Source: Candidatus Melainabacteria bacterium (lineage in GTDB: Bacteria; Cyanobacteriota; Vampirovibrionia; 2-02-FULL-35-15). Taken from it: a DNA stretch of 64,000 nucleotides. The notes beneath the pieces are model-generated. The model saw only the letters and a list, made by a program, of their open reading frames with translations. It was not told the DNA's origin and did not search any database. Made by a program: the position numbers and the translations under genes. Below, piece by piece: positions 1-64,000 of this stretch (positions are counted from its first letter, which is position 1; each line of letters begins with the position of its first letter). The stretch is taken from NCBI GenBank assembly GCA_016193285.1, contig JACPSL010000025.1:58523-122522 (forward strand). The letters are read 5' to 3'.

Positions 1-1142
1 TAAAAGCAACTAGTGAAATTAAAACAAAACCAACTCAACATGGTGTTGAAATTTTAAGAGGAAAAGGTGTTCAACCAGACATTTTAGTTTGTAGGACTGA
101 AAAAACAATTCCAAAAGCTATTAAAGAAAAGTTATCACTTTACACAGATGTTCCAATTGAATCTGTAATTGAGTGCAAGGATCAAAAATCAATATACGAG
201 GTTCCTCTTGCTCTTGAAAAAGAAGGCTTAGCTGAAAGAATCCTAGATAAACTTTGCCTTGTAAGTAGTCCTCCTGATTTAAACAGCTGGCAAGAACTTG
301 TAAATAAGCTTAAAAAGCCAGAAGGAGTTAATGGGAAAAAATTAATTAAAATTGCAATTGTTGGAAAATATGTAAGATTATCAGATTCATATATTAGTGT
401 TGTAGAAGCTATTAATCATGCTAGTGCACATGTAGGTATAGAAACTGAAATAAGATGGGTTTTGTCAGATGATTTGGATAACACTACAGATCTAAAAGAT
501 TTGTTTAGTGATATTGAAGGAGTTATTGTGCCAGGAGGATTTGGAGACAGAGGTATTGAAGGAAAAATAAATGCAATTAAATATGCAAGAGAAAATAAAT
601 TACCTTATTTAGGACTTTGTTTAGGAATGCAATGTGCTGTAATCGAGTTTGCAAGAAATGTATGTGGTTTAACAGGAGCAAATAGCACTGAGTTTGCACC
701 AGATACTTTACATCCAGTAATAGATTTAATGCCTGATCAAGAAAGTATAACTCAAAAAGGTGGAACAATGAGGCTAGGAAAGTATCCTTGCGTTTTATTA
801 CCAGGTTCAAAATCTAAAACTGTATACAGTGAGGATAATGAAATAATTTATGAAAGGCACAGACACAGGTACGAACTAAATAATTTTTATCGTGAAAGGC
901 TTAATTTAGGAGGAATGACATTTGCAGGTATTTCTCCTGACAATACTTTAGTTGAACTAATCGAATTAAAAAACCACCCATGGTTTGTAGGTAGTCAATT
1001 TCATCCAGAGTTTAAATCTCGTCCTGAAAAACCACATCCATTATTCTTAGGATTTATAAAAACAATTTTAGGATTGCCACTGGAAAAAGCAGTCAGCAAT
1101 CAGCAATCAGCAATTAGCTCTCAGCAGTCAGCTAAGAGCTGA
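1..1142 (+). CDS. pyrG: CTP synthase, C-terminal glutamine amidotransferase portion (5' end lies outside the window)
   Basis: The frame is open from the window edge and continuous with ORF 462..1142. GATase type-1 motifs (GLCLGMQ, HPEF) are present. The upstream translation reads KTKPTQH...CRTE, typical of CTP synthase. Confidence 0.9.
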   Translation, partial: KATSEIKTKPTQHGVEILRGKGVQPDILVCRTEKTIPKAIKEKLSLYTDVPIESVIECKDQKSIYEVPLALEKEGLAERILDKLCLVSSPPDLNSWQELVNKLKKPEGVNGKKLIKIAIVGKYVRLSDSYISVVEAINHASAHVGIETEIRWVLSDDLDNTTDLKDLFSDIEGVIVPGGFGDRGIEGKINAIKYARENKLPYLGLCLGMQCAVIEFARNVCGLTGANSTEFAPDTLHPVIDLMPDQESITQKGGTMRLGKYPCVLLPGSKSKTVYSEDNEIIYERHRHRYELNNFYRERLNLGGMTFAGISPDNTLVELIELKNHPWFVGSQFHPEFKSRPEKPHPLFLGFIKTILGLPLEKAVSNQQSAISSQQSAKS

Positions 1143-1161
1143 GGATTGTTTTGAGATAATC

Positions 1162-1455
1162 TTATTCTCTTAATAGATTTTCTATTGTCAGTGCTATTGC
1201 TTGAAACTTACTTACATATCTTGAAAGCCCATCACTTATTGTTTCTTTATCTTCTTCAGATGGATCAATATTTTTAAGTTTTATTTCATATAGTTCAAGC
1301 AAGTGTCTGTCAGTATCTAGTTCAACCTGATATCGATACAATACCATCAAAATTTCTTTGCTAATGTTTTGATTTTTAACTTCATTTTCAAGTAAATTCC
1401 AGAGGTAATTCCAACCTGCTTTTGCACGTTCTAATCTCACTTTTAAATCATTCAA
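1162..1455 (-). CDS. hypothetical protein (may be the 3' part of a single gene together with 1448..1660)
   Basis: The ORF fills an intergenic space and is coiled-coil-like. It overlaps the next ORF by 8 nt in another frame, so a frameshift or two small genes are both possible. Confidence 0.3.
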   Translation of the reverse strand: MNDLKVRLERAKAGWNYLWNLLENEVKNQNISKEILMVLYRYQVELDTDRHLLELYEIKLKNIDPSEEDKETISDGLSRYVSKFQAIALTIENLLRE

Positions 1456-1660
1456 ACTTTTTAATCACTTCTCGAAGTTGTTTTCTTATACCACGTAACT
1501 CACTAATATGTTTTTCCGATTCTTCAATAAATTGTTTTTCTTTATCAGTTAAAGAATCTTTATTCTTGTCATCAACAAGAAACTTTATTATTATAAGCTT
1601 CTCAATTTTATTTAATTGAGAAGCTTCTTGAATTAGACGGTTTAGTTTATCTTGGTTCAT
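1448..1660 (-). CDS. hypothetical protein
   Basis: ORF only, lysine/glutamate-rich and helical. Confidence 0.3.
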   Translation of the reverse strand: MNQDKLNRLIQEASQLNKIEKLIIIKFLVDDKNKDSLTDKEKQFIEESEKHISELRGIRKQLREVIKKFE

Positions 1661-1667
1661 ATGAAAA

Positions 1668-2273
1668 TTATATAATCCCTTTTGTAGATCTTGATCCTTT
1701 AATTCTTAAATCAATTTGTTTTGCCTGGTCAAATGCAATTGCAAAAGCCTTAAAGGCTGCTTCAATAATGTGATGTGAATTAGCTCCAGCAATTTGTCTA
1801 AGGTGCAGTGTAAATGGTGCATTAAATGCTAATGCTTTCCAAAACTCAAGATTTAATTCAAGTTCAAAATCATTTATTTTTTCTTTATTAAACTTTAAAT
1901 CATAATAAATAAACGGTCTTGTACAAAGATCTAAAACACATTCAATACATGCTTCATCTAAAGGCACTTTAGTATTTGCATAACGAACTATTCCTTGTCT
2001 ATCATCTAATGCTTCTTTTATAGCCATTCCTAAAACAATACCTACATCTTCTACCGTATGATGTGCATCTATTTCTAAATCTCCACTTGCACTTAAGTCA
2101 AGATCAATAAAGCTATGTTTTTTAAACTGATTTAACATATGATCAAAGAAAGGTATTCCTGTAGCAATTACACCGCTACCATTACCATCAATGTTTAATT
2201 TACAACTTATACTTGTTTCATTTGTTTTGCGTTCTATTTTTGATGTTCTTTTGTTTGTAATTTTTTCTTGCAT
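1668..2273 (-). CDS. hisB: imidazoleglycerol-phosphate dehydratase
   Basis: IGPD signature regions (GIPFFDHML, DAHHTVEDVGI, HHIIEAAFKA) in a 201-aa protein. Confidence 0.9.
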   Translation of the reverse strand: MQEKITNKRTSKIERKTNETSISCKLNIDGNGSGVIATGIPFFDHMLNQFKKHSFIDLDLSASGDLEIDAHHTVEDVGIVLGMAIKEALDDRQGIVRYANTKVPLDEACIECVLDLCTRPFIYYDLKFNKEKINDFELELNLEFWKALAFNAPFTLHLRQIAGANSHHIIEAAFKAFAIAFDQAKQIDLRIKGSRSTKGII

Positions 2274-2295
2274 ATGATAAATTATACCCTAGCTC

Positions 2296-3393
2296 ATGCA
2301 AGATAAATCCTTTTTAATGATCCCTGGCCCTACACCTGTTCCTGAAACAGTACTTGTAGAACTTGCAAAACATCCAATAGGACACAGATCAAAAGAGTTT
2401 TCTGATATTTTTATATCTTGTGTCAATGATTTAAAGTGGCTTGGAAAAACAAAAGACTCAGATGCATTTATTTACACTGCAAGTGGTACTGGTGCAATGG
2501 AAGCAGCAATTGCAAATGTAATTTCACCAGGCACTAAAGTTTTATCTTTAGTAATTGGGATTTTTGGAAAAAGATTTAGTCAAATAGCACAAGCTTTTGG
2601 GGCAAGCGTTGAAATGATGACAGTAGAACCAGGTAAAGTTATTAATTCAAAACTTTTAGAAGAAAAATTAATTCAAGATAAAAATAAAGAAATTAAAGTT
2701 ATAACAGTTACACATAGTGAAACATCTACAGGTGCAGCTAATGATTTAGAAACAATTTCAAAAATTGTAAAAAATCATGGTGCCTTGTTAATTGTTGATG
2801 CAGTAACAAGTCTTGGTTGCATGAATGTAGAAATTGATAATTGGGGCTTGGACATTGTAATTTCTGGATCACAAAAAGGCTTTATGATTCCACCAGGGCT
2901 AAGTTTTATTTATGTAAGTCCAAAAGCTTGGGAATATTACAAAAATTCCAAGAGCCCAAAATTTTATTTTGATTTTGGAAAACATAAAAAATCTTTAGAT
3001 GAACAAACAACACCATTTACTCCAAATGTTTCATTTGTTTGTGCATTAAAAAAATCATTTGAAATAATGAAAAAAGAAGGTTTAGAAAATATTATTAAAA
3101 GACATGATGGGTTAAAAACTAGACTAAGAGCTGGACTTAAAGAACTTAATTTAAAACTTCTTACTGAAGATAAAGATTCTAGTGCAGCAATTACAGCAAT
3201 TTATCCACCAAATAGAGTTTTAGTCCCAGACATAAGAGCTGCCTACAAAAAAGATTGGGATATTACTGTTGCAAATGGGCAGGACACTCTTAAAGATAAA
3301 ATCTTTCGTATTGGACATTTAGGGTTTATTAGTGACAGGGATATTGAGATGACATTGGCTGTGACAGAAAAAGTGTTTAAGAAACTTATGTAA
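2296..3393 (+). CDS. class V aminotransferase (serine--pyruvate / alanine--glyoxylate aminotransferase-like)
   Basis: PLP fold-type I class V pattern (SGSQKG lysine motif), 365 aa. Confidence 0.8.
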   Translation: MQDKSFLMIPGPTPVPETVLVELAKHPIGHRSKEFSDIFISCVNDLKWLGKTKDSDAFIYTASGTGAMEAAIANVISPGTKVLSLVIGIFGKRFSQIAQAFGASVEMMTVEPGKVINSKLLEEKLIQDKNKEIKVITVTHSETSTGAANDLETISKIVKNHGALLIVDAVTSLGCMNVEIDNWGLDIVISGSQKGFMIPPGLSFIYVSPKAWEYYKNSKSPKFYFDFGKHKKSLDEQTTPFTPNVSFVCALKKSFEIMKKEGLENIIKRHDGLKTRLRAGLKELNLKLLTEDKDSSAAITAIYPPNRVLVPDIRAAYKKDWDITVANGQDTLKDKIFRIGHLGFISDRDIEMTLAVTEKVFKKLM

Positions 3394-4315
3394 TCCTCGG
3401 GTCAATTTTCTTATACAAAAAATCAATTACTACATTTAACGTAGTTAAAATAAATGAAAAAACAATTGCAGTTCCTGTAATTAAAAAATAATCCCTGTTA
3501 GTAAATGCAGTAACAAAATATCTTCCTATGCCAGGAATTGCAAAAAGATACTCAACTACAAATGAGCCTGTAATTAAAATTGCAATTATTGGACCTAAAA
3601 TTGTGATTAAAGAAATTAAACAATTTTTAAATGCATGCTTAAAAATAATCTTATGTATTGGAAGTCCTTTTGCTAATGCTGTTTTTATGTATTCTTCTCC
3701 AAATTGTTCAAGCATTTGAGATCTAACTATTCTTGCAATGTAAGCCATTGGCAAAAAAGAAAGTGTGATAACAGGCAAAATCATATGTAGTGGGCTTTCC
3801 CATAAAGCAACAGGTAAAACTTTTAGCTTTAATCCAAATATGTTTATTAAAATTGCTCCTATTAAAAAATTAGGTAAAGAGATTCCAAGAAGAACTAGAA
3901 GTAGCAAGATCACATTGTTCTTGAAATATGCAGACATAACCCCAATAATTATTCCAAGTGGTATTGAAATTACTAGTGCAAGAAAACCTAAAGTAAAAGA
4001 TACAGGCATTGCTGAAAATAAAATCTCACTTACAGATCTGTTTACATATTTTAATGATGGTCCAAGATCACCTTTAAATAAAGAAGAAATATACATAAGG
4101 TATTGGATATAAACAGGTTTATTTAAATTATATTTTGCTTCTAAGTTTGCAATTGTTTCTGGTGGCAAACTTTTATTTCCAACAAATGGACTTCCTGGTA
4201 CAAGATAAAGTAATAAAAATGTAATTGATGCAACTAAAAAAGTTGTTAAAAAGATTTTTGCTATACCAAAGAATAAAGTTCTCACGCAGTCATCCCAATT
4301 ATATATTTTTGCCAA
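3386..4315 (-). CDS. ABC transporter permease, Opp/Dpp (peptide/nickel) family
   Basis: Six predicted TM segments and a permease architecture with an EAA-like loop region, 309 aa. Confidence 0.7.
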   Translation of the reverse strand: MAKIYNWDDCVRTLFFGIAKIFLTTFLVASITFLLLYLVPGSPFVGNKSLPPETIANLEAKYNLNKPVYIQYLMYISSLFKGDLGPSLKYVNRSVSEILFSAMPVSFTLGFLALVISIPLGIIIGVMSAYFKNNVILLLLVLLGISLPNFLIGAILINIFGLKLKVLPVALWESPLHMILPVITLSFLPMAYIARIVRSQMLEQFGEEYIKTALAKGLPIHKIIFKHAFKNCLISLITILGPIIAILITGSFVVEYLFAIPGIGRYFVTAFTNRDYFLITGTAIVFSFILTTLNVVIDFLYKKIDPRIT

Positions 4316-4800
4316 TTTGGAAAAACAGATACTGCAAGTCTTTTTGCTTCAAAATACAAATGGCCATATGGAGTTCTTGGATGTTTTAAAAGATGCATAC
4401 CAACTTCTTTTGGCGTGCGATCTCCTTTTTTTACATTACACTTTTGACAAGAAGCCACAACATTTTCCCAAGAATCATTGCCACCTCGGCTTCTAGGAAT
4501 TACATGATCTATTGTTAAGTCACTTGTTTTGGCTCCACAGTATTGACAAGAGAATTGATCTCTGTACATTAAATTTTTTCGTGTTAACGGGATTTCTTTA
4601 TGTGGCACACTTATGTACTTTCTTAGCCTTATTACACTAGGAATGTGAAAGTTAGGATATATTACTTTCCCATTATGTTCTATTTGTTCAGCTTTCCCTT
4701 TGAAAATTAAAATTACTGCTCTTTTCCAATTACAAATATTCAATGGTTCGTATGATGCATTTAAAACTAAAACTCTACTTTTAGAATTAGAATCACTCAT
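4282..4800 (-). CDS. HNH endonuclease family protein
   Basis: HNH motif CQYCG...DHVIPRSRGGNDSWENVVASCQKCN. It overlaps the permease 3' end by 34 nt. Confidence 0.8.
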   Translation of the reverse strand: MSDSNSKSRVLVLNASYEPLNICNWKRAVILIFKGKAEQIEHNGKVIYPNFHIPSVIRLRKYISVPHKEIPLTRKNLMYRDQFSCQYCGAKTSDLTIDHVIPRSRGGNDSWENVVASCQKCNVKKGDRTPKEVGMHLLKHPRTPYGHLYFEAKRLAVSVFPNWQKYIIGMTA

Positions 4801-4959
4801 GGTTAGTATTTTATTTTATACTTAATATTCCCTTTTTATACATAGCACAAAACAAAGTAAGGTTAAAAACCTTGTTTTTTTACTGTTTTCAATGTATTTT
4901 TTAGTTTTTCTATCTTCTAACAAGATATAATTTTATAGGTAAACGAAAAAAAATTAAAC

Positions 4960-6393
4960 ATGAGTATTAAAGAAGCATGTGGGGTTTTTGGTATAGTTGC
5001 TCCTGGTGAAGAAGTTGCCAGGCTTACATTTTTTAGTCTTTATGCTCTACAACACAGAGGACAAGAGAGTTGTGGGATAGCAACTTTTGATAACAAAGAT
5101 GTTTACCTTCATAAAAATATTGGAGTAGTTAGTCAGGTATTTGATGAAAATGTTTTAGCAAAGTTAAAAGGAGATATAGCTATTGGGCATACAAGATACT
5201 CAACAACTGGATCAAACAATATTTATAATGCCCAGCCAATTCTAGTAAGCTACCAAAACACAAAAATTGTTCTTGCACATAATGGTAATTTAGTAAATGC
5301 AACACATTTAAGAAATTTTTTACTCAATGAAGGTTACACATTTGAATCTACAACTGATAGTGAGGTAATGGTAAAACTAATTCTTTATGAACTTAAGAAT
5401 GAAAACAATTTAAAAATAGCAATAAGTAAGATCTTTCAAAATTGTAAAGGTGCATTTTCAGTTGTTATTGGTACAAATGATTATTTAATTGGTGTTAGAG
5501 ATCCTGATGGTATTAGGCCCTTATGTCTTGGAATTACAAGTAATGGGCATCATGTCATTGCATCAGAAAGCTGTGCCTTAGACATTTTAGGTGCAACATT
5601 TATTAGAGATATAGCTCCTGGTGAGATTGTGTATATTAGTAAAAATCAAAATATTGAATCAAGCTTGCTTGTACAAGAAATTAAACCTCATCATTGTATA
5701 TTTGAGCTAATTTATTTTTCAAGACCAGATAGTATTTTTAAAGGTTTAAGTATTTATCATTTCAGGACTGAATTAGGAAGACAACTTGCCAAGGAAGCAC
5801 CTGTAGATGCTGACTATGTGATTTCTGTGCCTGATTCAGGTACTCCTGCTGCAATTGGGTTTGCAGAAGAATCAAAGTTACCATTTACAGAAGCATTAAT
5901 AAAAAACAGATACATTGGGAGAACATTTATTCAACCATCACAAATGTTAAGAGAGCTTGGCATAAGATTAAAGCTAAATCCACTAAGGGACATAATTGCA
6001 GGCAAAAAAATTGTAGTAGTAGATGATTCAATTGTTAGAGGAAATACTTCAAGAAAAATTGTTGCTTTACTAAGAGATTCAGGTGCTAAAAAAGTTCATA
6101 TGAGAATAAGCTCTCCTCCAGTACAATGGCCTTGTTTTTATGGAATTGATATAGATTCACGCGATCAATTAATTGCAGCTAAAAGCAAGTCTTTAACTGA
6201 TGTAACAAAATTCATTGGAGCAGACAGTTTAGAATATATAAGTCATAAAGGAATGATAAAAGCAACTGGATTGCAAAGAGAAGTATTTTGTACTGCTTGT
6301 TTTAGTGGTGAGTATCCTATAGAAATCCCACAAGAATTAGAAGGTGCAAAGTTTAGATATGAAAATTACGAAAAGCAACAATTAACTAAATGA
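4960..6393 (+). CDS. purF: amidophosphoribosyltransferase
   Basis: N-terminal MCG nucleophile (MSIKEACGVFGI), a PRTase motif (VVVDDSIVRGNTS), and C-terminal Cys ligands. Confidence 0.9.
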   Translation: MSIKEACGVFGIVAPGEEVARLTFFSLYALQHRGQESCGIATFDNKDVYLHKNIGVVSQVFDENVLAKLKGDIAIGHTRYSTTGSNNIYNAQPILVSYQNTKIVLAHNGNLVNATHLRNFLLNEGYTFESTTDSEVMVKLILYELKNENNLKIAISKIFQNCKGAFSVVIGTNDYLIGVRDPDGIRPLCLGITSNGHHVIASESCALDILGATFIRDIAPGEIVYISKNQNIESSLLVQEIKPHHCIFELIYFSRPDSIFKGLSIYHFRTELGRQLAKEAPVDADYVISVPDSGTPAAIGFAEESKLPFTEALIKNRYIGRTFIQPSQMLRELGIRLKLNPLRDIIAGKKIVVVDDSIVRGNTSRKIVALLRDSGAKKVHMRISSPPVQWPCFYGIDIDSRDQLIAAKSKSLTDVTKFIGADSLEYISHKGMIKATGLQREVFCTACFSGEYPIEIPQELEGAKFRYENYEKQQLTK

Positions 6394-6812
6394 ACGAGCA
6401 AAATAAAAACATAAAGTCATTAAGGTCTTATCGTACAATAAGATCAATTCAAAGTTTAAAGTTAAAAAAAGACACAAAGATAAATCGTGTTCATGTGCTT
6501 TTAGATCTTTATCAGTGTGATGATAAAGCACTTGCAAAAGCAAGTTTATTAGAGCAAAAAGTAAAAAAAATTCTTGAAGAATTTAAATTAGAACCTAAAA
6601 TCCAAACCTTTTATCAATTTCAACCGTTTGGTGTTACTGCTATTGTTTGTGCTGATGGTATACAATTTACAGTTCATACATGGCCTGAATACAGATCTGC
6701 TGCTATTGATTTGTATTCTTTTGAACTAAGAAGAACTGCTACTCAAATTTGCAATGAACTAAAGTCTATGTTTAAATCTGGTGAATATGAGATGAAGGTA
6801 AGAAGAAGGTAA
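6390..6812 (+). CDS. speH: S-adenosylmethionine decarboxylase proenzyme (small SpeH type)
   Basis: Self-processing and active-site region ...FTVHTWPEY... in a 140-aa protein, overlapping the purF stop. Confidence 0.7.
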   Translation: MNEQNKNIKSLRSYRTIRSIQSLKLKKDTKINRVHVLLDLYQCDDKALAKASLLEQKVKKILEEFKLEPKIQTFYQFQPFGVTAIVCADGIQFTVHTWPEYRSAAIDLYSFELRRTATQICNELKSMFKSGEYEMKVRRR

Positions 6813-6824
6813 AGCAAAAACCTT

Positions 6825-7322
6825 ATGTTTTACGAACCAATCCTTAAAGAACTTAGTGAAGCTAGGATAAAATATTTAGTAATAGGTGGAGTAGCAATTA
6901 ACTTTCATGGTTACAAAAGGCCTACTCATGATCTTGACCTTCTTATTTTACTGAATGAGGAAAATATAAATAAATTTGCGGTTGTAATGAGAAAATTACA
7001 TTTTAAGCCAAGAGTACCAGTTGAGATTGAAGAAATAGCTGATAAGGCAAAGAGGGAAAAGTGGATCAATGAAAAAAATATGAAAGTATTTTCTTTATAT
7101 AATACAGACAATGAAATAGATATAGTTGATGTAATGATTCTTGATTATTTAAATTTTGAAGAGGCTTATAAAAATAGGAAAATTATTAAAATTAAAAATT
7201 TTGAAATCCCGATTGTCTCAATACCTGACCTAACCAAATTAAAGCAAATTGCTGGAAGACCACGTGATTTAATTGACATTAAAGTTTTATCTGAAATGGA
7301 GGATATTACTTATGAGAGCTAA
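6825..7322 (+). CDS. nucleotidyltransferase-fold protein (Pol-beta superfamily; possible toxin-type NTase)
   Basis: GG(x)n...DLDLLI motif, i.e. hG[GS] followed by DxD, characteristic of minimal NTases. Confidence 0.5.
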   Translation: MFYEPILKELSEARIKYLVIGGVAINFHGYKRPTHDLDLLILLNEENINKFAVVMRKLHFKPRVPVEIEEIADKAKREKWINEKNMKVFSLYNTDNEIDIVDVMILDYLNFEEAYKNRKIIKIKNFEIPIVSIPDLTKLKQIAGRPRDLIDIKVLSEMEDITYES

Positions 7323-7488
7323 CTCAGGTGATGATGACTTTATTGATGTAGAACACTTAAAAAGATACATGGATTTATCTCCAGAGAAAAAGCTAGAAAT
7401 ATTAGAAGAAATGAGAGATTTCTTTTGGGTATCTATGCCTGAAGAATCAAAAAAGGTTTGGGAAAAACTTAAAGAAAAAGGCTGGTAA
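7312..7488 (+). CDS. small helical protein translationally coupled to the NTase (ATGA overlap)
   Basis: An internal Met of ORF 7273..7488 (MRANSGDDDF...) overlaps the NTase stop. It is acidic and helical. Confidence 0.3.
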   Translation: MRANSGDDDFIDVEHLKRYMDLSPEKKLEILEEMRDFFWVSMPEESKKVWEKLKEKGW

Positions 7489-7989
7489 TCATGCATTTGC
7501 TTTAGCTATAGCACTGTCAAGATCTTTTTCAAAGGTAAACAGTCTATTCAGGCTAGTTATTTCAAATACTTCATAGATGTTAGGAATTATATTACAAAGT
7601 ATTAACTTATGTCCACCATCTTTAGCTTTTTTATTTAGAGTAATAAATTTCCCAAAAATAGCAGAACTCATATAGTCTACCTCTTGAAAATTTAAAACTA
7701 ATGTTCTTTTACCAGTACTAGGTACTCCATCTTGGGATGGAGGAATGAGAGGAATAAGAGGCAAATACTTATCCATGATATGAAATAGTTGCTCACCTAT
7801 TATTTGAATATTTTGTTTATCTTTTATTATTGCATCTTGCAAAGTTACAATTAATGCATTACCTTCTATGGGTCCAATTTCTAGTCTTTTTCTTTGGTTT
7901 CGGTAAGGAAGATCATCTGGGAAGTTAACTGGCGCATGTTGTATACAGATAGTAGGACTAAGTAGTGATGGTGTTCTTTGAACTCGCAT
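7489..7989 (-). CDS. STAS-domain protein (anti-sigma-factor-antagonist-like) with an N-terminal extension
   Basis: The C-terminal ~100 aa match the STAS pattern (LVLNFQEVDYMSSAIFGKF...ILCNI...VFEITSL). Confidence 0.55.
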   Translation of the reverse strand: MRVQRTPSLLSPTICIQHAPVNFPDDLPYRNQRKRLEIGPIEGNALIVTLQDAIIKDKQNIQIIGEQLFHIMDKYLPLIPLIPPSQDGVPSTGKRTLVLNFQEVDYMSSAIFGKFITLNKKAKDGGHKLILCNIIPNIYEVFEITSLNRLFTFEKDLDSAIAKANA

Positions 7990-8083
7990 ATTAATTTTTT
8001 CCTTCTTAAAAAATATTTTTTAATTGGATTTAGTTTAACAGGATTAAAAATATTTTCAAATACGTATTTTGTATAAATTAATT

Positions 8084-9346
8084 TTAAATTCTTCTAAGTG
8101 CTAATACTGTGTTATGTCCTCCAAATCCTAAAGCGGATACTAATGCAATATTTACTTTTTGTTCTCTTGCTTTATTTGGTACATAGTCTAAATCACACTC
8201 AGGATCAGGGGTTTGGTAATTAATTGTTGGGGTGATAATTCCATGCCCTATTGTTAAAACGGTTGCAGCAGCTCCAAGTGGACCAGCAGCACCAATTAAA
8301 TGGCCAGTCATAGATTTTGAACTTGTAACAGCAAGCTTTTTAGCATGTTCACCAAATACTTTTTTAATAGCAAGTGTTTCCCTACTATCATTTAAAGGAG
8401 TTGATGTACCATGTGCATGAATGTAGTCTACATCTTCAAGCTTAATTCTTGCATCTTTAATAGCTTCAAGCATTGCACGTGCACTACCATCTCCTGTTTC
8501 ATGTGGAGCAGTAATATGTGAAGCATCACAAGTAGCACCACCACTTATAATTTCAGCATAGATTTTAGCACCCCTTTTTTTTGCATGTTCTAGTTCTTCA
8601 AATACAAATACTACTGATCCTTCACCCATTACAAAACCATCTCTTTCTTTACTAAAAGGGCAAGATGCCATTTCCGGAGAACAATTTCTTTTTGAAAGTG
8701 CACCCATGTTACTAAAAGATGCCATGCTTACTGGGTTTATTGTAGCTTCAGTTCCACCTGTGATAACTACATCTGCTTTGTTTAATCTAATCCAGTTTAA
8801 TGCATCTAGCATAGAATCAAGTCCGCTAGCACAAGCAGTAGAATCAGATTTCGCTCTGCCTTTTAATCCCCATAATATACCGATATAACCCGAAGGTGCA
8901 TTTGGCATAAGTCTTATAATTGTTCTTACACCAATTTTTTTTTGTCCTTCAGTTATTAAAATGGTTTGATCATTACAGGTGGTGTTTATACCACCAATAC
9001 CAGTTCCAACAAATACAGCAACTCTCTCAGTATTTAATTTTGAAAAATTAATTAATGAATCTTCAATTGCAAGCTTACTTGCTACAACAGCAAACTGAGT
9101 AACTTTATCCATATCTTTTTGTAATGTTTTTAAAAGTTTTGGATCAGTAAAGTAATTTTCTAAATAAAAATTTTTAATTTCACCTGCAATTTTTATATCA
9201 ACTTTTTCCCAATCTTTATTTTCACTAGTACTAATCCTAGAAACACCACTTTTGCCTGATTTCAGACTTTCCCAAAAATCAACTTTTCCTATACCTACAG
9301 AAGTTACAGGGCCAATTCCAGTTATTACAACTCTTTTGTGTTGCAT
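8084..9346 (-). CDS. fabF: 3-oxoacyl-[acyl-carrier-protein] synthase II
   Basis: KAS II active-site regions (DSACASG Cys; HAHGTSTPLND and GHLIGAAG His motifs), 420 aa. Confidence 0.9.
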   Translation of the reverse strand: MQHKRVVITGIGPVTSVGIGKVDFWESLKSGKSGVSRISTSENKDWEKVDIKIAGEIKNFYLENYFTDPKLLKTLQKDMDKVTQFAVVASKLAIEDSLINFSKLNTERVAVFVGTGIGGINTTCNDQTILITEGQKKIGVRTIIRLMPNAPSGYIGILWGLKGRAKSDSTACASGLDSMLDALNWIRLNKADVVITGGTEATINPVSMASFSNMGALSKRNCSPEMASCPFSKERDGFVMGEGSVVFVFEELEHAKKRGAKIYAEIISGGATCDASHITAPHETGDGSARAMLEAIKDARIKLEDVDYIHAHGTSTPLNDSRETLAIKKVFGEHAKKLAVTSSKSMTGHLIGAAGPLGAAATVLTIGHGIITPTINYQTPDPECDLDYVPNKAREQKVNIALVSALGFGGHNTVLALRRI

Positions 9347-9378
9347 AGATTTCTATTTAGTTAGCAAAACATCTTTTA

Positions 9379-10110
9379 TTATACAGAAAGCTGGTTTTTG
9401 TGTAAGGCTTCGTTTGTTATGTCTCTAAGTATATTAGGTTTCTTTGCTAAGCTTTCTATGCCATGTCGCAGGGCATATAAAACTGCTTGAGTACGGTCGC
9501 TGACATTGAGTTTAGTAAATATATTGTTAACGTGTGTTTTTACAGTTGATTCACTAATAAATAATAGTTTAGCAATTTGTTTGTAATTTACTCCTTGTGT
9601 TAAAGAATGAAGTACTTCAGTCTCTCTTGCAGTAAGAAGCTCTAGCAAGTCTTTGTTTGACAATGTTTCTACTTTATGTGTTTGCAAAATTGTTCTTAGC
9701 TCAAGTGTTGTTTTCCCACATAAAAACAGTTGTTCTTTTTTTAATTGTTTCATTGCAAGTTCTGTTGACTCTAAAAAATTCTCACCCCATATAAGTGCAT
9801 CAGCTCCGCTTGTTAAATAGTTTAAAATTTTTGGTTTGTCATTTTCATTAATTATTATAGTTACTTTTGTATTTGGTAATAATTTCTTTGCTTTAACAAG
9901 AACTTCTGATAGCTCAATTACTCCTGGCAATGCTGAGGATATAAATAAAAAATTTGGTTTTGTGTTTTCTAATTCTAAGAGCAGACTTTCTTTTGTGTTT
10001 ATAGTAGATCGATTGCTTATTTGGATTTTTAAATTGTTGAAAAATCTGTATAAGTTTTCATGATTTAAAGATACATTTAATGCAATTAGGGCTGTACGTA
10101 AATCTTGCAT
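9379..10110 (-). CDS. LuxR/NarL-family transcriptional regulator
   Basis: C-terminal LuxR helix-turn-helix (LTARETEVLHSLTQGVNYKQIAKLLFISESTVKTHVNNIFTKL); the N-terminal part is receiver-like. Confidence 0.7.
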   Translation of the reverse strand: MQDLRTALIALNVSLNHENLYRFFNNLKIQISNRSTINTKESLLLELENTKPNFLFISSALPGVIELSEVLVKAKKLLPNTKVTIIINENDKPKILNYLTSGADALIWGENFLESTELAMKQLKKEQLFLCGKTTLELRTILQTHKVETLSNKDLLELLTARETEVLHSLTQGVNYKQIAKLLFISESTVKTHVNNIFTKLNVSDRTQAVLYALRHGIESLAKKPNILRDITNEALHKNQLSV

Positions 10111-10229
10111 AGTCTTGTTCTCCTTGTTATAGATATATTTTGCTTACTCTAATGTTTTAGGCAAAATAAAGGGTTTGCTATCAGGGGAAGCCCTAGCTAA
10201 ACATGCAGTATGGTTAAATTTGTTAAAGG

Positions 10230-10844
10230 TTGTTAAAATCAAACACTCGAAAATTAAATTTAATTAATCTTCCAAATATTATTTTTTGTGTTTTTCTACT
10301 TTTTCATACTTTAAGTACTCTAGGTATAGGTTTTAAGGAAGAGCAATCAAGAAGCAATATTAAAGCTAAAATTAACTACCTTGAGAATCCTAACAAGCCT
10401 GATTTTTTTACTAGCACAGAAAAAAACAACTATATAGAATTAGGTAACTTAACCACTCTACAAGGAACATGGTCAGGATCATTTGCTTTAGATAAAAGTT
10501 CTATTATTTGGGAAAATCATGGAACTGTAAAAAAGAATGTTTATGATTTAATTAAATTTGGCTCTTATAATATCCTTTTTAATTTTTATACCCATGACAA
10601 CAAATTGTCAGATTTAAAAATATTGCAAGATGAAATTAAATATGGTTTTGTAAATGTAGAAGTTTTTAATAAAAGTCAAATTAATTACTGGACCAAGGCC
10701 ACAAGCTTAGACTGGAATGAAATAGTTAGAGGTAAGATTTTCAGAATAAATGATAATGAACTTTTTACAATATTTCAAACAACAGTATATGAAAACAAGA
10801 TTCCTATTTACGCATTTCGTGGTGAAGCAATTCTTTCTAGGTAA
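10230..10844 (+). CDS. hypothetical secreted/membrane-anchored protein
   Basis: N-terminal hydrophobic signal-like segment; no recognisable motif. Confidence 0.35.
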   Translation: MLKSNTRKLNLINLPNIIFCVFLLFHTLSTLGIGFKEEQSRSNIKAKINYLENPNKPDFFTSTEKNNYIELGNLTTLQGTWSGSFALDKSSIIWENHGTVKKNVYDLIKFGSYNILFNFYTHDNKLSDLKILQDEIKYGFVNVEVFNKSQINYWTKATSLDWNEIVRGKIFRINDNELFTIFQTTVYENKIPIYAFRGEAILSR

Positions 10845-10930
10845 CTTCTAAGGTAACTAGATCGTAATATACGTTATAATATATAGTTCGCATCATTTTT
10901 TTAAAGTAAGGAAGGTAAGTATAAAAAAAC

Positions 10931-12028
10931 ATGACAGATAAAATGGCAGAATTCGAGAGGCTTTTAAAAGAAGGGAGTTATGAATTTAAGGTTCAACAAG
11001 GAGATATAGTAAAAGGAAAAATTATTTTTTTAGAAAAGGACGGAGCTTTAGTTGATATTGGTGGTAAGACAGAAGCATTTTTACCATATAAAGAGTTAAC
11101 TAATAAAATTAGAAGAGTAAAAATTGAAGAACTAGTTAAAGTTGGAGAAGAACATGATTTTTATGTTCTTAGAGATGATGAGACAGAAGAAGAAAAAGTT
11201 ATTTTATCTTTAAAAAAAGTTAATCAAGCTCAAGGTTGGAATAAATTAGAAGAAGCAAAAAGAGCAAATGAAATTCTTTCAGGTACAATTGCTTCCTTTG
11301 TAAAAGGAGGAGCAATTGTTGAGTTGTTTGGAATTAAGGGTTTTATTCCAAACAGTCAATTGCGGATAAAAAATTCCCAACAAGAAAGTTTACTTGGAAG
11401 CAACATTAATGTAAAAGTATTGGAACTTGATTTTAAGAAAAATAAATTAATTTTTTCACAAAAATTAGCTATTCAAGATGAGAAAGCAGATTTAATGGAA
11501 AAAACAATTCAAAATCTTGAAGTAGGTCAGATTATAAGCGGCGAGGTTGTAAGAGTTACAGATTTTGGTGCTTTTATTGATTTGGGTGGTATTGATGGAC
11601 TGCTCCCGATTTCTGAATTTTCTTGGCAAAGGGTACATAATCCTCAAGATATTTTAAAAGTTGGTCAAGAAGTACAATTAAAAGTTTTAAAAATTGATAG
11701 AGATGTTAGTGGCAGAGTAAAAATCAGTCTTAGCTTAAAAAGAATGCAAAGCGATCCATGGAATGAATTAAGAGGAAAGATAAATGACAATGAAATTATT
11801 GAAGGAACTGTAAGTAAAGTTGCCAGCTTTGGAGTTTTTATTGAAGTTCATCCTGGTGTTGAAGGACTAGTACCACGCTCAGAAATAACAAATGAATCAG
11901 AATCCCCTAAAACAGATGATTATTTAAAAGTTGGTGACACGGTAAAAGTATTAGTTAAACGTTTTGCACCAAACGAACATAGACTTAGTCTTAGTATAAA
12001 AGATGCAAAAGATGCAAATTATCAGTGA
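10931..12028 (+). CDS. rpsA: 30S ribosomal protein S1 (short form)
   Basis: Repeated S1 RNA-binding domains (GxV/I..G.V..v.dfGaFv); the short ~365-aa form lacks the long C-terminus. Confidence 0.85.
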   Translation: MTDKMAEFERLLKEGSYEFKVQQGDIVKGKIIFLEKDGALVDIGGKTEAFLPYKELTNKIRRVKIEELVKVGEEHDFYVLRDDETEEEKVILSLKKVNQAQGWNKLEEAKRANEILSGTIASFVKGGAIVELFGIKGFIPNSQLRIKNSQQESLLGSNINVKVLELDFKKNKLIFSQKLAIQDEKADLMEKTIQNLEVGQIISGEVVRVTDFGAFIDLGGIDGLLPISEFSWQRVHNPQDILKVGQEVQLKVLKIDRDVSGRVKISLSLKRMQSDPWNELRGKINDNEIIEGTVSKVASFGVFIEVHPGVEGLVPRSEITNESESPKTDDYLKVGDTVKVLVKRFAPNEHRLSLSIKDAKDANYQ

Positions 12029-13331
12029 GAGAGATTTTGTAGTTAGAAGGTGGTCAGATTTTAAAGATTTTGATTGGTGGCTTTTAGGGTCTGTAATAGC
12101 TTTATTAATTTTTGATTTGTTTTTATTAAAAAGTGCATCAAGTGAAGCTTTTGTACTAAAACAATTTTTATTTACAATATTAGCTTTTTTCTTAGGTACT
12201 GCAGTTTTATTCATAAATATTAATTTCTGGCAAAAAATTTCTCTTTGGATCTACGTTTTTAACGTTTTCCTTTTGCTTGTAGTCTTGTTTATGGGAACTT
12301 CAGCTATGGGAGCTCAAAGGTGGATTGATTTTGGGATAGTAAAAATACAACCATCTGAAATTGCAAAAGTTGGAATCCTTATTAGTTTAGCTGCTTGGTT
12401 TTTAAAACACCCTATTAAAAACTATTTTGATATTTTAAATTCTTTTTTTATAATAGCTATTCCAGTTTTACTTATACTTAAACAACCTGATCTTGGTACT
12501 TCTCTAGTATTTATTTCAATTTATTTAGGGATGGCATTTTGGGCAGGAGCATCTGTTACACACTTATTAATTTGTGTCTCACCTGTCCTTAGCTTAATAC
12601 TAAACGCAACTGGAGACATTATTTATAGTTTTGGTACTTTTGAATTTAACAATAAAATAATTGAATTAACTGTAACAAATTCATTTCTTTTATTTATGTT
12701 GTTTTTGCTTTTATGGCTAATAATAAATTACAAAGTGTGGAGATCTCCTTGGCTTGTTTTATGGATTTCAACAATTGTCTTTCTTAATTTTATAATTGGT
12801 TTTATTAGGCCTGTTTTATGGAGCATGCTGCAACTTTATCAACAAAGAAGACTAACAATTTTTTTAAACCCTGAAAGTGATCCTCAGGGTGCTGGGTACC
12901 ATATAATACAAAGTCTTTTAGCAGTAGGGAATGGAGGACTATTTGGCTACGGCTGGCAAAATGGAAGATTAACAAGAGGAGATTATATCCCTGCTCAACA
13001 TACTGATTTTATTTTTTCTACGCTAGGCGAAGAATTTGGTTTTATTGGTGCTGTAATAGTAATTTGTTTATTTGCAATTATTTTAAGCAGGATCCTAGTA
13101 ATTGCAAAAGATTCAAACAATAAGTTTGCTAGTTTTTTAGCTATTGGAATATTTTCTTTTTTTGCCTTTCATATTTTTGTCAATATTGGAATGACTGTAG
13201 GTATTATGCCTATTACTGGTGTGCCATTACCGTTTTTAAGTTATGGCGGGACTGCATTAGTAGTTGATACTTTTAGTATATTTTTATTGCTATCAGTCTC
13301 TTGGAGAACGTTGCCTAGAAAAATATTTTAA
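12003..13331 (+). CDS. SEDS-family peptidoglycan glycosyltransferase (FtsW/RodA)
   Basis: About 10 TM helices with conserved SEDS C-terminal motifs (PLPFLSYGGTAL). The true start is probably a few codons downstream of the rpsA stop. Confidence 0.8.
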   Translation: MQKMQIISERDFVVRRWSDFKDFDWWLLGSVIALLIFDLFLLKSASSEAFVLKQFLFTILAFFLGTAVLFININFWQKISLWIYVFNVFLLLVVLFMGTSAMGAQRWIDFGIVKIQPSEIAKVGILISLAAWFLKHPIKNYFDILNSFFIIAIPVLLILKQPDLGTSLVFISIYLGMAFWAGASVTHLLICVSPVLSLILNATGDIIYSFGTFEFNNKIIELTVTNSFLLFMLFLLLWLIINYKVWRSPWLVLWISTIVFLNFIIGFIRPVLWSMLQLYQQRRLTIFLNPESDPQGAGYHIIQSLLAVGNGGLFGYGWQNGRLTRGDYIPAQHTDFIFSTLGEEFGFIGAVIVICLFAIILSRILVIAKDSNNKFASFLAIGIFSFFAFHIFVNIGMTVGIMPITGVPLPFLSYGGTALVVDTFSIFLLLSVSWRTLPRKIF

Positions 13332-13351
13332 ATTGAGTGTAAAATTAAGAT

Positions 13352-13798
13352 ATGTCTCGAAAGAAAAAGGACAGCACAGAAAGCATTCTATTACGTACTC
13401 GCAGAAGAGTAATCCTTGATTTCCCGCCAAATCAAATTCAAACACCTATTACTTACATACTAGCTAAGGAATACGATATTGCAAGCAATATTTTAAGGGC
13501 TGAGATTGCACCTGAAGAAACAGGAAAATTAGTTATGGAGATGGATGGCTTGCCTGAAAAATTAGATGAAGCAATTAAGAGGATAAAAGAATATGGAATA
13601 GAGGTTACTGAAATTGCAAGAAAAGTTACTTTTAATATGGATAAATGTACTCATTGTGGAGCTTGTATCTCTGTTTGTTTAGCAGGTGCTTTAAAGCTTG
13701 ATAAAAACTTTCATCTTGAGTTTATTGAACCAAAATGTACAGTTTGTGAAATGTGTGTAACTTCTTGTCCTGTTGGTGTAGTTAATATTGATATTTAA
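13352..13798 (+). CDS. NIL-domain / 4Fe-4S ferredoxin-domain protein
   Basis: Two CxxCxxC...CP clusters (CTHCGACISVC, CTVCEMCVTSCP) after an N-terminal NIL-like domain. Confidence 0.75.
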   Translation: MSRKKKDSTESILLRTRRRVILDFPPNQIQTPITYILAKEYDIASNILRAEIAPEETGKLVMEMDGLPEKLDEAIKRIKEYGIEVTEIARKVTFNMDKCTHCGACISVCLAGALKLDKNFHLEFIEPKCTVCEMCVTSCPVGVVNIDI

Positions 13799-13983
13799 TT
13801 TTGCTCTGTATTAGTTTGATCTGTATCATCTATATCAAAAGGATCAGCAGGATCTACAGAAATAATTGGTGTTGTAGAAGTAGTATCACTACTATTTCCA
13901 TCTTCAGCATATACACACATGCTATACGTACTTGTTGTAAATGCAATACAAAAACAAATTATAAAATTTGTGCTCTTGTTCAC
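13795..13983 (-). CDS. possible small secreted acidic protein
   Basis: Signal-peptide-like N-terminus followed by an acidic tail. The evidence is ORF only. Confidence 0.2.
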   Translation of the reverse strand: MNKSTNFIICFCIAFTTSTYSMCVYAEDGNSSDTTSTTPIISVDPADPFDIDDTDQTNTEQN

Positions 13984-14193
13984 CTTTTTTAACCCAGCTT
14001 ACAAACTACTTTTCAGCCAAAAAATGTAGCTTTAATTTAATTATCGGTAAAATATTTCCTCTCGCGGAAATTTATAGGTTTACCACTAAATAATTTTTTC
14101 TAAAAGCATTGTTTGTAGTTTATTTGTTTAAGATTAGGTAATGAACAATAGGGACAGCCTATCTGACCACTAATACAATGTATAATTATTTCT

Positions 14194-14952
14194 ATGGAAC
14201 TTACAAATGAAGAATTAAAAAGATATTCAAGGCAAATAGTACTACCTGAAATAAGCATCCAAGGTCAGCTTGCTTTACAAAAAAGTAAAGTGTTAGTAGC
14301 AGGTGCAGGAGGCTTAGGTTCTAGTGCACTGCTGTACCTTGCTAGTAGTGGCATTGGTACAATTGGTGTAATTGATTACGATAACGTAGATTTATCAAAT
14401 TTACACAGACAAGTTATTCACTACACAGATGATCTAAATAAGTCTAAGGTAATTTCAGCTAAAGAAAAAATAAATAAATTAAATCCTAATGTAAAAGTTG
14501 TTACATTTAATGAAAAATTAAGTCAAACAAATATAAAAAACATTTTAAATGATTTTGAGATTGTTATTGACGGGCTTGATAATTTTAATGATAAGTTTTT
14601 ACTAAATGATAGTTGTGTTTTATTAAATAAGAAATTAATTCATGCTGGAGTAATTGGTTTTGAAGGACAAATACTAACAATAATTCCTAAAAAGTCTGCA
14701 TGTCTTAGATGTTTTTTCCCAGATAAAATACCAGACAATTTAAGACAAAGTTGTAAAGAAATTGGTGTTTTAAGTACTTGTGTTGGTGTGTTAAGTATCA
14801 TTCAGGCAAATGAAGCAATTAAACTAATTTTAGGTATCGGAAAACCACTTACAAACAAGGTTTTAAAGTTTAATGCTTTAGATGGAACGTTTTATGAATT
14901 TAAAGTACAAGATATTAACAAAAGTTGTCCTGTTTGCAACCTAGCGACCTAA
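14194..14952 (+). CDS. moeB: ThiF/MoeB-family E1-like adenylyltransferase
   Basis: Nucleotide-binding GAGGLGS motif and C-terminal CxxC pairs (CLRC...CPVC). Confidence 0.8.
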   Translation: MELTNEELKRYSRQIVLPEISIQGQLALQKSKVLVAGAGGLGSSALLYLASSGIGTIGVIDYDNVDLSNLHRQVIHYTDDLNKSKVISAKEKINKLNPNVKVVTFNEKLSQTNIKNILNDFEIVIDGLDNFNDKFLLNDSCVLLNKKLIHAGVIGFEGQILTIIPKKSACLRCFFPDKIPDNLRQSCKEIGVLSTCVGVLSIIQANEAIKLILGIGKPLTNKVLKFNALDGTFYEFKVQDINKSCPVCNLAT

Positions 14953-15741
14953 ATGATGGTCAACATGATGATGACTTCTTTCAGGAATTAGTTTTACTAC
15001 ACTACCAGTAAGGAGTATTAATCCCAAAGTATAAATTAAAATTGCACTAATTACACCAGATGATTTTTCAATATTGCTCATTGATTTTTGTAGTAAGGAT
15101 TTTAAAAATCCTTGACTAAAAATCATGGATAATGCAACTAAACTTAATGCTATTCCAAGACCAATACTAAAAGACAAAACATATAAGAAACCATTTAACA
15201 AATTATGAAATCCGCTTACTGCTGTAGCTGTCATAAATACTGCTAATCCTCCTGTACATGGTACAAGTCCTGCAGTAAGCCCAATTAATAAAATATTTGT
15301 AATTTTTAAATTTTTAGTTAAGACTTCATGTACTGAACATTGATGTTTATGCTCATGGTGGAATAATGGCTTAATAATTCTATCCCACATAAGCCAAAGC
15401 CCAATTAAAAAAATTAGCAAACTTGCGACAAAATTAATAAAGATTTCTTTGTCAATTGGTGAAATAAATTCTAAAAATTTAAGGCCTGAAAATCCTATTA
15501 GATAAACGCTTGCAGTATGTGTAATTGAAGCAATAAGTCCAATTAAAAAAGCATCTCTTGCTTTGTTTATTTTTGTACTTAATACAAAAGTTGCAACAAG
15601 GCTTTTACCATGACCTGGCTCCATTGCATGAACCATGCCATAAAGTAGTGCCGTAAATAAGTAAAATAGATTTATATCAGGCATGAGTTGGATTTTAACA
15701 TAGAAATTGTCTCCATGATAGTATAAATAGTCATGCGGCAA
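14941..15741 (-). CDS. nickel/cobalt transporter, NicO/UreH-like membrane protein
   Basis: Polytopic membrane protein with HxxxH/EPGHGKS metal-site motifs and a His-rich loop (HHEHKH). Confidence 0.5.
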   Translation of the reverse strand: MPHDYLYYHGDNFYVKIQLMPDINLFYLFTALLYGMVHAMEPGHGKSLVATFVLSTKINKARDAFLIGLIASITHTASVYLIGFSGLKFLEFISPIDKEIFINFVASLLIFLIGLWLMWDRIIKPLFHHEHKHQCSVHEVLTKNLKITNILLIGLTAGLVPCTGGLAVFMTATAVSGFHNLLNGFLYVLSFSIGLGIALSLVALSMIFSQGFLKSLLQKSMSNIEKSSGVISAILIYTLGLILLTGSVVKLIPERSHHHVDHHLGR

Positions 15742-17109
15742 GAAAAAGATTCAATGGGCGTTTTTCAGTTACCAGATGAAGCATATTATGGTGTTCAAAC
15801 AGCAAGAGCTCTAGATAATTTCCCAATCTCAGGAATTAAAGCAGATTTAGATTTTATTTACTCAAGTATATTTATAAAAAAAGCAGCAGCAAAAGTAAAT
15901 GCTGAATTAGGCAAGATAGATAAAAAGATTTCTCTTGCTATGATTAAAGCTTGTGATGAGGTGTTAGAAGGAAAATTACTTGAAAACTTTGTTGTTGATA
16001 TTTATCAAGCTGGTGCTGGAACTTCACACAATATGAATACAAATGAAGTCTTAGCAAATCGTGCAATTGAACTATTGGGTGGTAAAAAAGGTGATTATAA
16101 AATCGTTAGTCCAAATGATCATGTTAATTGTGCCCAATCTACAAATGACTTTTTCCCAACAGCAATGAGATTAGCAGCTTTAATTAAGTCAAAAGAATTA
16201 TTAAAAGTATTAGATGAATGTTCAAAAGAGTTAGCACAAAAAGGGACTGAGTTTTTTGGTGTTATAAAAGCTGGAAGAACGCATCTTCAGGATGCAGTAC
16301 CAGTTAGATTAGGAAGAGAGTTTCAGGTTTATTCAAGAGTTTTTCATGATCATAAAATTAGATTAGAAAATGCATTATCTGAGTTGAAAATTTTAGGAAT
16401 AGGTGGAACAGCAGCAGGCACAGGTTTAAATGCTCATCCTGAATATCAGTCTAGAATTGTATCTGAACTTAGCAAGCTTAGTAATTTTGAACTCCAAGGT
16501 ACACAAGACTTAATGCTTTCAATGCAAAGCATGGCACCATTTGTTTTAGTCTCATGTACCTTGAAAAATTTTGCATTAGATCTTACAAAGATTTGTAATG
16601 ATTTACGCTTAATGGATTCAGGACCAACAACAGGACTTTCAGAAATAAAACTTCCTCCTGTACAACCAGGTTCATCAATAATGCCCGGGAAAGTAAATCC
16701 TTCAATGATTGAAATGTTAAATCAGGTTTGTTTTCAGGTTATTGGTTGTTCATGTGCTATTGAGTACTCATCCCAGGCTGGCCAATTTGAATTAAATGTA
16801 ATGATGCCAGTAATAAATTTTAATTTACTTCACAGTATAAAAGTTTTAACTAATGCTTTAAAGATATGGAATGAAAAGTGTGTTAAAGGAATTAAGGCAA
16901 ATGTAGACAGGTGTAGAAAATATGCTGAAGGCAGTGTATCAAATGCTACTGCTTTAAATCCTTTAATTGGTTACTTGCAAACAGCAGAAATAGTAAAAGA
17001 AGCAGTCTCAACCGGCAAGCCTATTAAAGACATTTGTCTTGAAAAAAAGCTCTTAGAAAAAAATAAATTAGACGAGGTGTTAAATCTTGAAAAGCAAGTA
17101 GGCTCTTGA
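15733..17109 (+). CDS. fumC: class II fumarate hydratase / aspartase-family lyase
   Basis: Fumarate-lyase signature GSSIMPGKVNP; N-terminal EKDSMG. Confidence 0.8.
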   Translation: MRQEKDSMGVFQLPDEAYYGVQTARALDNFPISGIKADLDFIYSSIFIKKAAAKVNAELGKIDKKISLAMIKACDEVLEGKLLENFVVDIYQAGAGTSHNMNTNEVLANRAIELLGGKKGDYKIVSPNDHVNCAQSTNDFFPTAMRLAALIKSKELLKVLDECSKELAQKGTEFFGVIKAGRTHLQDAVPVRLGREFQVYSRVFHDHKIRLENALSELKILGIGGTAAGTGLNAHPEYQSRIVSELSKLSNFELQGTQDLMLSMQSMAPFVLVSCTLKNFALDLTKICNDLRLMDSGPTTGLSEIKLPPVQPGSSIMPGKVNPSMIEMLNQVCFQVIGCSCAIEYSSQAGQFELNVMMPVINFNLLHSIKVLTNALKIWNEKCVKGIKANVDRCRKYAEGSVSNATALNPLIGYLQTAEIVKEAVSTGKPIKDICLEKKLLEKNKLDEVLNLEKQVGS

Positions 17110-18039
17110 ACAGTCTTTTTTAATTTGTCTTATTAATTCATCTTTTGTTGCAAACTTTTCTTCATCTCTTAGTCTTTCTACAAATTCTATTTTTAGCCTT
17201 TGATTATAAAGTTCTTTATATGGAAAATTTAAAATATGTGCTTCTACTTTTAGTTCAGCGGTTTCTTCTTTAAAGGTAGGGCAATGACCAATGTTTATGA
17301 CACATGGTAATTTTGAGGTTTCGAGGTTTTGAGGTTTCGAGGTTTTGGAACTGAGAGTAGCATATCCTGCATAAACTCCGCTAGCAGGAATTACTAGTCC
17401 ACTTGAAATCATTAAGTTTGCTGTTGGAAATCCTAGTTCTTTTCCACGTTTGAGTCCTTGAGTAATCTTGCCACTTAGTGAATAATATCTTCCAAGTAAA
17501 TTGCTAGCTATCTTGACTTGTCCTGCTAATAAATCTTTTCTAATTCTTGTACTGCTTACAGGTTCATCGTGGATGTTAACTGGAGGATTAATTTTAACAA
17601 TTATTCCAAATTTTTTACCCCATTCTTTTAATTTATCAGAATTTCCTTCTTGATTAAAACCAAACTTATGATCATATCCAATGCTAATAAATTTTGAATT
17701 AAGTGAGTCTACTAAGATTTTCGTGAAATAATCTTGGGCAGACATATGTCTTAGTTTTGAATCAAATTCAAGAGCTGAGATCGTATCTATTCCTAAATTT
17801 TTAATTAATTCAGCTCTTTCTTCAAATGTTGTAAGCAGTAGAGGTGGCTGACCTGTAATTTCAGAGTGGGGATGATTTAAAAAAGTAGCTACAACTGATG
17901 GGAAATTATTTCCTTTACTAAATTTAATTGCATTATTTATAATTTCAATATGTCCTAAATGAACTCCATCAAAAACACCAAGTGCTACACTGCTACCTTC
18001 TGGAAAAATGTTTTGCTTAATTTGTGTGTATATCTGCAT
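17080..18039 (-). CDS. ribF: bifunctional riboflavin kinase / FAD synthetase
   Basis: N-terminal FMN adenylyltransferase (GVFDGVHLGH) and C-terminal riboflavin kinase domain. It contains an in-frame 8-nt tandem repeat. Confidence 0.85.
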   Translation of the reverse strand: MQIYTQIKQNIFPEGSSVALGVFDGVHLGHIEIINNAIKFSKGNNFPSVVATFLNHPHSEITGQPPLLLTTFEERAELIKNLGIDTISALEFDSKLRHMSAQDYFTKILVDSLNSKFISIGYDHKFGFNQEGNSDKLKEWGKKFGIIVKINPPVNIHDEPVSSTRIRKDLLAGQVKIASNLLGRYYSLSGKITQGLKRGKELGFPTANLMISSGLVIPASGVYAGYATLSSKTSKPQNLETSKLPCVINIGHCPTFKEETAELKVEAHILNFPYKELYNQRLKIEFVERLRDEEKFATKDELIRQIKKDCSRAYLLFKI

Positions 18040-18108
18040 ATGTTATAAAGAATATCATGTTATGTAAGGACATGCCTTATTAAGTCCTGCATGATATAAA
18101 TAAACATA

Positions 18109-18552
18109 ATGGCAAAGCTAGTTTCAGAAGATGAAGAAATAAAATCAAGTTTAGAATTAATTTTTTTAAAAGATAAGACAGAGATTCCTTATAAAATTAT
18201 TCTTCAAAGTGCTGAAAAAAAATTAATATATGAATTAAGTCAAGAAAATAAAGGAGCTGGAGATTACGTACTTGCATTAAAACCAATAAATGAAATAGAA
18301 AATTTAATTAATGGCATTAAAAACTTTTTAAACGATAAAGAAACTAAGATGTTTGCATTTGAGCCAATAGAGCCATCATTTGAGTTTATTTTAGAAAGAG
18401 CACATAAAGGATATTCTGCAATGTGTTGGATTGATGCTGGCAATGTAATTTCAAATCATTACACCTGGGATGGGCTTGGTATAAGATTTTTTACAACTGA
18501 AAAGAATCTACTTTCTTTCGTAGAAGAATTAAGCAAGGAAAAGGAGGGATAA
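18109..18552 (+). CDS. hypothetical protein
   Basis: ORF in a conserved-gene context; no motif recognised. Confidence 0.4.
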
Positions 18553-18562
18553 ATTCCTAAAA

Positions 18563-21500
18563 ATGAAACGAAAAGATATAAAAAAGATTTTATTAATCGG
18601 TGCAGGTCCTATTGTAATAGGACAAGCATGTGAGTTTGATTATTCAGGTACTCAAGCAGCAAGAGCATTAAAAGAAGAAGGATATGAAGTCATATTAATT
18701 AATTCAAATCCAGCCACCATTATGACTGATCCTGATTTTGCAGATAAAACATATATTGAACCAATAACACCTGAATTTGTTAGAGCAATAATAGAAAAAG
18801 AAAGACCAGATGCACTGCTTTCTACAATGGGTGGTCAGACAGCTTTGAATGTTGCAGTTCAACTTTCAAAAAATGGAATACTTAAAGAATTTAATGTTGA
18901 ATTAATTGGTGCAAAATTAGAAGCAATAGAACTTGCAGAGAATAGAGAACTTTTTAAAAAAAAGATGGAGCAAATTGGGCTTCAAGTTCCAAAATCTTAT
19001 ATAGCTCGTTCAAAAATTGATGGGATTTATTTAGCAAATGAAATTGGCTATCCTTTAATTTTAAGACCTGCTTTTACCTTAGGAGGTACTGGTGGAGGAA
19101 TTGCATATAACAAAGATGAACTTGAAGAAATGCTGGAGAAAGCACTTGAAATTAGTCCTATTCATCAGGTTCTTCTTGAAGAAAGTGTTTTAGGTTGGAA
19201 AGAATATGAGTTGGAAGTAATGAGAGACTTAGCTGACAATGTTGTAATTATTTGTTCAATTGAAAATTTTGACCCGATGGGAATTCACACAGGCGATTCT
19301 ATTACTGTTGCACCAGCTCAAACATTAAGTGATAAAGAATATCAAATCTTACGTGATGCAGCTATAAAAATTATCCGGGCAGTTGGTGTAGAAACAGGCG
19401 GGAGTAATATTCAATTTGCAGTAAATCCAAAAGATGGTCGTGTAGTAGTTATAGAAATGAATCCAAGAGTTTCAAGATCAAGTGCACTTGCAAGTAAAGC
19501 TACTGGATTCCCAATTGCAAAAATTGCAGCAAAACTTTCAATAGGCCTTACTTTAGATGAGATACCTAACGATATTACAAAAACCACTTATGCAAGCTTT
19601 GAACCTGCCATTGACTATGTAGTAACTAAGATTCCTCGTTTTGCATGGGAAAAGTTTCCAAATACTGATCATACTTTAACTACACAAATGAAATCTGTAG
19701 GAGAAGTAATGGCAATTGGAAGAACTTTTATTGAATCATTCCAGAAAGCACTGCGAGGACTTGAGATAAAAATGAGCGGCTTTTATGATAAAACTTTTTT
19801 AAGTCTCTCAAATGAAGAACTTTTAAACAAACTTTGTACTCCTACTCCTTTTAGGATTAAACAACTCTTTAGTGCTTTATATAATGGATTAACTATTCAA
19901 AAAATATCTTTAGCATGTGGAATTGATGAATGGTTTCTTGCACATTTAAATGAGATTGTTTTAGAAGTTAAAAAGTTAGAAAAAGAAAATATTAATTCAA
20001 TTGATAATAAAGAAAGATTACTTTCTTTAAAAAGATTAGGATTTAGTGATAAGCAAATTGCTGAATGCATCTCAACTCAAATCCATGAAATTGATATAGC
20101 AAAATTAAGAGAAAAACATAATGTTTATCCGGTATTTAAAACAGTAGATACTTGTGCTGGTGAATTTGAATCTTATACTCCTTATTTTTATTCGACATAC
20201 GAGGAAGAAACTGAAGTTCTGCCTTCAAGTAAAAAGAAAATCATGATTTTAGGTGGAGGTCCAAATAGAATTGGTCAAGGAATTGAGTTTGATTATTGTT
20301 GTGTGCATGCATCGTTTGCACTTCATGAAGAAGGATACGAAACCATAATGATAAATTCAAATCCTGAAACAGTTTCAACTGATTACAATGTTTCAGACAG
20401 ATTATATTTTGAACCATTGACATGTGAAGATGTTTTTAATATTTACAGAACTGAAAAACCTGATGGTGTAATTGTTCAGTTTGGGGGACAGACTCCATTA
20501 AATATTGCCAAGTCACTTGAAGACAGAGGAGTAAAAATAATTGGAACACAAGTAAAAGATATTCAGCTTGCTGAAGATAGAAAACTTTTTAGTAAGGTGC
20601 TTCAAGAACTTGGCTTAAACCAACCTAAATGTGCATCAGCACATTCTGTTAATGAAGCAATAGAAATAGCAAAGAATTTAGGTTTTCCACTTTTAGTTAG
20701 ACCAAGTTTTGTTTTAGGTGGTCGTGCAATGGAAATTTTTTATAGCTTACCTGAAATGGAAAAGTTTATTGAAAAAGTTTTTGAAGTTGAACCTGAACAT
20801 CCAGTTCTAATTGATACTTTTTTAGAAAATGCTACAGAAATTGATGTGGATGCTATATCAGATGGTAAAGATGTTTTAATTTGTGGAATTATGGAGCATA
20901 TAGAAGAAGCAGGAGTACACAGTGGTGATAGTGCTTGTATTTTACCTCCACAAAACATTCCTAAAAAACAAATTCAAAATATAAAAGAAGCTACTATAAA
21001 ACTAGCTTATAAATTAAATGTAATTGGCCTTATGAATGTTCAGTATGCTATTAAAAATGATATTTTATATGTTTTGGAAGTAAATCCTAGAGGAAGCAGG
21101 ACAATTCCATTTGTGTCAAAAGCTACAGGCATACCATGGGCAAAAATGGCAAGTAAAATTATGACAGGTAAAAAAATTACAGATTTAAAACTAAGAGAAA
21201 TAATTCCCACTCATATTTCTGTTAAGGAAGTAGTTTTACCTTTTAATAAATTTCCTGGTTCAGATATTATATTAGGTCCAGAAATGAAATCCACTGGTGA
21301 AGTAATGGGAATAAGTTTTGAGTTTAGCAAGTCTTATGCAAAGTCACAAATAGCTGCTAATCAGCTTTTACCAGTAAGTGGAAATATTTTTTTAAGTGTT
21401 AATGATAAAGATAAACCAGAGATTATTCCAATTGCAAAAGAACTTTCTTGTCTTGGGCTTGGAATATATTCTACAAGCGGTACAGCAAAAGTTTTAAAAG

Positions 21501-21793
21501 AAAATAATATTTTAGTTACTGAAGTTAAAAAAGTTTATGAAGGCAGACCAAATATTTTAGATCATATTAAAAATAAAGAAATCCAGTTAATCATAAACAC
21601 TCCAATTGGCAGGGAAGCCAGAGTTGATGATACATACATTAGAAAAGCAGCAATTCAATATTCAATTCCAGTAGTAACTACAGTTAGAGGAGCAAGAGCA
21701 ACTGTAAAGGCAATTCAATCTTTAAAAAATAATGTTGTTGATGTAAAACCTTTGCAGGAGTATTATAGGACATCACCTGTTGTTCGCTCGTAG
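18563..21793 (+). CDS. carB: carbamoyl-phosphate synthase large subunit
   Basis: 1076 aa with duplicated ATP-grasp halves, an oligomerisation domain and an MGS-like domain. Confidence 0.95.
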
Positions 21794-22648
21794 AGACGCA
21801 CGGCCGTGCGTCTCTATTATCAATGCATTTTTCATAATAATTATTGGTGCAACATCTTTCCCAAGCCAGATATTTAATGATTCTGCACCCTGATTAACAA
21901 GCATTTCAACTCCATTTAATGTTTTTAAATCAAGAGATTTTGCATATTGTAATAATTTTGTCTTTGGTGGGTTGTAAATAATATCATAGACAAATGCATC
22001 GCTAGGTAAATATTGTAAATCTTTTTTTGTGACCAAACACTGATCAATATTTGGGTACATGCCAACTGGAGTAGTGTTTACAAGCATAAATGTATTTGAA
22101 AGATTAATATTTGATACTAAATCAACTTGGATTTTTGTGCTTTTGTTTTTTGATTCTAGAAAATTTTTAAATCTTTCTAACTTATCTTTATTCCTTCCAT
22201 AAATATTAATTTGTGAAACATTATTTAAAAGAAGTGCCATTGCACATGCATGAGCTGCCCCACCGCATCCAAGGATTGCAACATTTTTACCAGCTATATT
22301 TTTTCTAATGCTTATGGGCATTGCATCCCAAAAACCACTTGCATCAGTATTATCACCAATAGTTTTTCCGTCATCATTAAAAGTTACAGTGTTTACTGCT
22401 CCTATTTCTTTAGCTCTGTCTGTTAATTCATCAAGGAGTGGGATAATATTTATTTTATGAGGGATAGTAACATTTACTCCTCTTACTTTTTCTTTTTTTA
22501 ATTCCTTTAAAAGATTTTCTAACTCTTCAGGCTTTACTTCATACACTTTATATTCTCCATTTATATTTAAATGTTGAAAAGCAGCATCATATATTATTGT
22601 TGATAATGAAGGAGTATTAGAAAATTTTATTATTCCTAATTTTAACAT
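21773..22648 (-). CDS. aroE: shikimate dehydrogenase
   Basis: NADP-binding GCGGAAHA motif and N-terminal shikimate-binding region; 291 aa. The C-terminal 8 codons read through the palindrome. Confidence 0.8.
21795..21818. terminator. perfect GC-rich palindrome (AGAGACGCAC-GGCC-GTGCGTCTCT) at the convergent carB/aroE 3' ends
   Basis: Seen directly: a 10-bp stem with a GGCC loop. It lies inside the overlap of the two convergent reading frames and has no strong U-tract. Confidence 0.45.
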
Positions 22649-24117
22649 GAAAGTGCTTTTCTAACTTCTTCCCTGTCATCAAAGTGGATTGTTTTATCTT
22701 TTAAGATTTGATAATCTTCATGTCCTTTACCTGCAAAAACAATAACATCATTTTTATTTGCTTTTTTGATTGCAATTTGAATGGCATTTCTTCTATCAAC
22801 TTCAACAATAACATTTGAAGTATTTTTAATGCCACTTAGTATGTCACTTATTATTTGTTTTGGATCTTCTGAACGTGGATTATCTGAGGTAACCACTATG
22901 AGATCAGCTAACTCTTCAGCAATTTTTCCCATCTTAGGACGTTTTGTTGGATCACGATCACCACCACATCCAAAGACACAGATAAGTTTATTTCCATTTT
23001 TTGTCATTGATCTTGCAGCTCTTAAAATATTTTCAAGCCCATCTGGAGTATGTGCATAGTCAACAATGCATGCTGGTGAGTCATTATTTTGAATAATTTG
23101 AAATCTGCCAGGAATTTCTTTAGCAGAAGAAATTGCATTTATAATTTTTTCAATATTAATTCCTTCTGCATGAGACACACTTATACTAGCTAGAATGTTA
23201 TAAACATTAAACATTCCGTTTAAGTTAGATTTTACTTTGTACTTACCACTTGGTGAAATTAAAACAAATGAGAGCTCATTTGAATTAAAATTAATTTCTT
23301 TTGCCTGAAAATCAGCATTGTTTTTAACCCCATAACTAAAAAGTTTTACCTCTTTATTTAAAACTTTTTCAAATTCACTAGATAAATTTTCATCTTTGTT
23401 TATAATTGCATATTTTTTATCCCAAGTAGAATTATTTATCGTTTCAAAAAGTTTTCTTTTTGCTTTAAAGTATTCATCCATTGTTAAATGAAAATCTAAA
23501 TGATCTTGAGTAACATTTGTAAGTACTGCACCAGTAAAATTACACTCATTTACACGATGAAGGCTTAGTGCATGTGAACTAACTTCCATAGCAAGGTGTG
23601 TAAAGCCTTTACTTACTAGCTCTCTTAATTGTTTGTGAAGTTCAGGTGCTTGAGGTGTTGTATGCTTTGCATCATAATAATTTAAGTTTGTAGACTCCTT
23701 GGTTCCAAGTGTTCCAATAATTGCAGTTTTAAGATTATTTTTTTCAAAGATATGTTGAATTAAATGTGTCGTAGTAGTTTTACCATTGGTTCCTGTTACC
23801 CCTATAATTCTTATTTTTTTAGAAGGTTCATCATAAAACTTGTTTGCAAGCTTAGCAATTGAAAGCTGAGTGTCTTCAACATAAATTATAGGCAGATTAG
23901 AATTAACTTTTTTACTAGCTAAGATTGCCTTAGCACCTTTTTTTTCTACTTGTTTTATAAAATTATGCCCATCGTTTTTTTCACCAATTAAGCAAACAAA
24001 GATATCACCAGATTTTATCTCTTGTGAGTTATAGGAGATGCCTGTAATTAAGGTATCATTATTTATGTCTTCCCCCAGATAATTTGCTATGTCTTTTATT
24101 GTTAGTTGATAACTCAT
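22642..24117 (-). CDS. murE: UDP-N-acetylmuramoyl-L-alanyl-D-glutamate--2,6-diaminopimelate ligase
   Basis: Mur ligase motifs (GVTGTNGKTTTT P-loop, DNPR DAP-specificity motif). The ORF track extends to 24255, but the likely start is MSYQL at 24117. Confidence 0.85.
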   Translation of the reverse strand: MSYQLTIKDIANYLGEDINNDTLITGISYNSQEIKSGDIFVCLIGEKNDGHNFIKQVEKKGAKAILASKKVNSNLPIIYVEDTQLSIAKLANKFYDEPSKKIRIIGVTGTNGKTTTTHLIQHIFEKNNLKTAIIGTLGTKESTNLNYYDAKHTTPQAPELHKQLRELVSKGFTHLAMEVSSHALSLHRVNECNFTGAVLTNVTQDHLDFHLTMDEYFKAKRKLFETINNSTWDKKYAIINKDENLSSEFEKVLNKEVKLFSYGVKNNADFQAKEINFNSNELSFVLISPSGKYKVKSNLNGMFNVYNILASISVSHAEGINIEKIINAISSAKEIPGRFQIIQNNDSPACIVDYAHTPDGLENILRAARSMTKNGNKLICVFGCGGDRDPTKRPKMGKIAEELADLIVVTSDNPRSEDPKQIISDILSGIKNTSNVIVEVDRRNAIQIAIKKANKNDVIVFAGKGHEDYQILKDKTIHFDDREEVRKALSC

Positions 24118-24197
24118 ATTTAACCTGCCTTTAAAGATATTCAAGCTTAATTTAAACATTTTATCAAATGCTAATTTGGGGTATAATAAAGTTAACC

Positions 24198-24386
24198 ATG
24201 AGTTCAAAACAAAAAAGCAAAAAAGAGAAAGAAGAAGACTGGATTTATGATCCAATTGTTGTTAAGAATGTACTTCGTGCCAAAAAGGAAGTAGATGAAA
24301 TTTTAAAAAAGGGTGGTCACTTAACTACTATGGAGGAATTGCTAGAGAAGTTTCATAAGGAAGATGCAAAGAAAATTCAAGATTAG
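24198..24386 (+). CDS. putative antitoxin (small protein overlapping the start of a RelE/ParE-like gene)
   Basis: A 62-aa charged protein whose stop overlaps the ATG of the downstream toxin-like reading frame, the typical TA arrangement. Confidence 0.4.
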   Translation: MSSKQKSKKEKEEDWIYDPIVVKNVLRAKKEVDEILKKGGHLTTMEELLEKFHKEDAKKIQD

Positions 24387-24651
24387 CTATTCTCCAAAGG
24401 CTGAAAGAGATTTAGAGAGATTTCGTAAAAGATATTGAAAATCATATAAAGATTTTATGTCATTATTACCTGCTTTGGAGTTGGATCCCTATGGTATTGG
24501 TAAACCTTTAAAAGGTGAATTTAAGGGATTGTATTCACTTCATTTTGGAAGAAAGCCTGAATGTCGTGCAATGTATGAAATAAAAAAGGATCTGGTAATA
24601 GTTGTTATATTAAGAATCGGAACTAGAGAAAATTTTTATGATATCTTTTAA
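24364..24651 (+). pseudogene. RelE/ParE-family toxin disrupted by two frameshifts
   Basis: Three consecutive frames give MQRKFKISYSPKAERDLERFRK / DIENHIKIL / LLPALELDPYGIGKPLKGE...YEIKKDLVIVVILRIGTRENFY. Together these reconstruct a canonical RelE-like protein. Confidence 0.55.
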
Positions 24652-24653
24652 GA

Positions 24654-25337
24654 ATGAAAGAAATAATCCTAGGCAAAAGTGTGCAAGGTAGGGAAATAAA
24701 AGGTTATTCTTTTGGGGATAAAGGATCTTTTAATAAGACACTAATGATTGGTGGTATACATGGGGTTGAAATACAATCAAAAGAAATTTGTGAGTTATAT
24801 TTAAGCAAAATAAATGAAGCAAAAGATAAAAAATTTCCAAACGATTTCTATCTACTTTTAATTCCATGCTTAAATCCTGATGGTATGGCTCTTAAGATAA
24901 GAGGTAATGCAAATGGTGTTGATTTAAACAGAAACTTTCCTTCAAACACATGGGAAAGTTCTTCACTAGCTGGAAACAGTTCTTACTTTCCAGGCATAAA
25001 ACCAGCCAGCGAGCCAGAGACAAAAGTCATTGTAGATCTTTTAAATAAATATAATTTTAAAAACATTATTGCAGTTCATACAAACTATACAATTCAGTTT
25101 CCAAATCCACCAATGATAAACTACGATGGTGAGCAGTCTCGTGAGCTTGCAGAAAAACTAAGTGTAGCAACCGGGCTTATGGTACATGCAGACATTGGTT
25201 ATCCAACTCCTGGCTCTCTTGGTACATGGATAGGAAAAGATTTAAAAAAAGTTTCAGTTACTGTTGAACTTGATCACACTAAAACTACAGAAGAACTTTA
25301 TAAAAAACATGGAAGATTCTTTGAAGTAGGGTATTAA
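24654..25337 (+). CDS. M14-family zinc carboxypeptidase-like protein (murein peptide amidase MpaA-like)
   Basis: Zn ligand motifs (GGIHGVE, NPDG...NRNF, H in AVHTNY), 227 aa. Confidence 0.65.
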   Translation: MKEIILGKSVQGREIKGYSFGDKGSFNKTLMIGGIHGVEIQSKEICELYLSKINEAKDKKFPNDFYLLLIPCLNPDGMALKIRGNANGVDLNRNFPSNTWESSSLAGNSSYFPGIKPASEPETKVIVDLLNKYNFKNIIAVHTNYTIQFPNPPMINYDGEQSRELAEKLSVATGLMVHADIGYPTPGSLGTWIGKDLKKVSVTVELDHTKTTEELYKKHGRFFEVGY

Positions 25338-25341
25338 ACAA

Positions 25342-25386
25342 TTGACATTTTACCTACTCACGAGTATACTCTTTAAGAGTAGGTAA
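25342..25386 (+). promoter_or_regulatory. near-consensus sigma70-type promoter (TTGACA-17-TATACT) overlapped by a 10-bp inverted repeat (TTACCTACTC-N17-GAGTAGGTAA)
   Basis: Seen directly upstream of the ATG at 25390. Confidence 0.4.
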
Positions 25387-25389
25387 ATT

Positions 25390-26778
25390 ATGAATTTTAT
25401 AAACAGAAAAAGCGAGCTTGAAACATTAAGCAAGAAATGGGATGAAAAAAAACCTCACTTCTTTATTGTCTACGGGAAAAGAAGAGTAGGAAAAACTGAA
25501 TTAATAAAACAGTTTATTAAAAACAAAAATGGTATTTATTTCTTATCAGATAAAAGAACTGAGATTGAACAATTAAAAGAGCTAAGTAATATTATTGCTG
25601 AGCATTATAATGACTCTTTTTTAAGATCACGAGGTTTTAGCAACTGGCTTGAGATTTTTAGTTATATAAAAGAAAGAAAAAAAAAACTAATACTTGCAAT
25701 AGATGAATATCCTTATTTAATTGAAGCAAATAAAGCAATTACCTCCATATTTCAAAAAGGATGGGATGAGTATTTAAAAAACGAAAATGTTTTTTTAATT
25801 CTTTGTGGCTCAAGTATTTCTGTTATGGAATCAGAAGCATTAATCTATAAATCTCCATTATACGGAAGAAGAACAGGTCAGATTTTACTTAAACCTCTTT
25901 TATTTAAAGAAAGTGCAAAATTTTTCCCAAAAAAGAACTTCTCTGATTTTTTGTCAATTTTTACTATTACAGGTGGTATACCAGCTTACTTATTGCAAAT
26001 AGAACCTGATTTAAGTTTAAGGAAAAACATAGAAAGAAAAATATTTTCAAGAACAGAGTTCTTACATAATGAAGTAGAATTTATTTTAAAAGAAGAATTA
26101 CGAGAACCCAAAAATTACTTCGCAATATTAAAAGCTCTATCGTTTGGAAAAACCAAATTTAGTGAAGTAGCTAATGAAACAGGCTTAACGAAAAATGTTT
26201 TAACAAAATATTTGAATACTCTTGAAAGGCTTCAGTTAATTGAGAAAGAAACCCCAGTTACAGAAAAAATACCTGAAAAATCCAGAAAAGGAATTTATAA
26301 GATTTCTGATAATTTTTTTAAGTTTTATTTTCAATTTATTTATCCAAATAAAAGTTATATTGAATTAGAAAATTATTCCGAGGTAAATAGAAAGCTTGAT
26401 GAATCATTTAACATTTTAGAGTCTCAGTGCTATGAAAAAGTTTGCATGGAGCTTGTTCTTGATTTTCAGGATAAATTTTTTATTTTTGAAAGAATTGGAA
26501 GATGGTGGGAAAAAGATAATGAAATTGATATCGTGGCTACTTCATCAAGAACAAAAGAAATATTGTTTGGGGAAGTAAAATGGTCATCAAAGCAGGTAGG
26601 GACAAATATTCTTGAGGCTTTAAAATCAAAAGCAAAATTAGTAGACTGGAATATAAACAATAGAAAAGAATATTATGTCTTATTTGGCAAAAGTGGTTTT
26701 ACTCCTTCATTAATTAAGCAAGCCAGGAAAGAAAATGTGTTGCTTGTTCACCAAGACAAGGCAAAATTTAATTCTTAG
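25390..26778 (+). CDS. AAA-type ATPase of the DUF234 family (archaeal-ATPase-like)
   Basis: Walker A GKRRVGKTE, a Walker B-like LAIDEYPYL, and a C-terminal DUF234-like segment; 462 aa. Confidence 0.65.
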   Translation: MNFINRKSELETLSKKWDEKKPHFFIVYGKRRVGKTELIKQFIKNKNGIYFLSDKRTEIEQLKELSNIIAEHYNDSFLRSRGFSNWLEIFSYIKERKKKLILAIDEYPYLIEANKAITSIFQKGWDEYLKNENVFLILCGSSISVMESEALIYKSPLYGRRTGQILLKPLLFKESAKFFPKKNFSDFLSIFTITGGIPAYLLQIEPDLSLRKNIERKIFSRTEFLHNEVEFILKEELREPKNYFAILKALSFGKTKFSEVANETGLTKNVLTKYLNTLERLQLIEKETPVTEKIPEKSRKGIYKISDNFFKFYFQFIYPNKSYIELENYSEVNRKLDESFNILESQCYEKVCMELVLDFQDKFFIFERIGRWWEKDNEIDIVATSSRTKEILFGEVKWSSKQVGTNILEALKSKAKLVDWNINNRKEYYVLFGKSGFTPSLIKQARKENVLLVHQDKAKFNS

Positions 26779-26790
26779 TTGATTGTGTAA

Positions 26791-26837
26791 AAAAAACAAA
26801 AAGATTTTTTGAGGTGAGGTGAGAGTGATGGGGTAGG
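26791..26837. repeat. island repeat family A, copy 1 (AAAGATTTTTTGAGGTGAGG + G-rich tail)
   Basis: One of five imperfect copies at 26791, 27551, 28251, 29076 and 29549. Each lies immediately 3' of a minus-strand cassette. Confidence 0.7.
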
Positions 26838-26856
26838 AAATTCTTCTGTTTTTGTT

Positions 26857-27054
26857 TTAAGATGCTTTTCTAACTATTTTTATTTCTGAGACATATTTTG
26901 ATTTATCAGGGTCTTTTTTTGCTATTTTACGCAGGTAATTCATGATCCTTGTCGGATTGTTTCCAAAACGAGCAGTAAGTGCTCTACCTCTGGCTCTAGT
27001 TTCTTCAACTACGGGGTCAAACCATTTAGCATTACTTTTTTTTCTTTTTTTCAT
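26857..27054 (-). CDS. small basic protein, partner of the upstream PIN protein (family shared with 28304..28459 and 39791..39988)
   Basis: A conserved D-P-[LV]-x-E...Y core shared by three paralogs, each directly downstream of a PIN gene. Confidence 0.5.
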   Translation of the reverse strand: MKKRKKSNAKWFDPVVEETRARGRALTARFGNNPTRIMNYLRKIAKKDPDKSKYVSEIKIVRKAS

Positions 27055-27063
27055 ACACTTTAA

Positions 27064-27525
27064 TTATACCCTGAGTTCAAGTGGTGTAACAATTTCAGGG
27101 AGAAATAGACCTAATGTTGCATTTATATTTTTCATATGTATTTTCTTGTTTACGTTTGCTAGATGGGCACAGTTCCAGGTTAATAAGATATCAATTTTGT
27201 AAACTGAAGCAAATGCTAGATGCAATGCATCTCTCGTATCTTTTAATGGCATTAATTTATTCTTAAGATAGATTTCAATAATCTTATCAACTTGTTCTAT
27301 AGGATTTAATATATGGATGCCTTTTGTTAGCTTTATTGCATATATTTGATTTGGGAAATTTCCTCCTTTTAGTTCTTCTAAGACAAAATTGCTTATATAT
27401 AAATCATAAAAATGTTTTTCATTGTTCCACCATTCTCTTGTTCTCTTAATATGAACATCAAGCTCTGATCTTTCATCAACATAATAACTAAAAATAGTTG
27501 TATCTAAATAAACACTTTGTTTCAT
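27064..27525 (-). CDS. PIN-domain protein (VapC-like toxin), paralog 1
   Basis: N-terminal V-Y-L-D-T-T acidic motif and C-terminal DALHLAFASV...LLTWNCAHL region shared with the other two PIN paralogs. Confidence 0.65.
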   Translation of the reverse strand: MKQSVYLDTTIFSYYVDERSELDVHIKRTREWWNNEKHFYDLYISNFVLEELKGGNFPNQIYAIKLTKGIHILNPIEQVDKIIEIYLKNKLMPLKDTRDALHLAFASVYKIDILLTWNCAHLANVNKKIHMKNINATLGLFLPEIVTPLELRV

Positions 27526-27550
27526 AATACATTTAATTTTAGCACTCTAC

Positions 27551-27608
27551 AAACACGAGAAAGATTTTTTGAGGTGGGGTGGGAGTGGTGGGGGGTAATG
27601 GGGTGAGG
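27551..27608. repeat. island repeat family A, copy 2 (longest G-tract: GGTGGGGTGGGAGTGGTGGGGGGTAATGGGGTGAGG)
   Basis: Seen directly. Confidence 0.7.
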
Positions 27609-27623
27609 TAATTAAATAGCAAC

Positions 27624-27866
27624 CTATGCAACTCGAAAGTTTTTCCCAATCGGAATAAAATTATCTGTGTGTCCTTTTTCCAACTTATTCTTAATCTCTT
27701 CAAATTTACAAACTTGTTCGGGTGTGAAAAGAATCTCTCCACACATTTCACAAACTTCTACATAAACATCAATTAATGCTGAATTGTTTCCACCATTAAT
27801 AGTGTGGATGATCTTTTTTATTTCAATTCTATCTGAACCACACGATGGGCATTTAAAGTTTTGCAT
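27624..27866 (-). CDS. YgiT-type (MqsA-like) zinc-finger protein, putative antitoxin
   Basis: CPSCGS...(20 aa)...CEMCGE zinc ribbon in an 80-aa protein. Its start lies 2 nt after the stop of the upstream toxin-like ORF. Confidence 0.6.
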   Translation of the reverse strand: MQNFKCPSCGSDRIEIKKIIHTINGGNNSALIDVYVEVCEMCGEILFTPEQVCKFEEIKNKLEKGHTDNFIPIGKNFRVA

Positions 27867-27868
27867 TG

Positions 27869-28186
27869 TTATTTCCTTTTCTTATATTCTACCCATTTCT
27901 TTGGATTAGGCCTATAAACAGTAATTAGAATGGCTATTTGAGATCCCTTATCCAGTGCCCATACAGTATGAATAGGCTCATTTTTATTATTAAAACTTAA
28001 TACTAAACACGACGGCAGCGGCTTACTACTAGGATAGTCTTCTATTACTTCAGCATGCTTAATAGATGTTTTTATTTCAAGGATCGAAATATTGTCAGCA
28101 TCTTTTTCTTGAAGAGCATGTTGAGTAATTCTAAAATTATCTGATTGAATGGCTGACTTTAAGTCTTCAAAATTTATGAATGTATT
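27869..28186 (-). CDS. DUF4258-like toxin-family ORF with no ATG start (possible pseudogene or non-canonical start)
   Basis: Stop-to-stop ORF that is not in the supplied track. Its translation ...RITQHALQEKDADNISILEIKTSIKHAEVIEDYPSSKPLPSCLVLSFNNKNEPIHTVWALDKGSQIAILITVYRPNPKKW matches the HA...R.I...YP.DKP.PS.L.......P.H.V.A......I.ITVY.P....W pattern of this toxin family. Confidence 0.45.
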   Translation of the reverse strand, partial: NTFINFEDLKSAIQSDNFRITQHALQEKDADNISILEIKTSIKHAEVIEDYPSSKPLPSCLVLSFNNKNEPIHTVWALDKGSQIAILITVYRPNPKKWVEYKKRK

Positions 28187-28250
28187 CTACAACAAGTGAT
28201 CTAATATACATGTAACCAAAGGTTACATAAGTATTTTAATTAACATTACA

Positions 28251-28298
28251 AAAACACAAGAAAGATTTTTTGAGGTGAGGAGTAAGGGGATAGAGTGA
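28251..28298. repeat. island repeat family A, copy 3
   Basis: Seen directly. Confidence 0.7.
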
Positions 28299-28303
28299 CT
28301 TAC

Positions 28304-28459
28304 TTATGCTGTTTTCTTGCTCACTTGTTTTTTAAGTTTTGCTGCTTCTTCTCTAATATATTTTACATATTCTGAAGCAGACATCTTTTTTGTCTCTTCG
28401 TAGATTTTTCTTCTTATTTTATGTAATTCTTCAAGCGGATCTTTTTCTTTTCTTTTCAT
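28304..28459 (-). CDS. small basic protein partner of PIN paralog 2
   Basis: MKRKEKDPLEELHKIRRKIYEE... aligns with the other two partners. Using the internal Met (not the tracked start at 28507) removes the 38-nt overlap with the PIN gene. Confidence 0.5.
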   Translation of the reverse strand: MKRKEKDPLEELHKIRRKIYEETKKMSASEYVKYIREEAAKLKKQVSKKTA

Positions 28460-28469
28460 ATGATTCTCC

Positions 28470-28988
28470 TTATTGTGAAACAAATTCTCTTGGTGAAACA
28501 ATTTCAATTAAGCTATAACCTTCTCGTAAATTAATTACGTGAACACCTTTAATAGTTCTAGCTCGTACGATATGTTGAAAGTTCCATGAGACAATAAAAT
28601 CACAATGATTTAAACTAGCAACAGCAATGTGAATAGCATCATTGATAGCATTAGAAGGCATCAATCCTTCATTAGTATAAATCTTAGCTAGATTATATGA
28701 TTCATTGCTTGGAGTTAGAATCTCAGGTTGATATTTTTCAACCAATCTCAATAACTGTTTACGCCTTGTGTCATAAGCTCTATTAATTTCAACTTCAACA
28801 ACTTCTGATATACAAAGTAAATGACTTTTACTTTTACCATAAACTTCTAAAAAATCTATAGTTAGCCTGTACTCACTTCTATTGGTTTCAAGAGCTAAAT
28901 TCCATATAGAGGTATCAATATAAAGCTTTGTTTTCTTAATCATTATAATGATTATAACAGCTAGTTGTTCTGTCATGATATTCAACAA
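28470..28988 (-). CDS. PIN-domain protein (VapC-like toxin), paralog 2
   Basis: KLYIDTSIWN...DAIHIAVASL...SWNFQHIV...IEIVSPREF is close to paralog 3. The likely true start is MIKKTKLY at 28943, behind a TGnTATAAT box. Confidence 0.65.
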   Translation of the reverse strand: MLNIMTEQLAVIIIIMIKKTKLYIDTSIWNLALETNRSEYRLTIDFLEVYGKSKSHLLCISEVVEVEINRAYDTRRKQLLRLVEKYQPEILTPSNESYNLAKIYTNEGLMPSNAINDAIHIAVASLNHCDFIVSWNFQHIVRARTIKGVHVINLREGYSLIEIVSPREFVSQ

Positions 28989-29075
28989 AAAATATTTCTA
29001 AAGAAAGGAGCAAAAGAAGATCTTCTTGAACTAAATTACTACTTCGCTAGAAACTAGATGATAGAAGAACTTTCT

Positions 29076-29118
29076 AAAAAACACAAAAGATTTTTTGAGG
29101 TGAGGAGTAGGGGGATAA
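29076..29118. repeat. island repeat family A, copy 4
   Basis: Seen directly. Confidence 0.7.
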
Positions 29119-29427
29119 CACATCATCAGAGCGACACATCAAATATTAAGTCTTCATTCAAATTTTATAGATGTGACTTTTGGTTGCGTGAATTTTTAAT
29201 TCAATATGATATATTTACGAGCATGATCACTGAAGATAAAAAATATATCTCAAGTGTTTTAAAGAATTTAGGGTTCGCATTTCTAACACCTTTGGGCTCA
29301 GTTACTTTTCAATATCTGGTTCTAAAAAAGAGCTTCTTTAGTGGACACACGGCCTTATGTTCATTAGCATCATTTGTTGGTTGGTGATTATTGTTTTTAG
29401 GGTATAATTTTGTTAAGGAGAAGAAAA

Positions 29428-29547
29428 ATGATAAGTAACCTTGAAGGTTTAATAGCAGTTGGCTCAATATTAATTCCTGCAATACTTTTAACTGTATACT
29501 TCATATACGATCAAAATAAAACTAAAAAAAGAGAAAAGAAAAGTTAA
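29428..29547 (+). CDS. possible 39-aa single-TM peptide (MISNLEGLIAVGSILIPAILLTVYFIYDQNKTKKREKKS)
   Basis: Not in the supplied track (below its size cut-off). TATAAT at 29403 and AAGGAG at 29415 precede the ATG at 29428. One TM helix plus a basic tail. Confidence 0.3.
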   Translation: MISNLEGLIAVGSILIPAILLTVYFIYDQNKTKKREKKS

Positions 29548-29548
29548 A

Positions 29549-29590
29549 GAAAAACACAAAAAGATTTTTTTGGTGAGGGATGGTGGAAGG
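29549..29590. repeat. island repeat family A, copy 5
   Basis: Seen directly, immediately 3' of the five-gene minus operon. Confidence 0.7.
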
Positions 29591-29603
29591 TTATTACTAA
29601 ATT

Positions 29604-30386
29604 TTATTCTACAATAATTATTGTTTTCCCAGATGGTGAGAACTTAAATTCAATACCTTCATTTTTTCTTGACAACACTTTTCTAAGAGCAATGTCAAAG
29701 TCTTGCCAATTTTGAACATTGTTTTGCATATCATTTGTAAAATCTATTTGCTCGGCAGACTCAAATGAATAACCTAGAATGTCGTTATCCACTAGTACAC
29801 GCCTTGGTATAACTCTAATATTTCCATTTTTACTTGTAGTAACTGCATAGTGTAGGTTCCCTCTCCATGTGCCTTCTCGATGAATAATCGTAAATATTGT
29901 TTTACCTGGCTCTGATTCACCTTTTAGTTCTCTTAGTTTAGGAGTTAGCTTTCTAAGTGAGCTTACTATATCAGATGTATCAAGACCATTAATTTGATAT
30001 TCTTTTAAAGCTAAAGCAGCAGCTATCAATTCTAATACGCTTGGATCAAGGGGCGCTCTTTCATGTGTGGCGTTCTCGCAGCTTTTTAAAAATGACCAAA
30101 ATTCCTCATACCTACCATACCTATCAGCTGCGTCCTGAAAACTAATATGAATTCTTTCAAGTTCTTTTTTTGCTTCGTTTAAGTTAGTTATTTGTTCTTT
30201 TGTTTCACTAGTTGTTTCTGCTCTACTCTTGAATTTGTCAGTTGTTGACTTGCTGAATATTGTATATGAGTCAGGAGTTGGCTTTAATATTCCTGATGGT
30301 TTTGGTTTCCCTTCTTCTTTTTTCTGTGCCTGCCCAACAGCTAGTGAGGGAAGCATGTTGTGTGTCATTAATGATACTGAATACAT
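29604..30386 (-). CDS. hypothetical protein (last gene of the caspase-like operon)
   Basis: A 260-aa ORF; no motif recognised. Confidence 0.5.
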   Translation of the reverse strand: MYSVSLMTHNMLPSLAVGQAQKKEEGKPKPSGILKPTPDSYTIFSKSTTDKFKSRAETTSETKEQITNLNEAKKELERIHISFQDAADRYGRYEEFWSFLKSCENATHERAPLDPSVLELIAAALALKEYQINGLDTSDIVSSLRKLTPKLRELKGESEPGKTIFTIIHREGTWRGNLHYAVTTSKNGNIRVIPRRVLVDNDILGYSFESAEQIDFTNDMQNNVQNWQDFDIALRKVLSRKNEGIEFKFSPSGKTIIIVE

Positions 30387-30480
30387 AAAAAATCAGCTCC
30401 TAGAAATACAATGCTTGTATGCAAATAAATTTGATAATGGTACAAAACTAACAGGTTCTTTAGTTCAAAAAACTGCACAT

Positions 30481-32274
30481 TTATGCAGCAATAATTTCTT
30501 CATTAATTGTTAATCTTTGATTCAATGGATTTAAATTGTTTATTAACTTAATCTTAACTGGTTTTTTATCGGGGGGTTGTTCTGTAGAGTATTGAATCAC
30601 TTTAGCGTTTTGTTTGTATTTGCTGTAATGTGCTAACTTTTTTACAGTGTGCATAGCATGAAAAATATTTCCAAAGGATGGATTTAAAGGCTCATTTCTT
30701 ATTCTCTGGTATTTTAAAAACTTATAATACCAGGATAAATAATAGTTAAATGCTGAAGATCTATCTTCACCATCAAACCCTTTCATGCTGTGATTAACGA
30801 CTAATGCTTCTTTTGCAGTTAAGGCAGCATATGACTCTCCATCTCCTGAAGAAGAAGTAATTATCGTCACATCTTTTACAGGAAGCTGCTTATTTCCAAT
30901 CTTAAAGTTTTGCAAGCAAGCAATTATTTTATCACCTTGAATTTCAGATCTACATGAGTCTGCAATTATAACAAACTTCATGCTCTTACAAAGTGGTCCA
31001 CCATTATCATCTAAGCTTGCAATTGCTTTTGCAATCTCTTCAGACGTAATATCACTGTCTGAAGCTTTTATACATCCATTCTTATCTCCATGCATATTAT
31101 AGTGAAATATGAAGGTTGTTTTACCACTAGCTTTTGCATTGTTTGCAGCTTTTATAAATCTATCTAAGATATTTTTTTTTGTAGCTGTTAAAGCTTTTGG
31201 TAAGGAACCATCTTTAACTTGTGGTAGTTCATCCCATATCCCACGGTTTTCTACACAAACAGTAAAGTCACTAATATTAAAATTTTCTTTGTAAGTCATT
31301 CCTATTTCAGCAAGGTCGTTTTCTATCTCAACTAATTCTCCAGGCACACTTGCTAAGAAACAAGCCGTACTCCCATCTTTTGGAATGTCAATTTTATAAA
31401 AATTCTCCCAGGATAATTGTTGTCCCTTAAAATTATTAGTTTCTAATTTTATTTTTTGTTTAATAAGTTCAATTAACTCATCTTCTGTTTTTATGTTACT
31501 TAATTCTAGACAACTTAATCCAATAAAAACAGGCTCACTATTTTTACTTGTAAAGTTATTAGCTAAGATGAATTCAAACACTCTGTGTATATTTCCATCA
31601 CCATTAGATATTCCAATACATTCAAGAGGAATACCAGTATCTTCCTTAACCTTATTTAAAACTGCATCCAGATTAAAATTCTTATCATTTTCTTGAAGGA
31701 TTTCAGTGAGTGTTTTATTTAAGAATACTTGGGTTTCCTTAAATGTAACTGTTTTTTGAAGGTTATTCAAAATAGCTTTTAGTTTTTTTGCAGTAGAAAT
31801 TACTTCACTAGCATATGGTTCATATTCATATAAACTTTTTGCTTGGTTTTCAAGGATAAAGTTAGGATCTATCAGGGCTAATTTAAATGCTGCTTCTTTT
31901 CTTATTTCTCTTGCTTTTTTGCTGCCAAGAGTTTCTTCTAATTTTTTGTAGTCGGTAAATATTAATCTTGGATTTTTTTCAACAGATGCATCTATACCTT
32001 CTTTAGGTATTTTTTCTAATTCTTCTTGATTCTTCTTATTTATTTCAACAGCGTTTGTAAAAAAAACAGATTTTATGAATCTTCCAAGTAATATAAATGG
32101 TGAAAAAAGTATTTTTAGCATTTTTACGAAAGTGCTACTTTTATCTTCAAGTACTTGAACTGATTGATACTGAGAGTTATTGGATTTAGCAAGTAAGGAG
32201 TTATTATGAGAACTAACATGTTGCAGATTATTCTTGTCCTCAACTTGATTTCTAAATCTAAAGCTAATTTCCAT
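30481..32274 (-). CDS. caspase/metacaspase-like (clan CD, C14-type) cysteine protease-domain protein
   Basis: The C-terminal half has FIFHYNMHGDKNG ... (46 aa) ... FVIIADSCRSE. This is a His-Gly / Asp-Ser-Cys dyad with the spacing and flanking beta-strand pattern of metacaspases (FHYSGHG ... DSCHSG). Confidence 0.6.
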   Translation of the reverse strand: MEISFRFRNQVEDKNNLQHVSSHNNSLLAKSNNSQYQSVQVLEDKSSTFVKMLKILFSPFILLGRFIKSVFFTNAVEINKKNQEELEKIPKEGIDASVEKNPRLIFTDYKKLEETLGSKKAREIRKEAAFKLALIDPNFILENQAKSLYEYEPYASEVISTAKKLKAILNNLQKTVTFKETQVFLNKTLTEILQENDKNFNLDAVLNKVKEDTGIPLECIGISNGDGNIHRVFEFILANNFTSKNSEPVFIGLSCLELSNIKTEDELIELIKQKIKLETNNFKGQQLSWENFYKIDIPKDGSTACFLASVPGELVEIENDLAEIGMTYKENFNISDFTVCVENRGIWDELPQVKDGSLPKALTATKKNILDRFIKAANNAKASGKTTFIFHYNMHGDKNGCIKASDSDITSEEIAKAIASLDDNGGPLCKSMKFVIIADSCRSEIQGDKIIACLQNFKIGNKQLPVKDVTIITSSSGDGESYAALTAKEALVVNHSMKGFDGEDRSSAFNYYLSWYYKFLKYQRIRNEPLNPSFGNIFHAMHTVKKLAHYSKYKQNAKVIQYSTEQPPDKKPVKIKLINNLNPLNQRLTINEEIIAA

Positions 32275-32352
32275 AATTAAAAAGATATGTTTAGGATTTT
32301 TATCCTAATATTTACAAAGTAAAAAGAAATTAATTTTTGATAATTTTTATGA

Positions 32353-33378
32353 TTAAGTGTTTTGAGTAACGTAATTCCAGGTAGGTGTAAATATCTTATC
32401 CTTTATAGCATTGCCAGCAAATTGATTTAAAAGTCCACCAGCACAAATTCCAGTGCATATTGTAAGCCCAATTGCTACCCAACCTACAGGGCTTATTAAA
32501 GCAAATGCTGCAGCTATTCCAAGTCCACACAAAGCTATATTTGTCCAAGCTTCACTAGTTCGCCCACCGTGAAATTTATTAACAATGCCAGCTATTTCAA
32601 AACCTGCTCCAAGTACTGACGCAATACCACCTAACCATTTAAGAGTACCTGCAAAAAATCCTTTCCATGAAGCTCCTGTTCCATTGATCGCTCGTCCTAC
32701 CAATGTTCTAGTCGACCATAACTTTTTATCATAAGATGCCAATTTAAATGCTTTATCAGCACCCATATATTTAGCTCTTTCGAAACCACTTGCAATTCCA
32801 CCTAGTTGAGCCATATTTACAGGATGAGTAAAAGCATCTCTTGCATTAGTACCTTTAAGAGTTTGTATAATGTCGTACTTATCTAATAAGAAATCTGGAT
32901 CTTTTATATGATCTTGTATGAGTTTGCATATTTTTAAGAAGTCTTCAGCATTAGATATTTTAAAGTTGCTTGCTAGTTCTTCTAACTTTTCTTTATTATA
33001 TTTTTTGTCTTCATCAAGGTTATCATAATTATCCTGTTCAGTATTTTTTCCTAACTGATCAATTATGTTACCTATTTGAATTACATCGAGCTTTCCACCT
33101 GTTACAGTATAAAAATGTTCTGCAAGAGATCTCATTTCTCTTTTATCTCGTTCTATTTGTCCATTAAGTTCTAAGAGTCCTTGATTATCTCTGGGTATTC
33201 CAATAAGAGCTGACTGAATAGCACTTTCTCTTGCAGTATAGCTTAAGCCTTTTTTGTTTTTATATGCTTCTCTTAGTTTTGCTAATTTAGGTTCAACATC
33301 ACTACCACCATCTCCAAGAGCTGTACTTGTTCTTCTACTACTACCAGTACGTGGTACAAGTATTTTAAGTATTATCAT
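32353..33378 (-). CDS. glycine-zipper membrane protein (soluble N-domain plus C-terminal 2-3 TM Gly/Ala-zipper helices)
   Basis: C-terminus LGGIASVLGAGFEIAG...RTSEAWTNIALCGLGIAAAFALISPVGWVAIGLTICTGICAGG...KDKIF; paralogous to the C-terminal domain of 37321..38121. Confidence 0.55.
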   Translation of the reverse strand: MIILKILVPRTGSSRRTSTALGDGGSDVEPKLAKLREAYKNKKGLSYTARESAIQSALIGIPRDNQGLLELNGQIERDKREMRSLAEHFYTVTGGKLDVIQIGNIIDQLGKNTEQDNYDNLDEDKKYNKEKLEELASNFKISNAEDFLKICKLIQDHIKDPDFLLDKYDIIQTLKGTNARDAFTHPVNMAQLGGIASGFERAKYMGADKAFKLASYDKKLWSTRTLVGRAINGTGASWKGFFAGTLKWLGGIASVLGAGFEIAGIVNKFHGGRTSEAWTNIALCGLGIAAAFALISPVGWVAIGLTICTGICAGGLLNQFAGNAIKDKIFTPTWNYVTQNT

Positions 33379-33502
33379 AATATTCTCCTAAAATAATATT
33401 TTGTTATTCACTACATACAAAGCAATATGTTGTAGTTAGTTGATAGGAGATTATTGAAAGGGAGCAAGATTTATTGTTAACAAACTTATAACTAATTTGT
33501 TC

Positions 33503-35800
33503 TTATTTTTCTTTAGGATCAAATCGTCTGTCATTCACAGATATAGGTATGTTTAAATATTTATTATGTTCATTTTGAGGGACGCCAGCAGCAACAAGTG
33601 TGTTACGGTCAAATTTTTGTGTTGGATGGAGTAATTCGTGTTGTTCTTGATCGTCCTGATCCTTCTTTGTTGGAACAAGTCTTTCAATACTATCTTTTAC
33701 TAGATATGCCCAGGAGTAAGATGCTGCCCTATTTAATGATTCTGTTGGCAAAGGATAAACATGAGGTCTTCCAGCAAAAAGTTTTAATTCGTCTGTTTCT
33801 CCTTTTTCTTTACGGTGTGCTATTAATATCTTTATACAGTCTAAAAGCCTAAGAGCTGTTTTATTGTCAGGATTATTTTCATCTTTTATATTTTCATCAT
33901 TAATTTTGCTTTCATCTGGTGCTTTAAGATCTACTTTTAATGTTTCTGAAATATCTTTTAAAAGACAATCAGTTTTAACTACATATTCTTTAAAATGACT
34001 TGGTTTGTTGTTTGTATCAAGAACAGCTATTAGAATAGTACACCAATCATCTCTGTAATAAACTTTTACTCTTAAATTATTATGGTTAAATGCTGGCAAT
34101 GATTTACCTAGTACTGATCCTATTTTCTCTTCTAGTTTTTTTTCATCTGTTGTTGTTTCGTAGATATTCTCTGGCAATTTAATTGAACCTACAAATTCTT
34201 TGTCTAAATCTTTTCTTTTTTTTCTACTTAACGCAGAATCAAACGAACTTCTTAATTCCTCTCCATCTTTACCTTGAATCTCCCTTATATAGCCACTTTT
34301 TAAATCTGCCAAATCTCCTGCAAAAATAACTTTTCTACTTCTCTTCTCTTGTATTTTAAATGCTTCAAGAATATCTTGATTTGGGTCAGTAGTAGCTTTT
34401 ATAAAAACTACATGCTCAATAAATAATTTTCTTAGCTTTTCTGTTGTATCATCATTGTCATTGCTCTTTAATTTCGATTTTTCATCCTTATCTATTATTT
34501 TGGCCTTCTCTAGCTCATCTAGAAATTTATCTTTAGTAAATGTAATTGAATAAGCTTGGTAGTTTCCTGCTGCATCTTTTTTCCAGATTAGCGATTCACA
34601 GCATAGAGTCTCACTTGGAGTACCTTCACTAGTCTTAAAAGTGGAAAGTGTAATTCTGTATTCATCTTCATTAATAAACGGCGGCCTTCTATTTGGTGGA
34701 ATATTTGTAGTCGAAGATTTTGGGTAACCTTTTAAATAATCATTAACTACTGGATTATTTTTTTCAATCTTAACTTGTGAAATAGATTCTGGTCTATAGC
34801 TAGAATCTGTTGATTTTCTGTATAGATCTTCGTATGTTGTACTTTCTATAAATTTTGCACCATCTTGAGCTAGTTGTTCTTGATCATCACTAGCTACATA
34901 TGTTTTATACAATAGCTCTGTAAACCTCTGATGTCCATTTTTAAATTCAACTTCACTACCAGGAGGGCGATAACTTCTGCCTGTTGGGCTTAAAAATATT
35001 ACATTTTTAACCTTGTCCTGCTCAGATGAGTTGACAGCTAAATCCTCAAATTCCCTAGTCCCCCACAACGCAATTTTTATTTTTTTATCAGGATCAGTTG
35101 ATCCAAAATATTCAATTGTCTGTTTAGCTTTAGCTAATGGAATAATAATTTGTCTGTTTTCTTTTTTACTAGAAAAGTTTTCATCTCCTACTATGTAGTG
35201 TATATCCTTTCTGTCTACTATCCACGCTGTTACAGTCTGTAGTGTTTTACCTTCTCTATCTTTTACTTTATAAGTACCAAGACTTATAACATTTGAATCT
35301 TCTTCATGTGGAGTTTCTTTTTTGTATCGATTTATGTGTGCTAATAGATCTCTTGGGGTGTCTGTTTTTTCAAGCCTTACAATTATTTCAGGTTTAGGAG
35401 GAGAAGGTCTTGTATCTGATGGTGGAGCTGGTTTTGGAGTAGTGCTACCAGTAGAAGAGTCCTCTATCAGCTTTCCATCTTTTGACAAATTTAATAACTC
35501 TAGTACATTTTTCTTTTGCTCATTGCTTAGAGATGATTCTCCTAAATGTCTAATGTAATCAAAATAAAGATTTTGTTTTGAACTAAATTCATCTTTTGTA
35601 ATAAGAATTTGGTTAAAGTTACTAAGATGACCAATACTTAAAGCAGCTTTTAATTCTTCTGTGGTAAGTAGTCCATCTTTTTTTCCAACTACCTTACCAG
35701 AGCGATCCAGTATTCCAATTGAAAGATCAGTTTTTAATAGCTGTTGTATTTTTTCTATTCTTTGTTGTATAGAAGGAGTTGTTGTAGCAGGTGGATCCAT
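33503..35800 (-). CDS. large hypothetical protein with a Pro/Thr-rich linker
   Basis: A 765-aa ORF with a low-complexity linker (STGSTTPKPAPPSDTRPSPPKPE); no catalytic motif recognised. Confidence 0.5.
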   Translation of the reverse strand: MDPPATTTPSIQQRIEKIQQLLKTDLSIGILDRSGKVVGKKDGLLTTEELKAALSIGHLSNFNQILITKDEFSSKQNLYFDYIRHLGESSLSNEQKKNVLELLNLSKDGKLIEDSSTGSTTPKPAPPSDTRPSPPKPEIIVRLEKTDTPRDLLAHINRYKKETPHEEDSNVISLGTYKVKDREGKTLQTVTAWIVDRKDIHYIVGDENFSSKKENRQIIIPLAKAKQTIEYFGSTDPDKKIKIALWGTREFEDLAVNSSEQDKVKNVIFLSPTGRSYRPPGSEVEFKNGHQRFTELLYKTYVASDDQEQLAQDGAKFIESTTYEDLYRKSTDSSYRPESISQVKIEKNNPVVNDYLKGYPKSSTTNIPPNRRPPFINEDEYRITLSTFKTSEGTPSETLCCESLIWKKDAAGNYQAYSITFTKDKFLDELEKAKIIDKDEKSKLKSNDNDDTTEKLRKLFIEHVVFIKATTDPNQDILEAFKIQEKRSRKVIFAGDLADLKSGYIREIQGKDGEELRSSFDSALSRKKRKDLDKEFVGSIKLPENIYETTTDEKKLEEKIGSVLGKSLPAFNHNNLRVKVYYRDDWCTILIAVLDTNNKPSHFKEYVVKTDCLLKDISETLKVDLKAPDESKINDENIKDENNPDNKTALRLLDCIKILIAHRKEKGETDELKLFAGRPHVYPLPTESLNRAASYSWAYLVKDSIERLVPTKKDQDDQEQHELLHPTQKFDRNTLVAAGVPQNEHNKYLNIPISVNDRRFDPKEK

Positions 35801-35805
35801 AGTTA

Positions 35806-36933
35806 TTAATTTGTAAGTGGAACAAAATTTCTTACTCCTTTACCTTCTGTATGTTCAACTTCAGCAATACTTCCATCAATAAGATTAGTAATTGTTTTAT
35901 CACTTGCACTAATACTTAAAACTAAGTCTTGCATAAGATTCATACCTCTTTCCCTAAGTGAAATTAATTTATTATAAAAATCTTCTCCAAATCTTTCTAT
36001 GACAGAATTTTTACCGGCAGGGCGTTGAAGGTAGTCATCTTGTCCAAGAAATATAGCTTTTTTGTTTTTAATTTCGTTTGCATTTTCTCCTTTTAAAGTG
36101 AGAGCTGAAACAAAGTCAATTAATTTTTGACCTCTTAAAAATACATAGCCTTCATCTTTTTCTAATTTATCTAAGTAGTCTTGTTTATATGTTCCTCTAA
36201 ATGCAAGTCTTGTATTACGGGATGAGTCTTGGTCTGAGTACCATATTATAAAAGCAGGTTTATTTGTACCTTTTCTAATATAGTGAACTATTTTTACCTT
36301 ATTCCCAGCATCTACTGATTTGACATCTGATGGTTTAGTCCCTTCTGCAATATCAGTATCTATTGCTCTTTTTATATCATCAGGTATAGTTCCTGCTGGT
36401 GTTGCACTTGTTGATGTTACAGTATCTGCTGGTTTTATTTTCTTAATTAGATCTTCTAATTTTGTAAGTATTGCTTTTTGATCACCAGTTAAATCAGTAG
36501 CTGCTTTAAGCTTGTCAATTAAGTCAAGAAGTTTTTCTTCAGCTTCTTTATTCTTAAAACTAAAACTACCGTCCGGATTTCTAACAATTAATCTTTGTGA
36601 AATTAGTATGACTACTGGTTCCACAAAGCCCGGGAAAATTTTGCTTAAGAATTCTTTAGCTTGATTTATTTCCTCTGGAGTATAATTAAAGTCATCTGGC
36701 TCGAGAGTTTCATTTGCACCTCTTTTTGCAATTTTTTTAACTCTTTCTTGATCTACTTCATTAGTACCTCCTGCTTTGATAAAGCGATCAACATTCTTGT
36801 TCAGTTGATCATACAGTGCTCCTTGGGCAGGATTAGTCTTTTTTTCTTCTTCAATCTTATTTTGAAATTCTTTCTTACTAGTAGGTTTTCCTGCGTTAAA
36901 TAATTTACTGATTAAATCTAATGTTAAACCCAT
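35806..36933 (-). CDS. hypothetical protein (first gene of the minus-strand operon)
   Basis: A 375-aa ORF, 5 nt upstream of the next gene. Confidence 0.5.
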   Translation of the reverse strand: MGLTLDLISKLFNAGKPTSKKEFQNKIEEEKKTNPAQGALYDQLNKNVDRFIKAGGTNEVDQERVKKIAKRGANETLEPDDFNYTPEEINQAKEFLSKIFPGFVEPVVILISQRLIVRNPDGSFSFKNKEAEEKLLDLIDKLKAATDLTGDQKAILTKLEDLIKKIKPADTVTSTSATPAGTIPDDIKRAIDTDIAEGTKPSDVKSVDAGNKVKIVHYIRKGTNKPAFIIWYSDQDSSRNTRLAFRGTYKQDYLDKLEKDEGYVFLRGQKLIDFVSALTLKGENANEIKNKKAIFLGQDDYLQRPAGKNSVIERFGEDFYNKLISLRERGMNLMQDLVLSISASDKTITNLIDGSIAEVEHTEGKGVRNFVPLTN

Positions 36934-36986
36934 GACTTTCCCTCCAAATATTTATACATTTATAGAAAGGAAAATATTAATTAAAA

Positions 36987-37028
36987 TTGACAGCTAAAAA
37001 AATATTAAACTTTGTAACTTGCTGTCAA
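36987..37028. promoter_or_regulatory. inverted repeat TTGACAGC-N26-GCTGTCAA in the divergent intergenic region
   Basis: Seen directly, ~55-95 nt upstream of the minus-strand operon start. Both arms are TTGACA -35-like hexamers facing outward. Confidence 0.35.
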
Positions 37029-37320
37029 TATTCTGTTTGCACTTACTTTGTAGTATCTGAGTAAGTAGAACCTCAAGTTCTATTTATTCTTAATACAGTT
37101 CTTACTTTGAATCTTAGTAGTTTTCTATTAAGGTCTTGAAGTAAACTTATTATTAAATCAAATATTTAAGCATAATATTTCTTTAGCTTAATAAAGCTAA
37201 ATGCAATTATAGATTGGTTTTGATAAGCTTATATGTTTAAGTATTTGATCTAAGGTTACTAGTTAATTAAGGTTAAGAAGTGATTAAGTAAAATTAAGTA
37301 AGAAGTAAAATAACAAAACA

Positions 37321-38121
37321 ATGTTTATATTAATAGCAGTTGTTGGAAAAGTTTTAACGATAGCAGCAGGAACTCCACTTGTAGCTTTTAAGAAAGCATT
37401 TAATGTTTTGACTGCAAGTAAAAGTGATATTCCTAAGTTATATTTAGAGGCTGAGCAAATGGCAGGCAAAGTGGCTATTGAAAAAGGATGGTTTGAATAT
37501 TTAGGTCATCTAATAGAAAGATTAGGTTATGGTATAAGAGCACAATTAGGTTTATATGGAATTGATAAGAATGGAGCTATTAAACATTTGTCTGAACTTT
37601 CAAGTGAATTTAAAGAGAAAGGTGGTTTACTGTCTGCTCTATCTAAAGGTTATCCTAAATTTGGAGAAGCTATGAAAGCTGCTACTACAGCTATTCCTGA
37701 GCTAGGAGGAAAAGCAATATTAGGTTTTAGAGGATTGGGAGCTATGGGTTTAGGTGCTCTTGGTGCTTTAGGAGTAGGTATATTTTCAATTGGTCTTATA
37801 ATTAGTTCTTATAGAGCAATAAATGCAAAAAGTAAAACGGAATGGGCAGGACCTGTAAAAACTACTACGTGGGATAAATTAACTACTTTGGCAGGACTAG
37901 CAGGTACTGCAGGTGCTGCAGCTTTATTTATTCCAGGAGCAAGTATAGCTTCGTTTGTCTTAATACCAGCTGCAGCAATAATGGCTGCTACTGGATTTGT
38001 CATGGATAAGATTTATAGTGGAACTACTTTTTATCATATGCCTGATCAGCTACCATATCCATTGAACGATGTAGCAAGATCAGTATTTAACGTAGATAGG
38101 CATATCCCTAGAATGCAATAA
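37321..38121 (+). CDS. glycine-zipper membrane protein, paralog of the 32353..33378 C-terminus
   Basis: GLGAMGLGALGALGVGIFSIGLII...KSKTEWAG...LAGLAGTAGAAALFIPGASIASFVLIPAAAIMAATGFVMDKIY. Confidence 0.55.
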   Translation: MFILIAVVGKVLTIAAGTPLVAFKKAFNVLTASKSDIPKLYLEAEQMAGKVAIEKGWFEYLGHLIERLGYGIRAQLGLYGIDKNGAIKHLSELSSEFKEKGGLLSALSKGYPKFGEAMKAATTAIPELGGKAILGFRGLGAMGLGALGALGVGIFSIGLIISSYRAINAKSKTEWAGPVKTTTWDKLTTLAGLAGTAGAAALFIPGASIASFVLIPAAAIMAATGFVMDKIYSGTTFYHMPDQLPYPLNDVARSVFNVDRHIPRMQ

Positions 38122-38155
38122 GTTTTGCTCTTGACATTAAAGTTAAAAATGTGTT

Positions 38156-38668
38156 ATGGTTGGATTAAAACCATATTTAAGATTTAAAAAAAGGTTGATA
38201 ATAAAAATGGATGTAGTTAGTTTATATGGCTCATATGTACAAGAAATAGTAATTCCAAAGTATCAGATTAATCAAAAACTTCTGAAAATGGTAGCTGCTA
38301 ATAAGTATGAAGAAATTGCTTCTCGTGAACTACCTAAATTGCATCGTGAAGCAAACAAACTTTCATTAGACTTAAAAGAAGCAGGAGGAGATCCAAAAAA
38401 AGCAAAAAAAGTAAAAAAACAACTAAGAGCCTTAGAAGTAAGAGCAAATAAACTAAATGAAATGTTTGCAGTTGTCAGTGACGATGAATTAGCAGCTGCT
38501 AAAGTAAATCCATCTAGAAAACAAGTTGAACAAATTATAAATGCTACTGTTGAATTAAATCAGCCTACTAAAAGTGAAACCCCACAAGAAAGTGTAAAAT
38601 CCCAAGTTGGTAAAAAATTAGTACGGGACAGCATGAATAATATTAAAAACAGTCAACAAGCTGCCTAA
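38156..38668 (+). CDS. hypothetical coiled-coil, lysine-rich protein
   Basis: ORF directly downstream of the Gly-zipper gene; the true start may be the internal MDVVSLY. Confidence 0.4.
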   Translation: MVGLKPYLRFKKRLIIKMDVVSLYGSYVQEIVIPKYQINQKLLKMVAANKYEEIASRELPKLHREANKLSLDLKEAGGDPKKAKKVKKQLRALEVRANKLNEMFAVVSDDELAAAKVNPSRKQVEQIINATVELNQPTKSETPQESVKSQVGKKLVRDSMNNIKNSQQAA

Positions 38669-38689
38669 ATTAGTTAGTTAGTTGAATGT

Positions 38690-38959
38690 TTAACTTCTTA
38701 AGAGACTAATTATACGTTCTAGAATTTTAAATCTATTTTCAATAAGCATGGATATAAGATTAACTCCTGCAGTTAAATATTTCATCTGAATTGTTAATGT
38801 GCCAATAGCTTTCTGTGCAATTGCTTTAGCTGTTGCGCTTGCAGTTGGATCCACTATAATCGCGTTATTCTGTGCAAGTTGTCCTTCAATTGTATTAGCT
38901 TCAGTCGTTACCCTTCCTAATTCACTACCTAAATCTAATCCGCCTACTGCTCCTGGCAT
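38690..38959 (-). CDS. hypothetical small Ala/Gly-rich protein
   Basis: An 89-aa ORF convergent with 38156..38668. Confidence 0.3.
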   Translation of the reverse strand: MPGAVGGLDLGSELGRVTTEANTIEGQLAQNNAIIVDPTASATAKAIAQKAIGTLTIQMKYLTAGVNLISMLIENRFKILERIISLLRS

Positions 38960-39096
38960 TGCTTTTCTCCTTTAATATAAGGTTCTTAAATAGTTGCTTA
39001 CCTTCAAGTTATACAAATATATTTGCTAAAAAAATTTGATAGCAAAATTTAAAACTTAATACTCTTACTTAAAAACAAGTTAAAGAATTAAAAATA

Positions 39097-39669
39097 TTAC
39101 ACTTCTAATTTACGAGTAATATGGAAATATGAATTTTCAATTTGGGTTATCATTTCATTAAGTGTTTTATTGTCAAACTTTAAATCATTTAGTTTAATAA
39201 TCCCTTTAAATATTCCTATTTTATTTAAGTCAATTCCTTTTTCAATAATTTTTTGGGTGGGTATATTATCAGAGATAAAAAAGGAAAATTTATCATATTC
39301 AATATATAAAGGATTAATTTTTTCAAGAATGTTTTCAATGAACAAGATTATAGGAAAGTTATTACTTATACATGCATAAGATTGTGCTTTAGAACCAACT
39401 GAAAAAGCAATGTTAATTTTTCTGTCAGTAAGATACCTGTTTAAAAATACAGATCTGCAAATCGTTGAAAACTCTTCAAATAATCCAAATATTGATATGA
39501 TCCATCCAATAATTTTTGCCTCTAATTTATTTTCTTCCAGAACTTTTTTTATTTCGCTCGTGTTTTGAGCAGTAATAGTTACATCATGACCTCTTGACTT
39601 TAGTTCACTACTTAGTGCCTTTATAAAAGGAATGTGTTTAGGGTTATCAATGTCAAGCCAGATGTGCAT
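39097..39669 (-). CDS. DUF354-like protein fragment (N-terminal ~190 aa of a ~340-aa family; likely truncated)
   Basis: N-terminus MHIWLDIDNPKHIPFIKAL...LKSRGHDVTITA matches the conserved DUF354 start (MKIWIDI.N.PHV.F). A family B promoter/stub repeat sits in front of it. Confidence 0.4.
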   Translation of the reverse strand: MHIWLDIDNPKHIPFIKALSSELKSRGHDVTITAQNTSEIKKVLEENKLEAKIIGWIISIFGLFEEFSTICRSVFLNRYLTDRKINIAFSVGSKAQSYACISNNFPIILFIENILEKINPLYIEYDKFSFFISDNIPTQKIIEKGIDLNKIGIFKGIIKLNDLKFDNKTLNEMITQIENSYFHITRKLEV

Positions 39670-39727
39670 TTTTTACTTTATATTGTTTTTTTTTCATGAC
39701 TTTGACTTTATTATACCCAGTTTTTGC
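39670..39727. repeat. island repeat family B, copy 1 (promoter plus MKKKQYKVK antitoxin stub)
   Basis: The minus strand reads CTGGGTATAAT-AAAGTCAAAGTC-ATGAAAAAAAAACAATATAAAGTAAAA. The stub runs out of frame into the DUF354 ORF. Confidence 0.65.
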
Positions 39728-39790
39728 CTTGCTTTTTTATCCGCTGCTCCATAATGCTTGACAGTTTTGCTGAGTGAATCAAAGCTTAAG

Positions 39791-39988
39791 TTAACCTGCT
39801 CTTTTAAACTCACTAAAAAGTTTGTCAATATTTTTAACAGGTCTAACTTGTTTTCTTAATTTTTCGAATTCTCTTGCACCTTTACTTATATAAGCAAAGT
39901 ATTCTTTTGCATTCATGTTTTTGGTTTTTTTATAGTTTTCTCCACGGATTTTATGTAATTCTTTTAACGGATCATCATTTTTATTCAT
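39791..39988 (-). CDS. small basic protein partner of PIN paralog 3
   Basis: MNKNDDPLKELHKIRGENYKK...YFAYISKGAREF; family shared with 26857..27054 and 28304..28459. Confidence 0.5.
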   Translation of the reverse strand: MNKNDDPLKELHKIRGENYKKTKNMNAKEYFAYISKGAREFEKLRKQVRPVKNIDKLFSEFKRAG

Positions 39989-40015
39989 TGTATTTACCCC
40001 CTTATTTATTAATAT

Positions 40016-40501
40016 TTATTTTCCCAAGAATTGTCTTGGTGAAACTAATTCTATTAATGCATAACCTTCTCGTAGATTAATTATGTGTACTCCTTTGACA
40101 ACCTTTGCTTTGACTATATGCTTAAAGTTCCATGAAACAAGAAAGTCGCATTTGATTAATGATGCTATTGCAATATGCATAGCATCATCTCTATATTTAG
40201 CTGGTATTAATTTTTCACTAATGTAGGTATTTGCTAAGTTAAGTGTTTCTTCTTTATCAGGTTGAATAACTTCTGGGCTAAATGAATCAATTAATCTTGC
40301 AAGTTCATTTTTTCTTTTAGCACTTGCCCTATTCATCTCATCTTCTACAAGGTCTGAGATTAGTACTGTATAATTACTTCTCTTGTTTCTAAGCATCTTA
40401 AAAAAATCCCATGTTACTAAACAATCTGCTCTTTCTGTTTCGAGAGCAAAATTCCAGACTGAAGTATCAATATAAAGTTTTAGTGGTTTCCCCATTTTCA
40501 A
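40016..40501 (-). CDS. PIN-domain protein (VapC-like toxin), paralog 3
   Basis: LKLYIDTSVWN...DAMHIAIASL...SWNFKHIV...IELVSPRQF. Confidence 0.65.
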   Translation of the reverse strand: MKMGKPLKLYIDTSVWNFALETERADCLVTWDFFKMLRNKRSNYTVLISDLVEDEMNRASAKRKNELARLIDSFSPEVIQPDKEETLNLANTYISEKLIPAKYRDDAMHIAIASLIKCDFLVSWNFKHIVKAKVVKGVHIINLREGYALIELVSPRQFLGK

Positions 40502-40545
40502 TTTTTACTTTATATTGCTTTTTTTTCATGACCTTGACTTTGCTA
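40494..40545. repeat. island repeat family B, copy 2 (promoter plus 13-codon MKKKQYKVKIENG stub directly before the PIN start)
   Basis: Seen directly. Confidence 0.65.
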
Positions 40546-40661
40546 TCCTAAAGTATCTTAATTATATCCTCGGGGTAGATTTAAGTACAGAAGCAGGCTT
40601 TAACTCAAAGCCCATATTTACTTGCAAGAAATGTTTATCCATGGTCAATATTTCCTTAATT

Positions 40662-40934
40662 TTAAATTCTTGCATAACGACCATTGAAGACAAATCTACA
40701 AAAGAAATCCTTATAAACTACAGAATCTATTAATTCAGGGGTTAGTTCCTTATAATCTACTTCTGCACTTATACACCCTATTAATTCTTTAAGTAAGGCT
40801 TTATCTTCAGGATCCTCAAAATTTTCCTCTTCAAGAAAAATTATTATTCCTTCCTTGAAATTACTTAGATCTAAAGGTTCTAAAGGTTTTATTTCTCCAT
40901 TTTCAATTTTTACTTTATACTGTTTTTTTTTCAT
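40662..40934 (-). CDS. DUF104-type (KVKIENGEIKPLEPLDL) antitoxin-family protein
   Basis: The N-terminal consensus is typical of small antitoxins paired with PIN toxins. Confidence 0.55.
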   Translation of the reverse strand: MKKKQYKVKIENGEIKPLEPLDLSNFKEGIIIFLEEENFEDPEDKALLKELIGCISAEVDYKELTPELIDSVVYKDFFCRFVFNGRYARI

Positions 40935-40975
40935 GACTTTGATTTTATTATACCCAGTTTTTGCTTATACTTGGT
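40894..40975. repeat. island repeat family B, copy 3 (the intact promoter and 5' end of the DUF104 antitoxin gene)
   Basis: Seen directly. Confidence 0.65.
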
Positions 40976-40981
40976 TTACAA

Positions 40982-41114
40982 GGGTGACTTCCGTGAGAAA
41001 ATGATCAGTACTGTCTAAGGTGCAGTAGCAACTTAAAGGATTTAACTGGTTTATCCAGTAAATCCGATCAAGCAAGGAAGAGCGACAAACGGAAGCTTCA
41101 GCTTGTCTGAAGCT
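40982..41114 (+). ncRNA. GC-rich structured element / 5' leader ending in a perfect hairpin GCTTCAG-CTTGT-CTGAAGC 7 nt before the ATG
   Basis: GC content is well above the flanking DNA. A terminal helix CTTCCGT/ACGGAAG encloses ~100 nt. The hairpin spans 41096..41114. The minus-strand ORF across it (40965..41189) looks non-coding. Confidence 0.3.
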
Positions 41115-41121
41115 ATAAAAA

Positions 41122-41808
41122 ATGAAAGCAATTATTTTAGCTGGTGGAAAAGGTGAAAGGCTTAGTCCTCTTACAAGTAATTGTCCCAAGGGAATGATAA
41201 AAATAGAAGGTAAACCAATACTTGAATATCAAATTGAATGGTTAAAAAAGTATGGTGTCACAGAAATTATTTTTGCATGTGGGTATCTACATGAAAAAAT
41301 CAAAGAACACTTTAGAGATGGGGACAACTTTGGTATAAAGGTTTTTTATTCTGTTGAAGATGAACCTCTTGGTCGTGGTGGGGCTATTAAAAAAGCTCTC
41401 AGCATTCAGCATTCAGCATTCAGCTCTTTTTTAGTTATGAACGGTGATGTGCTTACTGAGATGAATTTAAGTTTAGCAATCAATGCTCATAACCTTGAAA
41501 AAAAAGATAAAAATATTATTGCTACAATTTGTTTGTTTCCTTATAAAAGTCCATATGGAATTGTAAGAGTAGAAAAAGATGGATTAATAAATAACTTTGA
41601 TGAAAAAGGAGCATTGCCTTATTGGCTAAATGGAGGGATTTATATTTTTGAAGCTGAAATAAAAAAATATTTACCTGACAAGGGCGATCATGAGACAACT
41701 ACTTTTCCAGAATTAGCAAGTAAAAAATTATTATATGGTTATAAATCCATTGATTTTTGGAGAGGAATTGATACTATAAAAGATTTAAACGAATTTTTAG
41801 TTACATGA
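41122..41808 (+). CDS. sugar-phosphate nucleotidyltransferase
   Basis: N-terminal ILAGGKGERLSPLT nucleotide-binding motif; 228 aa. It contains an in-frame CAGCATT x3 repeat. Confidence 0.75.
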   Translation: MKAIILAGGKGERLSPLTSNCPKGMIKIEGKPILEYQIEWLKKYGVTEIIFACGYLHEKIKEHFRDGDNFGIKVFYSVEDEPLGRGGAIKKALSIQHSAFSSFLVMNGDVLTEMNLSLAINAHNLEKKDKNIIATICLFPYKSPYGIVRVEKDGLINNFDEKGALPYWLNGGIYIFEAEIKKYLPDKGDHETTTFPELASKKLLYGYKSIDFWRGIDTIKDLNEFLVT

Positions 41809-42776
41809 AAAAAGCTTTAATCACAGGAATTACTGGACAAGATGGATCATATCTAGCAGAGTTTCTTTTAAACAAAGGATATGAAGTGCATGGAATAGTT
41901 AGAAGAGTTGCGATTGAAGATCCTGAAAATAGACTTTGGAGAATTAAACATTTGTTAGACAAGTTAATTCTTCATTCTGCTTCAATGGAAAGCTTTGCAA
42001 GTGTTTTTAATGTAGTTGATAAAGTTAAACCAGATGAATGTTATCATCTTGCAGCTCAAAGTTTTGTAAGTTATTCATTTGAAGATGAGTTTTCTACTAT
42101 TGAAACCAATGTTAATGGGACTCATTTTATGCTAGCTGCAATTAAATCAAGAACTCCTAAGTGTAAATTTTATTTTGCTGCAAGCAGTGAAATGTTCGGG
42201 AAGGTAAAAGAAACTCCTCAGAATGAGAATACGCCCTTTAATCCAAGATCTCCTTATGGCATTTCAAAAGTTACTGGTTTTCACTTAACTAGAAATTATA
42301 GAGAGGCCTATAATTTATTTGCACTCAGTGGAATACTTTTTAATCATGAATCTCCAAAAAGAGGATATGAATTTGTTACAAGAAAGGTTACAAATACTGT
42401 TGCAAAAATAAAGTTAGGCTTAGCTAAAAAATTATATTTAGGTAACCTAGATGCTAGAAGGGATTGGGGTTTTGCAGGTGATTATGTTGAAGCAATGTGG
42501 CTTATGCTGCAACAAGACAAACCAGATGATTATGTAATTGCTAGCGGGAAAAATCATTCAGTTAAGGAATTAGTAGAAATTGCATTTGATTATGTAGGGC
42601 TTAAGTGGGAAGATTATGTTGTCATTGATGAAAGATTACATAGACCCGCTGAAATTTATGACCTAAAAGGAGATTATAGTAAAGCTAGAAATAAATTTAA
42701 ATGGGAACCAAGAATGTCTTTTCAAGAACTAATAAGGAAGATGGTTGATTCAGATATTTCTTTGTTAAAGAAGTAA
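41805..42776 (+). CDS. gmd: GDP-mannose 4,6-dehydratase
   Basis: ALITGITGQDGSYLAEFLL...YEVHGIVRR, an SDR Rossmann fold, and the YGISK catalytic motif. Confidence 0.85.
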   Translation: MKKALITGITGQDGSYLAEFLLNKGYEVHGIVRRVAIEDPENRLWRIKHLLDKLILHSASMESFASVFNVVDKVKPDECYHLAAQSFVSYSFEDEFSTIETNVNGTHFMLAAIKSRTPKCKFYFAASSEMFGKVKETPQNENTPFNPRSPYGISKVTGFHLTRNYREAYNLFALSGILFNHESPKRGYEFVTRKVTNTVAKIKLGLAKKLYLGNLDARRDWGFAGDYVEAMWLMLQQDKPDDYVIASGKNHSVKELVEIAFDYVGLKWEDYVVIDERLHRPAEIYDLKGDYSKARNKFKWEPRMSFQELIRKMVDSDISLLKK

Positions 42777-42798
42777 AAAAAATTTTAATGTATTAAAA

Positions 42799-43926
42799 AT
42801 GGAAAGCAAGACAGATGTATTAATATTGCTAACAGACCTCTTTGATAAATCTGGTGGTATTCAGACATTTAACAGATGTCTTGTTAAAGCTCTTCAAGAA
42901 ATAACCCTTGATAAAAAATTAAACATTGTTGTACTTGTATTAAGTGATAATGGTAGAAGTAAAATCCAAAACTTTTATTTAAATTCAGAGTTTATTAAGT
43001 ATATTTACTGTAATGGTTCAAAGGTTAGATTTATATTTTATTTATTAGTTAATTTTTTAAAATTTTCAATAATAGTTGTAGGTCACATAAGCTTTTTACC
43101 TCTTATAGCTGTTCTAAAGATTTTTTCCTTAAGAATTAAGATATTTTTAATTATATATGGCGTAGAAGCAACAAAAAAACTTTCATTCTTATACAAATCA
43201 AGTATAGGTTGTTTAAATAAGATTTTATATATTAGTTCTTATACATTAAATAAGATGATTTCAGTAAATAATTTAAAAAGTAAATTATGCAAGATCGATC
43301 AAAATATATTTCCTTGTACCTTAGATCCTGTTTTCTATAGCAAGCTTGTCTTAAAAAATAGACAAGAATTAAATTTACCAGAAGGAAAAATAATTCTTAC
43401 TGTTTCTAGACTAGACTCAAATAATCATTACAAAAATATTGACTTATTAATTGAATCAATGAGCGAAGTTTTAAAAATAATTTCTAATGTGTTTTGTATT
43501 ATAGTTGGAGATGGCTCAGATAGAGAAAGACTAGAACAACTAACAAAAAACAAAAACTTGCAAGATAAAGTATTGTTTACAGGTGAAGTAACAAATAAAT
43601 TATTACCTTCATATTTTAACGAGTGTAATTTATTTGTTCTTCCAAGTACAGAAGAAGGTTTTGGTATTGTATTTTTAGAAGCTATGTATTTTAGTAAGCT
43701 AGTTATAGGAGCTAGAGCTGGTGCAGTTCCTGAAGTAATAGATGATGGAATAACAGGGCTTTTAGTAGAACCAAATAATACAAGTGATTTAACAAAATGT
43801 ATTATTAAAGCTCTAAGTGATAAATCTCTTCAGGATAAGATTGGCACTAGTGGAAAAAAGAAATTAGAAAATATTTATTCTTTTGAGACTTATAAGCAAA
43901 GATTGAGAAAAATATTATGCCTTTAA
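42799..43926 (+). CDS. glycosyltransferase, GT4-like (family 1)
   Basis: C-terminal EEGFGIVFLEAM...G.PV motif. Confidence 0.7.
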   Translation: MESKTDVLILLTDLFDKSGGIQTFNRCLVKALQEITLDKKLNIVVLVLSDNGRSKIQNFYLNSEFIKYIYCNGSKVRFIFYLLVNFLKFSIIVVGHISFLPLIAVLKIFSLRIKIFLIIYGVEATKKLSFLYKSSIGCLNKILYISSYTLNKMISVNNLKSKLCKIDQNIFPCTLDPVFYSKLVLKNRQELNLPEGKIILTVSRLDSNNHYKNIDLLIESMSEVLKIISNVFCIIVGDGSDRERLEQLTKNKNLQDKVLFTGEVTNKLLPSYFNECNLFVLPSTEEGFGIVFLEAMYFSKLVIGARAGAVPEVIDDGITGLLVEPNNTSDLTKCIIKALSDKSLQDKIGTSGKKKLENIYSFETYKQRLRKILCL

Positions 43927-45122
43927 ATCAAAATAGTTCTAAATATAAAATTGCAGCTTTACTTTCTCATCCTATTCAATATCAAGCTCCTTTTTTTAAG
44001 ACTATTTCAAAATGTCATCAAATTAATTTAAAAGTTTTTTTTTGTTCTGGGTGGGGCCTTGAAGAATACAAAGATGAGGGATTTGGGCAAAGCTTTAAAT
44101 GGAATATTCCACTTCTTGAAGGTTATAAGTCGGAGTTTTTAAAAAATATAAGTCCATGTCCAAATGTTTCTAATTTTTTTGGTTTAGTTAATCCAGATAT
44201 TATAAAAAAAATCAAAGAAGAAAAATACGATGCACTTTGGATACATGGGTGGAATAGTTTTACTAACTGGATTGCAGTTTATACTGCAAGCTCATTAGGA
44301 ATCCCGGTGTTACTTCGTAGTGAAACTAATTTACTCCCTAAATTACCACAATTTAAAAAAACTATAAAAAAAATAATACTAAAGAACTTTTTTAATAAGG
44401 TTTCTAGCTTCTTAGCAATAGGAAAATATAATACTGAGTTTTATGAATCTTATGAAATTCCAAGAGAAAAAATATTTCTTGTGCCATATTCTGTAGATAA
44501 TGAGTTTTTTGTTTCAAAAGCTAAAGAACTCCAATTTAAAAAAATTGAACTAAGAAAAAAATATAACCTGCCACTTGGTGTTCCTGTAATTTTATTTTCA
44601 GGTAAATTAATAGATAGAAAAAATCCAATGGGTTTACTTAAAGCATATGAAGGTATATCAACAAAGAATAATTCAGCCTTAGTTTTTATAGGCGATGGTT
44701 GCCTAAAAAGCAAACTTAAAGACTTTACTAGAAAATATAATATTAAAAATGTATATTTTCTAGGTTTTAAGAATCAAACAGAGCTGCCAGAATTTTATGC
44801 TTTAGCAGATATTTTTGTTTTACCTTCAGAACATGAGCCATGGGGACTAGTTGTCAATGAGGCAATGTGTTTTAAACTACCTGTTGTTGTAAGTAATCAG
44901 GTAGGAGCTATAGGTGACTTAGTTAAAGATGGTATAAATGGGTTTATTTATCCTTGTAGAAATACTCCAGAATTATTAAAAAAGTTAAATTTGTTGGTTT
45001 CTAATAGTGATCTTAGAGAAAAATTTGGACAAGAGTCTTATAACATTATTAAAAACTGGTCTTATGAAGAAGGAGTAAAAGGGATTTTAAGTTGCATGGG
45101 ATTTATTAATGAAAGATTTTAG
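43917..45122 (+). CDS. glycosyltransferase, GT4-like
   Basis: EHEPWGLVVNEAMCFKLPVVVS motif. Confidence 0.7.
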   Translation: MPLNQNSSKYKIAALLSHPIQYQAPFFKTISKCHQINLKVFFCSGWGLEEYKDEGFGQSFKWNIPLLEGYKSEFLKNISPCPNVSNFFGLVNPDIIKKIKEEKYDALWIHGWNSFTNWIAVYTASSLGIPVLLRSETNLLPKLPQFKKTIKKIILKNFFNKVSSFLAIGKYNTEFYESYEIPREKIFLVPYSVDNEFFVSKAKELQFKKIELRKKYNLPLGVPVILFSGKLIDRKNPMGLLKAYEGISTKNNSALVFIGDGCLKSKLKDFTRKYNIKNVYFLGFKNQTELPEFYALADIFVLPSEHEPWGLVVNEAMCFKLPVVVSNQVGAIGDLVKDGINGFIYPCRNTPELLKKLNLLVSNSDLREKFGQESYNIIKNWSYEEGVKGILSCMGFINERF

Positions 45123-45951
45123 TAAAGTACAAATAGAACAAGTAAAAGATTTTTGGGATGAAAGTCCCTGCAATATTCACCATTCAAAAGAAGAAATCGG
45201 AACAAAAAAATATTTTGATGAAGTTGAATTTAGGAAATATTTTGTTGAACCACACATACTTAAATTTGCTGAATTTGAAAGATGGAGAGGAAAAAAGGTC
45301 CTTGAAATTGGCTGTGGAATTGGCACTGATACTGTTAGCTTTGCACGTAATGGTGCAAGGGTAACTGTTGTTGAACTTTCTAGTAAATCTATTGATATAG
45401 CAAAGATGCGTGCTAAGACCTATGGTTTGGAAAATAAAATTCAATTTTACTCGGGTGATGCTGAAAAGCTAAGTAGTTTTTTACCAAATGAGAAGTTTGA
45501 TTTAGTTTACTCATTTGGAGTAATACATCATACCCCACACCCAGAAAATGTAATAAAAGAAATAAAAAGCTTTGTTCACAGTAAAAGCATTATAAAAATT
45601 ATGGTTTATAACCGGTTTTCATGGAAAGCATTGTGGATATTTTTAAAATATGGGAAAGGAATTAACTTTAATTTTAAAAAGTTAATTGCAAGTCACTCTG
45701 AAGCTCAGGAAGATTGTCCTGTTACCTATACTTATACAAAAGGTGAAATAAAGAAAATGTTAGAAAGCTTTAATTTTAAGGTAGTTGATATAAAAATAGA
45801 ACATATTTTTCCTTATAACATCTCTGATTATGTGAACTATAAATATACTAAAGTTTGGTATTTTAGGATTTTACCTGATTGGTTATTTAAGTTTTTAGAA
45901 AAAAAATTGGGTTGGCATTTGTGTGTTACTGCAGTTCCAAATGAAAAATAA
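45109..45951 (+). CDS. class I SAM-dependent methyltransferase
   Basis: VLEIGCGIGTD motif I. Confidence 0.7.
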   Translation: MKDFSKVQIEQVKDFWDESPCNIHHSKEEIGTKKYFDEVEFRKYFVEPHILKFAEFERWRGKKVLEIGCGIGTDTVSFARNGARVTVVELSSKSIDIAKMRAKTYGLENKIQFYSGDAEKLSSFLPNEKFDLVYSFGVIHHTPHPENVIKEIKSFVHSKSIIKIMVYNRFSWKALWIFLKYGKGINFNFKKLIASHSEAQEDCPVTYTYTKGEIKKMLESFNFKVVDIKIEHIFPYNISDYVNYKYTKVWYFRILPDWLFKFLEKKLGWHLCVTAVPNEK

Positions 45952-47269
45952 AAAGCTAAAAATATCGATATTTGGTCTTGGTAAGCTTGGAGTACCTTTT
46001 GTTGCAAGTTTTATATCAAAAGGTTTTAAGGTTATTGGAGTAGATCTAGACAAAAGTAAGGTAACTAATTTAAAAAAACTAAAATCACCTGTTTATGAGC
46101 CTGGTGTTCAAAAATTACTAAATAAATATGGAAAAAATCTTATAGTTACACGAGATGGAATAAAAGCAGTCAAAGAGACAGATGTAACATTTGTTATAGT
46201 AGCTACTCCAAGTGAAAGCAGTGGTAATTTTTCAAATAAGTATGTTTTAGATACATGTAAGAAAATTGCTGTAGGATTAAAAGAAAAAAAATCTTATCAT
46301 ATTGTATGTGTCACCAGCACTATTATGCCCGGGACAATGAGCTCATTAGTGAAACCCTGCTTAGAAAATATAAGCAAGAAAATAGTAACTAAGGATTTTG
46401 GGTTATGTTACAATCCTGAGTTTATTGCACTTGGAAGTGTTATTAACGATTTTTTAAATCCTGATTTTATTTTAATTGGTGAATCTGATCCTAAAGCTGG
46501 TAAAAAAATTGAATCTATTTATAACCAAGTTTGTAATAATAAGCCTAAAGTTGTAAGGATGAATTTTATAAATGCAGAATTAACAAAGCTTGCATTAAAT
46601 ACTTACATTACAACTAAAATCAGCTTTGCTAATATGCTTGCAAGAATTTGTGAAAAATTAAAAGATGCAAATGTAGATATAATTACAAACGCATTAGGCT
46701 ATGATAGCCGTATTGGGGGTAATTATTTAAAAGGTGCTATTAGCTATGGTGGTCCATGTTTTCCAAGAGATAATATTGCTTTAACAACATTTGCAAAAAA
46801 AATAAGAGCTCCTGTTCATATTGCAGAAACTACTGATAAGTTTAACCTCTGGCAAGTCAAATATTTAAAAGATGTTATAGAAAAATTTCTTCCTGAGTCA
46901 GGTACTATTGGCATTATAGGTTTGACTTATAAACTTAATACAAATGTTGTTGAAAAAGCTTTTGGCTTTTTGCTTTTTAAAATGTTAAAAGCTTTAAAAA
47001 AGAAAACTATTGTTTATGATAGAGTTGGTTTTGAAAATTTAAAATATGCTCTTTTAAGTAAAAAAAATTTTGCTAAATCTTATTCTGAATGTATTAAAAA
47101 ATCAGATGTAGTAGTTATAACGACTCCAGATAAAAACTTAAATGCTATACCAAAGAGTACCTGGTCACATAAAAACAAATCTCGGGTAGTAATAGACTGC
47201 TGGCGAGTTTTAAAAAATTTTAAAACCTTACAAGAAATTAACTATATCCCTTTAGGAATAGGTAAATGA
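45923..47269 (+). CDS. ugd: UDP-glucose / nucleotide-sugar 6-dehydrogenase
   Basis: N-terminal ISIFGLGKLGVPFVA NAD motif and a central GGPCFPRD catalytic Cys region. Confidence 0.8.
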   Translation: MLLQFQMKNKKLKISIFGLGKLGVPFVASFISKGFKVIGVDLDKSKVTNLKKLKSPVYEPGVQKLLNKYGKNLIVTRDGIKAVKETDVTFVIVATPSESSGNFSNKYVLDTCKKIAVGLKEKKSYHIVCVTSTIMPGTMSSLVKPCLENISKKIVTKDFGLCYNPEFIALGSVINDFLNPDFILIGESDPKAGKKIESIYNQVCNNKPKVVRMNFINAELTKLALNTYITTKISFANMLARICEKLKDANVDIITNALGYDSRIGGNYLKGAISYGGPCFPRDNIALTTFAKKIRAPVHIAETTDKFNLWQVKYLKDVIEKFLPESGTIGIIGLTYKLNTNVVEKAFGFLLFKMLKALKKKTIVYDRVGFENLKYALLSKKNFAKSYSECIKKSDVVVITTPDKNLNAIPKSTWSHKNKSRVVIDCWRVLKNFKTLQEINYIPLGIGK

Positions 47270-48804
47270 TTACTATCTTTACTACCTGTAAACCTTTTGA
47301 AGGACATATTGGAGTTATACAGCGTAATGCAATTAAGAGTTGGACCTTATTACAGCCAAGGCCAGAAATTGTTATTTTTGGTAATGATAAAGGAGTAAAT
47401 GATATTTGTCTAGAAATGGATTTAAAACATATACCAGATATTGTATGTAATGAATATGGAACACCGCTCTTGAATAATTTATTTAATAACGCACAACAAA
47501 TTTCAAAGAATGATTTACTTTGTTATATAAATGCAGACATTATTTTAATGAGTGATTTTATGAAAATGATTAAAAGAGTTCAAACTTTAACCAGGAAAAA
47601 AGTAATTGTTGCAAGGAGATGGGATGCAGATATTAAAGAAGAATTAAACTTTAAAGATGTAAACTGGGAACAAACTCTAGAAGAATATGTAAGAAAAAAT
47701 GGAAAGCTTCAGATTGGCGGGTATGATTACTTTATTTTTTTTAAGGGCTTTTATCAAAACATTCCACCTTTTGCCATAGGAAAAAATTATTGGGATGACT
47801 GGCTTGGTTGGAATGCTCGTAAAAAAGGAGCAATTCTTATAAATGCAACAAACATTACAATGGCTATACATCAAAATCATAAATCAACTGCTACTAATAT
47901 AAAGTTAAGTAATAATAAAGAGCAAGAAATAAAAAATAACTGGAAATTGACTGGAAGATGGTTTTATTTTTTTCACAAATCCTTACCGACTCATATTATT
48001 GATTCTAAAAATATTTATAAAAGTCCATGGATTGATTATTTTATACATCTTTATTACAGAGTTCTAGCTTATCTTGTTCAGTCTATTTCTAAGATAAAAA
48101 AAATTCCTAAGATTCAGCGCCTTAAGAAACCTGATATTTACAATGAAAACTCTGTCCTTAAAAGTTTTAACGAATGTGAGTTAGCATTTCAAAAAGTTAA
48201 AGAGTTAGGACTTCCTCCTTACTCTTCTACTGCTTCTACTTTTGAGAAAAACTGGGATGGTCTTATTGCTCTTAGCTGTATATTAAATAGAACTAATCAA
48301 GCTAGTTTTATTCTTGATGCAGGAAGTGTTTTGGATTCTATGGTTTTACCTTGGTTGTCTCTTTATGGATATAAAAACCTTTTTGGGATTAATTTAGAAT
48401 TTAAAAAACTTATAAAAAGAGGTCCAATAATTTATAAGCATGGTGATATAAAAAATACCAACTTTCAAAGTAACAGTTTTGACGCCATCGTTTGTCAAAG
48501 TGTTATAGAACACGGCATAGATATAAATTTATACTTTAAAGAGATGTCTCGCATACTTAAGCCTGGTGGAATAATAATTACTTCTACTGATTACTATCCA
48601 ACTTTAATTGATACTAAAGACAAGGTTGCATTTGGAGTTCCTGTTCATATTTTTACTAGAAGTGAGATATTAAACATGTTCAATATTGCAAGTAACTATA
48701 ACTTGCATTTGACTAGTAAAATTGAAATGGAATGTGAACAAAAACCTATTAATTGGCTAGGACTTAACTATACTTTCATAATATTTACTTTGATTAAAAA
48801 ATAG
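47266..48804 (+). CDS. two-domain protein: N-terminal glycosyltransferase-like region plus C-terminal methyltransferase (type 11)
   Basis: C-terminal LDAGSVLD...FDAIVCQSVIEH...LKPGGIII. Confidence 0.5.
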   Translation: MITIFTTCKPFEGHIGVIQRNAIKSWTLLQPRPEIVIFGNDKGVNDICLEMDLKHIPDIVCNEYGTPLLNNLFNNAQQISKNDLLCYINADIILMSDFMKMIKRVQTLTRKKVIVARRWDADIKEELNFKDVNWEQTLEEYVRKNGKLQIGGYDYFIFFKGFYQNIPPFAIGKNYWDDWLGWNARKKGAILINATNITMAIHQNHKSTATNIKLSNNKEQEIKNNWKLTGRWFYFFHKSLPTHIIDSKNIYKSPWIDYFIHLYYRVLAYLVQSISKIKKIPKIQRLKKPDIYNENSVLKSFNECELAFQKVKELGLPPYSSTASTFEKNWDGLIALSCILNRTNQASFILDAGSVLDSMVLPWLSLYGYKNLFGINLEFKKLIKRGPIIYKHGDIKNTNFQSNSFDAIVCQSVIEHGIDINLYFKEMSRILKPGGIIITSTDYYPTLIDTKDKVAFGVPVHIFTRSEILNMFNIASNYNLHLTSKIEMECEQKPINWLGLNYTFIIFTLIKK

Positions 48805-48815
48805 GTATAAATTTA

Positions 48816-50282
48816 GTGTCAAGCATAAACAGTACAAACTTACAAACGAACCTACTTAGAAGAGTTATTAAGAATACATTGTGGATGTTTAATAGCTCTT
48901 TCTTTGTAAGAGTTATTAATTTAATTAAAGGAATTATTTTAGTTAGGTTCTTAATTCCAGATGATTTTGGTTTATTTGGATTATCAATAATTGTTATTGG
49001 TTTGACTGAACTTTTTAGTGATGTTGGAGCAGGGACTTCTTTAATTTACAGAAAAGATGATACAGAAGAAAGAAAAGAAAAAGATGAAGAATTTATTAGT
49101 ACTGCTTTTTGGCTTAATTTAATTATTAGTACGTTTTTTGTTTTAGCCATTGTATTTTTATCACCAGTTATTAGCAGATTTTATAGTAGAGCTGATCTTA
49201 TACCAGTTCTTATAGTTTTAGCCTTAGCTCTTTGGTTTCAAACCAATGTAAATATTCAAAAGAACCTGTTAAGAAGAAATTTAAAATTTAAATCTATTTC
49301 AATTATTGAAGTTATTGTTAGCATTACATCATTTTTAGTGGCTATATATTTTGCTATTAATAATTATGGAGTATGGGCTTTAGTTTTATCTAATTTAACA
49401 GGAAACATATTAAATGCAATTTTAATTTGTTTGGTTTCTAAATGGTATCCTAAAAGATTAGTTTCTAAAAAGTGCTTAGAAGAACTTCTCCCATTTAGTA
49501 AAGGTTTTCTTGGACAAGCTATTACATGGTACTTAGTTTTTAATATGGGTAATTTAATCATAGGAAAACTTCTTGGCATGAGTAATCTTGGTTTATATAC
49601 AATTGCTTATAATTATGCTTTGCTTGCAGTAACAATGATTGCAAATCCTCTTGGCAATGTTGCTTTCCCAGAATTAGGAAAATTAAAGTTTGATACTAAA
49701 GAATTTTGGGATTCTTTTTATGGGCTTAGTAAATTGTTTGTTGGCAGCATTACACCAATTGCTTGTACTATGTTTGTAATAGCTCCTGATATTTTTCCAT
49801 TACTTTTTGGTGAAAAATGGAATGATGCAGTAATGCCTTTTCAGATACTTGTTGTTTATGGAATGGTACGTTGCATATGGATAGATCCTTTTTCTGCATC
49901 TGGGAAATTTAACTTAAGCTTTAAGCTTGGAATTGTAACATTGTTTTTTAGTGTTTTAGGAATTTTTATTGGTGCTAATTTTGGAATCATTGGTGTTGCT
50001 ACATCAGTACTTTTTATTTTAGGTAGTTCACATTTAGTTGCTTTATATTTAGTTTCTAAATCAGGTCATAGAGTTCTTACAGGCTTACTAGGTGCAGCTC
50101 CATATTTTGTTTTAGCATTTTTTATATCTATTATTACTTTTTTTGTACGTAATTATTTTATGTTTTATATATCTAGCAGAAGAGAGCTATTAGTTTTAGT
50201 TTCAGTATTTACAGTTTTGATTATTTATCTCTTAATTTATAGAAAAAACTTTATGAAAATTATTTTATCTATATCAAAATGA
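48816..50282 (+). CDS. polysaccharide flippase (Wzx / MOP superfamily)
   Basis: About 12-14 TM helices, 488 aa. Confidence 0.7.
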   Translation: MSSINSTNLQTNLLRRVIKNTLWMFNSSFFVRVINLIKGIILVRFLIPDDFGLFGLSIIVIGLTELFSDVGAGTSLIYRKDDTEERKEKDEEFISTAFWLNLIISTFFVLAIVFLSPVISRFYSRADLIPVLIVLALALWFQTNVNIQKNLLRRNLKFKSISIIEVIVSITSFLVAIYFAINNYGVWALVLSNLTGNILNAILICLVSKWYPKRLVSKKCLEELLPFSKGFLGQAITWYLVFNMGNLIIGKLLGMSNLGLYTIAYNYALLAVTMIANPLGNVAFPELGKLKFDTKEFWDSFYGLSKLFVGSITPIACTMFVIAPDIFPLLFGEKWNDAVMPFQILVVYGMVRCIWIDPFSASGKFNLSFKLGIVTLFFSVLGIFIGANFGIIGVATSVLFILGSSHLVALYLVSKSGHRVLTGLLGAAPYFVLAFFISIITFFVRNYFMFYISSRRELLVLVSVFTVLIIYLLIYRKNFMKIILSISK

Positions 50283-51445
50283 AAGTAACAATTGCTTGTA
50301 TAGGGAAGTTTCATGCTTTTTATTTAGCAGAAGAGCTAGATAAGCATGGATACTTACATAAATTAATAACGACTTATTACAGTAAGAAACAAAATAGTTA
50401 TCTAAGACTTAGAAATGATCTGGAAAATATAGATCCTTCAAAAGTTGTGGCAAATGTTCTCCCAGCCTTAGTTGGTAGTGGGCTTGGCAGACTTCCTTAT
50501 ATTGGGCAGTTGGATAACTGGAATTATTATGCAGCTTGTTTATTTGAGTTATGGGCTAAAAAACAAATTGATAACTGTGACATTATGGTTGCTTGGGCTG
50601 ATACAGCATTAAGTACTCTTAAAGTGGGAAAAAGTCATGGTGCTGTAACTGTTGTAGAAAGAGGTTCTTCACATATTCTTTTTCAAAAAAAAATCTTAGA
50701 AGAAGAATATGAAAAGTATGGCATAAAGACTAAACCAGTGGATGAACGAATAGTTGAAAAAGAATTAGTAGAATATGAAGAAGCAGATTATATTTCTGTA
50801 CCTTCGAGCTTTGCAAAACAAACATATATTGAACGGGGTATTAATCCAAGTAAGATAATTCAAATACCTTACGGAGTAGATTTATCAGTTTTTAAACCAA
50901 TACAAAAAGATGATGATATTTTTCGTGTAATTTTTGTCGGTAACCTAAGCATTAGAAAAGGTGTTCACTATCTTCTTGAAGCATTTTCAAGTTTAAAATT
51001 AAAAAATTCAGAACTTGTGCTTGCAGGCACTTTAACTCCTGAAGTTAAACCTTTTTTAAACTTATATAAAGATGGTTTTAAGTATATTGGAAGATTACCT
51101 CAAAAAGAACTTTATAAGTACTTTTCAAAATCTTCGGTGTTTGTTTTACCTTCTCTTGAAGAAGGTTTAGCATTAACTATTCTTCAAGCAATGGCATGTG
51201 GTTTGCCTATAATTTGTTCTACTAATACAGGCGCACTAGATATTGTTAATGACAGTATAGACGGTTTTATCATACCAATAAGAGATATAGAAACAATTCA
51301 AGAAAAGCTTTTATACCTCTATGAAAATAAAGAGGTTTGTAAAAAGATGGGAGCATCTGCTTTAAAAAAGGTACATCAATCTTTTACCTGGAATAATTAT
51401 GGAGATAAGATGATTGAAAGTTATAAAAAGATATTAAAAAAATGA
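50279..51445 (+). CDS. glycosyltransferase, GT4-like
   Basis: EEGLALTILQAMACGLPIICS motif. Confidence 0.7.
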   Translation: MKVTIACIGKFHAFYLAEELDKHGYLHKLITTYYSKKQNSYLRLRNDLENIDPSKVVANVLPALVGSGLGRLPYIGQLDNWNYYAACLFELWAKKQIDNCDIMVAWADTALSTLKVGKSHGAVTVVERGSSHILFQKKILEEEYEKYGIKTKPVDERIVEKELVEYEEADYISVPSSFAKQTYIERGINPSKIIQIPYGVDLSVFKPIQKDDDIFRVIFVGNLSIRKGVHYLLEAFSSLKLKNSELVLAGTLTPEVKPFLNLYKDGFKYIGRLPQKELYKYFSKSSVFVLPSLEEGLALTILQAMACGLPIICSTNTGALDIVNDSIDGFIIPIRDIETIQEKLLYLYENKEVCKKMGASALKKVHQSFTWNNYGDKMIESYKKILKK

Positions 51446-52623
51446 AATCACAAATGAAGCTATTAGTTATATCTTCAGAATTTCCTTCTATGTTTGGAGG
51501 TGTCTCAGACTATACTTTTTATTTAAGTAAAGCTTTTGCAAGTAAGGATATAAAAGTTTTTGTTCTTACTTCGGACAATAAAGGTGTAAAAGTATGTGAT
51601 TTTTGTAAAGTGCTGCCATTAATTAATAAATGGAATATTTTTAACTTACCAAAGATCTTTTCTGTTATTAAAGAGTTTAATCCTGATATTGTCAGCTTTC
51701 AGTATGTGCCGTATGGCTATAACAATTTTGGTATTCCTCTATGGATTATTCTTTTTTCTACTTTAATTATTTTAAAGAGAATTAATTTAATTACAACCTA
51801 TCATGAGATAGCAATTAAACTGGATTATAATCCTAAGAGTTTTTTCATTTCAATTTTACAGCGCCTTATTGCATTTATCCTGGCATTAGCATCAATAAAG
51901 ATCATTGTTACCATTGAATATTCTAAAAGACTTCTTTTTCCTTTTAAGAAAAAAATCATTAAGATACCAGCAGGAAGTATTGTCTTTCCTGTTTTAGTTT
52001 CTGAGAGTAAAAAAAAAGAATTAAGAAAAAAGCTTTCTTTAAAAAGTGAAATAGTAGTCTCTACTTTTGGGACAATTGCATCTTATAGAAAGTATGATGT
52101 TTTACTAATGGCTATTAAAAAAGTCTCAGAAGAAAATCAATCACTTTTTATTAAGCTTATTTTTATAGGTAAAGTTGATAAACATCAAGAAAATATTTTA
52201 GAAGGTTTAATAAACAACTTAAATTTAAACTCATCTGTTTATTTTACCGGGTACCTAACGCCTGAAGAGGTTTATAAATATCTAAGTATTTCAGATATTT
52301 TTGTTTCTTTAAGTACAGATGATAGAGGTGGTACAGGTATCAAAAGTAGTTCTGTTGCTGCTGCATTTGCCAGTGGATTACCAGTTATAGGTACTAAAGG
52401 ACTATTAACTGATGATTTTTTTATAGAAGAGGAAAATATTTATTTTGCAAAGTCTCTTACTATAAGAGATGTTGCAGATGCACTCGTGAAAGTAATTTAT
52501 GATAAAGACTTAAGAATTAAAATATCAAATGGTGCTAAAGATACTTACATGAAGAAGTTAACATGGAATAATATAGCTAGTGAGTATATTAAAGTCTTTA
52601 AAAGATTTGAGATTACACAATGA
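51442..52623 (+). CDS. glycosyltransferase, GT4-like
   Basis: Architecture and a C-terminal GT-B region. Confidence 0.6.
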   Translation: MKSQMKLLVISSEFPSMFGGVSDYTFYLSKAFASKDIKVFVLTSDNKGVKVCDFCKVLPLINKWNIFNLPKIFSVIKEFNPDIVSFQYVPYGYNNFGIPLWIILFSTLIILKRINLITTYHEIAIKLDYNPKSFFISILQRLIAFILALASIKIIVTIEYSKRLLFPFKKKIIKIPAGSIVFPVLVSESKKKELRKKLSLKSEIVVSTFGTIASYRKYDVLLMAIKKVSEENQSLFIKLIFIGKVDKHQENILEGLINNLNLNSSVYFTGYLTPEEVYKYLSISDIFVSLSTDDRGGTGIKSSSVAAAFASGLPVIGTKGLLTDDFFIEEENIYFAKSLTIRDVADALVKVIYDKDLRIKISNGAKDTYMKKLTWNNIASEYIKVFKRFEITQ

Positions 52624-54098
52624 AAAACTTAAAGATTGCAATTAGGGAAAAAAATGTTTTTGTAAAAATTGGTTTTTTAGTAGTTGTTCTTCTTTTAGCA
52701 TATATGTTTAGTTTAATGAGCATTTATGGCATCTCTTCAGAATATTTTACGCCAGTAATTATTTTATTAATCCTGGTGTTGTCATTTTTAAACTGGCGTA
52801 AAGCAACATTGTTTCTTATAATTTGGGTTTTATTTTCAGGTGCAGTAAGAAAATGGGTTCTTCCAGAATTAGCTGATGTTGTTTTCTTTTTTAATCATAT
52901 AATTTTAATAGGAATTTATGCTGGATATTTTAATGAGCAATTAAGAACTCGTTCCTTGATTATTTTTAAGCATCCTATGAATATTTTTCTTTTATTTTTT
53001 TTTATATGGGGGGTGGCTTGTTCAATTAACCCCCGTTCTCCAAGCATATTCATTGGACTACTTGGAGTTGTACTCCATTTTTTTTATATCCCTTTAATTT
53101 TTATAATTCCTTATATTTTTAATACAAAAGAAGAATTATTTAAAGTACTTAGGATTTTTGTATATTTTTCATTTCCTATACTAATCTTAGGAGTGATTCA
53201 ATTTTTCAGCCCACTTGAAAGTCCTATTAATAAATATGTAGCTGAATCTGATGTAGTCCCTATGGGTAATTTTCCTAGAATTTCTTCTACTTTTCCTTTT
53301 ATTTCTGGTTATGCGACTTACCTACATATTTTAAGTTTAGTTTTAATTTATTTTATAAGTTTAAAGAACATACCAAATAGTCAGATGATTATATATTATT
53401 TGCTGCTTGCTTTGTCAATTTTAAATCTTTTTATGACAGGCTCAAGAAGTGGAATGTTTATAAGTATATTTTCTGGTGTCTTATACCTAGCTATTTCCGG
53501 AGCTTTAAATGCTGATAATTTAAAAAGATATTTATTTAGGTTTATTATAGCTGGTGGTATATTTTTCTTAATTGCTACTTCGCCTCTGGGAAGTCATGCA
53601 ATTAATGCTTTTATATCTAGGTTTGATGAGTCAGATGAAATTGTTAGAAGAGTTACTGATATTTATACAATCCCCTTAGATTATTTAAAAGAAAGTGGGG
53701 TTTATGGATTTGGTATTGGTGGTACTTACCAAGGCTCTTTTAGCCTTCTTAAAACTTTAAAGGTTGCAAAGAGAGATTTAGGAGTAGCAATGAATGTTGA
53801 AGAAGAACCTCTTAGAATTCTACTTGAGATAGGTCTTTTTGGTTTTATTATGGTTTATTTAATAAGATTTTTAATGGTTAAGTATTTTTGGGAATTATAT
53901 TTAAAACTACAGGATGAAGATATAAAACACTTTGCTCTTGCTTGTACTCTTTATTTATTTCCTTTTTTTATTAATATCCATAGACTTGTATTTGATCAAA
54001 CAGCACATTTATTTTATTGGTTTACAGTAGGATTTTTATTTCTTTTACCAAGGTTAGACAAGAAAAATATAGCTAGTGATAAAAAAGCCTTAATATGA
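52620..54098 (+). CDS. O-antigen polymerase/ligase-like polytopic membrane protein (Wzy-like)
   Basis: At least 10 TM helices, a large periplasmic loop, and a position next to the flippase. Confidence 0.55.
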   Translation: MKNLKIAIREKNVFVKIGFLVVVLLLAYMFSLMSIYGISSEYFTPVIILLILVLSFLNWRKATLFLIIWVLFSGAVRKWVLPELADVVFFFNHIILIGIYAGYFNEQLRTRSLIIFKHPMNIFLLFFFIWGVACSINPRSPSIFIGLLGVVLHFFYIPLIFIIPYIFNTKEELFKVLRIFVYFSFPILILGVIQFFSPLESPINKYVAESDVVPMGNFPRISSTFPFISGYATYLHILSLVLIYFISLKNIPNSQMIIYYLLLALSILNLFMTGSRSGMFISIFSGVLYLAISGALNADNLKRYLFRFIIAGGIFFLIATSPLGSHAINAFISRFDESDEIVRRVTDIYTIPLDYLKESGVYGFGIGGTYQGSFSLLKTLKVAKRDLGVAMNVEEEPLRILLEIGLFGFIMVYLIRFLMVKYFWELYLKLQDEDIKHFALACTLYLFPFFINIHRLVFDQTAHLFYWFTVGFLFLLPRLDKKNIASDKKALI

Positions 54099-55246
54099 AA
54101 GTTCTTCACATATCTCCTTCTTATTTTCCCGCCTTTCAGCATGGCGGAGTAGTTGAATCAGTTCATTTATTAAATAAGACTCTTGTAAGAGCTGGCATAA
54201 CTCTTGATGTTATTACTACAGATAAAACTAGCTACCGTTGTAATCTTGATGGAGTAAACATTAAATGTTTTCCATATTATTTTTATAAGCACTATAATTT
54301 CTCGCCACAATTATTTTTTTCTGTACTTAATGAAGTAAAAAAATATGATCTTGTTCATATTACAGCATTTTGGAATTTCCCGGTTTTAGCAGGAAGTGTT
54401 TCTAGTCTCTTGTATAAAAAACCATATATTATTTCACCCAGAGGTGTTTTATATGAAGAAGCAATAAATATAAAATCTAAAAGAATAAAAAAACTTTATT
54501 ATTATCTTATTGCTAAACATTATTTAAAATTTGCTAGTGCTGTTCATTACACATCAGAAGATGAAAGGGATAACATTTCAAGCTTATTTAGGATCAATAA
54601 TAAATCCTTGGTAATACCCAATGGTCTTGATTTAGATCAATACAAGACATTACCACCAGCAGGTACTTTTAAAAGTAAGTATCCGGTTTTAAAAGATAAA
54701 AGATATATTTTGTTTCTAGGCAGGATTCATAAAAAGAAAGGATTAGATATTTTAGTTGATGCATTTAAAGATTTAATAAATTTTGACAATGATTTGTCCT
54801 TAGTAATTGCTGGTCCTGATAATGGAGGATATGAAAAGTTTATAAAAGCAAAATTAAATAATTATGGATTAAGTAAAAAAGTTTTATTTACAGGTTTAAT
54901 TAGAGGTAAAGAAAAGCTAGCTGCTTTTGTTGATGCTAATTTATTTATTCTTTCTTCTTATTCTGAAAATTTTGGCATGAGTGTTATTGAAGCAATGGCA
55001 TGTGGAACGCCGGTAATTGTATCTAACAAAGTAGGAATTTATAAAGATATTCAAGATGCAAATGCCGGCTATGTTGTTACAACTAATGCTAATAGTGTTG
55101 CTAGTGGTATAAAAAAACTATTAAGTGATAATGCTTTATGTACTGTGCTTTCAACAAATGGTAAAAAATTATTGAAAGATAAGTATGATATTGAAATGGT
55201 TTCTAAAATGATGATAAATGCATATGAGGATATTATGAAAAGATGA
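54095..55246 (+). CDS. glycosyltransferase, GT4-like
   Basis: ENFGMSVIEAMACGTPVIVS motif. Confidence 0.7.
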   Translation: MKVLHISPSYFPAFQHGGVVESVHLLNKTLVRAGITLDVITTDKTSYRCNLDGVNIKCFPYYFYKHYNFSPQLFFSVLNEVKKYDLVHITAFWNFPVLAGSVSSLLYKKPYIISPRGVLYEEAINIKSKRIKKLYYYLIAKHYLKFASAVHYTSEDERDNISSLFRINNKSLVIPNGLDLDQYKTLPPAGTFKSKYPVLKDKRYILFLGRIHKKKGLDILVDAFKDLINFDNDLSLVIAGPDNGGYEKFIKAKLNNYGLSKKVLFTGLIRGKEKLAAFVDANLFILSSYSENFGMSVIEAMACGTPVIVSNKVGIYKDIQDANAGYVVTTNANSVASGIKKLLSDNALCTVLSTNGKKLLKDKYDIEMVSKMMINAYEDIMKR

Positions 55247-56088
55247 AACTTCCAATATCAGTAATTGTTTTAACCTTTAATGAAGAAAAAAATATTGAGG
55301 CTTGTTTAAAAAGTGTAAAAGATTTTGTAGAAGAGATATTTGTTGTTGATTCATTTTCAACTGATAAAACATTAGGGATTGTAAAGAAATATACAAATAA
55401 TATTTTTCAACATGAATTTAAAAACTATGGAAAACAAAGAAACTGGGCGCTAAAAAATTTACCAATTAAAACAAGATGGGTGCTGAATCTAGATGCGGAT
55501 CATAGATGTACAAATGAATTAAAAAAAGAAGTTGCTAAATTATTTGCAAGTAATGAAGTTAATAATTGGGATGGTTTTTTAATTTCCAGAAAAACAATAT
55601 TTATGGGAAAGTGGATAAAGCATGGAGGGCATTATCCTGTCTATCAGCCAATTTTATTTAAATTAAGTCATGGGTCTTGTGAAGAACACAGATATAATCA
55701 ACATCTGTATGTTAAAGGAAAAGTAAAAAAAATCAAAGGTGATATTGAAGATATTGTTTCAGATGATTTAGCTAGTTTTACTTTTAGGCATAACAGATGG
55801 TCAACAGATGATGCTATTGATCAATTATTAGGTGAAGATCAAGTAAATAGCAAAACAGGTGTAAAGCAAAACTTATTTGGAAATCCAATGGAAAGAAGGA
55901 GATTCTTTAGAAGTATTTATATGCATATGCCACTTCTTGTTAAGCCTTTTATTTATTTTTTTTATAGATATTTTATTAAACTTGGTTTTTTGGATGGAAA
56001 AGAAGGGATTATATTCCATACATTGCAAGGGTTTTGGTATCAGTTTTTAGTAGATGCCAAGATTTATGAGCAAAAAATAAAGAGGTAA
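55243..56088 (+). CDS. glycosyltransferase family 2
   Basis: ISVIVLTFNEEKNI...DADH (DxD) motif. Confidence 0.7.
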   Translation: MKLPISVIVLTFNEEKNIEACLKSVKDFVEEIFVVDSFSTDKTLGIVKKYTNNIFQHEFKNYGKQRNWALKNLPIKTRWVLNLDADHRCTNELKKEVAKLFASNEVNNWDGFLISRKTIFMGKWIKHGGHYPVYQPILFKLSHGSCEEHRYNQHLYVKGKVKKIKGDIEDIVSDDLASFTFRHNRWSTDDAIDQLLGEDQVNSKTGVKQNLFGNPMERRRFFRSIYMHMPLLVKPFIYFFYRYFIKLGFLDGKEGIIFHTLQGFWYQFLVDAKIYEQKIKR

Positions 56089-56092
56089 AAAT

Positions 56093-57979
56093 ATGTGTGG
56101 AATTGTAGGGATTATAGGTTCGTCTACTATAGAAAGTGATTTTAATGAAATTACTGATCTCTTACAACATAGAGGTCCGGATGATAGAGGAACAGTAGTT
56201 TTAGACAAAAAAGTTTTTTTAGGACACAGAAGACTTTCAGTAATTGATTTAAGCTTAAATGCTAGACAGCCCATGTCTAATGAAGATAAGAGTATCTGGA
56301 TTACATATAATGGGGAAGTTTATAATTTTCTAGAACTTCGCAGGAACTTGCAAGATATTGGTTGTAAGTTTAAATCAAAATCTGATACTGAAGTAATACT
56401 TAAGCTTTATGAAACAAAAGGAGAAAGTTGTGTAAATGATTTAAATGGAATGTTTGCATTTGCAGTTTATGATAGCAGGAAAAATCAAATTTTTATTGCG
56501 CGTGATAGGCTTGGAATAAAACCTTTATACTATGCAAATTACAATGGAAACCTAGTCTTTGCTTCAGAAATTAAAGCAATTCTTGCTACAAATCTTATCC
56601 CAAAAGAAATAAACTGGCAGTCTGTTTATAATTATTTTTCATTTTCATTTGTGCCAAATCCAGCTACTGCATTTAAAAATATTAAACAACTTCCTCCAGC
56701 ACATTATCTTACTTTTAATTTAGTAAAAAATGAATTAAATATTCAAAAATATTGGGAGCCATTTAGTGAAATAAAAAATAATTATAGTTATTTTGAACTA
56801 AAAGAAAGACTTAGGTTTTATTTAGAAGATTCAGTTAAAATGCAGCTTGTAAGCGATGTTCCACTAGGTGTATTTTTAAGTGGGGGGATTGACTCAACCA
56901 TATTAGCAGCCTTAGCTACAAAACATTCTTTAAAAAAACTTAAAACATTTACTGTTACTTTTCCTCAGGAAGAATTAGTTCAATATGATGAAAGTAAAAG
57001 AGCTAAGTATGTAAGTGAATTTTTTAACTCAGAACATTTAGAACTTCCTGTTGAGTCTACTAAGTCTGAAGAAATCACTGAACTTATTTCTTGTTTTGAT
57101 CAACCTTTTGGAAATCCTACTTTTTATCTTTCATATTTAATATCAAAATTAACTAAGGAGCATGTAACAGTTACATTAACTGGTGTTGGTGGAGATGAAT
57201 TGTTTGGCGGGTATTCAAGATACAAAGTTTTAAGATTTGCAAAATTAATAAATTCTTTTCCTGATTTATTTACTAATGTTGCTTTAAAGATGTGTGATTT
57301 GATTCCACGAGAAAAATTTAGTCCCTTACTTAGAAGAATGAAATTATTGTTTTCTAGCTTTGGCTCATCTTTTTCCAAGCAGTATATGATGTGGTCTTAT
57401 TATTTTAGTGATTTAGAAAAAAGCAAGCTGTTCCTTCCATCTTTTTCCCAAAATAAGATAATTAAACCCTCAATAAGTTTAATAAATAACTATTTAAATC
57501 ATTCTAAAGATTTAAATGTAATAAATTCTATTGAATATCTTGATTTAAATATGTTTCTTGTGGATAACTTGCTTGAGTATACTGATAAAACTACAATGGC
57601 TTTTGGGCTTGAAAGCAGGGTTCCATTTTTAGATCATAGAATTGTTGAATTAAGTCTTGCAATTCCAGGAAAATATAAAGTTAGTAGTTTAAATTCAAAA
57701 ATTATTTTAAAAGATACTTTTTCAGACTTGTTACCTTCTTCAATAAAAAAAATGCCAAAGAAAGGTTTTTCTGCTCCAATATATATTTGGATTGAAAAAT
57801 ATTTTGATTTTTATTTTGAAAAAATACTTTCAAAAAGCTACCTGGATAAACAAGGGATCATAAACTGGGATTATGTGCAAGCTTTAAGAAGAGAACACAA
57901 GTGTAAAAAAGATGATAACTCTATGAAACTCTTTAGTATAATTATGTTTGATGTTTGGTATAAGAAATATTTTAGTTAG
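56093..57979 (+). CDS. asnB: asparagine synthase (glutamine-hydrolysing)
   Basis: MCGIVGI N-terminal nucleophile and SGGIDS PP-loop. Confidence 0.85.
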   Translation: MCGIVGIIGSSTIESDFNEITDLLQHRGPDDRGTVVLDKKVFLGHRRLSVIDLSLNARQPMSNEDKSIWITYNGEVYNFLELRRNLQDIGCKFKSKSDTEVILKLYETKGESCVNDLNGMFAFAVYDSRKNQIFIARDRLGIKPLYYANYNGNLVFASEIKAILATNLIPKEINWQSVYNYFSFSFVPNPATAFKNIKQLPPAHYLTFNLVKNELNIQKYWEPFSEIKNNYSYFELKERLRFYLEDSVKMQLVSDVPLGVFLSGGIDSTILAALATKHSLKKLKTFTVTFPQEELVQYDESKRAKYVSEFFNSEHLELPVESTKSEEITELISCFDQPFGNPTFYLSYLISKLTKEHVTVTLTGVGGDELFGGYSRYKVLRFAKLINSFPDLFTNVALKMCDLIPREKFSPLLRRMKLLFSSFGSSFSKQYMMWSYYFSDLEKSKLFLPSFSQNKIIKPSISLINNYLNHSKDLNVINSIEYLDLNMFLVDNLLEYTDKTTMAFGLESRVPFLDHRIVELSLAIPGKYKVSSLNSKIILKDTFSDLLPSSIKKMPKKGFSAPIYIWIEKYFDFYFEKILSKSYLDKQGIINWDYVQALRREHKCKKDDNSMKLFSIIMFDVWYKKYFS

Positions 57980-58012
57980 ATAATCTACATTAGAGGGAAT
58001 ATAAAATAGTAA

Positions 58013-59083
58013 ATGTTAAAGGCTGTAATTGTTGGTTGTGGATCTATAGCTAATAAAAAGCACATAGGTGCATTTTTAAAATTAAAAGGCTTAGTAGAGT
58101 TAGTTGCTGTTTGTGACTTAGATGAAGAATCAGCAAGGAGAACAGCTAGTAAATTTAAAATAAAAAGTTATTATACAAATCTACAAGAAATGATTTCCAA
58201 GGAAGCACCTGACATTGTTGATATTTGTACATCACCACAAACACATGCACAACTTGTAGTTCAATCATTAGAAGGAGGAAGTAATGTTATTGTTGAAAAA
58301 CCAGTTGCCTTAACAGTAAAAGATTGTGATCTAATGATAGAAACATCTTTAAGATGTAAAAGGAAGTTGGGTGTAATTCATAACCAACTATTTAATCCTG
58401 CTATTAAAGCTGCACAGAAACTTTTAAATGAAGGTGAAATTGGTACATTCCTTGGAATGGAAATCTTTCTTTCTACTCCAAGAAATTGTATGGTTTCAGT
58501 AAAGGATCATTGGGCTCATAAATTATCTGGTGGAATCTTTAATGAAACAAGTCCTCATAGTGTGTACTTAGCAAATGCTTTTCTTGAGCATATATATGAT
58601 GTAAATATTTCTAGTAAGAAAATTTTTAGCCAATATCCTTGGTCTAGTTCAGAAGATTTTAGAATAATATTAAATGCTGAAAATGGAATATGTTCTATAA
58701 CTCAAATATTTGGCAGCAACCAGTGGGCTGCAGATGTTAGTTTATTTGGTACAAAAGGCATATTAAAAATTGATCTTCAAACCAAATCAGTTTTTAAATA
58801 TGATAGAAAGACTCTAAGTGTATTTCCATTAGGATTGTCAGTGTTAAAAGATATTTTTCAAAGCTTTAAATTAATTTTAAGTAACTGTTTAAAATATTTA
58901 TTTTTCAGAAATTTAGATGCACATGAAATCGCTATTAAAGAATTTGTTGAGTGTGTAATAAATAATAAACCTTTTCTTGTTGACATTAGAGATGCTAGAG
59001 AAACTGTAAGACTAATAGAGATGCTTGTTAAAAAATTGGAGGATAAAAAACAATTTGAAGTATCATCTAGGCAACGTTCGTGA
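58013..59083 (+). CDS. Gfo/Idh/MocA-family oxidoreductase
   Basis: N-terminal Rossmann fold VIVGCGSIANKKH. Confidence 0.7.
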   Translation: MLKAVIVGCGSIANKKHIGAFLKLKGLVELVAVCDLDEESARRTASKFKIKSYYTNLQEMISKEAPDIVDICTSPQTHAQLVVQSLEGGSNVIVEKPVALTVKDCDLMIETSLRCKRKLGVIHNQLFNPAIKAAQKLLNEGEIGTFLGMEIFLSTPRNCMVSVKDHWAHKLSGGIFNETSPHSVYLANAFLEHIYDVNISSKKIFSQYPWSSSEDFRIILNAENGICSITQIFGSNQWAADVSLFGTKGILKIDLQTKSVFKYDRKTLSVFPLGLSVLKDIFQSFKLILSNCLKYLFFRNLDAHEIAIKEFVECVINNKPFLVDIRDARETVRLIEMLVKKLEDKKQFEVSSRQRS

Positions 59084-60807
59084 TTATTTTAGGAGTAAAT
59101 GCATATCACAGTGATTCATCAGCTTGTCTTTTAATTGATGGAAAGATAGTTAATGCAATAGAAGAAGAAAGATTTAAACGAATAAAACACTGGGCTGGCC
59201 TACCAATACAATCAATTTCATGGTGTTTAGCAAATGCAAATCTTACTATTCAAGATGTTGACTACATTGCAATTTCTAGAAATCCACTTGCTCATATACA
59301 CAAAAAAGTTTTTCGTACTTTAACTAATTTATCAATGCATAAGTTTATAAGATCAAGGTTTGAAAATATAATCCATCTAAGTAATATTAAAAGTGAAATA
59401 GCTAAAGGATTAAATATTCATGAGTCTTTAATAAAAGCAAAAATTCAAAATATTGAACATCATATAGCACACATTGCTAGTGCTTTTTATGTATCTCCAT
59501 TTGAAGAAGCTGCTTGTTTGTCTGTTGATGGATTTGGTGATTTTGTAAGTACTATGAGAGGATTAGCTACTAGTAATAAAATTAAAATATTTGACTTTGT
59601 AGAATATCCGCACTCGCTTGGAATATTTTATAGTGCACTGACTCAATATCTTGGCTTTTGGGAATATGGAGATGAGTATAAAGTAATGGGATTATCAGCA
59701 TATGGTGAACCTGTTTATTTAAATGAAATGAGAGAAATCGTTAAATTACAAAGTAACGGACTTTTTAAGCTAGATACTTCTTTTTTTACTCATGATAAAG
59801 AAGGTGTAGAAATGTTTTGGAATAATGAAAAACCAGTAATTGGGAAATTATTTTCAGATAAGTTAATTAAAACTTTTGGTGAAGCAAGAAAAGAAGATAT
59901 TGCAGCTTCACTTCAAGCTATGTATGAAGAAGCATTTTTTCATTTGCTTAATGATACTTATAAAAAAACTAAAGTGGATACAGTTGTTTTAGCTGGAGGT
60001 TGTCTCCAAAACTCTCTTGCAAATGGAAAAATTTATAAAAGAACTCCTTTTAAGAAAGTATATATTCCGCCAGCATCTTATGATGCTGGTACTGCTATTG
60101 GTGCAGGGATGGTAGCTTGGAATAAAAGAGGTAATACCCTAAAAAGATTTGAAATGAAACATTCATACTTTGGCCCATCTTTTAGTGAAGAAGAAATTGA
60201 GTTTGAGATTGAAAAAGTACGCAGTGAGCTAAATAAATCAGGTTTTATAGTTAAGTTTATAGCTAGTGAAGATGTTTTATGTAATAAAGTTGCTAAGCAT
60301 ATTGCAAGTGGAATGATAGTTGGCTGGTTTCAAGGAAAAACTGAATGGGGACCACGAGCATTAGGCAATAGAAGTATACTTGTTGATCCAAGAAAAAAAG
60401 AAATGAAAGAAATATTAAATGAAAGAATAAAAAGAAGAGAGTGGTTTCGACCTTTTGCTGCGTCAATAATTGAAGAAAAAGCAAGAGAGTGGTTTGACTA
60501 CTATGAGCCGGTACCATTTATGGAGAAGGTATATTACATAAAAAAAACCAAACAAGATTTAATACCAGCAGTTTGTCACATTGATGGAACAGGAAGACTA
60601 CAAACAGTTTCTTATAATTTGAATCCAAGGTATTACAAGCTTATTAAAGGATTTGATGAATTAACAGGAATCCCAATTCTTTTGAATACCTCGTTTAATG
60701 ATAATGAACCTATTGTCAATTCACCTAATGAAGCTTTAAGATGTTTTTTAGCTACAAAAATGGATGTTTTAGTATTAGAAAATTTTTTAATATCTAGTAA
60801 TGAATAA
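59080..60807 (+). CDS. carbamoyltransferase (NodU/CmcH family)
   Basis: N-terminal ILGVNAYHSDSSACLL and a conserved C-terminal domain; 575 aa. Confidence 0.75.
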   Translation: MIILGVNAYHSDSSACLLIDGKIVNAIEEERFKRIKHWAGLPIQSISWCLANANLTIQDVDYIAISRNPLAHIHKKVFRTLTNLSMHKFIRSRFENIIHLSNIKSEIAKGLNIHESLIKAKIQNIEHHIAHIASAFYVSPFEEAACLSVDGFGDFVSTMRGLATSNKIKIFDFVEYPHSLGIFYSALTQYLGFWEYGDEYKVMGLSAYGEPVYLNEMREIVKLQSNGLFKLDTSFFTHDKEGVEMFWNNEKPVIGKLFSDKLIKTFGEARKEDIAASLQAMYEEAFFHLLNDTYKKTKVDTVVLAGGCLQNSLANGKIYKRTPFKKVYIPPASYDAGTAIGAGMVAWNKRGNTLKRFEMKHSYFGPSFSEEEIEFEIEKVRSELNKSGFIVKFIASEDVLCNKVAKHIASGMIVGWFQGKTEWGPRALGNRSILVDPRKKEMKEILNERIKRREWFRPFAASIIEEKAREWFDYYEPVPFMEKVYYIKKTKQDLIPAVCHIDGTGRLQTVSYNLNPRYYKLIKGFDELTGIPILLNTSFNDNEPIVNSPNEALRCFLATKMDVLVLENFLISSNE

Positions 60808-61825
60808 TATTGATTGGAAAAAACAAAGTGTTTTAGTTACAGGAGGTGCTTCCTTTATTGGCTCTAATTTAGTTGATGCCTTAATTACAAGAGGTGCATC
60901 AGTACGTGTTGTTGATGACCTGTCAAGTGGAAAGCTAGAAAATATTCAAGAACATATTACAAATAAAAAAGTTGAATTTATAAATGGTGATCTAAGAGAG
61001 CAAGATATTTTAAAAAAGTCCTTTAAAGATATGGATATTGTTTTCCATTTGGCAGCAGATCATGGGGGTAGAGGTTATGTAGACTTACATCAAGCTGGTC
61101 CAGCTTCAAATTTATTTCTTGATGGCCTTGTTTTTTATGAGGCTGTTAAAGAAAAAGTCCATAAAGTTATTTATGCTTCTAGTGGTTGTGTTTATCCAAA
61201 TTATATTCAGTCTGATGTTACAAAAGAAATTTATTTAACTGAGGATAAAGTTGGTCCTCCTTATGATGCTGACAATATGTACGGCTGGGCAAAACTAATG
61301 GGTGAATTAACTTTAAAAGCATATTATAAAGAATATGGCTTAAAAGCTGCTTCTTGTCGGTATTTTACAGTGTACGGCCAACGTGGTGTAGAGAATCATG
61401 CACTTCTTGCAATGATTGCTAGAGCATTTATTAAGCAGGATCCATTTGAGGTTTGGGGTGATGGTAATCAAATCCGCAACTGGACATATATAGATGATAT
61501 TGTAAGTGGTACGATTTTAGCTTGTGAAAAAATAAATGATGGTACAGCTATAAATTTAGGCACTATGGAAAGAAACCGAGTTATAGATGCAGTAAATATT
61601 ATTCTTGAATATACTAAGCATAAGCCAAAAATAAAATTTAAACCAGATATGCCAACAGGGCCATTAAATCGTGTAGCTGATAATTCATTAGCAAAAAAGA
61701 TTTTAAGCTGGCAACCAAAGATAATGTTACAAGAAGGATTGAAAAAGACTATTGACTGGTATTTTTCTACAAGAAATAAAAATAAAGTAGCAAGCAATCT
61801 AGAAGCTATATTAACTACGCGCTAA
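60800..61825 (+). CDS. NAD-dependent epimerase/dehydratase (UDP-glucuronate decarboxylase-like)
   Basis: VLVTGGASFIGSNLVDAL and a YxxxK-type SDR core. It shares the operon with ugd. Confidence 0.7.
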   Translation: MNNIDWKKQSVLVTGGASFIGSNLVDALITRGASVRVVDDLSSGKLENIQEHITNKKVEFINGDLREQDILKKSFKDMDIVFHLAADHGGRGYVDLHQAGPASNLFLDGLVFYEAVKEKVHKVIYASSGCVYPNYIQSDVTKEIYLTEDKVGPPYDADNMYGWAKLMGELTLKAYYKEYGLKAASCRYFTVYGQRGVENHALLAMIARAFIKQDPFEVWGDGNQIRNWTYIDDIVSGTILACEKINDGTAINLGTMERNRVIDAVNIILEYTKHKPKIKFKPDMPTGPLNRVADNSLAKKILSWQPKIMLQEGLKKTIDWYFSTRNKNKVASNLEAILTTR

Positions 61826-61830
61826 CTGCT

Positions 61831-63048
61831 ATGAACATCTTATTTTTTAATCGTACTTTTAGTTCTAATACTGATGCTACTGGTCAATTTTTACTAGAAC
61901 TTTGTGAAGACTTAGTTAGTTATGGTAACCACGTTACAGTTGTAACTAGTTCATTAAGTCATTTAGATGCTCCTTTAATTAGGTTTTATTTAAAAAAAGA
62001 GAATTATAAATCAATTGAAGTTATTAGAGGATATGGGACTAAACTTCCCAAAAATATATTGCTTTTTCGTCTTATAAATCTTGCTACTTATTTTATTCTT
62101 GCTTTTTTAGGAGGACTATTAGTAAAAAAAAGACCAGATATTATTGTTGCTACAACAGATCCCCCGCTATTAGGTTTATTAGGTATATTTTTTTCTAAGT
62201 TATATAAAGCAAAGTTTGTTTATTCTTGTAAGGACATCTATCCAGAAATAGGGATAATAACTGGTAAGTTAAAAGATCCTTTCTTGAATTTTTTGCTTGA
62301 AAAAGTAAACTTGTTGTCTTTTAAAAGTGCAAACAAAATCGTTTCTCTTGGAGAAGATATGAAAAAAATTCTTATAAAGAAAGGTATAGATGAAGAAAAA
62401 ATTGCTGTAATGCATGACTGGGCAGATACTAAAAATCTTTATCCTGTTTTGCCTGAAAATAATCCTTTTAGACTTAAATATAATTTACAGAATTTCTTTA
62501 CAGTTATGTACTCAGGAAACATTGGTTTAACACAAGCTTTAGAAAAAGTAATTGATGTGGCTGTTTTTTTAAAGGATAAAAATGAAATTAAGTTTATTTT
62601 TATTGGTGATGGTGTTAATAAAGCAAGTCTCCAAAGAAAAGTAAGCAATCTTAAACTTAATAATGTAATTTTTCTATCATATCAGTCTGGAGAAGAGCTT
62701 AAATATTCTTTAAGTGCACCTGACATTCATTTAATTCCATGTCTTAAAGGTTTAACAGGAGTTATTGTTCCAAGTAAAATCTATGGAATTATTTCTTGTG
62801 GTAAGCCATTTATAGCATGGGTAGATGATGAATCAGAAATTAGTAAAATTGCAAAAGAATATAATTGTGGAATTGTTGTTCCACCAGAAGATGTAAATGC
62901 TATGACTTGTGCAATTGAATGGTCGCAAAGACATAAAGAAAGATTATGTGAAATGGGACAAAATGGCAGGGAAACTGCAATTAAATATTTTGACAGAAAG
63001 ATTAGTACTAGTAAGTTTAATGAACTACTTTTAAAACTCCAGGAATAA
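61831..63048 (+). CDS. glycosyltransferase, GT4-like
   Basis: GT-B C-terminal domain pattern. Confidence 0.6.
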   Translation: MNILFFNRTFSSNTDATGQFLLELCEDLVSYGNHVTVVTSSLSHLDAPLIRFYLKKENYKSIEVIRGYGTKLPKNILLFRLINLATYFILAFLGGLLVKKRPDIIVATTDPPLLGLLGIFFSKLYKAKFVYSCKDIYPEIGIITGKLKDPFLNFLLEKVNLLSFKSANKIVSLGEDMKKILIKKGIDEEKIAVMHDWADTKNLYPVLPENNPFRLKYNLQNFFTVMYSGNIGLTQALEKVIDVAVFLKDKNEIKFIFIGDGVNKASLQRKVSNLKLNNVIFLSYQSGEELKYSLSAPDIHLIPCLKGLTGVIVPSKIYGIISCGKPFIAWVDDESEISKIAKEYNCGIVVPPEDVNAMTCAIEWSQRHKERLCEMGQNGRETAIKYFDRKISTSKFNELLLKLQE

Positions 63049-63090
63049 TAGCAAGTTTAAGAACTGGCAAAGTAGTCAAGGGTTGTCCTT

Positions 63091-64000
63091 TTACAACTTT
63101 TCTCGTGAAAATAGCTTGAGATAATCGCGATAAATAAATCTTTGGTAACGACTTCGACCAGTTATCTCATGTAATATTTCAGCTTTTGTAAACTTTTCTA
63201 TAAGTGAACTGATATTTCCCCTAGAAAACAGTCCAGAAAATTTACCAACTAATTTAGCATCTACAATTGGACTAGAATAAAGCTTATTTAAAAGAGCTAA
63301 AGCTGTTTTAGCGTTTCTGCCAAAGGTTGATACCTTTTTCATATGTTCTTCTCTAAGCCTTGAAATTTTTAGCGCTGTTTCCACTGCTTCGTTTGAAACT
63401 ATTTTTACTCCCTCAAGGAAATATTTTAACCAGCTGCTCACACCATCTTTGGCTCTGTATTCATTTAACTTGTTGTAATAATCTGTTCTATATTTATTAA
63501 AATAATCAGAAAGATATAATAAAGGTTTGTTTAATATATTCTCATTAATAAGATATAGTGTAATCAATAACCTTCCTATCCTTCCATTGCCATCTAAAAA
63601 TGGATGGATAGTTTCAAATTGAGCATGTATTATTCCTGTTTTAATTAACTCTGGTAATCCATGACTTTTGTCATGGATAAATTTTTCTAAATCATTTAAT
63701 GCTTTTTGCATTTCAGGTACTGTAGGAGGTACAAAAATCGCTGTTTGCAATGTTGCTCCTCCAATCCAGTTTTGGCTTCTTCGAAATTCTCCTGGTAATT
63801 TATGATGTCCTCTAACTCCATGTAGAAGTTCTTTATGAATTTCTTTTATTAGTCTAAGTGATAGGGGCAAACTTTTTAATCTTTTTATCCCATAATTCAT
63901 TGCTTTTACATAATTTTTAACTTCACCAACATCAGAAGGAGGTTTTTCATCTTCTAATTTTGCTTCAGCTTTAATTAAATCTATTAAGGTAGCTTGTGTT
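63091..64000 (-). CDS. Fic-family protein (5' end lies outside the window)
   Basis: Fic motif HPFLDGNGRIGR. The frame stays open to the window edge upstream of the tracked Met. Confidence 0.8.
   Translation of the reverse strand, partial: TQATLIDLIKAEAKLEDEKPPSDVGEVKNYVKAMNYGIKRLKSLPLSLRLIKEIHKELLHGVRGHHKLPGEFRRSQNWIGGATLQTAIFVPPTVPEMQKALNDLEKFIHDKSHGLPELIKTGIIHAQFETIHPFLDGNGRIGRLLITLYLINENILNKPLLYLSDYFNKYRTDYYNKLNEYRAKDGVSSWLKYFLEGVKIVSNEAVETALKISRLREEHMKKVSTFGRNAKTALALLNKLYSSPIVDAKLVGKFSGLFSRGNISSLIEKFTKAEILHEITGRSRYQRFIYRDYLKLFSREKL

Follow-up and report, generated by a model that had tools for sequence, protein, structure and literature searches.

The window, that is, the whole 64,000-nucleotide stretch of DNA analysed here, is chromosomal, with a G + C content of ~30% and with carB, purF, fabF, murE, rodA and aspA aboard. 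Its contig was also found in the Logan assemblies of SRR12113425 and SRR12113418. The host is a member of the Melainabacteria, non-photosynthetic relatives of the Cyanobacteria: all nine window proteins looked up came from a Candidatus Melainabacteria MAG (HYY52_056xx where tagged). The preliminary description had entertained a marine picocyanobacterium as host, in which a metacaspase would have been notable, and with a Melainabacteria host this notability falls away. Its statement on that group is correct in that Prochlorococcus lacks p20-domain proteins (PMC6426788), but is irrelevant here; Prochlorococcus had probably come to mind on account of the low G + C content.

The gene under study is a single ORF with an ATG start (30481..32274 on the minus strand, stop included), encoding a protein of 597 aa. 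Exactly the same protein is found at NCBI as MBI2996175.1, under the name [quoted passage not shown]. Since bacteria commonly have caspase-like proteases and the NCBI label was already in place, the basic caspase-like call of the preliminary description is not news. Neither Met1 nor the in-frame Met52 was preceded by a convincing canonical Shine-Dalgarno sequence in the upstream DNA. A start at Met52 would yield a signal-peptide-like N-terminus (MLKILFSPFILLG...). A small inverted repeat, AGGATAAAAATCCT, lies at 32296-32309 (minus strand), ~22-35 nt 5′ of the protease ATG, with its 3′ end 22 nt off. By BLAST, there was no paralogue of the protease within the window and no detectable internal repeat.

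The protease gene is the fourth in a run of five consecutive minus-strand genes (29604-36933), coding for proteins of 375, 765, 341, 597 and 260 aa. It is the only one of the five with a family assignment, and all five are singletons at the 90% cluster level in a collection of 15 billion proteins. The four neighbours had no Pfam match and nothing significant in NCBIfam, PHROGs or PADLOC. A TTGACA-type promoter-like site is found at 37028, ahead of the run. The orphan directly upstream of the protease (341 aa, 32353-33378, minus strand) has three Gly-rich hydrophobic helices toward its C-terminus (aa 248-316), in which it is similar to membrane toxins of the glycine-zipper type or to bacteriocin-like proteins; there was no Pfam, PHROG or meaningful PADLOC match. 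At the other end of the protease gene, a terminator-like hairpin (GCTGCA-TAAATG-TGCAGT, then TTTTTT; 30472..30489, minus strand) overlaps the stop codon. This suggests that the transcription unit ends with the protease gene, the number of terminator-like sites in the region being not above chance and the position alone being suggestive.

The surroundings are rich in toxin genes. We annotated a ParE-like toxin (~24457-24651), an M14 carboxypeptidase (24654-25337), an ATPase_2/DUF234 protein (25390-26778) matching the PADLOC candidate system PDC-S27 (E 1.8e-55), and three PIN-domain proteins (27064-27525, 28470-28988 and 40016-40501). The protease gene lies within a variable island of toxin-antitoxin, defence-type and orphan genes (24.4-40.5 kb). 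Beyond it, plus-strand genes are closely packed over a long stretch (41122-63048) and often overlap; among them are genes for an NTP-transferase, an epimerase and an asparagine-synthase/XrtA-type amidotransferase (56093-57979). This stretch has the appearance of a gene cluster for surface polysaccharides or glycosylation.

Pfam, the AlphaFold2 (AF2) model and Foldseek delimit a peptidase domain of the caspase-haemoglobinase fold at aa 296-576 (30547..31389, minus strand). The region singled out in the preliminary description, 30481-31400, was accurate and corresponds to aa ~292-597. Both of the motifs it had named are present, FHYNMHG at aa 390-396 (31107-31087) and IIADSCRSE at aa 436-444 (30969-30943), and His395 and Cys441 are exactly 46 residues apart. 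The codon of the candidate catalytic His395 is at 31090..31092 and that of the candidate catalytic Cys441 at 30952..30954. Two acidic residues are candidates for the S1 pocket: Asp320, at the start of helix 1 (31315..31317), and Asp439, at Cys minus 2 (30958..30960; these four codons are all on the minus strand).

Peptidase_C14 (PF00656) matched aa 364-483 with an E value of 2.3e-5 and 24.7 bits, just over the gathering cut-off of 21.4. Neither Peptidase_C13 (PF01650) nor CHAT (PF12770), the other family that the preliminary description had considered, matched the 597-aa protein, and NCBIfam gave nothing. PADLOC returned a weak “caspase” match (E 0.0045), with no system partner.

From the single sequence, the AF2 model was of no use (pLDDT 34.5). 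With the 42-sequence alignment, pLDDT rose to 81.8 and pTM to 0.81, and aa 90-575 were mostly above 85. The peptidase domain is modelled as an alpha/beta/alpha sandwich around a central six-stranded sheet (strands 303-310, 336-341, 387-394, 433-439, 468-473 and 558-563, with helices between). According to DSSP, strand 387-394 leads straight into His395, and strand 433-439 precedes Cys441, so that the pairs H395-G396 and S440-C441 each come after a hydrophobic strand. This is the arrangement of clan CD peptidases, where loops L3 and L4, which follow the strands beta3 and beta4, bear the dyad (PMC4357240). Against the PDB, Foldseek retrieved caspases-7, -8 and -3 (E 5e-5 to 1e-4), and against BFVD giant-virus caspases and metacaspases (E ~1e-6).

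Sequence searches against the PDB were less telling. Neither phmmer nor profile searches of PDB sequences gave a significant caspase match. The full-length family profile found only designed helical-repeat proteins, which matched the N-terminal region, and the domain-only profile found the metacaspase Yca1 alone, at an E value of 0.3 that is not significant by itself. In this alignment, FVlHYmmHG fell on LFLHYSGHG, iiaeSCysg on LFDSCHSG, and GiesD on GCIND. Together, the Pfam match, the Foldseek caspases and the alignment of the dyad with that of Yca1 bear out the caspase/metacaspase-type reading of the preliminary description. Sequence and model alike support a caspase-type fold of clan CD, in which the dyad residues His and Cys take up their canonical places.

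In an exhaustive HMMER search, 1.84 billion representative proteins yielded only 45 matches at E ≤ 1e-3, with 24-39% identity. The matches typically covered aa ~100-577, that is, more than the protease domain alone. A word-indexed search of 5.8 billion proteins, insensitive at ~30% identity, returned only the query itself, both for the single sequence and for an alignment. Conservation was counted on an alignment of 42 homologues, 17-31% identical to the 597-aa protein. Only three columns were invariant in all 42: H395, G396 and C441. Judged by these sole invariant columns in so divergent a set, the pair of dyad motifs is more than a chance resemblance. P248, W289, A380, G400 and Q446 were near-invariant (39/42 each for G400 and Q446), H391 and Y392 were also conserved, and so were the hydrophobic strands flanking the dyad motifs. 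E318 was kept in 34 and D320 in 33 of the 42, and position 439 was Glu or Asp in 28. The distance between His and Cys varied from 38 to 61 residues, with a mode of 45-46. In sequence terms, this pattern indicates purifying selection on the active site. The Melainabacteria protein departs from the consensus at Glu316 (Gly in 34/42), Arg442 (Tyr or Phe in 32/42) and Glu444 (Gly in 30/42).

The clan CD models of Pfam miss almost all relatives. At E ≤ 0.01, C14 matched one and C13 another of the 42 full-length relatives, the latter scoring on C13 rather than C14. With domain-only sequences and E ≤ 10, C14 matched three of 20 and C13 two, with single matches for C80 and Raptor_N. Any clan CD match at the usual thresholds was limited to three of the 42. 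The 45-member group is a distinct, divergent branch of clan CD. Both the sequences and the model would place this branch between the C14 metacaspases/orthocaspases and the C13 legumains: it appears structurally equidistant, with sequence motifs that lean toward metacaspases (helix 1 has L.G.E.D, and Cys minus 2 is acidic). In the literature, we found no description of this rare, Pfam-invisible branch with its own N-terminal module.

The preliminary description had regarded the N-terminal part as free of recognisable domains. This holds as far as Pfam is concerned, with no domain matched in the N-terminal ~300 aa, but aa ~100-295 are conserved across the family. This part may or may not be the sensor that the preliminary description had suggested. 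The first 81 residues (32032..32274, minus strand) are variable, modelled with pLDDT < 50 and unaligned in the relatives; aa 1-48 are polar and rich in Asn, Ser and Gln. They are followed by a weakly hydrophobic or amphipathic helix at aa 49-73 (FVKMLKILFSPFILLGRFIKSVFFT; 32056..32130, minus strand; Kyte-Doolittle 1.63, with four Lys/Arg), for which a role as membrane anchor or signal-like segment is possible, though uncertain. A family-specific, all-helical region occupies aa 83-213 (31636..32028, minus strand; pLDDT 85-97), with loose “DP...y..kPya.e” repeats; it is conserved in the relatives and has no Pfam match. In the model and the alignment, it is followed at aa 217-290 (31405..31626, minus strand) by a small, likewise family-specific alpha/beta domain of three strands and then two helices. 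The consensus of this domain is FN..g.SL.C.GI...EFVF.NTF...P.RI...W, and it contains the near-invariant P248 and W289. The two regions (aa ~90-295) are common to all full-length members and without known relative.

Extensions of 0-560 aa precede the conserved module in the family members. The first 30 residues, read by eye, were signal-peptide-like or weakly hydrophobic in ~10 of the 42 relatives; the hydropathy threshold was passed by only three of them and by the 597-aa protein. One relative has a lipoprotein-type LAAC box at its N-terminus. Another, P0019 (392 aa, L014 10001-11179), is without the helical region, and a 122-aa ORF just upstream of it (L014 9471-9839) resembles this region in detached form, pointing to a gene that has been split or frameshifted.

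The ten best relatives were metagenome proteins, one of them labelled merely “hypothetical protein”. The six carriers that could be placed belong to the Melainabacteria or to the CPR Peribacteria. The contig of P0010, the closest relative, was assigned to Melainabacteria: its ArgJ was 74-78% identical to entries named Melainabacteria and, beyond relatives at ~60-85% (mostly metagenome proteins), identity fell to ≤52%. P0019 was assigned to the same group by synteny, having the order gene-UDG-ArgJ-PilO as in P0010, and P0015 because the RecA of its contig shares a 90%-identity cluster with the RecA of Candidatus Melainabacteria RIFCSPLOWO2 MAGs. P0013 was assigned to the CPR Peribacteria, as a neighbouring gene clustered with a Candidatus Peribacteraceae protein. 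A Candidatus Peribacteria MAG (L006) came from a scan of GTDB genomes with a degenerate DNA pattern for F-h-h-H-Y-x-M-H-G-x3-G. The scan gave seven loci, with L006 as the one true member and the MAG of the window not among the matches. Because the pattern covers only ~11 of the 42 motif variants, it surveys the genomes very incompletely.

The contexts of five relatives were compared with the window. In tblastn searches with seven window neighbours against all the loci retrieved, none was found beside a relative, and no functionally similar partner or obvious type of membrane protein was evident there. The genes of P0019 (L014) and P0010 (L016) share one chromosomal location, beside UDG-ArgJ-PilO, in two genomes of Melainabacteria type. 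In L016, further orphan genes have been inserted there along with a HicA toxin, which marks the location as a variable region.

Compared with known systems, the 597-aa protein is closest in its motifs to metacaspases and orthocaspases (C14B). Structural alignments with Yca1 (4F6O/4F6P), AtMC9 (8A53), AtMC4 (6W8R) and TbMCA2 (4AF8) gave 14-17% identity, and 41 of the 42 relatives are missed by Pfam C14 at E ≤ 0.01. In type I and II metacaspases, a cluster of Ca2+-binding aspartates follows the catalytic His. By eye, no such acidic cluster was seen in the 597-aa protein: the HG is followed by DKNGCIKASDSDITSEE, in which Asp and Glu are not crowded together as they are in Yca1. In place of the Pro/Gln-rich or zinc-finger prodomain of metacaspases, there is the family-specific N-terminal module of ~200 aa. 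Caspases proper (C14A) have Gln-Ala-Cys-Arg-Gly where the 597-aa protein has Asp-Ser-Cys, and since no basic S1 residues are evident, specificity for Asp at P1 is not expected. Unlike the CHAT and other defence-related caspase-like proteases (SAVED-CHAT, 8TL0; gasdermin-activating proteases), the protein has no SAVED, TPR or NACHT sensor domain, and neither a gasdermin nor another conserved partner is encoded beside its gene.

We consider it likely that the 597-aa protein is an active, standalone, metacaspase-like endopeptidase of clan CD, belonging to an undescribed family and probably specific for Arg/Lys, as predicted from its sequence and its modelled structure. The thiolate of Cys441 would act as nucleophile and His395 as general base, each on a loop after a central parallel beta-strand. 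A basic residue at P1 (Arg or Lys) would be selected by Asp320 and Asp439. In TbMCA2, the acids of the S1 pocket are Asp95, on alpha1, and Asp211 (PMC4357240). Asp320 and Asp439 are at the equivalent positions of the alignment and Asp320 aligns with the Asp of GCIND in Yca1, the Yca1 alignment behind this assignment having an E value of 0.3. Because the acidic cluster after the HG is absent, activity may be independent of the metacaspase Ca2+ site. The high pTM suggests that the N-terminal module and the protease domain form one compact body in the model, and the conserved module (aa ~90-295) may pack on the protease domain as a pro-, regulatory or substrate-selecting domain. The gene would work alone, without a partner gene, since no neighbour is common to the window and the contexts of the five relatives.

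The protein could instead be an extracytoplasmic endopeptidase or transpeptidase of the legumain/GPI8 (C13-like) type, directed at Asn or Asp, which might, for instance, process surface proteins or anchor them. In the structural alignments, the likeness to legumain, asparaginyl endopeptidase and GPI8 (4AW9, 5H0I and 7W72) equals that to metacaspases and, with one relative scoring on C13, P1 could be Asn/Asp or another residue. We nevertheless regard a legumain-like enzyme as unlikely. The Pfam match of the 597-aa protein is to C14, and the sole PDB sequence found by the family profile of the domain is a metacaspase. The S1 pocket of legumain contains an Arg-His pair. This pair appears to be missing from the loop after strand 1 (VP..L.G.E.D), which resembles the L.GC.ND of metacaspases. 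There is also no legumain-type C-terminal prodomain, as the protein ends ~20 aa past the core. A catalytically dead scaffold, comparable to pseudo-orthocaspases or to the N-terminal domain of Raptor, seems highly improbable: the dyad and the Gly next to its His are all present in the 597-aa protein, with no exception among the 42 relatives, whereas the known pseudo-orthocaspases covered in PMC6426788 have Tyr-Ser in place of His-Cys.

The genes around the protease call for a different kind of alternative. Caspase-like proteases activate bacterial gasdermins, and CHAT proteases act in CRISPR and CBASS systems. By analogy, the protein might be a defence or toxin-activation protease that processes a neighbouring orphan, such as the 341-aa membrane protein. 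The five same-strand orphan genes from 36933 to 29604, with the hairpin right after the protease, would fit such a module, as would the three Gly-rich helices encoded next door, the PIN and ParE toxins and the PDC-S27-like ATPase of the 24.4-40.5 kb island, and the weak PADLOC match to “caspase”. Relatives, too, are found near HicA, a recombinase and orphan genes. Nonetheless, no neighbour recurs in the contexts of the five relatives, whether by sequence or by type of membrane protein, and two Melainabacteria relatives are located amid the housekeeping genes UDG-ArgJ-PilO. There was no gasdermin, CHAT, SAVED, NACHT or TPR match, and PHROGs gave nothing. A defence function of this kind is thus doubtful, with only a slim chance of being correct, and the standalone metacaspase-like endopeptidase is the reading that we favour.

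The 597-aa protein cleanly exemplifies a branch of clan CD to which the profile libraries in use today are all but blind. Members of this branch are extremely rare, with carriers placed to date only among Melainabacteria and Peribacteria, and they share an accessory module that is conserved but assigned to no fold family. The position of the branch halfway between metacaspases and legumains could help to explain how P1 specificity and regulation came to differ within clan CD. A much bolder scenario, which we think improbable, would make the branch a new clan CD family at the MEROPS level, with a novel N-terminal regulatory module, transferred horizontally between Melainabacteria and CPR Peribacteria. 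The members would be exported or surface proteases taking part in cell-cell interactions (predation or episymbiosis), or, in this genome, might activate the adjacent glycine-zipper membrane protein.

A 109-aa ORF downstream of the five-gene cluster (29058-29387, plus strand) was 58% identical over 31 aa to a small ORF region (positions 5590-5682) of L012, the Melainabacteria contig with the gene of P0015, another member of the family. The likeness may reflect a small conserved gene or be due to chance.

Follow-up and report, generated by a model that had tools for sequence, protein, structure and literature searches.

Two orphan genes beside a caspase-family protease gene in a Candidatus Melainabacteria MAG encode proteins predicted to be all-helical, with small-residue-rich putative membrane modules

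What might two genes (A and B here) do that lie on opposite strands around the start of a putative protease operon in a Candidatus Melainabacteria MAG, and are they related to one another? An earlier note on this DNA had described both as glycine-zipper membrane proteins and as paralogues, which we examined across the whole 64,000-nucleotide stretch analysed (the window). Both genes are real, annotated ORFs, and an ORF scan and the NCBI annotation agree with the coordinates and strands given for them earlier (Table 1). Gene A has a strong ribosome-binding site (AGGAG-N6-ATG). The annotated ATG of gene B has no Shine-Dalgarno sequence and an internal ATG at 37459 (Met47) is preceded by AGAGG with N8 spacing, so that the true start codon of B is uncertain.

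Table 1. Features of the locus, with positions counted from the first letter of the window
Feature	Position	Strand	Details
260-aa orphan protein, last gene of the minus-strand cluster	29604..30386	-	no family match
597-aa Peptidase_C14 (caspase-family) protein	30481..32274	-	directly downstream of A, 78 nt gap
Gene A	32353..33378	-	341 aa; HYY52_05655; NCBI label: hypothetical protein
Predicted membrane module of A, residues 238-330	32389..32667	-	from hydropathy, model helix boundaries and motifs
765-aa orphan protein, cluster gene 2	33503..35800	-	no family match, no hydrophobic segment
375-aa orphan protein, cluster gene 1	35806..36933	-	GGAGGG upstream of ATG
Divergent control region	36934..37320	.	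387 bp, between 35806..36933 (-) and B (+)
Gene B	37321..38121	+	266 aa; HYY52_05670; NCBI label: hypothetical protein
Predicted membrane module of B, residues 128-232	37702..38016	+	from hydropathy, model and motifs
170-aa Lys/Glu/Ala-rich protein	38156..38668	+	34 nt downstream of B; no family match
89-aa orphan protein	38690..38959	-	convergently oriented to the B operon; bounds the orphan island on the right

With A as the query, the sole match was A itself, both in a word-indexed search of 5.8e9 proteins and in an exhaustive phmmer search of 1.84e9 representative proteins. B had no match but itself among the candidates, at most 8000, considered in a protein homology search, and neither GTDB representative genomes nor JGI metagenomes contained a relative. 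A scan of all of Pfam-A returned no family for either protein even at E<=1, nothing was found in NCBIfam, PADLOC, PHROGs or PDB families, and neither protein matched glycine-zipper, bacteriocin, colicin, LXG, CDI, defence or pore-forming families. The two genes are known from one clonal population only, their DNA being 100% identical in four samples. A and B are lineage-restricted genes encoding proteins predicted to be all-helical, and orphan status of this kind is typical for fast-evolving conflict genes. Those neighbours that were included in the homology searches likewise had no relatives. The orphan island extends over 9.4 kb with PIN toxin-antitoxin pairs on both flanks; three PIN genes and ParE-like, AbiEii, HNH and Fic genes lie around it, and the region is variable and rich in toxin-antitoxin and defence-type genes.

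Both proteins end in a module of the same order, namely an amphipathic "GG" helix, then a hydrophobic helix rich in Gly, a short loop with charged residues and Trp, and an Ala/Gly-rich segment of ~40 aa with a Pro-Gly break, followed by DKI[FY]. In A, this module comes after a soluble, helical N-part of about residues 1-237 (~240 aa), as had been claimed for the operon copy, and comprises a Gly-rich helix (238-269), an RTSEAW loop (273) and a hydrophobic segment (277-318) split by SPVG (296), with DKIF at 327. In B the Gly-rich helix spans 132-167, the loop contains KTEW (172) and TTTW (181), and the hydrophobic segment (about 186-231) is split by IPGAS (204), with DKIY at 229. The [MK]DKI[YF] ending reported earlier is thus present in both proteins, and the reported K/R-T-x-E-W linker is recognisable in both as a motif but not in its spacing, which differs between R-T-S-E-A-W in A and K-T-E-W in B. 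Gly, Ala and Ser together make up 38% of the module in A and 41% in B, compared with 23% and 31% of the respective N-parts, and local GC content is 41% in the module of A vs 33% in its N-part and 39% vs 34% in B. Small-xxx-small pairs occur at G250/S254, A253/G257 and G285/A289/A293 in A, with runs at A141/G145/A149/G153 and A191/G195 in B. In both proteins, [GAS]xxx[GAS] motifs thus line one face of a hydrophobic helix, which places both among glycine-zipper membrane helices, a motif class and not a homology family.

These tails are small-residue-rich, as described earlier, and compatible with membranes by hydropathy, the Kyte-Doolittle 19-aa maxima being 2.09 (A) and 2.14 (B), above the usual threshold of 1.6. 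On a translocon-type scale, the hydrophobicity of the helices is marginal. Summed insertion energies are +1.1 kcal/mol (277-295) and +1.2 kcal/mol (299-317) in A, where the first helix (248-266) holds Lys and Glu and exceeds +3 kcal/mol, and +0.3 kcal/mol (143-161) and +1.3 kcal/mol (209-227) in B. By this simple Hessa-scale sum the hydrophobic helices of the two proteins range overall from +0.3 to +2.2 kcal/mol, compared with soluble controls that have no scanning window below +3 kcal/mol and with the FtsW, Wzy and Wzx proteins encoded in the same stretch of DNA at -1 to -3. Such marginal values would fit proteins that are soluble first and insert later. The AlphaFold2 models are all-helical and of low confidence (pLDDT 41.5 for A and 45.5 for B), but agree on a three-helix plan, with helices at 238-269, 276-294 and 301-339 in A and at 112-170, 179-201 and 209-238 in B; a fold search with models this unreliable (pLDDT 41-46) returned noise only. 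Taken together with the motifs, the models suggest that in each protein a helical, cytoplasmic N-part precedes a membrane module of three helices that is rich in small residues and marginally hydrophobic. In this module, a charged loop containing Trp probably joins a single Gly-rich helix to a helical hairpin that is rich in Ala and Gly and turns at a Pro-Gly.

The kinship of A and B is a more delicate matter. The earlier note stated that their C-termini align and called the genes paralogous, a label to be given up if no significant alignment were found. Standard methods do not support the alignment: BLASTP gives the C-terminal piece an E-value of 0.56 (the best, 0.099, lies outside the C-termini), hhalign found no match in the C-termini, and the exhaustive phmmer search with A as query did not recover B. 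Because both the pairwise and the HMM-HMM comparison lack a significant alignment, the label fails by the standard set for it. It may be that the tails are alike merely through the low complexity of Gly/Ala-rich hydrophobic helices, with DKI[FY] and the Trp coincidental, which we regard as a real if tentative possibility. The BLASTP and hhalign results favour it, as does the absence of any repeat shared by the two genes at the DNA level. It is also favoured by the Smith-Waterman score, for which z is about 4 against whole-sequence shuffles and 0.7-2.7 against 10- or 20-residue block shuffles, so that most of the signal comes from compositionally similar segments in the same order. When ranked against 2022 ORFs drawn from 80 unrelated loci, the A-B score exceeds 99-100% of them; 18-27 score equally well under standard gap costs (BLOSUM62 -11/-1) and 0-2 under gap-tolerant scoring, giving empirical rank p-values of about 0.01 and 0.001. 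For the 335 TM-like ORFs in this set, the corresponding counts are 8-13 and 0-1. The counts under standard gap costs favour chance resemblance. The top rank under gap-tolerant scoring, in the full set and among the TM-like ORFs, speaks against it, as does the identical order of the five features in A and B, whose genes lie 4 kb apart within a single orphan island. Within the window, moreover, B is the best non-self match of A in 3/3 scorings and A that of B in 2/3, making them each other's best match in 5/6 query-and-scoring combinations. The ranking results are suggestive of kinship, and it is plausible that A and B are very old duplicates of one module, that is, ancient paralogues.

The sole recognisable neighbour of A and B is the 597-aa protein encoded on the same strand as A, whose match to Peptidase_C14 bears out the protease operon that had been proposed. 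Residues 364-483 match Pfam PF00656 with an E-value of 2.3e-5 and 24.7 bits, above the curated cut-off of 21.4, and contain the motifs HYNMHG at 391 (His395) and DSCRS at 439 (Cys441), 46 residues apart; this His/Cys dyad was assigned by inspection of the motifs rather than by alignment to a solved structure. NCBI names the protein 'caspase family protein', it is a singleton in the homology search, and phmmer gave no PDB match. On the strength of the profile score and the putative catalytic dyad, it belongs to peptidase family C14. A is the third of the five genes in this minus-strand cluster, the first of which is divergent from B across the control region, as had been described. The best promoter-like site for the cluster (TTGACA at 37028-37023, AATATT at 37006-37001) is bracketed by a 12-nt inverted repeat, AAAATTGACAGC / GCTGTCAATATT (36983-36994, 37021-37032), and is a candidate only, given that the 42 promoter-like sites in the region are not above the 48 expected by chance. 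B is transcribed divergently together with a small helical partner, the 170-aa protein, in agreement with the earlier account. The coiled-coil label given to this partner holds as far as a heptad-compatible stretch at 82-116 goes, but is weak, as 6/200 shuffles reach the same in a crude test, and the protein is possibly a coiled coil.

These observations lead us to a working model, each step of which we infer. The ~240-aa N-part would keep A inactive until the C14 protease, for which A is a putative substrate, cleaves it. The freed Gly/Ala-rich helices could then insert into the membrane and oligomerise via their small-residue faces, and the cytoplasmic membrane would be depolarised or permeabilised, with an outcome of the abortive-infection or cell-suicide type. 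B, which would be expressed from its own divergent promoter, may assemble together with A, either as its partner or, with greater likelihood, as an antagonist that does not conduct. We assign a probability of roughly 0.3 to A being a protease-gated membrane effector with B as partner or antagonist, and a toxin or cell-suicide role for the pair is a guess. None of the homology results backs the toxin/immunity or effector/decoy relationships suggested earlier, either of which may nevertheless apply. The model leaves the three other orphan genes of A's operon without a role.

There are other ways in which the same modules might be read. If they simply anchor the proteins, they would tether and oligomerise the cytoplasmic N-parts through small-residue packing, with neither a pore nor toxicity. 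Helices are commonly packed by way of hydrophobic hairpins with Gly/Ala-rich faces, those of A and B are marginal and not strongly pore-like, signatures of toxins, immunity or delivery are absent from the family scans, and the operon's three further orphan proteins could be functional parts of a scaffold. Other island proteins might then be organised at the membrane, and the protease would be a neighbour with other substrates. We give such a role about the same rather low probability as the working model. Against it stand the position of the island among toxin-antitoxin and defence-type genes and its co-transcription with a protease of the caspase family, a family linked to bacterial pore-former and immune systems (gasdermin operons, 10.1101/2021.06.07.447441). 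Housekeeping scaffolds are also usually conserved, and A has no relatives among the representative proteins searched. Considerably less probable is an interbacterial toxin, in which A would be an ionophore of the glycine-zipper kind that is secreted or delivered, and B the membrane immunity protein to it, with a promoter of its own on the other strand. The attraction of this reading is that A, like TelE, EsxX and the CdiA-CT ionophores, combines a helical N-part with a Gly-zipper tail behind it, that B is encoded on the other strand next to a control region of its own, and that immunity to glycine-zipper toxins is usually conferred by membrane proteins (PMC10434224). Against this, no secretion or delivery genes are among the window's Pfam-annotated genes, whose families include none for T6SS, T7SS, CDI, Rhs, PAAR, LXG or lysis/export; the N-terminus of A is not signal peptide-like; two large genes separate A from B; and the exhaustive phmmer search found no polymorphic-toxin relatives with either domain of A. 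In the systems compared, moreover, toxin and immunity protein belong to unrelated families; B, by contrast, resembles A.

The reading of A as a protease-gated membrane effector, with B as its partner or antagonist, can be set against several known systems. An alignment by phmmer of A 187-299 with TolQ 65-178 (PDB; E 0.07, not significant) covers a Gly-rich 'GTL..G..A..G....GI.N.F.G' helix and the next 'GIA.A' helix. Pfam MotA_ExbB (PF01618) does not match A even at E<=1, B has no TolQ match, and no TolR/ExbD/MotB partner gene is present, so we set the MotA/TolQ/ExbB family aside. Pore-forming colicins are soluble helical proteins with an Ala/Gly-rich hydrophobic helical hairpin near the C-terminus, and their immunity gene, read from the other strand, has a separate promoter. 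A and B share the hairpin close to the C-terminus and the arrangement of a membrane partner gene on the opposite strand, but A has no Pfam Colicin domain match, and genes for receptor binding, translocation and lysis are absent. Colicin immunity proteins are not known to resemble colicins, whereas B resembles A.

Glycine-zipper toxins offer a closer likeness in domain order. TelE has a helical N-domain and a glycine-zipper tail, the tail being the effector part, and depolarises membranes (PMC10434224); EsxX is reported to be a membrane-depolarising toxin built in the same way (PMC12744356). A shares with both a helical N-terminal domain of roughly 200 aa before a C-terminal Gly-zipper hydrophobic region, which in the toxins depolarises or permeabilises membranes, and genes for small helical partners lie close by in each case. 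There is, however, no DUF5085-type or polytopic immunity gene beside A, A has no LXG match, and T7SS/WXG100 families are absent among the window's Pfam-annotated genes, and a T7SS LXG toxin was rejected. In contrast to such toxins, A comes from a melainabacterium, which is a diderm and not a member of the Bacillota. The CDI ionophores (CdiA-CT/CdiI) are small helical bundles with a putative glycine zipper that dissipate the membrane potential, have a hydrophobic membrane protein as partner and diverge very fast in sequence (PMC11630599). The glycine-zipper helical module, hydrophobic membrane partner and fast divergence would be paralleled by A and by B as a predicted membrane protein, but A is a stand-alone 341-aa ORF rather than the tip of a giant CdiA, and is directly followed by a protease instead of a small immunity protein. 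A CDI toxin was rejected, as the translation of A contains no VENN motif (by reading) and no CdiA/CdiB families are present in the window.

In bacterial gasdermin operons, a pore-former is encoded directly upstream of a caspase-like protease (10.1101/2021.06.07.447441). A bacterial gasdermin itself was rejected, with no Pfam or PADLOC gasdermin match in any island protein; A and B are predicted to be all-helical with hydrophobic helices, in contrast to the gasdermin beta-sheet fold, and the putative inhibitor would be a large N-terminal domain in A, whereas in gasdermins it is a short C-terminal peptide. The likeness lies in the arrangement of the locus, as gene A adjoins a same-strand Peptidase_C14 gene (PF00656, 78 nt downstream) amid defence-type genes and in the same gene order, and in the idea of autoinhibition released by a protease, which for A is a proposal.

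The two proteins considered here, A (HYY52_05655) and B (HYY52_05670), are encoded in a metagenome-assembled Candidatus Melainabacteria genome (locus tags HYY52), and the earlier note described them as glycine-zipper membrane proteins with tails of the same layout. That layout is borne out by composition, hydropathy, predicted helices and motifs. Gly, Ala and Ser make up 38% of the membrane module of A (residues 238-330) and 41% of that of B (residues 128-232), both with several small-xxx-small motifs, and the GC content of the module DNA is 41% in A and 39% in B, with 33-34% in the N-terminal parts and about 30% in the window. A is hydrophobic at residues 248-266 and 277-318, the latter stretch being split by SPVG, and B at 132-167 and about 186-231, with IPGAS splitting the second stretch. 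Each protein has a linker motif (RTSEAW at residue 273 of A, KTEW at 172 of B), and the last helix is followed by DKIF (A327) or DKIY (B229). Single-sequence AlphaFold2 models, which are poor (pLDDT 41.5 for A and 45.5 for B), are all-helical for both, with three helices in corresponding positions. The only named class to which A and B could be assigned is that of the glycine-zipper helix motif, which is purely descriptive; membership in every other named family considered was negative wherever testable. A also carries LGGIAS twice, in an amphipathic helix before the membrane module (residues 192-197; 32788-32805) and where the first hydrophobic helix begins (residues 249-254; 32617-32634), and the partly different codons of the pair hint at an old internal helix duplication.

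Kyte-Doolittle values of both proteins lie above the usual threshold. On the Hessa biological scale, taken as a simple sum, the best windows of A and B reach +0.3 to +2.2 kcal/mol and the first helix of A more than +3 kcal/mol; genuine polytopic proteins encoded in the window show several helices between -1 and -3, and soluble controls have no stretch below +3. By these measures the modules appear membrane-compatible but marginal, a degree of hydrophobicity that would suit insertion after synthesis or as hairpins.

The further claim that the two C-termini align is not supported by standard methods, since BLASTP with the C-terminal pieces gave an E-value of 0.56, which is not significant, and hhalign returned no alignment there; an exhaustive HMMER search with A did not retrieve B. 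Smith-Waterman comparison of A166-341 with B76-266 gave a z of about 4 against whole-sequence shuffles and of 0.7-2.7 when shuffling was kept within blocks of 10 or 20 residues, and the signal therefore comes mainly from compositionally similar segments in the same order. This leaves room for convergence of two Gly/Ala-rich tails, and it may be, although we rather doubt it, that A and B are not kin, a reading which bears on the observation and not on function. Speaking for paralogy is an empirical ranking that is suggestive. The comparison set was drawn from 80 unrelated loci, returned by a search with a flanking NTP-transferase, and comprised their 2022 ORFs of 100 aa or longer, 335 of them with a TM-like segment; the A-B score was reached by 0-2 of these with gap-tolerant scoring and by 18-27 with BLOSUM62 -11/-1. 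Within the window, where all 71 ORFs of 80 aa or longer were ranked, including FtsW, Wzy, Wzx and NicO-type membrane proteins, the best non-self match of A was B in all three scorings and the best match of B was A in two of the three. There is no DNA-level repeat linking the two genes, so any duplication must be old, and it is plausible from the sequences that A and B are ancient paralogues, a view towards which we lean. The main practical result is one of caution, in that the apparent paralogy derives mostly from shared composition and segment order. All-against-all BLASTP of the other proteins of the island, the roughly 9.4-kb group of eight genes to which A and B belong, gave no significant paralogy.

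Coordinates of the island genes, flanking genes and repeats (positions in the window)
Feature	Position	Strand	Remarks
Gene A	32353..33378	-	341 aa; long ORF; NCBI hypothetical protein
Gene B	37321..38121	+	266 aa; long ORF; NCBI hypothetical protein
Minus-strand cluster		-	5' to 3': 375 aa, 765 aa, A, 597 aa, 260 aa; gaps 5, 124, 78, 94 nt
PIN-domain gene	28470-28988	-	one island flank; small partner ORF upstream
PIN-domain gene	40016-40501	-	other island flank; 161 aa; small partner ORF upstream
Third PIN gene	27064..27525
Repeat of ~45 nt	26785-26831, 27545-27591, 28246-28292, 29071-29117, 29544-29590		five copies
Repeat of 66 nt	39662-39727, 40494-40559, 40899-40964		three copies, 76-92% identical
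Inverted repeat	36983-37032		12 nt; 11/12 complementary; spacing 26 nt
Antisense ORF	37809-38003	-	64 aa
ORF called as gene	29058-29387	+	109 aa
DUF354-annotated protein	39097-39669	-	190 aa; right island border
NTP-transferase	41122-41808	+	opens polysaccharide cluster

A is the third gene of the minus-strand cluster and has a clear ribosome-binding site (AGGAG-N6-ATG). No Shine-Dalgarno sequence was found at the annotated start of B (37321), and an in-frame ATG at 37459, its Met47, is preceded by AGAGG-N8; the first 46 residues of B are therefore uncertain, and its hydrophobic N-terminal 23 residues may not be translated. A 387-bp spacer separates the divergent B from the 375-aa gene, and a 170-aa gene lies 34 nt downstream of B. 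The inverted repeat AAAATTGACAGC / GCTGTCAATATT encloses the best sigma-70-like site ahead of the minus-strand operon and is a candidate operator. An antisense ORF within the Gly/Ala-rich region of B most probably just reflects the GC-rich codons for Gly and Ala and is not a gene.

Homology searches placed none of these proteins in a wider context. A matched only itself in a word-indexed search of 5.8e9 proteins and had no relative at E<=0.001 in an exhaustive phmmer search of 1.84e9 representative proteins; in the same word-indexed search, with a ceiling of 8000 candidates per query, B and the 597-aa protein each found only themselves among the candidates compared. Relatives were likewise absent for B from GTDB representative genomes and JGI metagenomes, for the 765-aa protein from JGI metagenomes and IMG/VR, and for the 375-aa protein from IMG/VR, and a tblastn query made by joining all eight island proteins had no match in plasmids or phages. 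All island proteins form singleton clusters. The DNA of contigs from four sequencing runs or samples shows 100% identity, which leaves no variation for dN/dS or for judging selection. Searches of A and B against Pfam, NCBIfam, PADLOC and PHROGs gave noise only; PADLOC matches of A to Cas12f (E 4.5e-4) and LeoBC, both in its Lys/Glu/Asn-rich helical N-terminal part, were rejected as compositional, as was a match of the 260-aa protein to PDC-S04 (E 8e-4). Among solved structures the sole lead, a match of A to TolQ (E 0.07), was rejected as a sign of membership, the Pfam MotA_ExbB profile giving no match; no PDB entry matched any of the other island proteins, and Foldseek with the B model (pLDDT 45.5) found nothing below E 2.5 in the PDB.

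The sole family match among the eight island proteins and the flanking 190-aa protein is that of the 597-aa protein to Pfam Peptidase_C14 (24.7 bits, the cut-off being 21.4); the other proteins encoded in 29604..38959, the extent of the island, matched nothing in Pfam, NCBIfam, PADLOC, PHROGs or PDB. HYNMHG (His395) and DSCRS (Cys441) fall inside the matched region, and we take this His-Gly/Cys pattern and its spacing to be consistent with the caspase/metacaspase family. The island has PIN-type toxin-antitoxin pairs on both sides, with 52% identity between their PIN proteins. One side continues with housekeeping genes and with ParE-like, AbiEii, HNH and ATPase_2/DUF234 genes of toxin-antitoxin or defence type, the other with a large polysaccharide-synthesis cluster and, further out, a Fic gene, and the surroundings read as a variable region rich in conflict genes. 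The best GTDB-representative matches of the NTP-transferase are archaeal, in a Sulfolobus MAG at 48% identity and a Nitrosopumilales MAG at 42%, and the polysaccharide cluster looks horizontally mobile; this query returned no close Melainabacteria genome for synteny among GTDB representatives, where the host lineage looks to have no near relative. The 190-aa protein is about half the rough 335 aa of the DUF354 family and may be a truncated polysaccharide-synthesis gene.

Two repeat families accompany these cassettes. Copies of the ~45-nt repeat (CCCC..CACTCCTCACCTCAAAAAATCTTT.T.GTGTTTTT in minus-strand sense) lie among minus-strand genes or toxin-antitoxin cassettes, mostly immediately 3', and the copy at 29544-29590 is 14 nt past the stop of the 260-aa gene, at the end of the orphan operon. 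It has no obvious hairpin and looks like a 3' element common to a cassette array, perhaps a terminator or recombination site. The 109-aa ORF, which includes one copy (29071-29117), is probably not a genuine gene. Three minus-strand genes (190-aa DUF354-like, 161-aa PIN and a 90-aa ORF) have the 66-nt repeat across their start codon and upstream sequence, suggesting a common promoter or 5' element.

The only functional anchors are the caspase-family gene immediately 3' of A and the toxin-antitoxin-rich setting, and it is from these that we infer function. By analogy, and with a probability of roughly 0.3, A may be a protease-gated helical membrane effector and B its co-assembling partner or antagonist. 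A bolder form of this reading, which seems to us improbable, makes the island a previously unseen non-gasdermin cell-suicide module: the caspase-family protease would remove the N-domain of the all-helical A, the freed Gly/Ala-zipper helices would form a depolarising pore, and B, as a diverged paralogue with its own promoter, would provide a built-in antidote through co-assembly into non-conducting hetero-oligomers. The tails of A and B might equally be a plain membrane anchor or scaffold, a possibility that we hold just as tentatively. Toxin/immunity and effector/decoy relationships had been proposed in the earlier note; an interbacterial toxin with immunity is improbable, given that B does not adjoin A and that T6SS, T7SS, CDI and other delivery families are absent from the Pfam families listed for the window's annotated genes, and the toxin/immunity reading of the pair is unsupported.

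The present value of these observations is limited, and they are hard to build on, because a single clonal population from metagenomes is the only source of the proteins, which are singletons that have no homologues, yield unreliable models and offer no experimental handle in their native host. If the protease-gated reading of A is true, however, bacterial caspase-type proteases would license helical Gly-zipper pore-formers besides gasdermins. Protease-gated cell-death effectors would then be a broader class, with an example in the sister lineage of cyanobacteria that does not photosynthesise, and immunity through a paralogue that serves as antidote would be uncommon as a principle.

It is the comparison with known systems that leads us to favour protease gating. 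In bacterial gasdermin systems the gene for the pore-former mostly adjoins one for a C14 or CHAT protease, which takes off an inhibitory peptide (10.1101/2021.06.07.447441), and a C14 gene likewise lies beside A. A helical N-domain followed by a Gly-zipper tail, as predicted for A, is also the architecture of proven depolarising toxins, namely TelE (PMC10434224), EsxX (PMC12744356) and the CDI ionophores (PMC11630599). Should these likenesses of gene order and architecture extend to function, the island would add a further variant to the protease-associated membrane effectors.

Follow-up and report, generated by a model that had tools for sequence, protein, structure and literature searches.

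A short segment, the 5' end of an AF2212-like antitoxin gene, occurs three times on the minus strand in a Candidatus Melainabacteria MAG: at the head of the antitoxin gene itself (copy A), before an unrelated PIN-domain gene (copy B) and before a DUF354-like gene (copy C). We think that the stubs are probably footprints of illegitimate recombination, by long target duplication, deletion and promoter capture, in a toxin-antitoxin (TA) hotspot, with B and C surviving as dead gene-start leftovers. The initial annotation had likewise read the copies as recombination footprints that place the start of an antitoxin gene before unrelated genes, and that reading stands; several details of the mechanism it proposed do not. 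All positions are those of the window, the whole 64,000-nt stretch of DNA that was analysed.

Three copies of an antitoxin gene start

The three minus-strand copies claimed by the initial annotation share a 31-nt core, GTCATGAAAAAAAARCARTATAAAGTAAAAA, at 39670-39700, 40502-40532 and 40907-40937. The sequence was assembled from a metagenome and is rich in A/T. Could the likeness be due to chance, or to mis-assembly across a repeat? We give this practically no weight. Three core matches were found and 0 were expected (100 dinucleotide-preserving shuffles), which also disposes of low-complexity A/T runs as the source of the similarity. Mis-assembly is ruled out because contigs from four sequencing runs, assembled independently, are 100% identical over 39000-41200; the repeats are, moreover, shorter than one sequencing read. 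The encoded peptide also fits the conserved N-terminus of the antitoxins.

The segment consists of a -10-like box (GGGTATAAT), a 12-nt leader, an ATG and then the opening codons (MKKKQYKVKIENGE) of the antitoxin gene. The limits of each copy were set from an alignment of the three with their flanks. Copy A (40892..40964, minus strand) carries GCAAAAACTGGGTATAAT, with the box at 40947-40955, the leader at 40935-40946, the ATG at 40934 and antitoxin codons 1-14. It heads an intact gene of 90 codons (40662..40934, minus strand), as had been proposed. Copy B (40487..40541, minus strand) begins 20 nt past the stop codon of a PIN-gene remnant, directly at the 12-nt leader (AAAGTCAAGGTC), and continues through its ATG at 40529 and codons 1-14; it is without the promoter box. 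Copy C (39670..39727, minus strand) has GCAAAAACTGGGTATAAT (TATAAT at 39710-39715), the leader, an ATG at 39697 and about nine codons, and its 3' end, GTAAAAA, lies immediately 5' of the DUF354 ATG.

A repeat search grouped the copies into a 66-nt family in which C is 92% identical to A and 76% to B. Identity between A and C is about 95% with the promoter region included, and the left boundary of their shared stretch is sharp and lies beside a GCAA microhomology. These features indicate that the resemblance of A and C probably goes back to a recent copying event. The coding parts of the stubs differ at three nucleotides, and all three differences are synonymous (P = 0.004 for random substitutions, 0.037 for transitions only). 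This suggests that the copies may have diverged while they were still part of working antitoxin genes, or were copied from such genes.

The initial annotation had placed an extended -10 in all three copies. The box is indeed present in A and C, but it is absent from B; TGGGTATAAT departs from the canonical extended -10 (TGnTATAAT), and no -35 box was found at the copies. Scanned with a sigma-70 consensus, none of the three copies gave a promoter; nor did a terminator turn up between the genes. The GGGTATAAT box stands 8-21 nt 5' of the ATG in six antitoxin genes (A and C of the window, and loci L008, L013, L016 and L021), and we infer from this sequence pattern that copies A and C may be active promoters.

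The resident operon and the two junctions

The gene headed by copy A scores weakly against the AF2212-like profile (PF01954/DUF104), at 18.8 bits and under the 21.6 cut-off; four of eight homologues match that profile at E<=0.01 (best E 2.4e-5). Its residues 1-77 align with the whole of the 77-aa antitoxin of L021. The last 13 residues form an aberrant tail, which is the remnant of a PIN gene read out of frame. That remnant (40562..40711, minus strand) comprises the last ~49 codons and the stop of the cognate toxin gene, the first ~104 codons being deleted. Between 40595 and 40711 it encodes 39 aa that match residues 105-143 of the L007 PIN protein, the partner of a homologous antitoxin, at 74% identity, and its identity to the PIN protein of L021 is 80%. 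The suspected PIN C-terminal remnant overlapping the 3' end of the antitoxin gene is thus real. Given the aberrant tail and the 39-aa match, a deletion would have taken the antitoxin stop codon together with ~104 PIN codons. In the window the antitoxin has no intact adjoining toxin gene; intact pairs occur in L007, L010 and L021. L016, with a frameshifted antitoxin and a truncated PIN gene, is a further deletion relic. Within the locus of the window, both decay events removed a PIN toxin, the direction in which decay is viable.

In VapBC-type type II TA systems, a conserved N-terminal antitoxin domain is combined with varied C-termini and toxins. Seven homologues of antitoxin A follow this pattern: they have MKKKQYKVKIENGEIKPLEPLDL..KEGIIIFFEE in common and diverge thereafter, and homologues are partnered by PIN (L007, L010, L021) or PemK (L008) toxins. 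A shared N-terminus with varied partners is the usual modular architecture of antitoxins. The stubs differ from it: modular antitoxins break in frame after about residue 37, at a domain boundary, whereas the stubs break at codons 9-14 and out of frame.

Does the stub occur elsewhere? An exact-pattern search of 185,579 GTDB species genomes and of JGI metagenomes found no further copy. Scanning the GTDB genomes with back-translated MKKK[QE]YKVK gave five loci and no stub among them: two are Melainabacteria antitoxin genes, one full-length and one frameshifted, beside tRNA-like sequence (judged by eye), and the other three are unrelated chance matches. Unusual conservation of the stub at the DNA level across genomes was rejected by eye, L008 differing at most synonymous sites. 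Rfam and tRNA scans of the window returned no matches, and NCBIfam supplied a name for none of the five proteins submitted.

At junction B the stub meets a gene for a 159-aa PIN-domain protein, PIN159 (40016..40495, minus strand), which is followed by a gene for a 65-aa partner, presumed to be its antitoxin (39791..39988, minus strand). PIN159 has a full-length native N-terminus, MGKPLKLYIDTSVWNF; N-terminal length is the same in 28 of 28 aligned relatives (M.K..KLYIDTSVWNF), and on this uniformity the ATG at 40495 is taken from sequence as the native start. Copy B had been described as ending after 13 codons, 1 nt before the PIN ATG. The length holds (13-14 codons), but the PIN ATG lies inside stub codons 12-13. 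The junction falls within a 9-10-nt microhomology, AATGG(A/G)GAAA, between antitoxin codons 12-14 (AATGGAGAAA) and the native PIN start, ATG-GGG/AAA-AAA. Read onward, stub B forms a 20-codon mini-ORF (40467..40529, minus strand; MKKKQYKVKIENGETTKTLY) that runs 29 nt into the start of PIN159, which is read in the +1 frame.

At junction C the cargo is a DUF354-like gene of 190 codons (39097..39669, minus strand). The initial annotation was right that about nine stub codons run into it out of frame. It had also called the gene truncated, which we reject: six homologues of 187-191 aa are equally short and align with it end to end, and the gene is a full-length member of this conserved family. About 9 nt of microhomology join antitoxin codons 7-9 (AAAGTAAAA) to the native DUF354 leaders, which at the match read GAAAAGTAAAATG in L104 (longer reading GAAAAGTAAAATGCAC) and AGAGTAAAAATG in L102 (longer reading AGAGTAAAAATGCAC). 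The stub C mini-ORF, as read from the sequence (39653..39697, minus strand; MKKKQYKVKNAHLA), has 14 codons and overlaps the start of the DUF354-like gene (ATG 39669), which is in the +1 frame.

Each cargo gene is in the +1 frame relative to its stub, with a TAA in the cargo frame just 5' of the cargo ATG, so that no fusion protein of stub and cargo is possible; fusion by frameshift or slippage is rejected for the same reason. The initial annotation had likened the arrangement to the swapping of cargo in polymorphic toxins, from which this finding departs; the stubs are also too short to make a domain. The fixed point of recombination that it had supposed is not supported either. The junctions lie at different positions, at about codons 7-9 for C and 12-14 for B, each in its own cargo-specific microhomology of 9-10 nt.

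The gene order of the locus is found intact in L021, a distant syntenic relative (~50-70% aa identity). There a divergent NTP-transferase gene (71% identical) adjoins a 77-aa antitoxin (62% identical to residues 1-77 of antitoxin A), a 152-aa PIN protein (the 80% match to the remnant), a 10-nt gap and a DUF354-like protein of 190 aa (52%). This order makes it plausible that an antitoxin-PIN-DUF354 operon was the ancestral state. In the window, by comparison with L021, the PIN stop and the DUF354 ATG stand ~890 nt apart, the interval being taken up by stub B, PIN159, the 65-aa gene, a spacer and stub C. L021, which is only a distant relative, is without the cassette and has the stub sequence at its antitoxin start and not between PIN and DUF354, while the window has a third copy, A.

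A mobile cassette flanked by copied gene ends

PIN159 is the first gene of a mobile two-gene cassette. The 65-aa partner is kept beside the PIN gene across the family, in L008, L017, L018, L019, L105 and many of 80 metagenome loci. PIN genes 71-91% identical to PIN159 occupy four other contexts: within the 5' part of tsaD (L017), at the 3' end of an efflux gene (L018), 3' of an HD-domain gene (L019) and in a further, different setting in L105 (71% identical). DNA homology between cassettes runs from ~20 nt before the PIN ATG to at most ~15 nt around the partner's stop codon. The B and C repeats enclose just the PIN159 and 65-aa genes, with no mobility gene.

In the window the cassette is flanked by a 40-nt direct repeat formed by copies B and C (40541-40502 and 39709-39670; 38/40 identical). 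Its relatives are flanked by other sequences. In L017, 45 nt of tsaD coding sequence stand on both sides, the downstream copy being part of the tsaD gene (the contig ends at codon 55). In L018, 18-24 nt of the 3' end of the efflux gene are found on both sides. No flanking repeat was present within the 178 nt of upstream sequence of L105, and the downstream sequences of L019 and L020 were too short for this comparison.

Is such flanking a general property of the family? At a score of >=19, flanking direct repeats were detected in 13 of 67 testable metagenome loci (~19%), as against 2 of 315 positional controls drawn from the same loci (0.6%) and 0 of 67 reversed controls (P = 4e-9). Without tandem modules the count is 11/67, and with two-copy repeats only it is 6/67 (P = 5e-4). 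At least four of these repeats are copied gene ends; the others are multi-copy or array repeats (array-type in L066, L091 and L059). L073 repeats 46 nt of the 3' end of a gene. Two loci show the start of a host gene repeated before other genes: L086 repeats the upstream region and ~20 codons of a 66-aa gene, with the stub upstream and the intact gene downstream, and in L097 the start of a GMC-oxidoreductase gene is present in three copies, one of which is fused to an unrelated 224-aa gene. The copied gene ends of the relatives measure 18 to ~130 nt.

The window contains a second array of this kind (26800..29117, minus strand). There, three TA cassettes (PIN157+51 aa, DUF4258+zinc-ribbon and PIN153+65 aa), one of them of the PIN159 family, are set off by four copies of a ~34-45-nt repeat with the core CTCACCTCAAAAAATCTTT.

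Close relatives of the PIN159 cassette carry no antitoxin stub and are bracketed by copies of whichever host gene received them. This points to the stub as a by-product of target duplication, and probably not a portable recombination site.

Origin of the stubs and relation to known systems

Copy A still heads the antitoxin gene, its PIN partner having been deleted to 49 codons; on our preferred explanation, B and C would be non-coding relics or duplicates of the antitoxin gene start. Illegitimate recombination guided by microhomology would have joined both to native start codons: B to the small PIN-plus-65-aa cassette, which sits at different sites in related genomes, and C to the conserved DUF354-like gene, the third gene of the intact operon of L021. 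Together B and C make up the direct repeat that brackets the cassette, which fits insertion with long target duplication. In sum, the operon would have lost resident toxin genes and taken in a foreign cassette, and each downstream gene would have kept or regained a start of transcription and translation from the antitoxin gene, that is, promoter capture.

The order of events that we infer is a hybrid one, which seems the most economical. The cassette would have arrived between the PIN and DUF354 genes, a duplicate of the 5' end of the operon would have been placed before DUF354, and microhomology deletions would have followed. Plain target duplication fits poorly. Under it the two copies should be coextensive, with an intact target gene on the downstream side; of B and C, only C has the promoter and only B has codons 10-14, so that B reaches 4-5 codons further, and the downstream copy, C, heads DUF354 and not an intact antitoxin gene. 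A history of deletions alone would require an ancestor with three AF2212-type antitoxin-PIN pairs in tandem. The topology is compatible with Campbell-type integration via the 40-nt core, but no stub accompanies the cassette in its relatives. Each of the three models, pure target duplication, pure deletion and Campbell-type integration, fails to account for one feature, and none yields a unique order of events.

Might the 5' end of the antitoxin gene instead be a portable site, its leader and nine codons providing homology for single-crossover entry of circularised cassettes and for repeated exchange of cargo? The sequence from B to C (codons 10-14, PIN159, the 65-aa gene, the spacer and the A-like promoter) is, formally, a circularly permuted promoter-stub-cassette unit, as Campbell-type integration would give. 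Three copies that are 92-95% identical over 40-66 nt could support RecA recombination, and multi-copy arrays do exist in L097 and in the second array of the window. We nevertheless regard such a site as unlikely. It would have to account for cassette relatives that lack the stub and are bracketed by different host-derived repeats, and for right-hand junctions of B and C that differ and lie in cargo-specific microhomology. The degenerate GTDB scans yielded only the two antitoxin genes, full-length or decaying, and no stub; the variation between strains that the initial annotation expected at the junctions was absent from the four available assemblies; and the subset of window ORFs that was scanned included no integrase or transposase. 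A different proposal holds that the stubs were kept by selection as a regulatory device, near-leaderless promoters with mini-ORF leaders that couple translation of PIN159 and DUF354, with copy C repressed by antitoxin A. Both cargo genes are without a Shine-Dalgarno sequence and start inside a mini-ORF. In structure prediction the A/U-rich 5' region of copy A stays unstructured, and copy B forms an 11-bp hairpin around the PIN ATG, pairing stub codons 5-8 with PIN codons 6-10 (dG -9.9, z -1.9). On these grounds, translational coupling through the overlapping mini-ORFs is possible. The promoter region, besides, is near-identical in C and A, and in L104 a 5-codon mini-ORF stops 1 nt 5' of the DUF354 ATG. 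Selection for such a device is nonetheless improbable in our estimate: the same genes are expressed without stubs in relatives (L008, L018 and L102), the hairpin of copy B is explicable by conserved codons (YK versus LY), and the tails of the mini-ORFs differ and are unconserved.

The nearest documented parallel is insertion with long target duplication, described for restriction-modification (RM) systems (Nobusato et al. 2000, Gene 259:99; Furuta et al. 2010, PMC2853133; reviewed in PMC3874152). The duplications there are tens to hundreds of bp long, are copied from the host, often overlap gene ends and enclose inserts without mobility genes; the H. influenzae cases measure 46 bp, and the duplication has been attributed to DNA cleavage by the RM system (PMC2853133). 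The cassette of the window is similarly free of a recombinase and flanked by direct repeats of >30 bp, but its unit is a TA pair with a PIN (RNase-type) toxin, and copies B and C are not coextensive. A literature search found nothing on long target duplication in classical TA modules, an absence that is no proof of novelty. A second parallel is promoter capture by microhomology-mediated deletion or amplification in an E. coli selection experiment (Li & Bock 2019, PMC6614815). There, too, a gene was joined to a resident upstream promoter or gene start through short homologies, with a few donor codons left; the process in the window is read from natural sequence. Putative mobile promoters, in turn, are upstream segments of 50-100 nt with >=80% identity that stand before non-homologous genes within a genome (Matus-Garcia et al. 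2012, PMC3488235). A and C, at 92% over 66 nt, fall within this definition, and B reaches only 76%; unlike those promoters, the segment in the window extends past a start codon into coding sequence, and its source gene can be identified; B is without the promoter part.

Arrays of small cassettes split by a repeated segment are also known from polymorphic-toxin and orphan cassette exchange and from integrons. The present case differs from the former in that no toxin domain is swapped in frame. It differs from integron cassettes in that no attC-like inverted repeats flank the cassette and no integrase occurs among the subset of window ORFs scanned. Overall, the stubs look like a variant of known processes and not a dedicated device for shuffling genes.

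The recurrent flanking repeats around the PIN cassette family, several of them copied ends of host genes, are the more interesting lead. A tentative generalization, in which we have distinctly less confidence than in the account of the stubs, is that small type II TA cassettes without a recombinase (PIN plus a ~50-70-aa partner) may enter chromosomes by long target duplication, repeatedly at the same gene end. They would thereby build arrays bracketed by copies of host gene starts or ends, which would donate promoters and start codons as well as homology for further exchange.

The stubs themselves are evolutionary debris, yet they offer a base-by-base view of how a TA hotspot is remodelled, through deletion of a toxin, entry of a foreign cassette into an operon and refitting of downstream genes with the start of an antitoxin gene. 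The wider flanking-repeat pattern, with two repeat-punctuated arrays in the window, may matter more than the stubs. If it holds, it would extend long target duplication from RM systems to classical TA modules. Since PIN toxins are RNases and do not cut DNA, the pattern would also speak against the idea that the element causes the duplication by cleaving DNA. It would, finally, provide a recombinase-free route for the spread of TA modules, together with a source of gene-start pseudogenes that confuse annotation.

Repeated gene starts in the first array

Three minus-strand copies of an antitoxin gene 5' end lie in the first toxin-antitoxin (TA) array. Copy A, which heads the intact AF2212-like antitoxin, carries a run of nine A residues immediately 3' of its ATG (40923-40931, minus strand), as does copy C, the stub abutting a DUF354-like gene (39686-39694, minus strand); copy B has eight A residues followed by G at the same place. 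Nine residues may be enough for slippage at copies A and C, during either transcription or replication. Stub B runs into the start of PIN159, a 159-aa PIN protein, and the ATG of that gene is enclosed by a perfect 11-bp hairpin (40468-40478 with 40507-40517, minus strand; predicted dG -9.9 kcal/mol, z -1.9). Its arms pair codons 5-8 of stub B (CAAUAUAAAGU) with codons 6-10 of PIN159 (ACUUUAUAUUG).

Another simple repeat lies nearby, on the plus strand. The gene at 41122-41808, a sugar-nucleotidyltransferase that is first in a polysaccharide cluster, contains a perfect heptanucleotide tandem repeat, TCAGCAT x3.7, at 41399-41424. Because the unit length is not divisible by 3, slippage would change the reading frame, and the repeat is a possible phase-variation switch.

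A second array and other defence-type genes

The window holds a second cassette array at 26800-29117 (minus strand). Here, four direct-repeat copies of ~34-45 nt bound three TA cassettes: PIN157 with a 51-aa partner, belonging to the PIN159 family; DUF4258 with an 80-aa zinc-ribbon protein; and PIN153 with a 65-aa partner. The repeat core is CTCACCTCAAAAAATCTTT, for which the chance expectation is 0.04, and a 109-aa hypothetical ORF (29058-29387, plus strand) shares its codons 7-20 with the rightmost copy. The DUF4258 reading frame (27872-28186, minus strand) has a domain match at E 1.8e-20, and the stretch from the upstream stop to the domain contains no ATG, GTG or TTG. Either this frame is a pseudogene or its translation begins at a rare start codon.

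Between the two arrays is a block of five large genes on the minus strand (29604-36933; 375, 765, 341, 597 and 260 aa). A Pfam search of the five proteins returned nothing except a caspase domain in the 597-aa protein (PF00656, 24.7 bits). One possibility is that this block encodes an uncharacterised system for defence or cell death. Interspersed with housekeeping genes of the window are other genes of the addiction or defence type: a Fic/DOC protein (63091-63900, minus strand), an AbiEii-like nucleotidyltransferase (6825-7322, plus strand) and an HNH endonuclease (4282-4800, minus strand).

Related arrangements in other loci

In two other Melainabacteria MAGs (L016, 6540-7150; L013, 2900-3710), the homologous antitoxin immediately follows a tRNA-like sequence, identified by eye. 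The L016 antitoxin carries a frameshift, and the PIN that goes with it breaks off after ~25 codons; the PIN of L013 has an in-frame TGA.

Consecutive small cassettes, PIN modules among them, are set apart by multi-copy repeats in L091 (2464-4865; a 250-nt repeat, three copies) and L066 (124-5144; an attC-like repeat of ~90 nt, at least five copies). Both arrays may be integron-like.

A repeated gene start was also seen in L097 (1600-3210), where a GMC-oxidoreductase gene start occurs three times: the outer two copies have ~45 nt of upstream sequence in common, and the one in the middle is short and has diverged. Copies 2 and 1 have a PIN cassette between them, and copy 3 is joined in frame to the unrelated 224-aa gene behind it, a topology that resembles that of copies A, B and C. 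Upstream of a homologue of the 190-aa DUF354-like protein in L104 (170-210), a TATAAT box precedes a 5-codon mini-ORF (MKAEK) whose stop codon lies 1 nt upstream of the DUF354 ATG. Possibly this mini-ORF is a relic comparable to the stubs in the window, but older and shorter.

Follow-up and report, generated by a model that had tools for sequence, protein, structure and literature searches.

The question raised by this locus is what lies between a putative antitoxin gene and a long glycan operon, where a short segment is richer in G+C than its surroundings and contains hairpins that might regulate the genes that follow. The window, that is, the whole 64-kb stretch of DNA that was analysed, comes from an uncultured bacterium labelled Candidatus Melainabacteria by NCBI (protein MBI2996186.1, from a MAG). 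Its MurE, RodA, and FabF genes are those of a bacterium, and an archaeal origin, considered on account of weak AF2212-like, DUF354, and DUF366 matches, was rejected on the strength of these three genes and of the source name. Our reading, held with somewhat more confidence than doubt, is that the segment consists of the promoter of the glycan operon and a 5′ leader whose unusual length is peculiar to this species, the additional length being probably derived from an insertion.

The segment sits in a 187-nt divergent intergenic region (40935−41121). The G+C content of this region is 0.38, the highest value among the 21 intergenic regions in the window that measure 60 nt or more (0.14−0.34 for the others), and that of the segment is 0.39−0.41 in 100-nt windows, compared to 0.30 (30.3%) for the whole window. 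This agrees with the sequence-only reading, which had put the segment above a background of about 30% and whose statements about the sequence are correct to within 1−2 bases. A tRNA/tmRNA scan returned no match. The features of the locus are collected in Table 1.

Table 1. Features in and around the segment, with positions in the window
Feature	Position	Strand	Comment
AF2212-like putative antitoxin gene, 90 aa	40662−40934	−	Weak Pfam match; left flank of the intergenic region
66-nt direct repeat, copy 3	40899−40964	−	5′ end of the antitoxin gene and TGGGTATAAT promoter; left edge of the segment
74-aa ORF, TTG start, spurious	40965−41189	−	Absent from the gene calls of L001/L002
Box 1, GGTTTACAAG	40973−40982	+	Aligns with GTTTATAAT of the relatives; includes −35-like TTTACA, 40975−40980
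CTTCCGT, 5′ arm of the enclosing helix	40988−40994	+	In the spacer between boxes 1 and 2
Box 2, TGAGAAAAT	40994−41002	+	Extended −10 reading; aligns with TGGGAAAAT or TGAGAAAAT of the relatives
Putative 5′ leader of the glycan operon, about 112 nt	41009−41121	+	About 65−95 nt longer than those of the relatives
Central hairpin, GGATTTAaCTGG-TTTAT-CCAGTAAATCC, 11 bp, one bulged A, loop UUUAU	41038−41065	+	Not singled out in the sequence-only reading
Purine-rich linker, GATCAAGCAAGGAAGAGCGACAAACGGA	41066−41093	+	Predicted to be mostly unpaired; contains the GGAAG likened to SRP RNA
ACGGAAG, 3′ arm of the enclosing helix	41089−41095	+	Extends into the base of the 3′ hairpin
3′ hairpin, AGCTTCAG-CTTGT-CTGAAGCT, 8 bp, −10.4 kcal/mol	41094−41114	+	−28 to −8 from the ATG
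A-rich spacer ATAAAAA and ATG of the NTP-transferase	41115−41124	+	Without Shine-Dalgarno sequence
Glycan operon, co-directional ORFs of at least 100 aa	41122−63048	+	First gene NTP-transferase

The operon counts 18 such ORFs, rather than the 20 genes of the earlier estimate. Their products are the NTP-transferase, a GDP-mannose dehydratase, GT4/GT2 glycosyltransferases, methyltransferases, a UDP-glucose dehydrogenase, a Wzx-type flippase, a Wzy-type polymerase, an AsnB-like protein, a carbamoyltransferase, and an epimerase. The ATG of the first gene at 41122 is secure, since the alignment of MKAIILAGGKGERL with all homologues begins at residue 1, and the N-terminus MKAIILAGG is conserved among them. 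The 74-aa ORF on the opposite strand had been suspected to be an artefact, consistent with the present searches, which assign it to no Pfam family and yield one marginal repetitive match (E 2.9e-4) in 1.84 billion representative proteins.

Comparison with relatives and the promoter region

Ten distinct syntenic loci were compared with the window, the DNA of P0008 being taken from a short second contig (L093) and its long contig being used as a gene table. The relatives have a minus-strand DUF354 fragment, in most cases a small plus-strand ORF, and then the NTP-transferase. The latter protein has many homologues with 65−72% identity and none between 72% and 100%, and the best homologue of the DUF354 neighbour is 52% identical, from which it follows that no genus-level relative is public. 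Among the matches listed in a search of genome contigs with the NTP-transferase, there were only distant homologues (at most 48% identity) from other phyla.

The sequence-only reading had posed conservation in relatives beforehand as a test that could refute it. The segment is absent from all ten syntenic relatives, neither blastn nor nhmmer detecting any similarity, and the last 150 nt before the ATG have a GC content of 0.23−0.33 in the relatives versus 0.41 in the window. The only other copies of the segment, in two more assemblies of the same organism (L001 and L002), are 100% identical over 3.9−6.7 kb. The segment was not found in plasmids or phages by blastn or in IMG/VR viral contigs with three patterns, and a degenerate pattern of the central hairpin gave a single match in JGI metagenome contigs, a chance match to an unrelated GC-rich contig. 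It should be kept in mind that the relatives are distant (at most 72% identity in the adjacent protein), and their lack of the segment would be compatible with a function that is confined to the genus.

What the relatives do share with the window is the sequence just upstream. In the MAFFT alignment, positions 40970−41004 of the window align with the relatives' GTTTATAAT-N12/13-TGGGAAAAT, and are followed by about 100 columns that only the window occupies. The corresponding motif of the window is box 1, 11 nt, and box 2, and the locus L092 carries the identical 9-mer of box 2. In a motif scan, box 2 lies 22−55 nt from the ATG in 8 of the 10 relatives and 119 nt from it in the window.

Boxes 1 and 2 also have the form of a sigma-70-type promoter, as a match to the consensus (−35 and −10 elements separated by 16−18 nt, with an optional TG). 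The arrangement TTTACA-16-GAAAAT, preceded by TG and with 9 of 12 consensus matches, is the only promoter-like site in 40300−41500. The same scan does not call a homologous two-box promoter in L003, L092, L094, or L097. Box 1 is a perfect TATAAT in L003, L005, L093, and L094, where box 2 is usually weak, except in L094, where it is good; box 1 is degenerate in L092, L097, L011, and the window, where box 2 is a good extended −10. This pattern would correspond to two alternative uses of one promoter region, box 2 presumably serving as the −10 element in the window, and on this basis we infer that transcription starts at about 41009. The assignment is ambiguous, as the TATAAT box 1 of the relatives could itself be a −10 element, which would place the start near 40989. 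With either start, the extra 65−95 nt, which contain both hairpins, come after the conserved motif and are particular to this lineage.

It is thus proposed that an ancestral promoter region (40973−41002) has been kept, and that between this promoter and the ATG the lineage carries some 65−95 nt of additional, G+C-richer sequence, the two inverted repeats of which would fold in the transcript.

The small ORF of the relatives brings up a different explanation, namely, that the segment is the decayed remnant of a gene, a pseudogene fragment left by rearrangements of the toxin-antitoxin island. An ORF of 76−87 aa occupies the position of the segment in 7 of the 10 relatives, truncated genes are found nearby (a 20-codon antitoxin stub and the DUF354 fragment), and a GC content of about 0.40 resembles that of the more GC-rich coding stretches. 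The small ORFs of the relatives find nothing in the segment by tblastn, however, on which ground a pseudogene of the relatives' upstream ORF was rejected. Moreover, there are stops in all three plus-strand frames, the open minus-strand frame has no homologues, and the two near-perfect hairpins would be left unexplained. A gene remnant is therefore considered quite improbable.

Hairpins and the fold of the leader

The hairpin GCTTCAG-CTTGT-CTGAAGC, which had drawn attention to the segment, is present at 41095−41113 and extends to the 8 bp of AGCTTCAG/CTGAAGCT when A41094−T41114 is counted. A perfect 7-bp hairpin of any kind occurs in 5.6% of the dinucleotide shuffles of the segment, and one with at least four G−C pairs in 0.5% of them. 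The 64-kb window holds five distinct hairpins of the latter type (8 entries), versus 1.0 ± 1.0 entries in shuffles. The 3′ hairpin belongs to the minimum free energy structure, and its ensemble probability is just 0.12−0.59, varying with the 5′ end that is assumed, which means that the ensemble of the transcript is diffuse. The calculated probability that the AUG is unpaired is 0.29−0.65 across the transcript models, and in the minimum free energy structure the AUG is unpaired.

The central hairpin at 41038−41065, which had not been singled out in the sequence-only reading, has a folding energy of −13.1 kcal/mol (z −4.7, 0 of 200 shuffles) and is stronger than the 3′ hairpin. All three transcript models give it pair probabilities of about 1.0, and according to them it is a stable, autonomous stem-loop. 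A 7-nt sequence, TGGTTTA, that is common to box 1 and the loop of the central hairpin was judged to be a coincidence. There is no second copy of the hairpins in the 64-kb window (up to three mismatches; blastn and nhmmer). The operon of 22 kb is thus preceded by two independent, statistically unusual hairpins, a situation that selection for structure fits as well as a relic does.

The outermost pairing is of another kind. The helix CTTCCGT/ACGGAAG, said to enclose the segment, is confirmed as a perfect complementarity around 94 nt, but it is no more than chance would give, since 20% of shuffles contain a long-range perfect complement of 7 nt, and its 5′ arm falls in the likely promoter spacer. 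If box 2 is the −10 element, this arm would lie in the spacer of the promoter and would not be transcribed. If the transcript starts near 40989, most of the outer helix could form, with pair probabilities of 0.37−0.56.

For the segment as a whole, the fold of the plus strand has a z of −2.4, and 4.3% of all 135-nt plus-strand windows equal it after correction for composition. A better fold is obtained for the minus strand, which has a z of −4.0 and ranks within the top 0.6% of windows. This is how a DNA palindrome behaves, and the better minus-strand fold is hence no argument for a strand-specific RNA.

It might indeed be expected if the palindromes are not RNA structures at all and act instead as DNA-level operators, bound by dimeric proteins such as the antitoxin or a local regulator, that control the divergent promoter(s) or form a roadblock. 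Both are near-perfect, strand-symmetric inverted repeats with 5-bp centres, and they lie in a divergent promoter region adjoining the antitoxin gene. We nevertheless find such a role unlikely. The palindromes are separated from the antitoxin promoter by 80−160 bp and lie outside the repeated module, which ends at 40964; they overlap neither −10/−35 region, and they recur neither with the remaining copies of the antitoxin promoter module nor in the rest of the window. In addition, the arm of 11 bp is long for an operator half-site.

The start region and possible regulatory roles

The start region of the NTP-transferase gene allows the proposed regulatory readings to be assessed. As had been noted, there is no Shine-Dalgarno sequence before the ATG at 41122, the core being absent in −21 to −4. 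This is uninformative, since only 11 of the 59 genes of the window have such a core, while 48 lack it; the literature on Shine-Dalgarno sequences in Melainabacteria yielded nothing useful. Several genes of the window are arranged in a leaderless-type manner, with a TATAAT whose end is 7 nt from the ATG. Leaderless transcription of the operon from TATAAA at 41114−41119 was rejected on the basis of the conserved N-terminus and of the spacing, as this element ends 2 nt before the ATG, compared to 7 nt in the leaderless-type genes.

A hairpin that occludes translation, as the sequence-only reading had suggested, is not in line with these data. The stem at −28 to −8 holds neither a Shine-Dalgarno sequence nor the AUG, 7−8 nt separate it from the ATG, and the A-rich spacer and the AUG are left outside, so that it is not a classical occluding hairpin. 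The region from −20 to +20 has a folding energy of only −2.5 kcal/mol and ranks 19th among the 59 genes, which is ordinary here. Translational operator hairpins, RNA thermometers (ROSE, fourU), and the sequestor stems of riboswitches likewise place a stable hairpin near the start codon; the segment differs from them in what the stem contains and in the average openness of the start region.

Nor is there any sign of a terminator. No intrinsic terminator-like site is found on either strand in 40300−41500, and no U-tract follows the hairpin at 41094−41114, which is therefore not an attenuator; the sequence after it is UAUAAAAAA on the plus strand and UUCCGUUUGU on the minus strand. The same observations bear on an independent small RNA, another of the original proposals, which could be encoded on either strand and might be antisense to the start region of the operon. 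The better fold of the minus strand and a GC content above that of the other intergenic regions would fit such an RNA. Its existence is highly improbable, considering that the hairpin is followed by the above sequences and by no terminator, that the minus strand has no promoter-like site in 40300−41500, and that the segment has no Rfam match and is not conserved.

The sequence-only reading had called for an Rfam search. At the gathering score, no family matches anywhere in the window, and a riboswitch-like element or a known RNA family is thus not supported. Even at E ≤ 10, the region 40850−41250 gives only chance matches to a viral pseudoknot (PK-HAV) and to eukaryotic snoRNAs and lncRNAs (10−21 bits, with thresholds of 40−65), and the loci of nine relatives give nothing. 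The SRP, wcaG, manA, JUMPstart, and epsC models have no match at E ≤ 10. The faint resemblance to domain IV of the bacterial SRP RNA (4.5S) that had been pointed out is rejected, and comes down to a purine-rich stretch containing GGAAG; in the segment, this stretch is predicted to be unpaired and outside any hairpin resembling helix 8.

Leader elements of polysaccharide operons are known, namely, JUMPstart/ops with RfaH, the eps-associated RNA of Bacillus, and the LoaP and UpxY leaders, and the wcaG and manA RNA motifs occur in cyanobacteria and phages. With all of these (JUMPstart/ops-RfaH, eps-associated RNA/epsC, LoaP, UpxY, wcaG, and manA) the segment shares a long 5′ leader directly before a long glycan operon. 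It differs from them in having no covariance-model match at E ≤ 10, in not being conserved, and in that no NusG/KOW paralogue was found among the approximately 58 ORFs of the window that were scanned with Pfam or NCBIfam.

We have also considered that the segment could be a regulatory leader RNA, whether as a riboswitch-like sensor peculiar to this lineage, as a leader that binds a protein, or as an element for processive antitermination along the 22-kb operon. The functional analogues would be ops/JUMPstart-RfaH, the Bacillus eps-associated RNA, and the LoaP/UpxY leaders. Its position before a long glycan operon would suit this role, as would its length, far greater than that of the relatives' leaders, and the structure of the −40 to −1 region, the second most structured among the 59 genes; the competition of the 3′ hairpin with alternative pairings, with the probabilities for the hairpin and the AUG given above, would fit it as well. 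We regard this as rather unlikely, though, given that there is no Rfam match of any kind, no conservation in the ten relatives with the same first gene, no NusG/KOW paralogue among the ORFs scanned, and no terminator to read through. The diffuse ensemble, moreover, is typical for AU-rich sequence, and the folding of the plus strand is unexceptional.

A narrower form of the same idea is a genus-specific cis-acting RNA that would aid antitermination or regulator binding across the 22-kb, 18-gene operon, or in which the 3′ hairpin and the start region would form a conformational switch. If such an RNA had been acquired recently, it would be invisible to comparative genomics. We consider it very improbable.

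Of the cis-regulatory leader that was originally proposed, the leader stands: the segment is most likely part of the 5′ leader of the operon, with the two-box motif just upstream of it and partly inside it, whereas its riboswitch-like and occluding attributes do not hold. The lack of an Rfam family together with the absence from ten relatives argues for an ordinary species-specific leader extension and not for a conserved regulatory RNA. If this extension has any effect on expression, it would act as a constitutive structure in the 5′ UTR, with no switching. The 3′ hairpin would leave the A-rich start region open, and could at most dampen or tune modestly an initiation that is independent of a Shine-Dalgarno sequence, or affect the decay of the mRNA.

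Origin of the extra leader and its significance

The surroundings of the segment indicate how the extra sequence could have been acquired. The 66-nt module is present in three copies, at 39662, 40494, and 40899, the third being 92% identical to the first. One copy heads the 20-codon antitoxin stub and another precedes the DUF354 fragment, while the third ends at 40964, exactly at the start of the segment. That the segment is itself part of the repeated antitoxin module was rejected, because the 66-nt repeat ends at this position and the other copies continue differently.

In the relatives, PIN, PemK, and DUF2281 toxin-antitoxin genes are often inserted nearby or at the same place. The same intergenic region contains, in L097, a GC-rich palindromic insertion with nested perfect inverted repeats of 12 and 11 bp and, in L098, imperfect terminal repeats of 46 nt around a GC-rich core of 97 nt. 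The region is evidently a rearrangement hot spot. The toxin-antitoxin genes, the 66-nt repeats, and the palindromic insertions of the relatives make an origin by insertion or rearrangement plausible, and we infer that the extra leader arrived in this way.

The segment can be compared here with REP/BIME, ERIC, the Correia/NEMIS elements of Neisseria, and cyanobacterial MITEs, which are small palindromic elements that insert into intergenic DNA, come to lie in 5′ UTRs, and are defined by being present in multiple copies. It resembles them in its length of about 100 nt, in a G+C content above that of the surrounding intergenic DNA, and in its hairpin-forming inverted repeats, as well as in being present in one lineage, absent from the syntenic relatives, and, under the proposed promoter assignment, co-transcribed in a leader. 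Unlike them, it showed no additional copy, whether in the 64-kb window or in the collections searched, and it has neither terminal inverted repeats nor a target-site duplication; its inverted repeats are limited to those of the internal hairpins and to the 7-nt outer complement, the borders being undefinable at this divergence.

As it stands, the segment is one more example of a 5′ leader that is rich in hairpins, is not conserved, and lies in an intergenic region prone to rearrangement, and as such matters little. It illustrates that GC enrichment and hairpins in an AT-rich genome are not by themselves signs of a functional RNA. To our knowledge, there is almost no experimental genetics in Melainabacteria, and a regulatory function of the leader, if there is one, would make it the first described case in this group of a cis-regulatory RNA acting on the synthesis of surface glycans. 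A more useful lead on the transcription of these operons is probably the two-box motif that the window has in common with its relatives.

Strongly folding stretches and hairpins between convergent genes

Stretches of the window other than the leader of the glycan operon fold far beyond the expectation from their composition, and these 135-nt windows, with z from -4.4 to -4.9, surpass the leader segment itself. One of these lies inside a protein-coding gene. Another is located in a divergent intergenic region and holds an inverted repeat of 22 nt with 86% identity between its arms. Two perfect hairpins were additionally found at the meeting points of convergent genes, where they are likely to act as bidirectional terminators.

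Coordinates of the features discussed (window positions, except for the two insertions, which are numbered within the loci of the relatives)
Feature	Position (strand)	Context
Folding window	11266-11400 (+)	inside four-domain S1 protein gene
Folding window	62716-62850 (+)	
Folding window	16486-16620 (-)	
Folding stretch	37021-37290 (+)	387-nt divergent intergenic region 36934-37320
Folding window	1036-1200 (-)	
Hairpin GAGACGCAC.../...GTGCGTCTC	21793-21814	junction of convergent carB and shikimate dehydrogenase genes
Hairpin AAGCTTCTCAATT/AATTGAGAAGCTT	1595-1626	intergenic region 1143-1667
66-nt repeat, copy 1	39662-39727	precedes DUF354 fragment
66-nt repeat, copy 2	40494-40559	heads 20-codon truncated antitoxin, ahead of PIN-like gene
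66-nt repeat, copy 3	40899-40964	
DUF354 ORF	39097-39669 (-)	
Gene with hexamer before ATG	1668-2273 (-)	
Gene with hexamer before ATG	14194-14952 (+)	
Gene with hexamer before ATG	4282-4800 (-)	
Gene with hexamer before ATG	40662-40934 (-)	AF2212-like antitoxin
Two-box motif	40973-41002	
TCAGCAT repeat	41399-41424	within NTP-transferase ORF
Insertion, L097	1266-1363	two inverted repeats, nested and both perfect: CGTCATTGCGAG/CTCGCAATGACG, GGCAATCTCAT/ATGAGATTGCC
Insertion, L098	519-707	46-nt imperfect terminal inverted repeats flanking 97-nt GC-rich core

Surroundings of the leader in the window and in relatives

The toxin-antitoxin island to the left of the leader contains three copies of a 66-nt direct repeat (76-92% identity), which comprises the first codons of the AF2212-like antitoxin gene (MKKKQYKVK...) together with its TGGGTATAAT promoter. 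These copies are recombination scars within the island. The DUF354 ORF that adjoins the glycan operon encodes about 190 aa and matches only the N-terminal half of the 349-position profile. Because this size is kept in most of the relatives (syntenic loci L008, L011, L092, L096, and L097), the ORF is a short version that has persisted stably, as opposed to a fragment of recent origin.

In two relatives, L097 and L098, the intergenic region corresponding to that of the leader carries GC-rich palindromic insertions, neither of which has a match in Rfam. The architecture of the L098 insertion can be described as MITE-like.

Gene starts and the NTP-transferase gene

A Shine-Dalgarno core precedes only 11 of the 59 genes in the window, and at several genes, of which the table gives four examples, a TATAAT or TAAAAT hexamer ends 7-12 nt before the ATG, the layout of leaderless or near-leaderless genes. 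In the Melainabacteria relatives, a two-box motif upstream of the corresponding glycan-operon genes, GTTTATAAT-N12/13-TG(G/A)G(A/G)(A/G)AAT, is conserved 20-80 nt before the NTP-transferase ATG (loci L003, L005, L008, L011, L092, L093, L094, and L097), and it is also present in the window. Loci with a good match in one box tend to have a poorer one in the other, L094 being an exception, and this pattern suggests either that promoters are used alternatively or that the motif is a conserved site for a regulator.

Within the NTP-transferase ORF, we also observed a perfect heptanucleotide tandem repeat (TCAGCAT, 3.7 copies), the copy number of which is the same in both other assemblies of the source organism. 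It lies in a variable loop that has one additional amino acid compared with eight homologues. Since seven is not divisible by three, adding or removing a single unit would shift the reading frame of this gene, with which the glycan operon opens, and the repeat is therefore a candidate site of slipped-strand phase variation.
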